From the IMG/VR virus record IMGVR_UViG_3300045988_108697: a stretch of 17,542 nt of DNA; one strand, written 5' to 3'. The position numbers were made by a program, and so were the translations under genes. The notes beneath the pieces are model-generated. The model did not search any database and had not been told where the DNA came from. It saw nothing but the letters and a program-made list of their open reading frames with translations. This DNA comes from a virus. Of the stretch, positions 1 through 17,542 are shown piece by piece. How positions within the stretch are numbered: the first letter of the stretch is position 1; each line of letters starts with the position of its first letter.

Positions 1-119
1 AGAAGATGACTAGGCGAGTGGCATGGAGCCTTGAAGATATAGAAAAAGCCTCGGACTTCTTTCATGTGAAGCCCGAGGCGTTGGTAGCGGGGCATGGATT
101 TGAACCATGGACCTCTGGG
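1..119. repeat. Direct terminal repeat, copy 1 (exact match to 17424-17542)
   Basis: Bases 1-119 (agaagatgactagg...gaaccatggacctctggg) recur identically as the last 119 bases. The unit length is 17,423 bp. One ORF reads continuously across the junction. Confidence 0.95.
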
Positions 120-188
120 GCTACGCCCCGGCCCATGGTCCAAATCCATGCCGGCCTGAGCCGATTATCACTAATCCTAGCGGCGTGA
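1..188 (+). CDS. 3' part of the same repressor ORF (track ORF 6-188). The unique tail 120-188 encodes ATPRPMVQIHAGLSRLSLILAA.
   Basis: The frame of track ORF 6..188 is in phase with ATG 17264 through the repeat (17429-17264 = 165 nt). The joined ORF is 115 aa, with TGA at 186-188. Confidence 0.8.
   Translation, partial: KMTRRVAWSLEDIEKASDFFHVKPEALVAGHGFEPWTSGATPRPMVQIHAGLSRLSLILAA
82..119 (-). other. Putative attP core: mimic of a tRNA 3' half (anticodon-stem 3' strand, variable loop, T arm, acceptor 3' strand, CCA). Not a complete tRNA.
   Basis: Minus strand 119->82 reads CCCAG AGGTC CATGG-TTCAAAT-CCATG CCCCGCT A CCA. This gives a canonical GGTTCAAATCC T loop with a 5-bp stem, a 7-nt acceptor strand, discriminator A and CCA. 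Bases 120-160 supply no anticodon loop, D arm or 5' acceptor strand. The core ends 85 nt upstream of the integrase ATG. A second copy lies at 17505-17542. Confidence 0.7.
91..152. repeat. Imperfect 23-nt inverted repeat flanking the edge of the att core, with an inner GGGGC-TAC-GCCCC palindrome
   Basis: 91-113 is ggcatggatttgaaccatggacc. The reverse complement of 130-152 is ggcatggatttggaccatgggcc (21/23 identical). The inner palindrome spans 117-129. Confidence 0.85.
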
Positions 189-204
189 GGCACGATGATG
201 TGCC

Positions 205-1035
205 ATGAACGCTAAGAAGTTGCAGCCGCCACCTGAGTGGCGAGTGAGCGTGGAAGACTGGGTGAAGTCCCTGATTGCCAGTGGGTATAGCGAAGACACG
301 GTGCGGTGCCGGCGCTACAAGCTCACGCACGCGGCCATAGGTTTGGACAAACCGCCCGTTGACGTTACCACCGGCGATCTGGTGTCTTGGATGGCCGGCC
401 AGCATTGGAAGCCGGAAACGCTGAAGGCGTACAGGAGCACGCTAACGTCGTTTTTCGGCCGTTTGCAGCGAACCGGCGCAAGGCCGGACAACCCGGCAGC
501 CGATTTGCCGAAGGTCAAGCGTCCGAAGGCGCACCCGCGGCCGTGCCCCGACAAGTATATTCTTGCGGCGCTGGCGAAGGCGGACGAAACCGAAACGCTG
601 ATGCTGCGGCTTGCGGCCGAGTGCGGTTTGCGGCGAGGTGAGATAGCGGGCGTGAACTCGCGGGATGTCATGGACGATCTGCTGGGCAAGTCGCTAATAG
701 TGCGCGGCAAGGGCGATAAACAGCGCATAGTGCCGTTGCCCGACGATCTGGCCGAAGCCATAGAGTCGTGCGGCGGTTGGCTGTTCCCCGGCCGGTGGCA
801 AGGCCATGTCGAGGAAAGCTACGTGGGAAAGCGTATAAGTCGTCTGCTGCCAGAGGGGTACGGCGCGCACAGCCTCCGCCACCGGTACGCCACGGCGACA
901 TACGCGGCCACGTATGACTTGTATCTGGTGGCAAGGCTGCTGGGCCATGCGTCGGTCGAGACGACGCAAATCTACGTGGCGATGCCCGACGCGCGGTTGC
1001 GCGCCGGGCTTGATGCTGTGCTACTCGATGCCTAG
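205..1035 (+). CDS. int: Tyrosine recombinase / phage integrase (276 aa)
   Basis: Catalytic signature: GLRRGEI (Arg), HSLRHRYAT (H-x-x-R), LLGHASVETTQIYV (His...Tyr). It lies next to the tRNA-like att core. Confidence 0.92.
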   Translation: MNAKKLQPPPEWRVSVEDWVKSLIASGYSEDTVRCRRYKLTHAAIGLDKPPVDVTTGDLVSWMAGQHWKPETLKAYRSTLTSFFGRLQRTGARPDNPAADLPKVKRPKAHPRPCPDKYILAALAKADETETLMLRLAAECGLRRGEIAGVNSRDVMDDLLGKSLIVRGKGDKQRIVPLPDDLAEAIESCGGWLFPGRWQGHVEESYVGKRISRLLPEGYGAHSLRHRYATATYAATYDLYLVARLLGHASVETTQIYVAMPDARLRAGLDAVLLDA

Positions 1036-1271
1036 CCTATTTTGCCGGCCATACGTAGCGGGTTGTAGGCGACGCCGAAGCCGGCGGCGAGCAAACCGCC
1101 GGCCGTGGTGATGTAGTCGCCCACTGCCGGGTCGCCGAACGTGGAGACGCCGAGACCGACGATCACGGTAACAAGTCCGATGATGTAGACGACGGTGCGC
1201 ACGGTGTCGTTGAACACGGGCGTGTATCCGGTGTTGGCGGCATGGTCCGGGGTGCTGGTGGTGTTGCTCAT
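1032..1271 (-). CDS. Small two-TM membrane protein, holin-like (79 aa)
   Basis: MSNTTSTPDHAANTGYTPVFNDTVRTVVYIIGLVTVIVGLGVSTFGDPAVGDYITTAGGLLAAGFGVAYNPLRMAGKIG. It has two hydrophobic spans. ATG 1271 overlaps the amidase stop (ATGA). Only this last part of track ORF 1032..1856 looks real. Confidence 0.65.
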   Translation of the reverse strand: MSNTTSTPDHAANTGYTPVFNDTVRTVVYIIGLVTVIVGLGVSTFGDPAVGDYITTAGGLLAAGFGVAYNPLRMAGKIG

Positions 1272-1972
1272 TCTTTGGTGTCCTTCTTGTCGGTCTTGGT
1301 CAGTTCGTGCTCGATGTTGCGCAACGTGTAGAGCGGGGTCTGCTTGATGTCTCCGTTTGATTGGCCATACCAGATTTCGGTGGGCAGGGACTTGATGGCG
1401 TTGGTGAGTGCGGTGATCTTGTGGTTGAGGTCTTGCAACGCATATTCCACGGTGACGTTCATGCCGCCGTAGCTGATTGGGTCGGTTTTCGCTGCCATGT
1501 CGGTTTCTCCTTCGGCTATTAGTTGTTTGAATTGCTCCCAGCTGTATCCCCACTTGGCGAAGTAGGGGATAGGGTCTGTGTGGTCGCTGCCGCCCCACCT
1601 GGCGCGGGTCTCGTTGTGGCAGATGAGCCGGTCGATGCCCCAGCCGTGCGCGGCCAAGCGTTCGCGGACGGCCTGCGCGGCTATCTCTATGCCGCGTTGG
1701 AAGTCCGCCTGGTTGGTGGCCTCGCAGATTTCCAAGCCCTCCACGTATTGGTTGCCGTTGCCGACCTGCCAGCACAGGCGGTCGTAGGGCACGCAGTGCA
1801 GCGCTTCGGTCCAGTCGGACACGAGATGCACGGCGTTGGGGTAGTCGCGTGACCATAGGCTTGCATGGTCGGCTGCGGTGGCACCGGGGTTCGCCGTGGA
1901 GTGAACGCAGAAGTAGGACGGGGTGAGTGCCCCGTGGCCTTGGTTCACGATGCGTTCCTTGATGACGCTCAT
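1268..1972 (-). CDS. Endolysin, N-acetylmuramoyl-L-alanine amidase (Amidase_2/PGRP-like) with an unassigned C-terminal domain
   Basis: Motifs YFCVHSTANPG, YVEGLEICE and WGGSDHTDP. SD GGAAAGGAG precedes the ATG. Membrane proteins flank it on both sides. Confidence 0.8.
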   Translation of the reverse strand: MSVIKERIVNQGHGALTPSYFCVHSTANPGATAADHASLWSRDYPNAVHLVSDWTEALHCVPYDRLCWQVGNGNQYVEGLEICEATNQADFQRGIEIAAQAVRERLAAHGWGIDRLICHNETRARWGGSDHTDPIPYFAKWGYSWEQFKQLIAEGETDMAAKTDPISYGGMNVTVEYALQDLNHKITALTNAIKSLPTEIWYGQSNGDIKQTPLYTLRNIEHELTKTDKKDTKE

Positions 1973-1988
1973 GGTTTGTCTCCTTTCC

Positions 1989-2228
1989 TCAGTCGTTGTG
2001 GTCGAAGAGTCCTTCGGGTGGATTCGGTGGCGGCGGCGGGTCTTGCTTATAAATGTGGTCTATTAGTTGCCGGTTCCAGAGCCATAGCAGCTGGTTGTCT
2101 TCCTGCATCTGGGCGGCGAGCCTGTGGGCCTCCAGTTGGTTTTTGGTGGTGGAGGCGATTAGCCCCAGCGCCGCGCCTCCGATGGAACAGACGCCACCCA
2201 CGACGGCGACTAGCAGTGTTTCGCTCAC
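1989..2228 (-). CDS. Single-TM membrane protein of the lysis cassette (79 aa, GTG start); holin or lysis accessory candidate
   Basis: N-terminal hydrophobic span LLVAVVGGVCSIGGAALGLIA, then a charged helix and a proline run PPPPPNPP. It sits between the tail fibre and the endolysin. Confidence 0.55.
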   Translation of the reverse strand: MSETLLVAVVGGVCSIGGAALGLIASTTKNQLEAHRLAAQMQEDNQLLWLWNRQLIDHIYKQDPPPPPNPPEGLFDHND

Positions 2229-2232
2229 GGTG

Positions 2233-3498
2233 TCACCATGCCCTGGTGAAGCTCAAACCCATGCGTCCTGCTGGCGCTTGTCCGCTGGACACTGTGAACG
2301 GCTGGATGCCTGCGGAGGCCGTCGGGTTTTGGCCTGCGTCCTGTGTGCTGATGGTGTCCACGTGGAAGAGCGCTGCCTGATTGCCGCTGTTGGTGATGGC
2401 TGTGGACCATCCTGGGTAGCCGTCGTTGGTCATGTCGTTCGATGCAGCTGCCCACAACGGGATGTGGAATGACTGCACGTTGCTGATGGCTACCTTGTCG
2501 GCGACTCCAAGGCTGTAGCTGATGGTCCCGCCTGATGCGGTGATACTCAATGCCCATAGCCCGGTGTTATTCGGGGCCTTGACAACCTGTGACACGTAGC
2601 GGCCGGTATAGCGTCCGTCCAGATACGACTTGATGTAGCGGGCGATGATGAGCGATCCGGTTTCGTCCGGGTGGATATCGGTCCCACTGAAACGTTCCGG
2701 CATTCCCAGCAGCCAAGTCCATGCGTAGGGGATGGCTTCGGCGCGGGCATGAGACATGACGCCGCTCATGATCGCGGAGGCGTTCGACCTCCAATAGCCG
2801 CCCACGGGTTTCCAGTCCCAGAGCATGGGCACGAAGATGATTCGAGCGTTGGGGAAGCTGGTGGCCGTGGTCTCGTAGATTCTGGCCATGGCGGTCTGGT
2901 GGGCCGTGTAGTCGCCGATGTCGTTTCGGCTGCCGCCGACGATGACGTACTGGACGCGGTTGTGGTCGTAGGATTTATCGGCCACTGCCTTGTCCGCCTG
3001 CGCCTGATAGTTCTTCGTGGCGTCGGTGGTGAGGTAGCCGGTGCCCGCGATGGCGTAGTTGTGCAGTGTCGCGTTGAGCAGGTTGGCGAGCTGGACGGCC
3101 CAGCTACGGCCGTCCGTGGGGCTTGCGTAGCTGTCGCCGATGGTGACGATGTGCGGGGACTCGAACACCTTGACGTAGTGCAGGTCAAGGGCTTGGCGGG
3201 TGGCGCTGTCGGTCTTGTTGACGAAGCCCGCCACTGCACCATCTGCCATGCCGCCCGCGTTGGCCGCGGCCTGTTCAGCCTTGGTCGCGGCGGCTTCGGC
3301 GCGACGGGTCGCGTCGGTCAGCGTGGCCGTGATCTGGTCGGGCAGCTGGTCGATGTTGTCGTCGATGCTTTCGGCCATGGCCTGGAACTGTTGGGAGGCG
3401 AAGCGCACGAGGTCGTTGGCTCCTGGGTATTTGATGCCGTGCCTGGGCGTGGTGGGCATGTCTGCGGGGTTGAACTCCGCGCGTGTGGTGTCTGCCAT
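2233..3498 (-). CDS. Tail fibre / minor tail protein with an SGNH (GDSL) esterase-like domain (421 aa)
   Basis: Block I IVTIGDSYAS, block III VGGSRNDIG, block V-like GTDIHPDETG. The Ala-rich coiled N-terminus is typical of actinophage minor tail proteins. SD GAAGGAAAC. Confidence 0.7.
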   Translation of the reverse strand: MADTTRAEFNPADMPTTPRHGIKYPGANDLVRFASQQFQAMAESIDDNIDQLPDQITATLTDATRRAEAAATKAEQAAANAGGMADGAVAGFVNKTDSATRQALDLHYVKVFESPHIVTIGDSYASPTDGRSWAVQLANLLNATLHNYAIAGTGYLTTDATKNYQAQADKAVADKSYDHNRVQYVIVGGSRNDIGDYTAHQTAMARIYETTATSFPNARIIFVPMLWDWKPVGGYWRSNASAIMSGVMSHARAEAIPYAWTWLLGMPERFSGTDIHPDETGSLIIARYIKSYLDGRYTGRYVSQVVKAPNNTGLWALSITASGGTISYSLGVADKVAISNVQSFHIPLWAAASNDMTNDGYPGWSTAITNSGNQAALFHVDTISTQDAGQNPTASAGIQPFTVSSGQAPAGRMGLSFTRAW

Positions 3499-3510
3499 GG
3501 GGTTTCCTTC

Positions 3511-5016
3511 CTATTGTTCGAAATATGTGATCTGTCCGAATTCGCCCCACGTGAACGGTTGCAGTGTGGTCCACGCGATGTTGATGGGGTCGAGGTCGGC
3601 CCATGTGCTCAGTTCGCTGGGGATCATGGGCAATGGGGTGATGGTCAACTCGTTGCTGAGGTCCGGCTCGTCGCCGTCCCATGCGAACGAGAGGGTGCCG
3701 CCGATGGCGAGCCATGCGCCCGCCGTCACAGGCGATCCGTTCGCGTCCAAGAGCTTCGTGTATCTGGTGGAGGCGAAGGCCAGCAGGATCGCGCTCGGCT
3801 GCAACGTGTGTTCGTACAGGTCGAGGTCGATGTCCCGGCTGGAGATGGTCGGCGCTTCGGGTATCGGCTTGAGGGTCTGTGTGGCGAGCCAGTCGGCCCA
3901 TTGGTCGCGCTGCGCGTCGCTTGGCTGCCAGACGGTGCCGGGCCAGTGGCCGCCGCTTTCGTCCACGCTCACCGCGTCGGTCTCGAACGTCACGGCCTCG
4001 ATGGTTTCGGTGAGATTCTGGGGCAAACGGCCTCGGTCGGTGACGGTCACCTCCGCGTCCTCGAACGTCACCTTCTGGTCGTTGTCGTCCCATTTGGCCT
4101 TGCGGGTCTTCAACGTGACCTGCGCCACGGGGTCGGGCAGGGTCATGTCGGTTTCGTTGATGCGGATGTCCGAGGCGTAGAGCGCCGTCTGCTCCATGCC
4201 CGCGCCCTCCACGCTCAGGGTGCCGTCGCCGTGCAGGGTGATGCTTGCCTTGTCGCCCGCGTAGCGTGCCGCGAGGTGTTCCGAGCCGTGCTGGTGGGTC
4301 TCGTACCACAGGGCCACGTCCGGCAACGGTGCGGCGAGTTTGTGGAGCACGGTGGACAGGTCGGGCATGCTGTCGAGTTCGTATGGCGCGGGGTAGGGCG
4401 CGTGTTGCTTGAGGTAGCCGATGCTGTCGGGGTCGAGCGGCGGGCAGCCGAGCCCGTTGATTCTGCAGCCGATTTCGTCCACGCGGGCGCGCGCGTCGCC
4501 GGTCCAGTGCAGGTCGGGCAGCGCTGGGTCGGTGGGTCCCTGCTGCGTGGTGCGTTTCAGTCGCACGGTGAGGCTGTTGGCGTACAGGTCGAGCAGGTAG
4601 GTGCCGTTGGCGCGCTGGGTGATGGTGCCGCCCGTGGTGATGTTGCCGAGGAACAGGGTGAGCGCCGTAGGGTCCGGTCCCTCGGCCGGGTCGGGTGTGT
4701 GGAGCTGGTGGAAGCCGGCCCATGTGGTGGTCGGTTTCAGGTCCTGCCATGCGGTTTCCTGCCGGAGGTCATGCCATAGCGGCATGCGGGATAGTTGGAT
4801 TAGCACGGGCATGCCGGCGAGGCGTGTGGCGTTGCCTGCCAGTTCGCCGGTGCGGTCCATGAGCTGGAAGTGGAGCACGTTGGGGTCGGGCTGTTCGTCC
4901 AGCTTGTCGGTGCCCCAGTCGATGGTGAAGCCCGCGAGGCCGGCCGTGTCACCGTCGTGGCCGGTGACGTTGGCGTAGCCGTCGCCGGCGTCGATGAACA
5001 TGGTTGGCTGTCTCAT
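3511..5016 (-). CDS. Minor tail protein (501 aa), distal tail / baseplate position
   Basis: It lies immediately downstream of the tape measure, with ATG 5016 overlapping the TMP stop (ATGA). Function is assigned by position only. Confidence 0.6.
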   Translation of the reverse strand: MRQPTMFIDAGDGYANVTGHDGDTAGLAGFTIDWGTDKLDEQPDPNVLHFQLMDRTGELAGNATRLAGMPVLIQLSRMPLWHDLRQETAWQDLKPTTTWAGFHQLHTPDPAEGPDPTALTLFLGNITTGGTITQRANGTYLLDLYANSLTVRLKRTTQQGPTDPALPDLHWTGDARARVDEIGCRINGLGCPPLDPDSIGYLKQHAPYPAPYELDSMPDLSTVLHKLAAPLPDVALWYETHQHGSEHLAARYAGDKASITLHGDGTLSVEGAGMEQTALYASDIRINETDMTLPDPVAQVTLKTRKAKWDDNDQKVTFEDAEVTVTDRGRLPQNLTETIEAVTFETDAVSVDESGGHWPGTVWQPSDAQRDQWADWLATQTLKPIPEAPTISSRDIDLDLYEHTLQPSAILLAFASTRYTKLLDANGSPVTAGAWLAIGGTLSFAWDGDEPDLSNELTITPLPMIPSELSTWADLDPINIAWTTLQPFTWGEFGQITYFEQ

Positions 5017-6947
5017 GCGCGGCCCCTTCGTTTCGCGTAGCCGTTCAGTAGTTTTTCGATGGCCTTGGCGGTGCCGTCCGGGTCCACCACGGTTCCGTCG
5101 ATATGCACTTCGTAAGTGTTGTAGACGGTGCCGGACGTTCCTGCGCTGGTGATGGTCGCCCGTATGCCGGTGTTCGCCAAGGATGTGTTCACGGCTGATA
5201 TCTCTGATTTCACTTTGCCCTGGAAACCAGCGTCAAGACCTTGCGCGAAGCCGGTCATGATGGCCTGGCCGGCGGGGATGAGCAGGCGACGGTCGTAGCT
5301 GATCGGGCCTTTGTGGGCCTTGATCCAGTCGCCGATGCCGCTGATCCAGCCGGTCACGTTGCTCCACATCGATTTGAGGCCGTTGAGGAATCCGCTGATG
5401 ATGCTTGCGCCGGCGTTGTAGAGCAGTGTGCCGGCTCCGGAGAAGAAGCCGCCGATTGTGCCCGGGATGCCACGGAACCATGAGACGACGCCGTTCCACG
5501 TGTTCCTCGCGCCGTCGGCCGCGTTTTGGAAGAACGCGCCGATACGGCCCGGCAACGACTGGAAGAACGCGATTATGTTGTTCACGCAATTGCCCAGGAA
5601 CGCGGTGAACTGGCTCCATATCTGCCGGCCCGTCTCGGTCTGGGTGAAGAACCACACCAACGCCGCCACAAGCGCGCCGATGGCGGTGACCAGTATCATC
5701 ACGGGGTTGGCGTTCATGGCCGCGTTCAACGCCCATTGTCCGATTGACGCGGCGGTGGACGCCAGGCTGAAGCCCTGCAACGCAGATACCACGGCGCTGA
5801 TGACGCTTGCCACCTTGAACGCTGCGAAACCTCCGCCGATGGCTATTAGAGCGCCGCTGATGGGTTCCGCGTTGGCGTTCACCCAATCGCCGAACTGGGT
5901 GAGCTTGTCCGCCAGCGCCTGGATGATGCCGGCCGCGCCGTTGAATGCATCGCCCACCGTGGTGCCGATGCTGCCGGCGTCGGATAGGCCTTGTAAGCCG
6001 GGCGCTATCGTCGTGGCGATGCTGGCGAACGCGCCGCCCAACGCGGATAGCGCGTTGCCGATGCTTGACACCATGTTGGAGAGCGCTTGGAACGCTCCGG
6101 TGTCGCTTATGCCTTGGATGAACTGTTGCAAGCCGTTGGTGGCGGTCTGGCTGAACTGGCTTATCTGGTTTCCGGCTTCGGTCAACGTGCCCGTCACGGC
6201 CGGTTTGATGAGGTTGAACGCGTCGGTGAGTCCGCCGGTGATTGATGCCTCCAAGTTGCCTAGAGCGCCTTCCATGGTCTTGGTGCTGCTGGCGGCTTCC
6301 TTGGCCACGTCGCTCATGCCCAATTGCATGATCGCCTGGTTGAACTCGTCGGCGCTGATTTCGCCTTTTTCCATGGCGTCGCGGAAGTTTCCCGTGTACG
6401 CGCCGTTGGCCTTCATGGCTTCCTGGAGCTTGCCGGACGCGCCGGGGATGGCGTCGGCCAGCTGGTTCCAGTTCTCCGTCGTAAGCTTGCCCGCGCCGGC
6501 CGTCTGGGTGAGCACCATGGCCACGGAGCCGAAGGTGTCGGCGTTGCCGCCGGCCACGGCGTTCAGGTTGCCGGCGGCCTCTGTAAGGCCGGTGTAGTCC
6601 TTGATGCCGTTCGCGGCAAGCTGCGCCGTGGTGTTCTGGATAGTGGACAGATCATATACTGTGCGGTCCGCGTAGTCGCGCGCCGCCTTGCTTGCCTTTT
6701 CGACGTTGGCGGTGTCGATGCCGGCGAAGTTCATCGTCGAAACGAACTTGTCGGTGCTGTCGCTCATGTCCATCACGGCGCTGCCGAACGAACTCACCTT
6801 GTCCCATAGGGCGGTAACGCCCTTGAGGGCCGCGCCGCCCATGAAGTTGCCGAAAGCGGACGCTTTGGCGGTGGCTTTCTGGAACGCCTTCACGGCGTCG
6901 TCGCTGTTGCCCGTGATTCTCACGGACATTATCGCGCTATGTCCCAT
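5013..6947 (-). CDS. Tape measure protein (644 aa)
   Basis: A long Ala/Gly-rich helical protein with internal hydrophobic segments (ALIAIGGGFAAFKVASVISAVVSAL, PVMILVTAIGALVAALVWFF). It follows the G/GT chaperone pair. Strong SD GAGGAGG lies 6 nt upstream. Confidence 0.88.
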   Translation of the reverse strand: MGHSAIMSVRITGNSDDAVKAFQKATAKASAFGNFMGGAALKGVTALWDKVSSFGSAVMDMSDSTDKFVSTMNFAGIDTANVEKASKAARDYADRTVYDLSTIQNTTAQLAANGIKDYTGLTEAAGNLNAVAGGNADTFGSVAMVLTQTAGAGKLTTENWNQLADAIPGASGKLQEAMKANGAYTGNFRDAMEKGEISADEFNQAIMQLGMSDVAKEAASSTKTMEGALGNLEASITGGLTDAFNLIKPAVTGTLTEAGNQISQFSQTATNGLQQFIQGISDTGAFQALSNMVSSIGNALSALGGAFASIATTIAPGLQGLSDAGSIGTTVGDAFNGAAGIIQALADKLTQFGDWVNANAEPISGALIAIGGGFAAFKVASVISAVVSALQGFSLASTAASIGQWALNAAMNANPVMILVTAIGALVAALVWFFTQTETGRQIWSQFTAFLGNCVNNIIAFFQSLPGRIGAFFQNAADGARNTWNGVVSWFRGIPGTIGGFFSGAGTLLYNAGASIISGFLNGLKSMWSNVTGWISGIGDWIKAHKGPISYDRRLLIPAGQAIMTGFAQGLDAGFQGKVKSEISAVNTSLANTGIRATITSAGTSGTVYNTYEVHIDGTVVDPDGTAKAIEKLLNGYAKRRGRA

Positions 6948-7379
6948 GCGTCGCCTCCTCTATCTTCTCGGCTTCGGTCTGGATGATTTCAATCGCTGTG
7001 GCCCAGTCCATGCCCGTGGCTTTCTCTCGCCACTCCCACGGCGTCCCGCCGAAATAGCGGGCCAGTAGACATGAGAGTCTGCCCATGGACTCTTCGGGCC
7101 ACGGCGTCAGTCCGTAGGGTTTCCCGCGTCGGTCTCCGTGCCCTTGATCTCCACGCCGTCCACGTCCACGCCGTCGAGCCAGGCGTCATAGTCGGCGGTG
7201 GTGAGCTTGGCGAACTTTTCGGCGAGGTAGGCCATGTAGTACGCCTGCCTGATGCGGCTTGCGTCGCCTGCGGCCCATTTCCGGGCCTGCGCGTGTTCCT
7301 CGGCCTCGCAGATGACGCGCGGCGTCAACGGTGCTTCGTTGATGTCGCCGTTGGTGTGGGTGATTCTGATGGTCTTCAT
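6937..7379 (-). CDS. Tail assembly chaperone -1 frameshift product (GT-like)
   Basis: From the slip site the -1 frame stays open to TAG 6939-6937. It encodes ...GKPYGLTPWPEESMGRLSCLLARYFGGTPWEWREKATGMDWATAIEIIQTEAEKIEEATHGT and overlaps the TMP start. Confidence 0.7.
7107..7379 (-). CDS. Tail assembly chaperone (G-like, 90 aa)
   Basis: Its position is immediately upstream of the tape measure. SD AAGGAG. It contains a slippery heptamer near its 3' end. Confidence 0.75.
   Translation of the reverse strand: MKTIRITHTNGDINEAPLTPRVICEAEEHAQARKWAAGDASRIRQAYYMAYLAEKFAKLTTADYDAWLDGVDVDGVEIKGTETDAGNPTD
7119..7125 (-). promoter_or_regulatory. Programmed -1 frameshift slippery heptamer G_GGA_AAC
   Basis: Plus-strand gtttccc equals minus-strand GGGAAAC. 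It is phased as gcG GGA AAC in the chaperone zero frame, 9 nt (three codons) before the chaperone TGA. Confidence 0.7.
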
Positions 7380-7382
7380 GTT

Positions 7383-7766
7383 CTATGCTCCTTTGATCTG
7401 GCTCATGGTTTTGTCGATGAACTGCTTGTAGACGCGCCGCCACGCGCCCTCGGTGCCGGCCACGCCCTGGTTGACGAACAGGCGGGGTTTGATGCCCCTT
7501 TTCGGCCACCCGTAGTTGATGACGCCCGCGTAGGGCGCGGACTTGCGGCCGGCGCGGATGACACCGGCCTTCTGTGTCGCGCCCACGCGAATGGATCCGG
7601 CGAGCCTGCCCGACTCGCCGCGCGGCGCGAGCTGCCGGACGGCCGGCAACGCGATGTCCGCGGCCTGCCGGTTCACGTCCTTCAGCTCCTGCATGTCCGC
7701 GCCTGCTTTGCGCATGGTCTGAACGAAACGTTTTTGCCCCACCACGTATGCGGCTTTGGCTGCCAT
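7383..7766 (-). CDS. HK97 gp10-family-like head-tail/tail completion protein (127 aa)
   Basis: The sequence pattern ...LAPRGESGRLAGSIRVGATQKAGVIRAGRKSAPYAGVINYGWPKRGIKP... resembles the gp10 family. Recognised by eye only. Confidence 0.5.
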   Translation of the reverse strand: MAAKAAYVVGQKRFVQTMRKAGADMQELKDVNRQAADIALPAVRQLAPRGESGRLAGSIRVGATQKAGVIRAGRKSAPYAGVINYGWPKRGIKPRLFVNQGVAGTEGAWRRVYKQFIDKTMSQIKGA

Positions 7767-7767
7767 T

Positions 7768-8184
7768 TCAGACCTCGGCGGACGGCGTGTAGGCGGAGTG
7801 CGCGAGTTCGGTCGCGGGGAAACTGAAGTCGTTGCTGTTCTTTGATTTCACGTCGCCGCCGATGCTCACGGGCGAGATGTTCACCTTACCGTTCCACTTG
7901 GTCGCCCCCTTGTTGTTCGGCACCCACTCGAACGGCAGCGTCTGGCCGGCATGGTCGAAGCACCAGTTGGCGAGGTTGTCCGTGTCGAAGTTGTCAACGA
8001 TGGTTCCCTCAAGCGTCCAATCGGTGCTTGAGCTGGTGTCCTGCGAGCCGTCAAGGAAATTGATTGGGTCGTCGGTGTTGTTCGACGCCACCAACTGCAC
8101 CTTGGTGACTTCGGCGCTGAAGTCGCGCCCTGTGCCGTCGTCAGTAATGGTGAGCTTGCCCGGTCCAAGGGTTCTTGTCGCCAT
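7768..8184 (-). CDS. Major tail (tube) protein candidate (138 aa)
   Basis: Small acidic beta-rich protein (MATRTLGPGKLTITDDGTGRDFSAEV...) between the neck genes and the chaperones. SD AAAGGA. Confidence 0.6.
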   Translation of the reverse strand: MATRTLGPGKLTITDDGTGRDFSAEVTKVQLVASNNTDDPINFLDGSQDTSSSTDWTLEGTIVDNFDTDNLANWCFDHAGQTLPFEWVPNNKGATKWNGKVNISPVSIGGDVKSKNSNDFSFPATELAHSAYTPSAEV

Positions 8185-8197
8185 GATTGTGTCCTTT

Positions 8198-8569
8198 CTA
8201 TGAATCCAATGGATTGAGGGTTATGGTGTAGGCGGCCAGGCTGCCCACTCCGGTCAGGTTGAACGTGCTGGGTTTCGCGTCCCGCAAGTTCACTTGGCGG
8301 TCGTGCAAGCGTTGCACGCCGTCGGTCAACAGGTCCAAGGCGAGCGTCTGCGTGGCCATGGTGCCGGCGATGAGGTTAACCGTCCAAGTGATGGTCTGCA
8401 TATGCCAGCCCTCGAAAGTGAGTTCCGGCGGGTCTATCAGCACCGCTATTCTGCCTGGCAACGGGCGGGCGTCCTGCGCGTCGATGGTGACGACGCAAGC
8501 GAGGTCGCCCAGGGCGTCCGTCAGCATGTCCATAAGGGCTTCGCGCTCTCGTGTTACTTGGCTGCTCAT
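8198..8569 (-). CDS. Neck / tail-terminator-position protein (123 aa from ATG 8569)
   Basis: ATG 8569 overlaps the upstream stop (ATGA at 8566-8569). The track start at 8620 would overlap the connector gene by 55 nt. Function is assigned by position only. Confidence 0.5.
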   Translation of the reverse strand: MSSQVTREREALMDMLTDALGDLACVVTIDAQDARPLPGRIAVLIDPPELTFEGWHMQTITWTVNLIAGTMATQTLALDLLTDGVQRLHDRQVNLRDAKPSTFNLTGVGSLAAYTITLNPLDS

Positions 8570-8913
8570 GCGATCACCACGCTCCCGGTCAGGATGCCGG
8601 CCGCGTTGAGCTTGGGCCACACGCTGCGCAACGGGTCGCTTGACACCCTGTAGGGTTCAAGCGAGCCGTCGCCAACAGCCATGACACCCAACCGGGCGTC
8701 ACGACTGTTGTACAGGTCGGCGGCGCATGACGTGATGCAGTCGGCGCGCACGGTGTCATCCACCGTGTGCCCGTCTATCGCGCTGTCCACGTAGCTGATG
8801 GCGCTGGTGATGGCGCGTTGCACTCGGTCGGCGTCGCCGGCCGGGACTCCGATTTCGTCACGCACCGACGCTTCGTATTTTTTCCAGTCCATCAAGGCTG
8901 TGACTCCTTTCAT
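8566..8913 (-). CDS. Head-tail connector/adaptor (gp6-like, 115 aa)
   Basis: The pattern ...VRDEIGVPAGDADRVQRAITSAISYVDSAI...LYNSRDARLGV... is typical of gp6-like adaptors. It sits downstream of the capsid module. Confidence 0.55.
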   Translation of the reverse strand: MKGVTALMDWKKYEASVRDEIGVPAGDADRVQRAITSAISYVDSAIDGHTVDDTVRADCITSCAADLYNSRDARLGVMAVGDGSLEPYRVSSDPLRSVWPKLNAAGILTGSVVIA

Positions 8914-8949
8914 GATGGTTGCTATGGATGGTGCAGAGTGCGAGGGAGG

Positions 8950-9300
8950 TTAGTCGATTTTGTACAGGCGGGGCGTGATCAACGCGTCCATGTCGCCTAT
9001 GGTGTTGACGAAGATGTTCGTGTCGAACGTGCCGGCCGGCATGGTTTTAGGCCCGTAATTGTTGGGGTCGAACGTGATGGATTCGCCCCCGTCGTCCGGT
9101 CTGAGCGTGGCTTGGATGCCGAAGACCCAACTGTTAGGGCCATGGGGGAAGTCCGAAGCCTCTAGCGTGTACGTTCCCGCGTCCAGATGCACCGAACTAT
9201 GCAAGTCCGCCCATGAGTCAGCTGCTGCATTGGTGGAGCCTTTAAACCGGTACGTGCCCGGTGTCGTTTCCGTGACCGTAATCCCCGGGTTGGCACCCAA
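8950..9300 (-). CDS. Jelly-roll / carbohydrate-binding-like domain ORF, paralogous to the C-terminal half of ORF 9339-9863. Probably expressed only as a frameshift fusion.
   Basis: The only start is TTG at 9300 with no SD. The frame stays open upstream (YELANLYPRVTGLPKT) to the poly-G run at about 9357. Domain similarity: ITVTETTPGTYRFKGS / LTATVNSDGSLHVTGA and MPAGTFDTNIFVNT / IPAGTVSLFLNV. Confidence 0.65.
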   Translation of the reverse strand: MGANPGITVTETTPGTYRFKGSTNAAADSWADLHSSVHLDAGTYTLEASDFPHGPNSWVFGIQATLRPDDGGESITFDPNNYGPKTMPAGTFDTNIFVNTIGDMDALITPRLYKID

Positions 9301-9338
9301 CGTTTTAGGCAGGCCTGTGACACGCGGATACAGGTTCG

Positions 9339-9863
9339 CTAGTTCATACCCCCCCCCTTAAGGCTCGTGTTGTCGGGTCGCATCCAATCGTGCGCGGTAG
9401 TACCGGATTCCAACTGGATTCGGAGGTCGCCGTCCTTCGCGGTGGGCGTGGCCTCGTTGGAGATGACGTTGAGGAACAGGCTGACGGTGCCGGCAGGGAT
9501 TGCCATGACACTGTTACCCAAGTTTATTTGGTCTCCCAGTTGATGCCCCTTGGCGTCGAGGCACTTGATGTTGAAGTTCAAACCGGCGATACTAGTGCCG
9601 CTGAGTTTCACGGTGCCATGTACCGGGCATGGGAACGTCCACGACAGGCCATGCCATTGACCGGTGGCGGCGCCGGTGACATGCAATGACCCGTCACTGT
9701 TAACGGTGGCGGTCAAACCGCTGCCCGACGCGGGGCCATAAGACAACAGGTTACGGGAGAGCACTGTGACGGGCACGACGGTTTTTACCGCTGGATTGAC
9801 GGTGCTGGATATCGTCACGTCGGTTTTTCCCGGTTGTTTCCCGGTGATGGTGATGGTGGTCAT
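9339..9863 (-). CDS. Decoration-type protein: C-terminal third of a Big_2 Ig-like domain plus a jelly-roll/CBM-like domain (174 aa)
   Basis: TTITITGKQPGKTDVTISSTVNPAVKTVVPVTV matches the last strands of a Big_2 domain. The C-terminal ...DLRIQLESGTTAHDWMRPDN resembles the LEKG..ATDW end motif of phage fibre jelly-roll domains. SD GAGGTGA lies 5 nt before the ATG. Confidence 0.75.
   Translation of the reverse strand: MTTITITGKQPGKTDVTISSTVNPAVKTVVPVTVLSRNLLSYGPASGSGLTATVNSDGSLHVTGAATGQWHGLSWTFPCPVHGTVKLSGTSIAGLNFNIKCLDAKGHQLGDQINLGNSVMAIPAGTVSLFLNVISNEATPTAKDGDLRIQLESGTTAHDWMRPDNTSLKGGGMN
9349..9357 (-). repeat. Homopolymeric tract: poly-G on the coding strand, poly-C on plus
   Basis: The run lies three codons (9 nt) before the TAG of ORF 9339-9863. 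Three track ORFs (9339..9863, 9059..9361, 9390..9689) are only consistent with nine residues. My manual count of the printed text gave eight, so the length is uncertain by one. Confidence 0.8.
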
Positions 9864-10027
9864 TGGATCACCTCGATGTCGATAAGGTCGGTGCCGGCAG
9901 TGGTGGCGGTCACGGTCTGTGGCGCTGTGTCTGGTGTGATTGTGGCTTTGATCTCGGTATTATCGCCCGCGGTGATGGTTACACTGGTCGGCGTAGTGCT
10001 AAGGCCCGTGGGCGTCACCCTTTTGGG
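9860..10027 (-). CDS. -1 frameshift extension of the major capsid protein, carrying the N-terminal two thirds of a Big_2 Ig-like domain (about 53 aa)
   Basis: The -1 frame is open from 10048 to TGA 9862-9860. It reads PK-RVTPTGLSTTPTSVTITAGDNTEIKATITPDTAPQTVTATTAGTDLIDIEVIQ. No usable start codon gives 60 aa or more, so it is absent from the ORF track. Confidence 0.6.
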   Translation of the reverse strand, partial: PKRVTPTGLSTTPTSVTITAGDNTEIKATITPDTAPQTVTATTAGTDLIDIEVIQ

Positions 10028-11589
10028 AACTTCACCGGAATGAGGCCGTCAACGTTGGTGGCCGCAACCGCCATGTAGCCGTAGACGCTGTAGTTCTCGG
10101 TTAGCTTGGTGGGGTCTCCGTCGCTGAGCTGGGTCGGGCCGCCGCTTTCCCATACCGTCACCGATTCGGGGTCGATGAAGCACGCCGTGCCGTTCGGGGC
10201 CTTCGGCAGCATTTGCACCGGCAGCCGAAGGAACTTGCCGGCGATGCCGGTCAGGTCGAAGTTGCCGATGGTGTCCGATCCGTCGCCGGACAGGTCGAAG
10301 AATCGGGAACCGCTGTCTTTCAAGGCGATAAGCGAGGCCATAACGTCTTTGCTGACGCCAAGACGGGTGAGGTTCACGTTACGGTCGTCGGCCAGTTCGG
10401 CGGCGTTCATAATCAGCGTGGCCCACTGGTCGATGGTCATGGCCGCAAGCGTGGCGGGCGCGTCAATCTTGTTGGCGTTCTTTGTCGCGTCGCGCTGAGA
10501 GGCGATGGTGCCGTACAGGTAGTTGCGGACGGCGGTTTCGGTCGCCTTCGCGTAGGCGTTGCGCAATGCGGCCAGTGCCGTGTTGAGCATAGGCGTGGTG
10601 GAACGCTCGATTACCTGACGGCTCAGGGTGGTGTAGCCGCCGTAGGTGTCGATTGACACGCTCTTGGTGCCGAACGTGACCTTGCCGAACTGCAACGCGG
10701 CGCCCTCGTTCTCCTGCTTGTCCACCGTGGCGGTGTCGGACGCCACCACGTTGTATTCCATCGTCATGCCCTTGTCCGGCAGCGTGTCATGGGTGAGGAT
10801 ATTGGTCACCTTGCGGCGCTGCTCGATCAGTCGCAAATCATCCCTAATCCATGCCACCTTGTTGCCGGTGTCGCCGGTGGCGATGAGGTCGCGGCACTCG
10901 TGCATGAGCTGCACTGCCGCTTCGTCGCCACGGTAGAGCGCCTGAAGATAGTCGCCGGCCGTGCGATACTCAGCGCCCATGACCTTGGCCGGCTCACTGT
11001 CGGTGTTCCTGGCAATGGCGGCTTTCATGCTGCGCTGTTCGTCCATGATGCCGTTCAGCTTGTCGTTGATTTCGTTGAGGTCCATTTCGTTTCCTTTCTG
11101 GTTTCCGGTTTCCCTCATGTTTTCGTGGGTAGTTTCGCTGCTGCGCTGCGAAGTGATCTTCGCGGCCTCGTAGGCCGGCCACGACACCACCGAAACCTCC
11201 AACAATCGGACGCGTCTGCGGTGGGTAACGCCCTGCTTGTCCACCTCGTCGTCAATCGGCATGAAGCCGACGCTGAGCGAGTCCAGCGCGCCGTCGCGCA
11301 ACAGGGCCACCACGTCCCGGCCGCGCTGCGTGTCGCTGATATGCGCCGTGATATGCAAGCCGTCCTCTTGGGGGTGTGCGTCGAGGATACGGCCGATAAG
11401 CTCCCCGTGCTGATAGCAGAGCTTCGCCGTGTCCGTGTCGTCGAAAACGCAATCGGCGTCGAACGTCTCGGCACCGTCCCATGTGCTGATGACGCTGCCG
11501 TAGGGCACGGCCACACCCTCCAACGTGTGCCCGTCGCCCTCTTCGGCCGCGCGTAGGCACACGCCCTTAAACCCGATTTCATGCTTCAT
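10015..11589 (-). CDS. Fused prohead protease (HK97 S78/U35-like), scaffold-like linker and HK97-fold major capsid protein (524 aa)
   Basis: The N-terminal roughly 145 aa (...EGVAVPYGSVISTWDGAETF...LCYQHGELIGRI...DGLHITAHISDTQRGRDVVALLRDGALDSLSVGF...LLEVSVVSWPAYEAAKI) matches the prohead protease pattern. A charged coiled segment follows. The remainder is capsid-like (...SVSIDTYGGYTTLSRQVIERS...). Confidence 0.85.
   Translation of the reverse strand: MKHEIGFKGVCLRAAEEGDGHTLEGVAVPYGSVISTWDGAETFDADCVFDDTDTAKLCYQHGELIGRILDAHPQEDGLHITAHISDTQRGRDVVALLRDGALDSLSVGFMPIDDEVDKQGVTHRRRVRLLEVSVVSWPAYEAAKITSQRSSETTHENMRETGNQKGNEMDLNEINDKLNGIMDEQRSMKAAIARNTDSEPAKVMGAEYRTAGDYLQALYRGDEAAVQLMHECRDLIATGDTGNKVAWIRDDLRLIEQRRKVTNILTHDTLPDKGMTMEYNVVASDTATVDKQENEGAALQFGKVTFGTKSVSIDTYGGYTTLSRQVIERSTTPMLNTALAALRNAYAKATETAVRNYLYGTIASQRDATKNANKIDAPATLAAMTIDQWATLIMNAAELADDRNVNLTRLGVSKDVMASLIALKDSGSRFFDLSGDGSDTIGNFDLTGIAGKFLRLPVQMLPKAPNGTACFIDPESVTVWESGGPTQLSDGDPTKLTENYSVYGYMAVAATNVDGLIPVKFPKG
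10021..10027 (-). promoter_or_regulatory. Candidate -1 slippery heptamer C_CCA_AAA at the end of the capsid gene
   Basis: The minus strand reads ttC CCA AAA ggg tga. The heptamer is in the correct X_XXY_YYZ phase and ends 3 nt before the stop codon. Confidence 0.6.
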
Positions 11590-12721
11590 TCTGCGTCTCC
11601 TGTTCCTGTGGCTGCTCCTGTGGTTCCGGTTGCGGTACCGCGATGAGAGGCGGCAACGCCTCCCTTGCGCGCACCTCGTTCACGTCCATCCACCCGGCCT
11701 CTATCGCCGTCTTGTAGGCGTTGAACCGGTCGGCCATATCGGCGCGGCGGCTGCTGTCCCAGTCGAACGCGGCCGTGCGGCCCCTCGGCAACAAACGGTT
11801 GAAAAGTTCCTCTATCTCGCCCGCATAAGCCGCCAACGTGTAATCGGCGAACTCAATCCAGCTTTGCTCGATATTCGAGTAAGTAAGGTTGCTGCCGTCA
11901 ACGGCCGCCAACATGATGCTCGCCGGGATGCCTAGAAGCCGCGCGATCTGAGTGGTGTCGAACTTCTGAGTCTCTAAAAACTGCAAGTCCGCCGGTTTCA
12001 TGTCCAAGGGCACGTATTTGAGTTTCGAGCCGAGCACCTTCACGTCGCCGGCCTCACCCGTGGCTTTCCACGCCTCCTTGGCGTCCTTGGCCACCTGCGG
12101 CGTCACCTTTTCCTCCGTCTGCAAATAGCCCTTGAGGTTGCTACCGTCGCTATAGAACTTGGCCTTGTAGGTGCGGGCCATCTGCGCGGCCTCCACCTCC
12201 TCACGCGCCGCCGAGATTGGCCCAAGCCCACGCAACCGGCCCGGTACGTTCAAAAACTTGCAATGAACGATCTGGTCGGCTGTGTAATCATGGCCCAGAT
12301 AGCTATAGCGGAGCTTGGGCGCGGCCGGGTCGTTGCCGTCGTCGCTCACGGTCACGAGGGATGGTGGAAGCACCTCGCAAGAGACCACTTCGCCATCGAA
12401 ACGCACCAATCGCACGAAAGCGTTCCCGTCCAAGGTCATGCTTGCCACCATGTCCGCGAGGAAGTCGCGGCGGCTGCGGTTCACGTCCGGCTGAAGCACG
12501 ATGGAGGAAACCGTGTCGAGCTTCACGCCTCCCCTGATTTCATGGATGGGCAAACCGGTGATGGCGGTTTGCAGCACTTGCACGCCACGGAACACGGTTG
12601 AGAGGCTCAACGGGTCGCAGTTCCCCAATCGTGCGGGCGGCTTGATGCCGTCCGGCATGTCCGCGTCGGCACCGCGCGTCAGCACGCGGCCCGCCATTCT
12701 CACACGCTCCCAAATGTTCAT
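11579..12721 (-). CDS. Portal protein (HK97-type); ATG 12721 preferred over the track TTG start at 12760
   Basis: It lies between TerL and the protease-capsid gene and has portal-like length and composition. Its 3' end overlaps the capsid start by 11 nt. Confidence 0.85.
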   Translation of the reverse strand: MNIWERVRMAGRVLTRGADADMPDGIKPPARLGNCDPLSLSTVFRGVQVLQTAITGLPIHEIRGGVKLDTVSSIVLQPDVNRSRRDFLADMVASMTLDGNAFVRLVRFDGEVVSCEVLPPSLVTVSDDGNDPAAPKLRYSYLGHDYTADQIVHCKFLNVPGRLRGLGPISAAREEVEAAQMARTYKAKFYSDGSNLKGYLQTEEKVTPQVAKDAKEAWKATGEAGDVKVLGSKLKYVPLDMKPADLQFLETQKFDTTQIARLLGIPASIMLAAVDGSNLTYSNIEQSWIEFADYTLAAYAGEIEELFNRLLPRGRTAAFDWDSSRRADMADRFNAYKTAIEAGWMDVNEVRAREALPPLIAVPQPEPQEQPQEQETQNEA

Positions 12722-12770
12722 GCGGCCAAGTATCACCGCCAAGCGCCAAGCCCGCCACAAGCCCGCCGCC

Positions 12771-12800
12771 TAACGCCGCATAATGCCGCATAATGCCGCC
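12771..12800. repeat. Three tandem 10-mers (TAAYGCCGCM) in the TerL-portal spacer, preceded by CGCCAAG x2 (12737-12750)
   Basis: taacgccgca / taatgccgca / taatgccgcc read directly. cgccaagcgccaag lies upstream. Confidence 0.9.
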
Positions 12801-12812
12801 ACGCGACGACGG

Positions 12813-14258
12813 TTAGTAGATTTGCAGCGGCCCCGTTTCCTCGGGCCTGTGGGCGGCTCCCCAAGCCGCCAACATGCAGCTTTCCAACGGTGACGTTAGG
12901 CCGGTGCTTCCTCGTCGGCTCACGCGCCATGCGTCGCCGGCCCATTTGCGCGCCGAGTTCGCGGCGCTGGCGTCCAACTCGGGGTCTGCCGCGTGGGTTA
13001 TCGCGTGGTTAGCCAAGCCGGCAACGAAACTTTGTCCGGTGGTCAGGTAGTCGCCCGCGTCCATGTCCACGAACCGCAGCAGCGGGTCGCCCGCGTCGTC
13101 GGTCATGTGGCGCAACCGGTCGGACAAATCGGCGGCGGTGCCGCGCGCGTCGATCACCACCGGAGCGCCGTACTTCGAGCACAAGCGGGTGAGTTCGGTC
13201 GGCGCGTACCCGGTGCCGTCCAAGATTCTCAGCAATTGCACCGTTATGGTGCCGTCATTGTTGGCGATGCCAGCCGAAACGCTCGTGTGCGTCCCGTCCA
13301 CGTCCACCGCGACGCCGAACACCACCGGCCGGCCGTCCAAGTCGCCGGGCGTCACCGGTGCCGTTACCGTAGCCGCCCACAACGCCTCGTCTATCGCCCT
13401 GTCGGTTATGCCCTCGTCCCGACGGTTGCCGAACGCGCGCGCCCAACCTGCCGGGTTGCCCTGGAACTGTTCGCGGAAGTCGGCCAACTGCGCCTTGTTC
13501 CACAAGAGTCCGGCGGCTGGATGATAGCGCATGATGCTGTCCAGATTCTCCGGATCTTCGTCGGCTGGCAACCCGAAGTCGAACCAACACGTGCGGCGCG
13601 ACTGTTCGCCAGCCCTGCAAGCGTCAAGTCTACGGTTGAAGAACGTCGATTCTGCCGTTCCCTCGGTGCTGGTTATCCATAGCTGCGGCTGCACGCCGGT
13701 GGCCTTAAGCCTTGTCGCCATGGTCGGCATGAAGCCATCCAAAATGGTGTTTCCGGTTTCCTCGGACAATGAAAACGCCTCGTCCAACGTGATTTTGTCG
13801 CCTTGGACGCCGTGCCCCGCAACCTTGGTAACGCTCTTTGGCATTATCACGCTGCCATTGGCGAACGGCTGGCGCAAGTCGCCCGCGCCGAGATACGGCC
13901 GTGTGGTTATTGCGGCAAGCGGCGAGCTGCCGAGCGTTTTCAGATATTTCTTGAAGTGGTCGCCCGCGTCCTTGCCCGTCTGCGCCAAATAATAGATAAA
14001 ACGATCCGGTCCCCACTGCGAGTTGCGCGTGTCCACCGCGTCCACAAGCGTGCTTTTTCCACACTGTCGCGGTGTGCTCAAGATCACCGTGTCATAGAAG
14101 TAAGTGCCTGTGTTCGGGTCTATTTCACCCGCCACGTCGGCCACCAACCGTTGCCATGGCAGCAGAGGCGTGCCAAGCAACCGGGCGAACTTGGCGACTA
14201 TATGGCCGTCGGTGCGGCGGTCCGGGTTTCGCTGGGTGCCGCCGCGCAATGGCGTCAT
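12813..14258 (-). CDS. terL: Terminase large subunit (481 aa from ATG 14258)
   Basis: Walker A STPRQCGKST and Walker B KITLDEAF. ATG 14258 overlaps the TerS stop (ATGA 14255-14258). The Arg-rich N-terminal extension in the track (to 14432) lies inside terS. Confidence 0.92.
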   Translation of the reverse strand: MTPLRGGTQRNPDRRTDGHIVAKFARLLGTPLLPWQRLVADVAGEIDPNTGTYFYDTVILSTPRQCGKSTLVDAVDTRNSQWGPDRFIYYLAQTGKDAGDHFKKYLKTLGSSPLAAITTRPYLGAGDLRQPFANGSVIMPKSVTKVAGHGVQGDKITLDEAFSLSEETGNTILDGFMPTMATRLKATGVQPQLWITSTEGTAESTFFNRRLDACRAGEQSRRTCWFDFGLPADEDPENLDSIMRYHPAAGLLWNKAQLADFREQFQGNPAGWARAFGNRRDEGITDRAIDEALWAATVTAPVTPGDLDGRPVVFGVAVDVDGTHTSVSAGIANNDGTITVQLLRILDGTGYAPTELTRLCSKYGAPVVIDARGTAADLSDRLRHMTDDAGDPLLRFVDMDAGDYLTTGQSFVAGLANHAITHAADPELDASAANSARKWAGDAWRVSRRGSTGLTSPLESCMLAAWGAAHRPEETGPLQIY

Positions 14259-14560
14259 GCCTGTGCCTCTTCCAGCAGACTGGCAAGAGCGGGGTCGATT
14301 TCCTGCCTTGACTGAAACTCGGTTTTCAATTCCTGGTACCACGCCAAGAGCTGGGCCATGACACGGCTCGTGTCGCGTCCTTTGACGTTCAGCGCGTCGA
14401 AATTGCGGGCAATGTTGATCATGGTCTTGCACACGTACTTGGCGTTAGGGTCAAGCTGCCTGTCGCCCACGAAACTCTCGATAAGCTCCTTGGTGGCGCG
14501 TTCCTGCAAGCCCTCGTTGGGACCATAATAATCATTGAAACCGTCCAAGGTCATTTGCAT
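14255..14560 (-). CDS. terS: Terminase small subunit candidate (P27-like size, 101 aa)
   Basis: It is immediately upstream of terL and translationally coupled to it. Strong SD AAGGAGG. It follows an HNH gene and an AT-rich spacer, as in HNH-dependent cos phages. Confidence 0.65.
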   Translation of the reverse strand: MQMTLDGFNDYYGPNEGLQERATKELIESFVGDRQLDPNAKYVCKTMINIARNFDALNVKGRDTSRVMAQLLAWYQELKTEFQSRQEIDPALASLLEEAQA

Positions 14561-14689
14561 TTTTCCAACCTCCTTAATAGCTGGTTTTCGTTGGTATTCC
14601 GCCGTTTTTCTGAATTTTTTTATCCGGTTCGAGAGAGTGAAAAAGTGGGCGCGGGGTCTTTTGGCCGGCCGTTCGCTTAAAAAACAGGT
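14561..14689. promoter_or_regulatory. AT-rich intergenic region; candidate cos/terminase recognition site (also carries the terS SD)
   Basis: This is the most AT-rich intergenic segment of the late operon. Minus-strand A-tracts are ggataaaaaaattcagaaaaacgg and ctgttttttaagcg. It also has a GGCCGGCC palindrome and a GC block gaccccgcgccc, and it sits between HNH and terS. Confidence 0.4.
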
Positions 14690-15415
14690 TCACCATTCCG
14701 GCCTTGAAGCCACAGTGACGCGATCACTGCGAAGCCCAAGGCGTGCGAGCGTGGCCCGGCGTTCACGTTGCCTTGCGTCCACCAAAGCTTGTGAGATGTG
14801 CAAGCCGTACCATTGGCGCACCAACCGCTTGGCCTGCTCGGTCTCGGCCCGCTCCCACTCCACCTCGAAGCCGGGATCTATCACCCGCACGTCGTAGTCA
14901 AGGCTTATCCACTCGTCAAGCATCCTAGGGTGTCGCTTGCTGCTTGGCATGGTGCGGATCATCCACACGTCAATAGGCTCCTGCGTGATGGCGAACTGGC
15001 GATAGGCTGCGGACCACGCCATGGCAACCGCCCGCCGCTGCGCCATGCTGGGCGACTCCGGTAGGCGCATGGCCCGGGCCAACGCCGGCCACGACACAAC
15101 CGGGTCGCCTTGCTGCCTGTGAGCCTCCACCCATTCCACGGCCTCACGGTCGCAGGAACCGGGCGGCGTGACCACGATATGCAAGCGCGCCCCATAACCG
15201 TAAAGCACGCGGTCCTGGCGGCTGGCGTTGCAATGCTTGCACGCGCGTCGGATGTTCGCCACGGTGTCCATGCCGCCATGCGCGTAAGGCACTATGTGGT
15301 CGTCTTCCTCGCCCACACCGGTGCAACCCGGCAGCCTGAGCCAACAAGCGTTGCCCCACGTCTCGATCACCTTGGCCCGCACAAGCGGGTCGATGGTCTG
15401 CCTGCGCGCCATCAC
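14690..15415 (-). CDS. HNH endonuclease fused to a roughly 165-aa C-terminal domain with a degenerate P-loop-like motif (241 aa)
   Basis: HNH motif: CWLRLPGC...DHIVPYAHGGMDTVANIRRACKHCN. Then ARLHIVVTPPGSCDRE (Walker-A-like but lacking GK[ST]) and later DVWMIRT / DVRVIDPG strands. Start is GTG 15415 or ATG 15412, overlapping the upstream stop. Confidence 0.85.
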   Translation of the reverse strand: MMARRQTIDPLVRAKVIETWGNACWLRLPGCTGVGEEDDHIVPYAHGGMDTVANIRRACKHCNASRQDRVLYGYGARLHIVVTPPGSCDREAVEWVEAHRQQGDPVVSWPALARAMRLPESPSMAQRRAVAMAWSAAYRQFAITQEPIDVWMIRTMPSSKRHPRMLDEWISLDYDVRVIDPGFEVEWERAETEQAKRLVRQWYGLHISQALVDARQRERRATLARLGLRSDRVTVASRPEW

Positions 15416-15606
15416 CTGCCACGCTTCCTAGCCCGCACCCACATGTCGAGATCGGCCAGCTCATACAAGCACGGGGAGTTGATGGCGTCGCTCGCCTTAA
15501 ACCATTCCGGCCCGCGATTATCGGCCCTCATACGCTCCATCGTCCTAGGGGAGACGCCAAGATAGATAGCAGCCTGTTCAGTGGTCAGTTTCGCGCGCGG
15601 GTTCAC
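15412..15606 (-). CDS. Excisionase/MerR-family HTH DNA-binding protein (64 aa from GTG 15606; the track gives TTG 15621)
   Basis: LTTEQAAIYLGVSPRTMERMRADNRGPEW is a typical Xis/AlpA-type HTH. GTG 15606 forms a GTGA overlap with the upstream stop. Confidence 0.7.
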   Translation of the reverse strand: MNPRAKLTTEQAAIYLGVSPRTMERMRADNRGPEWFKASDAINSPCLYELADLDMWVRARKRGR

Positions 15607-15944
15607 AGTAGACCAACCCAAGCCTTGAGCGATGTCAACAACTCGGCACGGTCGAACATCTGCGCACTTCCGCGCCTCTCGGGCTTGCCCAAGATGCCGT
15701 CGCTGATAAGCTGCTGCATCACATGGTCGCCGCTAGGGTCGGCCGTCGGCGCGATCTTGTTCAGTCGAAGCATACTGATGGCAAGGGAACGCGCAATAGT
15801 GTCCGTTCCAACAGTGTCATGCTCCAATTGCCTGATATTCCATCGAATGGCGTTCTTGATGTCCTTCGTGCGCTGGGCCTTGCTCTTCGGCACCGTCCTC
15901 TTGGCACGTCGGCGTGTTGGCTTGTAATCAACCGAATAACCCAT
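15603..15944 (-). CDS. Hypothetical protein with a strongly basic N-terminus (113 aa)
   Basis: MGYSVDYKPTRRRAKRTVPKSKAQRTKDIKNAIRW... SD GAGG lies 8 nt upstream. It is the first gene downstream of the DnaA-box repeats. Confidence 0.7.
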   Translation of the reverse strand: MGYSVDYKPTRRRAKRTVPKSKAQRTKDIKNAIRWNIRQLEHDTVGTDTIARSLAISMLRLNKIAPTADPSGDHVMQQLISDGILGKPERRGSAQMFDRAELLTSLKAWVGLL

Positions 15945-15973
15945 GTCTCGAACCTCGTTTCATATTGTGAGTA

Positions 15974-16029
15974 AGTGGGTAAGAACTGTGGATAAGAACT
16001 GTGGATAAGTGGATAAGAATTGTGGATGA
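15974..16029 (-). promoter_or_regulatory. Cluster of five co-oriented DnaA-box-like 9-mers / 13-bp iterons; candidate origin or operator array
   Basis: Plus-strand TGTGGATAA (reverse complement of TTATCCACA) is perfect at 15987-15995 and 16000-16008. Near matches are AGTGGATAA 16008-16016 and TGTGGATGA 16021-16029 (8/9 each) and AGTGGGTAA 15974-15982 (7/9). Repeat unit is GTGGATAAGAACT. Confidence 0.7.
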
Positions 16030-16417
16030 TGTGCCCTTCGGGTGGTGGGGCGTTAGAGCGGGGAACCCAGCTCGGAAAACACAAGATTGCTCAAGTGTTT
16101 TCCGGGTTAGGGTTCGCCATGCAAGGTTGCTTCGTAACGGAGCCGCGCCGTCGCATAGGTCAGCGGCCGAAGCCGCGCGCAAGGTCTCGCCGCACAGCCC
16201 GGCACGCATGCCGGCGATGGTCCCCAGTTGCGCCCGAACAAGACGCCGTGAAGCGATCTGTGTACACCCGCATAGCTCCCCGCTGGGGCCGTGGTAACCG
16301 CCCGGCATTCCGGGCGTGTTTGTAACGCGCTGGGCAAGGCGCGGCCGGGTGCTTTATCACGCCTCACCAGCAACCGACCTTCGGCTGGGTCAAGGGCTAT
16401 GAAGTTATCGGATGCCG
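16030..16417. other. GC-rich non-coding block of about 390 nt with several stable hairpins; candidate structured RNA and/or origin region
   Basis: No ORF has protein-like composition or an RBS. Hairpins: 16073-16104 (10-bp stem CGGAAAACAC/GTGTTTTCCG), 16163-16176 (GCGGC-CGAA-GCCGC; UUCG loop on minus), 16199-16214 (CCGGCA-CGCA-TGCCGG), and 16299-16316 (CGCCCGG-CATT-CCGGGCG followed by TGTTTGT on plus). Confidence 0.45.
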
Positions 16418-16534
16418 TTAGTTGTCGTCGTTGAGGAAATCATCCAGAAGGACGATCGAGAGCACCAGCCCCAGCATGAACAACACGAAGGGGCTGAGCA
16501 GAATCAGAAGAACGAACTTGATGAAACGTTTCAC
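16418..16534 (-). CDS. 38-aa single-TM hydrophobic peptide (below the ORF-track cutoff)
   Basis: GTG 16534 is preceded by SD GAGGAGGA at 6 nt. Translation: (M)KRFIKFVLLILLSPFVLFMLGLVLSIVLLDDFLNDDN, stop TAA 16420-16418. Confidence 0.6.
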   Translation of the reverse strand: MKRFIKFVLLILLSPFVLFMLGLVLSIVLLDDFLNDDN

Positions 16535-16536
16535 GG

Positions 16537-16695
16537 TCAATCCTCCTCGTTGAAGCAGCGGTCGATCTGTTTCTCAAGATCGTCAAGCTCGTAACCGTTG
16601 AACGGGACGCGCACGGTGACTTCTGCCGTCTCAACGATCAGCTCGTAAAAACGCTGACTGCTTTTCCTGTCCACACGTTTGACTGTGACGCTCAT
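16537..16695 (-). CDS. 52-aa hypothetical early protein (below the ORF-track cutoff)
   Basis: ATG 16695 overlaps the upstream stop (ATGA 16692-16695). Translation: MSVTVKRVDRKSSQRFYELIVETAEVTVRVPFNGYELDDLEKQIDRCFNEED. Confidence 0.6.
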   Translation of the reverse strand: MSVTVKRVDRKSSQRFYELIVETAEVTVRVPFNGYELDDLEKQIDRCFNEED

Positions 16696-16928
16696 TCCTG
16701 GGCTCCTTCCCATTCACGACGGGCACGCCTCGCGTGCGTCATCGCCTGGTTGATCGCGCCCTTCATCGCCTGAAGGTCGCCCATGTCCAAGCCATCGAAC
16801 CCGAACGTGCTTCCGGCCACCTTGATGCGGCAGGCGAAGCGGTAGGGATTGCCGCCGGTGCATTCCGACGGGTCGATGTCCTGCACCTGGAAGTAATTGC
16901 TGGTGCATTCCGGATTGAAAACGCTCAT
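16692..16928 (-). CDS. Hypothetical early protein (78 aa)
   Basis: ATG 16928 overlaps the stop of the HTH gene (ATGA 16925-16928). Composition is protein-like. No motif recognised. Confidence 0.65.
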   Translation of the reverse strand: MSVFNPECTSNYFQVQDIDPSECTGGNPYRFACRIKVAGSTFGFDGLDMGDLQAMKGAINQAMTHARRARREWEGAQE

Positions 16929-17239
16929 TTCACCTCCAACGGAGCTCGCCCAAGGAGCACATCGGCGCTGACATGCAAGAGTTCGGCAAGCTCGTTTATC
17001 TCATTCACACTGAAAGCGATTCGGCCAGTGCATTTCTGCGAGACCGTGGACCGTGCGCAGTGCAATGTTTCAGCGACTTCCGCCTGTGTCAGGCCATTGA
17101 GCCCCATAAGGCGTTTGACCTTTTCACCTACAGTTGGTAAATCTATTAAAATGTTTGTCACACTTACATCTAACCACGAATGTAGTTGGGCCTGCTCGTT
17201 CGGCGTGTCGTGTTCTATCTTTTTGTTAGTTTCGGTCAT
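16925..17239 (-). CDS. Cro/C1-type HTH protein heading the lytic-strand operon (cro-like, 104 aa)
   Basis: VGEKVKRLMGLNGLTQAEVAETLHCARSTVSQKCTGRIAFSVNEINELAELL is an XRE-family HTH. It is divergent from the repressor candidate. Confidence 0.85.
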   Translation of the reverse strand: MTETNKKIEHDTPNEQAQLHSWLDVSVTNILIDLPTVGEKVKRLMGLNGLTQAEVAETLHCARSTVSQKCTGRIAFSVNEINELAELLHVSADVLLGRAPLEVK

Positions 17240-17263
17240 AGCACATAAGTTTACTTATGTGCT
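17240..17263. promoter_or_regulatory. Perfect 11-2-11 palindrome filling the entire gap between the divergent start codons; candidate operator with overlapping promoters
   Basis: AGCACATAAGT-TT-ACTTATGTGCT. Adding the flanking CAT/ATG start codons extends the symmetry to 14-2-14 (17237-17266). Confidence 0.8.
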
Positions 17264-17542
17264 ATGACAACAGCAACAATCAGCCCTAAGGTCGCAGCTC
17301 AGGCCGAATCTGTCAGTTTGCAGGATATAGTCACGCGAAATATGAAAGTGGCCATGACTCTTCGCAATGTCAAGCAAAAGGATCTGGCGAACGCTCTTGG
17401 CGTCGATAGGTCTTCGATTTCACAGAAGATGACTAGGCGAGTGGCATGGAGCCTTGAAGATATAGAAAAAGCCTCGGACTTCTTTCATGTGAAGCCCGAG
17501 GCGTTGGTAGCGGGGCATGGATTTGAACCATGGACCTCTGGG
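17264..17542 (+). CDS. Cro/C1-type HTH repressor candidate, 5' part (residues 1-93). It runs off the window end and continues at 120-188.
   Basis: ATG at 17264. Translation: MTTATISPKVAAQAESVSLQDIVTRNMKVAMTLRNVKQKDLANALGVDRSSISQKMTRRVAWSLEDIEKASDFFHVKPEALVAGHGFEPWTSG. HTH signature is QKDLANALGVDRSSISQKM. It is co-oriented with int and divergent from the lytic operon. It is absent from the ORF track because no stop occurs before the window end. Confidence 0.85.
   Translation, partial: MTTATISPKVAAQAESVSLQDIVTRNMKVAMTLRNVKQKDLANALGVDRSSISQKMTRRVAWSLEDIEKASDFFHVKPEALVAGHGFEPWTSG
17424..17542. repeat. Direct terminal repeat, copy 2 (exact match to 1-119)
   Basis: Same 119-nt string as the window start. 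Position 17542 corresponds to position 119. Confidence 0.95.

What the first reader, a model, noticed from the sequence alone, without database searches (positions are those of the whole stretch)
1..204. attP core lies inside the repressor ORF, and the tail that integration would remove ends in LAA: an integration-dependent-immunity layout
- Joining the window ends gives one 115-aa HTH ORF (ATG 17264 to TGA 186-188). The integrase follows on the same strand.
- Residues 81-93 (LVAGHGFEPWTSG) are encoded by the antisense of a tRNA 3' half (82-119). The tRNA-like identity stops exactly at a codon boundary (119/120).
- Site-specific recombination in this core would swap the last 22 codons (ATPRPMVQIHAGLSRLSLILAA) for antisense host tRNA sequence.
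- If the target tRNA has a CAU anticodon loop (CTCATAA), the junction reads ggg-tta-tga, giving a stop after one extra codon.
- The lost tail ends in L-A-A, the classic ssrA/ClpXP-type C-terminal degron.
- This is the logic described for mycobacteriophages BPs, Brujita and Charlie: the free phage makes an unstable full-length repressor, and only integration yields a stable truncated one.
- I do not know of it being described for a phage of about 17 kb with this gene set.
Basis: partly seen in the sequence, partly recalled or inferred. Interest (0 to 1): 0.8.

Follow-up and report, generated by a model that had tools for sequence, protein, structure and literature searches.

The report
Repressor gene split by phage integration
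This 17.4-kb Bifidobacterium phage has its chromosomal attachment site inside its own repressor gene, so integrating into the host initiator-tRNA gene removes a 22-residue tail ending in LAA; the layout is real but was already predicted for close relatives in 2018.

Summary
The window is a circular 17,423-bp phage genome; its ends are a 119-nt assembly overlap.

- **ORF:** a 115-aa HTH ORF (ATG 17264 to TGA 186-188) crosses the join and ends in ...LSLILAA.
- **Attachment site:** bases 82-119 are the exact antisense of the 3' part of the Bifidobacteriaceae initiator tRNA-fMet(CAU) gene. Identity stops at 119/120.
- **Natural junctions:** integrated relatives carry a repressor 98-100% identical over residues 1-93, fused to the antisense tRNA 5' half. 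An attR junction (L037) carries the same tail and a 95%-identical integrase next to host flank.
- **Tail conservation:** seven of the nine other tail variants that carry the T-arm copy end in LAA and two in LTA, with synonymous codon changes.
- **Integrase:** it is 43-46% identical to the integrases of Mycobacterium cluster G and Gordonia cluster CW phages.

The layout is therefore integration-dependent immunity, but it is not new. Mavrich et al. 2018 (PMC6109161) predicted it for the ~18-kb tRNA-Met prophages Bb423phi2 and 689b-1, which use the same att core. Degradation and immunity remain untested.

One possibly new detail is a conserved sense-oriented copy of the tRNA T-arm inside the tail-coding DNA.

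The parts
17264..17542 (+). Repressor (rep) ORF, codons 1-93. It continues at 120 after the circular join. 17424-17542 duplicates 1-119.
   Evidence: Translation. HTH_26 and BetR pass Pfam's cut-offs, and PHROG repressor families match. Residues 1-93 are 98-100% identical in integrated relatives.
1..119 (.). Terminal overlap of the circular assembly, identical to 17424-17542. Its inner end at 119 coincides with the attP/attL divergence point.
   Evidence: One search finds a perfect 119-nt direct terminal repeat. One search shows attP and attL diverge at 119/120. Reading this as an assembly-graph branch point is an inference.
82..119 (-). att common core. It is the 3' part of the initiator tRNA-fMet(CAU) gene (anticodon-stem 3' strand through CCA), antisense to rep codons 81-93 (LVAGHGFEPWTSG).
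   Evidence: The 35-mer is exact in at least 120 Bifidobacteriaceae genome contigs and at least 120 IMG/VR contigs. It also matches the published att of Bb423phi2 and 689b-1.
120..188 (+). Viral-form-only tail of rep: codons 94-115 (ATPRPMVQIHAGLSRLSLILAA) plus the TGA stop. In a prophage it stays with int at the other junction.
   Evidence: The attR junction L037 carries the same tail next to host flank.
177..185 (+). C-terminal Leu-Ala-Ala codons (CTA GCG GCG), the candidate ssrA-like ClpX tag.
   Evidence: seven of the nine other tail variants that carry the T-arm copy end LAA and two end LTA, with synonymous codon variation. The degron function is inferred from the BPs system (PMC4557955).
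130..152 (+). Sense-oriented pseudo-copy of the tRNA V-loop and T-arm, inside the tail-coding DNA. It forms a 23-nt inverted repeat with 91-113.
   Evidence: inverted repeat, 91% complementary; hairpin, -66.6 kcal/mol for 75-204, z=-4.65; present in all ten LAA/LTA tail variants (this window's included), in two reading-frame registers.
48..79 (-). Intrinsic-terminator-like hairpin plus T-run, directly downstream of the tRNA CCA on the tRNA strand and antisense to rep codons ~69-80. It would terminate the regenerated tRNA gene.
   Evidence: site 17502->17471, equal to 79->48; inverted repeat 45-59/68-82. The host attB has its own terminator at the same place. The function is inferred.
205..1035 (+). 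Tyrosine integrase, 276 aa. It is short (about XerC/XerD length) and starts 17 nt after the rep stop.
   Evidence: Pfam Phage_integrase E=1e-19 and PHROG 1. It is 43-46% identical over 93-96% of its length to Gordonia cluster CW and Mycobacterium cluster G integrases.
16925..17239 (-). Divergent cro-like HTH gene, first gene of the long minus-strand operon.
   Evidence: HTH_31 and HTH_3 and the gene order.
17235..17268 (.). Perfect 16+2+16 palindrome spanning both divergent start codons. It is a candidate operator.
   Evidence: two half-sites, none expected by chance. The function is inferred.
15412..15621 (-). 69-aa HTH_17 (excisionase-type DNA-binding domain) ORF, a candidate recombination directionality factor.
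   Evidence: Pfam HTH_17 E=2.8e-7. The role is inferred.

Best explanation
The window is the free, circular form of a small temperate siphovirus of Bifidobacteriaceae. Its lysogeny module has the integration-dependent-immunity layout.

**Shown here**
- The repressor gene (17264 to 188 across the join) contains the attachment core (82-119).
- That core is the antisense of the 3' part of the host initiator tRNA-fMet gene.
- Integration by the downstream tyrosine integrase joins rep codons 1-93 to the antisense of the tRNA anticodon loop.
- The complement of the CAU anticodon loop then supplies Leu-stop (TTA TGA). The prophage therefore encodes a 94-aa repressor, while the free phage encodes a 115-aa form ending in LAA.
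- The 22-codon tail moves, with int, to the other prophage end.
- The tRNA gene is rebuilt from phage DNA, followed by a terminator-like hairpin and T-run in the phage DNA.

**Inferred by analogy with mycobacteriophage BPs**
- The LAA end targets the viral form for ClpXP-type proteolysis.
- Stable immunity therefore arises only after integration.
- int is expressed from the rep promoter only in the free form.
For: - **Circular genome and ORF:**
- **Host gene and exact core:**
- **Natural attL junctions:** 28 junctions reach the tRNA 5' half. Their repressor N-termini are up to 100% identical to the window's, and all end ...EPWTSGL*. In total 218 core occurrences give TSGL*.
- **Four-way comparison:** attP, attL, attR and attB break at 119/120 and at 79-85. 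The prophages L058 and L093 are 94-96% identical to the window over ~7 kb.
- **attR junction:** L037 has the identical tail and a 95%-identical integrase.
- **Tail ends:** LAA in seven and LTA in two of the nine other T-arm-copy variants, with synonymous third-position changes.
- **Integrase homology:** related to cluster G (Angel gp32) and Gordonia cluster CW integrases. These comparators show the same design. The Jeanie repressor is 116 aa and ends ...LLSLVAA. The Angel repressor has ...EGFEPPTF... encoded by an antisense T-loop in the same frame as GFEPWT here.
- **Published definition of the system:** PMC4557955 and PMC3694055.
- **Published prediction for sibling prophages with the same att core:** PMC6109161.
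- **Complete virion and lysis gene set:**
- **Host ssrA tag:** a tmRNA carrying the B. breve att 26-mer encodes a tag ending ...FAAAA.
Against: - No experiment here shows degradation, or that the two forms differ in activity.
- The repressor has no detectable sequence similarity to the BPs/Angel or Jeanie repressors.
- Some relatives with the same rep-core design have tails that do not end in AA...WALVD in 7 loci...ILTA, and ...ITRVA.
- A second phage type at the same tRNA (B-type) has an HTH repressor ending ...M[VI]LAA that integration does not truncate. An LAA end is therefore not by itself incompatible with the prophage state.
- The integrase C-terminus (…AVLLDA; relatives LGA, LQA, LSA, RLI) is only weakly ssrA-like.
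Confidence: 0.8

Rival explanations
1. The core-in-ORF layout is real, but the peptide tail is a passenger. The DNA after the core is conserved as a recombination or RNA element (the inverted pseudo-core and hairpin). The repressor simply reads through it to the next stop, and both forms work equally well.
For: - The pseudo-T-arm copy is conserved at the DNA level in two different reading frames.
- The region forms an unusually stable hairpin.
- Some relatives have non-AA tails.
- B-type repressors keep an LAA end in the prophage.
Against: - The last three codons stay L-A-A or L-T-A across all ten tails that carry the T-arm copy. Changes within the Leu and Ala codons are synonymous, and the only replacement is Ala to Thr in two variants.
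- The frame shifts upstream are always compensated, so the ORF still ends in ...ILAA or ...SLAA.
- The Gordonia cluster CW phage Jeanie, which lacks the pseudo-core, also ends ...LVAA.
- The same design is experimentally a degron in BPs (PMC4557955).
Confidence: 0.12
2. The plus-strand HTH ORF is not the immunity repressor. It could be an int regulator or an antirepressor, and truncating it on integration would have no bearing on immunity.
For: - Only generic HTH family matches were found.
- There is no homology to characterised integration-dependent-immunity repressors.
- A second HTH protein is encoded divergently.
Against: - The position and orientation match rep in BPs, Angel and Jeanie: upstream of int on the same strand, and divergent from the first gene of the lytic operon.
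- The divergent HTH heads the long minus-strand operon that holds the virion-structure and lysis genes, as a cro-like gene would.
- Mavrich et al. assign the equivalent gene as Rep.
Confidence: 0.06
3. The window is not a free phage. It is a mis-circularised prophage contig whose ends are the att direct repeats, so the 115-aa ORF is an assembly chimera.
For: The terminal repeat ends exactly at the core boundary, position 119.
Against: - The 119-nt repeat includes 81 nt of rep coding sequence (1-81). A real attR does not have this; L037 has host flank there.
- The same tail-int arrangement is seen independently in L037 and L246.
- Rep-core-tail-int arrangements recur in other contigs: L031, L047 and L070.
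- Break points at graph branches also explain the other contigs that end just after TTATGA.
Confidence: 0.02

Closest known systems
Bifidobacterium breve prophages Bb423phi2 and 689b-1 (Mavrich et al. 2018, Sci Rep 8:12772, PMC6109161)
   Same: - The host family is the same, and so is the target: tRNA-Met (the initiator type).
- The att core is the same. The published 39-mer is TGGTAGCGGGGCATGGATTTGAACC[A/T]TGGACCTCTGGGT; window 82-119 matches 38 of its 39 positions.
- Size is ~18 kb against 17.4 kb here, and GC is 61.4% against 61.3%.
- int lies next to one att site and rep next to the other.
- The in-silico viral repressor has an extra C-terminal tail with an ssrA-like tag, and the authors explicitly interpret this as integration-dependent immunity.
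   Different: - The window is the free attP form observed directly, not a reconstruction.
- Its tail is 22 residues and a different variant; the paper reports 18 extra residues.
- Identity with the tRNA stops one base earlier.
- Direct sequence identity to Bb423phi2 could not be measured, because those genomes are not in the collections available here.
Mycobacteriophage BPs and cluster G integration-dependent immunity (Broussard et al. 2013; Villanueva et al. 2015, PMC4557955)
   Same: - Gene order is cro-like, then rep, attP and int.
- attP sits in the 3' part of rep and overlaps an antisense tRNA T-arm. The Angel repressor has ...EGFEPPTF... in the same antisense T-loop frame.
- The prophage form is shorter: 103 against 136 aa there, 94 against 115 aa here.
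- The integrase is homologous, at 43% identity over 95% of its length.
   Different: - The repressor is not detectably homologous.
- The host phylum branch, target tRNA and genome size (42 kb against 17 kb) all differ.
- The BPs tail ends ...DKAS rather than LAA.
- Angel has no sense-oriented pseudo-T-arm copy in its tail-coding DNA.
- The integrase here is much shorter: 276 aa against 398 aa as annotated in Angel.
Gordonia cluster CW phages (Jeanie, McGonagall, EricDab, GMA5; ~17 kb)
   Same: - They are the closest annotated integrases, at 44-46% identity.
- Genome size is the same, and rep lies directly upstream of int.
- The Jeanie repressor is 116 aa, crosses an antisense tRNA T-arm and ends ...DRLLSLVAA.
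[quoted passage not shown]
   Different: - The repressor is not detectably homologous.
- The T-arm is read in a different frame (RDSNPEP).
- The host and target tRNA differ.
- No pseudo-core copy is present.

Membership tests
Integration-dependent immunity system (BPs type) | The attP common core lies inside the repressor ORF, near its 3' end. | tested here: met
   The core at 82-119 covers codons 81-93 of a 115-codon ORF. Its core status is shown by the attP/attL/attR/attB comparison.
Integration-dependent immunity system (BPs type) | Integration produces a shorter, prophage-encoded repressor. | tested here: met
   Natural attL junctions with 98-100% identical N-termini end ...TSGL* at 94 aa, against 115 aa for the viral form.
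Integration-dependent immunity system (BPs type) | [quoted passage not shown] | tested here: met
   This is met at the sequence level only. The ORF ends LAA, and the ending is conserved among related tails with synonymous changes.
Integration-dependent immunity system (BPs type) | The tagged viral form is degraded and inactive, while the short form is stable and confers immunity. | not testable with these tools
   This needs protein-stability and immunity assays. It has been shown only for BPs (PMC4557955).
Integration-dependent immunity system (BPs type) | rep lies immediately upstream of int on the same strand, with a cro-like gene divergent from rep. | tested here: met
   The rep stop is at 188 and the int ATG at 205. 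The divergent HTH gene is at 16925-17239. Angel and Jeanie have the same order.
Integration-dependent immunity system (BPs type) | The tyrosine integrase belongs to the family used by these systems. | tested here: met
   It is 43% identical to cluster G gp32 and 44-46% to cluster CW integrases over 93-96% of its length, with E values of 1e-49 to 1e-59.
Integration-dependent immunity system (BPs type) | The integrase also carries a C-terminal degradation signal. | tested here: inconclusive
   The window integrase ends ...AVLLDA. Relatives end LGA, LQA, LSA, LGS, RLI or LAV. These are hydrophobic and often end in Ala, but none is a clear LAA.
Integration-dependent immunity system (BPs type) | The repressor is homologous to characterised repressors of this system (not a strict requirement, since the known systems have diverse repressors). 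| tested here: not met
   There are no tblastn hits in mycobacteriophages or Gordonia phages. BLASTP against the Jeanie and Angel repressors gives no alignment.
tRNA-Met-integrating ~18-kb bifidoprophage group (Bb423phi2 / 689b-1) | A 39-bp att core at the 3' end of tRNA-Met. | tested here: met
   Window 82-119 equals 38 of the 39 published positions (one search compared). The target was identified as initiator tRNA-fMet(CAU).
tRNA-Met-integrating ~18-kb bifidoprophage group (Bb423phi2 / 689b-1) | An ~18-kb genome with ~61% GC, made up mostly of structural genes plus an int/rep module. | tested here: met
   The genome is 17,423 bp with 61.3% GC. It encodes terminase, portal, a protease-capsid fusion, tape measure, amidase and HNH.
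tRNA-Met-integrating ~18-kb bifidoprophage group (Bb423phi2 / 689b-1) | Nucleotide or protein similarity to Bb423phi2 or 689b-1 themselves. | not tested
   Those B. breve genomes are not in the searchable annotated collections. The IMG/VR contig L030 has a 19-residue tail and the extra core base, which fits the published description.

The most novel reading that the evidence does not exclude
The bifidophage version of the switch may contain an extra functional element that has not been described.

- It is a sense-oriented pseudo-copy of the tRNA V-loop and T-arm, at 130-152 in the window, embedded in the tail-coding DNA 5-11 nt beyond the core.
- It is conserved in all ten LAA/LTA tail variants, in two reading frames.
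- It forms a 23-nt inverted repeat with the true core.

It could be an accessory integrase-binding site that makes attP differ from attB for this short integrase. It could instead be an mRNA hairpin that couples tail translation and int expression. After integration the complete inverted repeat lies only at the int-side junction (attR), away from rep.
Probability: 0.35. Interest if true: 0.45.

Novelty: new member of a known kind. Interest (0 to 1): 0.3.

Why it matters
- **Evidence for a published prediction:** it gives a clean natural-sequence demonstration of a switch that was only predicted in silico for bifidobacterial prophages. The free attP form, many attL junctions, one attR junction and empty attB sites were all recovered.
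- **Breadth:** the same repressor-through-tRNA design occurs in at least 28 attL junctions from Bifidobacterium genomes and gut viromes. Related prophage-form repressors also occur in Gardnerella and Alloscardovia.
- **Practical use:** bifidobacteria are central to the infant gut. A minimal three-gene lysogeny switch with a defined 38-bp attB in the initiator tRNA gene could be a compact integration tool for these genetically difficult hosts.
- **Limit:** conceptually it adds a member, and perhaps an accessory element, to a known mechanism. It is not a new mechanism.

Tried and rejected
- **A real tRNA gene on the plus strand.** ARAGORN called tRNA-Gln at 69..158. This is rejected. Rfam finds no tRNA at gathering score, and only sub-threshold generic-hairpin (miRNA) hits at a relaxed threshold. 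The inverted repeat explains the call.
- **Crossover in the anticodon loop or the dyad centre (121-125).** This is rejected. The attP spacer GCTACGC and the attB spacer TTATGAG share no identity, so strand exchange must lie within 82-119. The published Bb423phi2 att mismatch has CCTTGG at the int-side junction and CCATGG at the tRNA side. That places exchange on the T-loop/acceptor side of the mismatch, which is an inference.
- **Close relatives among deposited phages.** Megablast found only a 342-bp tape-measure match to Arthrobacter phage RootBeer.
- **Repressor homology to known integration-dependent-immunity repressors.** None was found.
- **The 'TTATGATCCC' junctions as a longer-core attP of the same phage type.** This is rejected. 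They are tandem junctions with a different, larger prophage (B-type) whose own repressor converges on the core.
- **The 8-bp inversion site CAGGGTTA** reported for the sibling prophages. It is absent from the window.
- **Broussard et al. 2013** could not be read because it is not held. Its features were taken from PMC3694055 and PMC4557955.
- **Host ssrA tag.** The search with the B. breve tmRNA att 26-mer mostly hit unrelated tRNA arrays. Only L255 gave a matching tmRNA, and its host assignment is by that 26-mer alone.

Full report
**1. What is in the window**

The two ends of the window are a perfect 119-nt direct repeat (1..119 equals 17424..17542), so the unit is a 17,423-bp circle with 61.3% GC.

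Reading across the join, ATG 17264 to TGA 186-188 gives a 115-aa protein:

MTTATISPKV...KPEALVAGHGFEPWTSGATPRPMVQIHAGLSRLSLILAA

- It matches Cro/C1-type HTH families. HTH_26 and BetR pass Pfam's cut-offs, and PHROG repressor families match.
- Seventeen bases after its stop, a 276-aa tyrosine integrase starts on the same strand (205-1035, Phage_integrase E=1e-19).
- A second HTH gene (16925-17239) diverges from it. This gene heads a long minus-strand operon.
- That operon encodes an HTH_17 protein, HNH, large terminase, portal, a protease-capsid fusion, tape measure, tail proteins, an amidase and a small membrane protein.

The window is therefore a complete small temperate siphovirus.

**2. 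The tRNA-like stretch and its target**

The reverse complement of 82-119 is CCCAGAGGTCCATGGTTCAAATCCATGCCCCGCTACCA.

Nearly all the genome hits are Bifidobacterium, Gardnerella, Alloscardovia or other Bifidobacteriaceae.

In the genomes the 35-mer is preceded by CGCGGGGTGGAGCAGCTCGGTAGCTCGCTGGGCTCATAA.

**3. Direct evidence for the recombination products**

tblastn of the repressor, integrase and cro-like protein against the fetched loci gave these results:

- **attL:** in 28 loci a repressor homologue runs through the core into the antisense tRNA 5' half. Several are 98-100% identical to the window over residues 1-93. In every one the ORF reads GGG TTA TGA and ends ...EPWTSGL*.
- **All core occurrences:** 218 of them give this ending.
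- **attR:** L037 carries an integrase 95% identical to the window's and the identical 22-residue tail, joined through the core to host flank.

The four-way comparison of attP, attL, attR and attB shows that identity between phage and host stops exactly at 119/120. On the other side it stops at 79-85, depending on the host flank. The prophages L058 and L093 are 94-96% identical to the window over about 7 kb.

Integration thus replaces codons 94-115 with Leu-stop, converting a 115-aa protein into a 94-aa protein. The stop codon comes from the complement of the anticodon loop.

**4. The contig break**

The contig ends on the last base shared by attP and attL. Several other IMG/VR contigs end just after TTATGA. 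That is the last base shared by attL (TTATGAG...) and a tandem junction (TTATGAT...).

This pattern is what assembly-graph branch points would give. It suggests, by inference, that both free and integrated forms were present in the source sample.

**5. Is the tail meaningful?**

Collecting all attP and attR forms gives ten variants of the tail type that carries the T-arm copy, this window's included, plus two other tail classes.

| Tail after ...TSG | Loci | Ending |
|---|---|---|
| ATPRPMVQIHAGLSRLSLILAA | window, L037 | LAA |
| ATARPMVQIHAGRSRLSFILAA | L246 | LAA |
| DTRGPRFKSMGLLSLSKLSLAA | L055, L074, L111 | LAA |
| DTRGPWFKSMGLLSLSKLILAA | L247 | LAA |
| NMVAQRSTVQIHEARFSAFILAA | L105, L108 | LAA |
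| NMVAQRNMVQIHDGRLSAFILAA | L060 | LAA |
| YPRGPRSKPMPRLILSLAA | L030 | LAA |
| FLDGPRGPRFTSMTTLKPNVILAA | L047 | LAA |
| DTRGPRFKSMGLLSLSELILTA | L028, L248 | LTA |
| DTRGPRFKSMVLLSLSSKLILTA | L052, L084 | LTA |
| AKPPWIYPDYWALVD | 7 loci (e.g. L013, L031) | LVD |
| LCDTT...ITRVA or ...ITKVA | L123, L155, L191 | VA |

- In the ...ITRVA/...ITKVA class, a TCATAA-to-GCATAA change in the loop copy removes the stop.
- The Leu-Ala-Ala codons vary synonymously: CTA or TTA; GCG, GCT or GCC; GCG, GCA or GCC.
- The middle of the tail is read in two different frames.
- Both points are the signature of selection on the C-terminal peptide.
- A tmRNA gene carrying the published B. breve tmRNA att 26-mer encodes a tag ending ...FAAAA. 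An Ala-Ala C-terminus therefore resembles the likely host ssrA tag, although that host assignment is tentative.

**6. Comparison with known systems**

The integrase finds 427 phage records. Gordonia cluster CW phages of ~17 kb lead at 44-46% identity, followed by Mycobacterium cluster G phages at 43% (gene 32).

Cluster G includes BPs, the experimental model for integration-dependent immunity. [quoted passage not shown]

- Angel and Jeanie have the same rep-then-int order.
- The Jeanie repressor (116 aa) ends ...LLSLVAA.
- The Angel repressor contains ...EGFEPPTF..., an antisense T-loop read in the same frame as GFEPWT here.
- The repressors themselves are not detectably homologous.

**7. Prior description**

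Mavrich et al. 2018 (PMC6109161) described two ~18-kb B. breve prophages, Bb423phi2 and 689b-1 (61.4% GC).

- They are integrated at tRNA-Met with the att sequence TGGTAGCGGGGCATGGATTTGAACC[A/T]TGGACCTCTGGGT.
- int lies next to one att site and rep next to the other.
- The authors state that in-silico reconstruction gives viral repressors with 18 extra C-terminal residues, including ssrA-like tags, as in integration-dependent immunity systems.

The window's core is 38 of those 39 bases. The finding is therefore a new member of a described group, seen here as the free form.

**8. Details that may be new**

- **(a) Pseudo-core.** The tail-coding DNA holds a sense-oriented pseudo-copy of the tRNA V-loop and T-arm (130-152).
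  - It forms a 23-nt, 91%-complementary inverted repeat with 91-113 and a very stable hairpin (-66.6 kcal/mol for 75-204, z=-4.65).
  - It is 87-100% identical to the tRNA over 23-32 nt in all ten LAA/LTA tails, in two frame registers. It is absent from the LVD and RVA classes and from Angel and Jeanie.
  - Mavrich et al. do not mention it.
  - I infer that it is either an accessory integrase site or an mRNA hairpin. After integration the complete inverted repeat lies only at the int-side junction.
- **(b) Terminator.** Directly after the CCA on the tRNA strand there is a terminator-like hairpin and T-run (79->48), antisense to rep codons ~69-80. It replaces the host terminator seen at attB.
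- **(c) Palindrome.** A perfect 34-bp palindrome (17235-17268) spans both divergent start codons. It is a candidate operator.

**9. Cautions**

- Larger B-type prophages at the same tRNA encode an HTH repressor ending ...M[VI]LAA. It lies upstream of the core in the tRNA-sense orientation, so integration does not truncate it. An LAA end alone does not prove inactivity in the prophage state.
- The integrase C-terminus is only weakly tag-like.
- Proteolysis and immunity were not, and could not be, tested here.

**10. Verdict**

It is a new member of a known kind, of modest interest (0.3). Experiments on the degron and on the pseudo-core are the steps that would add something.

Noticed in passing
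window 91-113 / 130-152: This is a 23-nt inverted repeat. Its right arm is a sense-oriented pseudo-copy of the tRNA-fMet V-loop and T-arm inside the repressor tail-coding DNA. It is conserved in all ten LAA/LTA tail variants in two reading frames, and absent from the LVD and RVA classes and from Angel and Jeanie. It also causes ARAGORN's spurious tRNA-Gln call at 69..158.
   Followed up: partly
window 48-79 (minus strand; same as 17471-17502): An intrinsic-terminator-like hairpin and T-run lies immediately downstream of the tRNA CCA, antisense to rep codons ~69-80. The phage appears to supply a terminator for the tRNA gene it rebuilds. The host attB has its own terminator at the same position.
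   Followed up: partly
window 17235-17268: A perfect 16+2+16 palindrome (GTCATAGCACATAAGT TT ACTTATGTGCTATGAC) covers the start codons of both divergent HTH genes, which are only 24 bp apart. It is a likely operator. No further copies of the half-site occur in the genome at up to 2 mismatches.
   Followed up: partly
window 119/120 and 17542 (contig end): The assembly overlap ends exactly at the attP/attL divergence point. Several IMG/VR relatives (L006, L051, L058, L067, L079, L119) end right after TTATGA, where attL and tandem junctions diverge. Contig ends seem to mark assembly-graph branch points between integrated and free forms.
   Followed up: partly
L116 7573-7974, L009 372-806, L026 1592-1993, L043 2099-2533, L112 198-596, L091 8434-8835, L036 8242-8676: A second, larger prophage type (B-type) sits at the same tRNA. 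Its HTH repressor (132-144 aa) ends ...PAM[VI]LAA* about 22 nt before a GGGATCATAA-plus-core copy, in the tRNA-sense orientation. Its LAA end is conserved with synonymous changes but is not removed by integration. Tandem lysogens of B-type and small phages occur.
   Followed up: partly
L159, L204 (Gardnerella); L160, L143 (Alloscardovia): Prophage-form repressor homologues run through the antisense tRNA in L159, L160 and L204, ending ...VAGHGFEPWTSGL*. In all four loci the integrase homologue (49-50% identity) is in the same locus. In L159 it lies on the opposite strand close to the rep-tRNA junction, suggesting a layout different from the window's.
   Followed up: no
L123, L155, L191: In these elements the attP copy of the anticodon loop reads GCATAA instead of TCATAA. 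This removes the TGA stop and lets the repressor ORF continue for 27 residues (LCDTT...ITRVA or ...ITKVA), an acidic tail that does not end in LAA.
   Followed up: no
window 15412-15621 (minus strand): A 69-aa HTH_17 (excisionase-type) ORF lies in the early minus-strand operon and is a candidate recombination directionality factor. BPs-type systems were proposed to work without one.
   Followed up: no
window 10015-11589 (minus strand): A single 524-aa ORF combines a prohead protease (Peptidase_S78) with a major capsid protein domain.
   Followed up: no
L255 7110-7482: A tmRNA gene whose 3' end carries the published B. breve tmRNA att 26-mer. ARAGORN predicts the tag ANDNFVPAFAAAA, which ends in AAAA rather than LAA.
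   Followed up: no

What the first reader, a model, noticed from the sequence alone, without database searches (positions are those of the whole stretch)
15974..16029. Five co-oriented DnaA boxes in a phage with no recognisable replication gene
- Within 56 bp there are two perfect reverse-complement copies of the DnaA box TTATCCACA (15987-15995 and 16000-16008). There are also three copies at 7-8/9 matches, arranged as 13-bp iterons (GTGGATAAGAACT).
- The local sequence is markedly less GC-rich than the rest of the genome.
- Every ORF of meaningful size is accounted for by lysogeny, packaging, morphogenesis or lysis functions. I see no helicase, primase, polymerase or Rep-like protein.
- The remaining unknown ORFs are 38-113 aa.
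- The simplest reading is an origin that recruits host DnaA directly, so the phage would depend fully on the host initiator.
- Alternatives: iterons for the adjacent basic 113-aa protein, or DnaA-dependent control of the promoter of the late operon that starts 30 nt downstream.
Basis: partly seen in the sequence, partly recalled or inferred. Interest (0 to 1): 0.7.

Follow-up and report, generated by a model that had tools for sequence, protein, structure and literature searches.

The report
DnaA-box array beside a new structured element
A very small, very common Bifidobacterium gut phage with no replication genes carries a real cluster of binding sites for the host replication initiator DnaA, but sister phages lack the cluster, so it is an optional add-on placed next to a previously undescribed, conserved ~380-nt structured element that is the better candidate for the shared core function.

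Summary
At 15966-16029 there are two perfect DnaA boxes, two with one mismatch and two with two mismatches. All are co-oriented, with 13- and 8-nt spacing, and this far exceeds chance.

The window is a complete circular 17,423-bp genome of the tRNA-Met-integrating Bifidobacterium mini-prophage group (Bb423phi2/689b-1). Pfam and PHROGs find no initiator, helicase, primase or polymerase.

Across 101 related loci:
- About half carry boxes at exactly this site, in at least three lineages. One lineage uses TTTTCCACA and TTGTCCAC variants, which argues for selection on DnaA binding.
- About ten spacer classes in otherwise similar phages (same element, p113 and downstream genes; early small genes vary) have none. 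The array therefore cannot be the family's essential origin.

The array lies in a hypervariable, G-poor leader. On one side is the ribosome-binding site of a winged-helix-like 113-aa protein. On the other is a conserved ~380-nt structured RNA (or single-stranded DNA) element with strong covariation and no Rfam match.

My best reading (confidence 0.35) is that the array is an accessory site for recruiting host DnaA at the phage's replication-start region. The main rival (0.3) is a DnaA roadblock gating transcription into the late operon. The idea that the boxes are iterons for the 113-aa protein is rejected.

The parts
15966..16029 (-). Array of six co-oriented DnaA boxes. Read on the - strand: TCATCCACA-ATTC-TTATCCAC|TTATCCACA-GTTC-TTATCCACA-GTTC-TTACCCAC|TTACTCACA. 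Two are perfect, two have 1 mismatch and two have 2 mismatches.
   Evidence: Copy number varies from 3 to 6 among near-identical relatives, in steps of 8 or 13 nt.
15945..15965 (-). Ribosome-binding region of the 113-aa gene (ATATGAAACGAGGTTCGAGAC before the ATG). Together with the weak boxes it forms a 41% GC stretch.
16034..16410 (-). Conserved structured non-coding element of about 380 nt, acting as RNA or as single-stranded DNA of this strand. It ends in the near-invariant GGTTCCCCGCTCTAAC..CACCA..CCGAAGG, about 10 nt before the first box.
   Evidence: Alignments A1 and A3. There are 61 pairs, 33 with compensatory changes. 94.8% of cells are paired, against 44-46% in the slid controls. The covariation score is 0.392 against 0.07-0.085, and 0 of 500 shuffles reach the observed value. 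G-U cells number 145 and A-C cells 11. No Rfam family matches.
15603..15944 (-). p113, the first gene after the array. It has a basic disordered N-terminus followed by a winged-helix-like fold, and belongs to a small lineage-specific family.
15412..15621 (-). 69-aa HTH_17 / excisionase-like DNA-binding protein.
   Evidence: phrog_66, phrog_539; PF12728, E = 2.8e-7.
16418..17239 (-). Early operon upstream of the element: a Cro-like HTH protein (16925-17239), a 78-aa ORF (16692-16928), a 58-aa ORF (16537-16713) and a 40-aa hydrophobic ORF (16418-16540). None resembles a replication protein.

Best explanation
The array is an authentic cluster of binding sites for host (Bifidobacterium) DnaA. Some lineages of this mini-phage family acquired and kept it in the variable leader between a conserved ~380-nt structured element and the first downstream gene.

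I propose that this largest non-coding region of the genome (15945-16417) is where phage replication starts. The conserved structured element would supply the family-wide function. It could act as a transcript that primes or activates replication, or as a folded single-strand initiation signal. DnaA bound to the boxes would be an accessory that helps open the adjacent, relatively AT-rich 45 bp and load the host helicase. The closest parallel is the DnaA box next to ColE1/pBR322-type and iteron-type plasmid origins (from my own knowledge), not a self-sufficient oriC.

What is shown:
- the boxes, their statistics and their recurrence with DnaA-type variants;
- their absence from sister clades;
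- the absence of any recognisable initiator;
- the structured element and the strand on which it folds.

What is inferred:
- DnaA binding;
- that the origin lies here;
- any role of the structured element in replication.
For: - Box statistics.
- Same-site recurrence in the window clade (3-6 boxes), in L062, in the L163 and L099 classes, and in the divergent L124. L124 reads TTTTCCACA-ATAG-TTGTCCAC-TTATCCAC-TTATCCACA. These position-3 variants are among the box types listed for B. longum oriC (PMC2430713).
- The doublet TTATCCACTTATCCACA recurs in about 40 unrelated viral contigs. Several of these sit among further boxes next to AT-rich or TAA/TAG-repeat DNA, that is, in origin-like settings.
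- No initiator, helicase, primase or polymerase appears by Pfam or PHROGs in the window or in the early genes of relatives.
- The closest isolated phages, the 14-18 kb actinophages, also lack an annotated initiator, helicase or primase.
- The region is the largest non-coding stretch and occupies the position of a replication module.
- The flank towards p113 is 41% GC, within the lowest 0.6% of 40-bp windows.
- Many ~16-17 kb contigs, and this circular one, suggest that the element exists free of the host chromosome in gut samples.
Against: - 46 of 101 related loci, in about ten spacer classes, have no box, although they share the structured element, p113 and the downstream genes (early small genes vary). 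The array is therefore dispensable.
- The L160/L014 class shows decayed boxes.
- There is no DnaA-trio, and the AT-rich flank also contains the ribosome-binding site and start codon.
- Box spacing is 4 bp or an overlap of 1, not the 2-3 bp needed by E. coli DnaA dimers.
- Six isolated mini-actinophages have no box cluster.
- No promoter was found for the structured element, and its 3' tail is C-rich, which does not favour a stable R-loop (my inference).
- Bb423phi2 showed no excision or amplification after mitomycin C (PMC6109161).
- Nothing here tests replication directly.
Confidence: 0.35

Rival explanations
1. Transcriptional gate. DnaA bound to the array in the transcribed leader blocks or modulates RNA polymerase reading from the early operon and the structured element into p113 and the roughly 15-kb packaging, morphogenesis and lysis operon. 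Late expression would then be coupled to host replication status. It could also be coupled to phage copy number, because DnaA is titrated away as boxes multiply.
For: - The array lies 29 nt upstream of the p113 start codon, inside a leader with no detectable promoter of its own.
- It follows a hairpin that looks like an intrinsic terminator in most clades.
- All genes from the Cro-like gene to the lysin are co-oriented.
- The spacer is the hypervariable part of the region, as regulatory sites often are.
- DnaA acting as a repressor and as an elongation roadblock is documented in E. coli (PMC11317965).
- Phages with integration-dependent immunity lack SOS control (PMC6109161), so another host signal would be useful to them.
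Against: - No transcription start or terminator data are available.
- Half of the relatives manage without boxes.
- This reading does not explain how the phage replicates.
- The spacing is non-optimal by the E. coli standard.
Confidence: 0.3
2. One reading: a self-sufficient origin that needs only DnaA, a miniature oriC on which the phage depends completely.
For: - No phage initiator is recognisable.
- There are multiple co-oriented boxes.
- The flank is relatively AT-rich.
Against: - The array is absent from many sister phages with the same structured element, p113 and downstream genes.
- There is no DnaA-trio.
- Decayed boxes occur in the L160 class.
- Copy number varies from 3 to 6 among near-identical genomes.
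Confidence: 0.08
3. The repeats are not DnaA sites. Either they are a G-poor, unstructured RNA leader generated by slippage that matches the DnaA consensus by coincidence, or they are binding sites for a phage protein such as p113, the 69-aa HTH protein or the Cro-like protein.
For: - Spacers of all classes are A/C-rich and G-poor (A 303, C 251, T 182, G 134).
- They carry other short tandem repeats, for example three 13-nt CATCAATC units in L037.
- TTATCCACA contains no G, so co-orientation could follow from an RNA-level constraint (inference).
Against: - A chance match of a G-free 9-mer to the consensus across all spacers is roughly 0.04 (my estimate).
- L124 keeps the G-containing TTGTCCAC variant.
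- p113 identity does not track the boxes: box-free L018/L020 are 73-74% identical to the window protein, while box-bearing L062, L163, L099 and L124 are 66, 58, 55 and 39%.
- The operator palindrome at 17235-17268 is unrelated in sequence.
Confidence: 0.17
4. DnaA sink. As the phage genome amplifies, hundreds of box arrays sequester host DnaA and shut down host chromosome initiation, in the manner of datA or the B. subtilis DnaA-box clusters.
For: - It is a cluster of strong boxes on a multicopy element.
- Stable DnaA binding to box clusters outside oriC is known in B. subtilis (PMC2533591, title and abstract as listed).
Against: - The fixed position, immediately upstream of p113 in every box-bearing lineage, is not required for a sink.
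- There is no direct evidence.
Confidence: 0.05

Closest known systems
Accessory DnaA boxes at plasmid and phage origins (pBR322/ColE1 DnaA box downstream of the RNA II-primed origin; P1 oriR, pSC101, F, RK2). This comparison rests on my own knowledge.
   Same: - The boxes match the host consensus on a mobile replicon.
- They sit beside the presumed start region.
- They are non-essential or auxiliary and variable among relatives.
- In the ColE1 case they lie just downstream of a long structured transcript on a replicon that encodes no initiator.
   Different: - Here there are 4-6 tandem co-oriented boxes rather than 1-2.
- No priming transcript, RNase H site or primosome assembly site has been shown.
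- The element is a tailed temperate phage, not a plasmid.
- The array lies in the 5' leader of a gene.
Chromosomal oriC basal unwinding system (DnaA boxes, GC cluster, DnaA-trios, AT-rich unwinding element). This comparison rests on my own knowledge.
   Same: - Co-oriented consensus boxes.
- A lower-GC flank on the 3' side of the TTATCCACA orientation.
   Different: - There are no DnaA-trios anywhere in the genome.
- The flank is only 41% GC and carries a ribosome-binding site.
- The array is not conserved in sister phages.
DnaA as a transcription factor and elongation roadblock (E. coli regulon, PMC11317965; lambda pR from my own knowledge)
   Same: Boxes lie within or next to a transcribed leader, immediately upstream of a gene.
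   Different: - E. coli sites are pairs spaced 2-3 bp apart. Here the spacing is 4 bp or an overlap of 1, in an array of six.
- No promoter has been mapped.
tRNA-Met-integrating ~18-kb Bifidobacterium prophages Bb423phi2, 689b-1 and Bl-1 (Mavrich et al. 2018, PMC6109161)
   Same: - Same att core.
- Same size class.
- Same repressor-attP-integrase layout with an ssrA-like tail.
- Same structural genes.
   Different: In the passages I searched for the term 'replication' and for these prophages, that paper describes neither the box array nor the structured element, and it does not discuss how these small prophages replicate.
Mini actinophages of 14-18 kb (Gordonia Emperor, SallySpecial, Jeanie and GRU3; Arthrobacter Atraxa; Rhodococcus RRH1)
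   Same: - They are the closest terminase relatives.
- They share the capsid-protease fusion and an HNH gene at the genome end.
- None has an annotated initiator, helicase or primase; Jeanie and GRU3 carry a gene annotated as a DNA polymerase III / polymerase exonuclease subunit.
- They have a non-coding gap of roughly 180-780 nt within the last 1-2 kb before the HNH/right end.
   Different: - They have no DnaA-box cluster.
- Similarity of their gaps to the Bifidobacterium element is limited to short end motifs seen by eye.

Membership tests
DnaA-box cluster (host DnaA binding site) | Several 9-mers matching TTATCCACA or accepted variants, clustered beyond chance | tested here: met
   There are 2 perfect boxes, 2 with 1 mismatch and 2 with 2 mismatches within 64 bp. 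0 of 200 shuffles and 0 of 1000 simulations reach the observed values. TTATCCACA is type A among the box types listed for B. longum oriC.
DnaA-box cluster (host DnaA binding site) | Conservation of box identity across diverged relatives | tested here: met
   Boxes occur at the same site in at least three lineages. L124 uses the variants TTTTCCACA and TTGTCCAC. They are absent from other lineages.
DnaA-box cluster (host DnaA binding site) | Pair spacing of 2-3 bp, as required by E. coli DnaA dimers | tested here: not met
   The spacing is 4 bp or an overlap of 1 bp (compared). The requirement of Bifidobacterium DnaA is unknown.
DnaA-box cluster (host DnaA binding site) | Physical binding by DnaA | not testable with these tools
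   This needs EMSA, footprinting or ChIP.
oriC-type DnaA-only origin | DnaA-trio repeats and an AT-rich unwinding element next to the boxes | tested here: not met
   No run of three or more trio-like triplets occurs anywhere in the genome. The flank is 41% GC and contains the ribosome-binding site and ATG.
oriC-type DnaA-only origin | Essential, and therefore conserved in related replicons | tested here: not met
   46 of 101 related loci have no box, and the L160 class shows decayed boxes.
Iteron origin with a cognate element-encoded initiator | An encoded Rep-type initiator | tested here: not met
   No Rep, helicase, primase or polymerase is found by Pfam or PHROGs. p113 has only non-significant winged-helix matches.
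Iteron origin with a cognate element-encoded initiator | Iteron sequence co-varies with the adjacent DNA-binding protein | tested here: not met
   p113 identity does not follow box presence.
ColE1-type RNA-primed origin | A long, conserved, structured transcript ending at the start site, no element-encoded initiator, and a DnaA box downstream | tested here: inconclusive
   A structured element with strand-specific G-U pairs, the absence of an initiator and downstream boxes are all present. However, no promoter was found, the element could fold as single-stranded DNA instead, and its tail is C-rich.
ColE1-type RNA-primed origin | RNase H processing and Pol I extension of the transcript | not testable with these tools
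   This is biochemistry only.
Known RNA families (Rfam 15) | A match above the gathering score | tested here: not met
   The best hits are far below threshold, for example asX2 at 22.7 bits against a gathering score of 70.
Bb423phi2/689b-1 group of Bifidobacterium prophages | tRNA-Met att core, a size of about 17-18 kb, and a repressor gene crossing attP with an ssrA-like tail next to the integrase | tested here: met
   The att core TGGTAGCGGGGCATGGATTTGAACCATGGACCTCTGGG lies at window 82-119 (compared). The unit genome is 17,423 bp. The repressor ORF runs from 17264 across the junction to 188 and ends in LILAA. This was read by hand; my scripted translation started at the wrong base.

The most novel reading that the evidence does not exclude
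These very common gut phages, and perhaps the mini-actinophages in general, may be replicons with no initiator protein. Replication would start at the conserved ~380-nt structured element. That element would act either as an RNA II-like primer or activator transcript, or as a folded single-strand initiation signal. Host DnaA loaded on the adjacent boxes would be an optional helicase-loading aid in some lineages. This would be a mode of replication not described for tailed phages.
Probability: 0.15. Interest if true: 0.85.

Novelty: new variant of a known kind. Interest (0 to 1): 0.6.

Why it matters
Tailed phages of 14-18 kb carry no recognisable replication initiator, helicase or primase, and I found no account of how they copy their DNA. 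This group is also among the most prevalent prophages of human-gut Bifidobacterium. Single p113 sequences occur on 500 to more than 1000 contigs from B. adolescentis, B. longum and B. catenulatum.

A defined 470-bp non-coding region with two parts now gives a concrete target for experiments:
- a clade-specific array of host DnaA sites;
- a family-wide structured element with excellent covariation and no known family.

Natural variants with 0, 1-2, 3, 4, 5 and 6 boxes already exist and form a ready-made allelic series.

If DnaA acts here, it links phage development to the host replication cycle, either through initiation or through gating of late genes. These phages use integration-dependent immunity and, by analogy with mycobacteriophages of that type, may not respond to SOS induction, so such a link would matter. 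The structured element is a candidate new RNA class whatever the boxes do.

Tried and rejected
- **Rfam.** The whole window at E <= 1 and the region at E <= 10 gave nothing credible.
- **Similarity searches with the non-coding region.** blastn against 50,697 phage records found no match. nhmmer with the element profile against six mini-actinophages found nothing.
- **Wider Gordonia-type alignment.** Only four distinct sequences could be collected. No covariation test was possible, so homology remains a lead seen by eye. A fuzzy-regex scan was too permissive to be useful.
- **p113 function.** There are no Pfam or PHROG hits. The AlphaFold model is good (pLDDT 82.5), but Foldseek gives only non-significant winged-helix matches: PDB best E = 0.16 and BFVD best E = 0.06. 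A profile search of 1.8 billion representatives found only 30 relatives, all of the same small family.
- **Iterons of p113.** Rejected.
- **Early small proteins of relatives as cryptic initiators.** No hits.
- **Host oriC.** My query was M. tuberculosis DnaA recalled from memory. It returned only Mycobacterium proteins, so I could not compare box spacing in the host origin and rely on PMC2430713 instead.
- **DnaA-box clusters in isolated mini-phages.** None found.
- **Promoter scan.** No promoter for the element or for p113.
- **GC skew.** Uninformative, because almost all genes share one strand.

Full report
**What the window is.** The first 119 nt equal the last 119 nt, so this is a circular assembly of a 17,423-bp genome.

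Gene content:
- tyrosine integrase (+ strand, 205-1035);
- on the - strand, an amidase endolysin, tail proteins, tape measure, major tail protein, a capsid-protease fusion, portal and large terminase;
- an HNH protein with a small-terminase-like C-terminus;
- a 69-aa HTH_17/excisionase-like protein;
- a 113-aa protein of unknown family (p113);
- further upstream, three small ORFs and a Cro-like HTH protein.

The att core TGGTAGCGGGGCATGGATTTGAACCATGGACCTCTGGG (window 82-119) and the layout identify it as a member of the tRNA-Met-integrating ~18-kb Bifidobacterium prophages Bb423phi2/689b-1/Bl-1 (PMC6109161). p113 sequences of the window type are recorded from B. adolescentis, B. longum and B. 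catenulatum, some on 500 to more than 1000 contigs. The nearest isolated phages by terminase are the 14-18 kb actinophages of Gordonia, Arthrobacter and Rhodococcus.

**The observation.** It is correct. On the - strand the sequence reads TCATCCACA-ATTC-TTATCCAC|TTATCCACA-GTTC-TTATCCACA-GTTC-TTACCCAC|TTACTCACA, spanning 16029 down to 15966. That makes two perfect boxes, two with one mismatch and two with two mismatches. All are co-oriented, with start-to-start spacing of 13 or 8 nt.
- The window holds 9 hits at one mismatch or fewer, against 1.6 expected.
- Four same-strand hits fall within 60 bp. In 1000 simulated genomes the maximum was 2, reached twice.
- The region has low GC for this genome, but not the lowest.

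**No replication gene.** Pfam-A and PHROGs give no initiator, helicase, primase or polymerase for any large ORF or any ORF of the early region. Three small ORFs inside the structural module and the + strand repressor were not scanned. The same is true of the alternative early genes of relatives. p113 belongs to a tiny lineage-specific family of 30 representatives among 1.8 billion. Its AlphaFold model (pLDDT 82.5) has a disordered basic N-terminus and a winged-helix-like body. The structural matches are non-significant: PDB best E = 0.16 (ArsR/CadC, Cdt1 and ORC winged helices) and BFVD best E = 0.06 (TorI/Xis/AlpA/PrtN-like).

**What lies next to the array.** Immediately upstream in the direction of transcription (window about 16410 down to 16034, - strand) is a ~380-nt element. 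It is conserved at the nucleotide level in relatives whose p113 is only 26-75% identical, and its reading frames are broken by indels.

On 24 diverse sequences, RNAalifold predicts 61 pairs, of which 33 carry compensatory double changes. The control counts are:
- 94.8% of cells paired, against 44-46% when partners are slid by 1-3 columns;
- covariation score 0.392, against 0.07-0.085;
- 0 of 500 shuffles reach the observed values.

G-U cells outnumber A-C cells 145 to 11, so the - strand is the one that folds. This fits an RNA made in the same direction as the flanking genes. It would also fit folded single-stranded DNA of that strand. Rfam has no match.

The element ends with a variable hairpin, which in most clades has a GC stem followed by a U tract. 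This hairpin is nested in a conserved helix and followed by the near-invariant GGTTCCCCGCTCTAAC..CACCA..CCGAAGG. The DnaA boxes begin about 10 nt later and end 21 nt before the p113 ATG.

**Comparative test of the array.** In 101 related loci I extracted the spacer between the element's end and the p113 start.

Box-bearing classes:
- the window clade, with 3, 4, 5 or 6 boxes differing by 8- or 13-nt units, as expected from slippage;
- L062, with two perfect boxes and one weak one;
- the L163 class, with 2-3 boxes;
- the L099/L059 class, with 1-2 boxes;
- the divergent L124, which reads TTTTCCACA-ATAG-TTGTCCAC-TTATCCAC-TTATCCACA.

The position-3 variants in L124 are among the box types listed for B. 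longum oriC (PMC2430713). One of them contains a G in an otherwise G-poor leader. I take this as the best evidence that DnaA-box identity, and not merely a repeat, is under selection.

Against that, 46 loci in about ten spacer classes have no box here. They have no cluster of boxes within the roughly 5-13 kb of each genome held as a locus either, although they share the structured element, p113 and the downstream genes; their small early genes vary. The L160/L014 class shows decayed boxes (TTACCCAC-TTAACCGCC). The array is therefore beneficial in some lineages but dispensable for the family.

**Rejecting p113 iterons.** Identity to the window's p113 does not follow the boxes. Box-free L018/L020 are 73-74% identical. 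Box-bearing L062, L163, L099 and L124 are 66, 58, 55 and 39% identical. The palindromic operator between the divergent HTH genes (17235-17268) is unrelated in sequence to the boxes.

**Origin features.**
- No DnaA-trio-like run exists anywhere in the genome.
- The 44 bp between the array and the first codons of p113 is 41% GC. This is within the lowest 0.6% of 40-bp windows, but the stretch also holds the ribosome-binding site and the ATG.
- Box spacing is 4 bp or an overlap of 1, whereas E. coli DnaA needs pairs 2-3 bp apart (PMC11317965). The preference of Bifidobacterium DnaA is unknown.
- The overlapping doublet TTATCCACTTATCCACA recurs in about 40 unrelated viral contigs, several of them among further boxes beside strongly AT-rich or TAA/TAG-repeat DNA. 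It is therefore a natural DnaA-site arrangement that phages use in origin-like settings.
- Six isolated mini-actinophages have no box cluster.

**The spacer as RNA.** In all classes the spacer is A/C-rich and G-poor on the sense strand. It often carries other short tandem repeats, for example three 13-nt CATCAATC units in L037. TTATCCACA contains no G, so the strict co-orientation of the boxes may simply reflect a constraint to keep the leader unstructured (inference).

**Interpretation.** I rate the probability that the array binds host DnaA at about 0.8. Its role is not settled.

My best reading (0.35) is an accessory DnaA-recruitment site at the replication-start region, with the conserved structured element as the family-wide component. 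The reasons are:
- this is the largest non-coding region of the genome;
- it sits where replication modules sit in related temperate phages;
- no initiator exists;
- DnaA boxes on mobile replicons usually assist origins.

The closest analogy is the auxiliary DnaA box beside the RNA II-primed ColE1/pBR322 origin (my own knowledge).

The main rival (0.3) is a DnaA roadblock or gate on read-through from the early operon into p113 and the late genes. This reading fits the leader position and the terminator-like hairpin. The two readings are not mutually exclusive.

Lower-ranked readings are:
- no DnaA involvement at all (0.17);
- a DnaA sink (0.05).

**A lead beyond the question.** The non-coding gaps before the HNH gene in Gordonia phages Emperor, SallySpecial and GRU3 share short end motifs with the Bifidobacterium element:
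- CCG.CGATAACCGA-like at the 5' end;
- TAGGGTTCC..GCT...ACCCACC..CCGAA at the 3' end;
- in Emperor, CCTTACGAAGC.

Profile and blast searches do not support homology statistically, and too few sequences exist for a covariation test. This remains only a lead.

**Novelty.** DnaA-box clusters on phages and plasmids are known. Integration-dependent immunity in this group is also known (PMC6109161). I found three things undescribed in the literature searched here:
- the array in a phage free of replication genes;
- its presence or absence across sister lineages;
- the adjacent structured element.

Noticed in passing
window 16034-16410, - strand: A ~380-nt conserved structured non-coding element (RNA, or single-stranded DNA of this strand). 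It has 61 pairs, 33 with compensatory changes, 94.8% of cells paired and 145 G-U cells against 11 A-C cells. It has no Rfam match. It was found in all 101 related Bifidobacterium loci that were retrieved with its own core motif and also carry a recognisable p113 start. This may be more interesting than the boxes themselves.
   Followed up: yes
window 17264-17542 continuing to 1-188; att core at 82-119: The + strand HTH repressor ORF runs across the contig junction and through the tRNA-Met-like attP core, ending in ...SRLSLILAA (an ssrA-like tail). The integrase follows at 205-1035. This is the integration-dependent immunity layout already described for Bb423phi2/689b-1 (PMC6109161). ARAGORN's 'tRNA-Gln' at 69-158 overlaps the att region (core 82-119), which matches the 3' end of the host tRNA-Met gene on the opposite strand, so I take it to be an artefact rather than a phage tRNA gene.
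   Followed up: partly
window 17235-17268: A perfect 16+16-nt palindrome (GTCATAGCACATAAGT / ACTTATGTGCTATGAC) lies between the divergent Cro-like and repressor genes. It is presumably the operator.
   Followed up: no
window 1-119 and 17424-17542: A terminal 119-nt direct repeat shows that the contig is a circular (or concatemeric) assembly. The unit genome is 17,423 bp.
   Followed up: yes
L089:15962-16286, L092:15264-15575, L093:16128-16471: Non-coding gaps upstream of the HNH gene in the isolated Gordonia mini-phages Emperor, SallySpecial and GRU3 share short 5' and 3' motifs with the Bifidobacterium element. They may be a distant homologue, but there is no statistical support yet.
   Followed up: partly
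L094-L157 (for example L114, L125, L135, L139): The overlapping double box TTATCCACTTATCCACA occurs in about 40 unrelated viral contigs. Several lie among further boxes next to AT-rich or TAA/TAG-repeat DNA. It seems to be a recurrent DnaA-site unit of phage origins.
   Followed up: partly
L037:2600-2725, L084, L024, L124 (spacers upstream of p113): Box-free spacers often carry the motif CATCAATC. In L037 it forms three 13-nt repeats, the same period as the DnaA-box array. What binds it, if anything, is unknown.
   Followed up: partly
window 14525-14645: Two of the lowest-GC 40-bp windows (30% GC) lie between the HNH/small-terminase-like gene and the 101-aa ORF next to the large terminase. This is a candidate cos region, by analogy with HNH-associated cos phages.
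   Followed up: no
early regions of L020, L024, L037, L041 compared with window 16418-16928: Relatives carry alternative early cassettes. One is an 85-aa 'VKWTCGxVRCFTDD' protein and the other is the 78-aa 'GNPYRF...GLDMGDLQ' protein. All also have a ~60-aa 'PGLF..SGD' protein. None has a known function. In the classes examined, boxes were seen only with the 78-aa type, although L043 has that type without boxes.
   Followed up: partly
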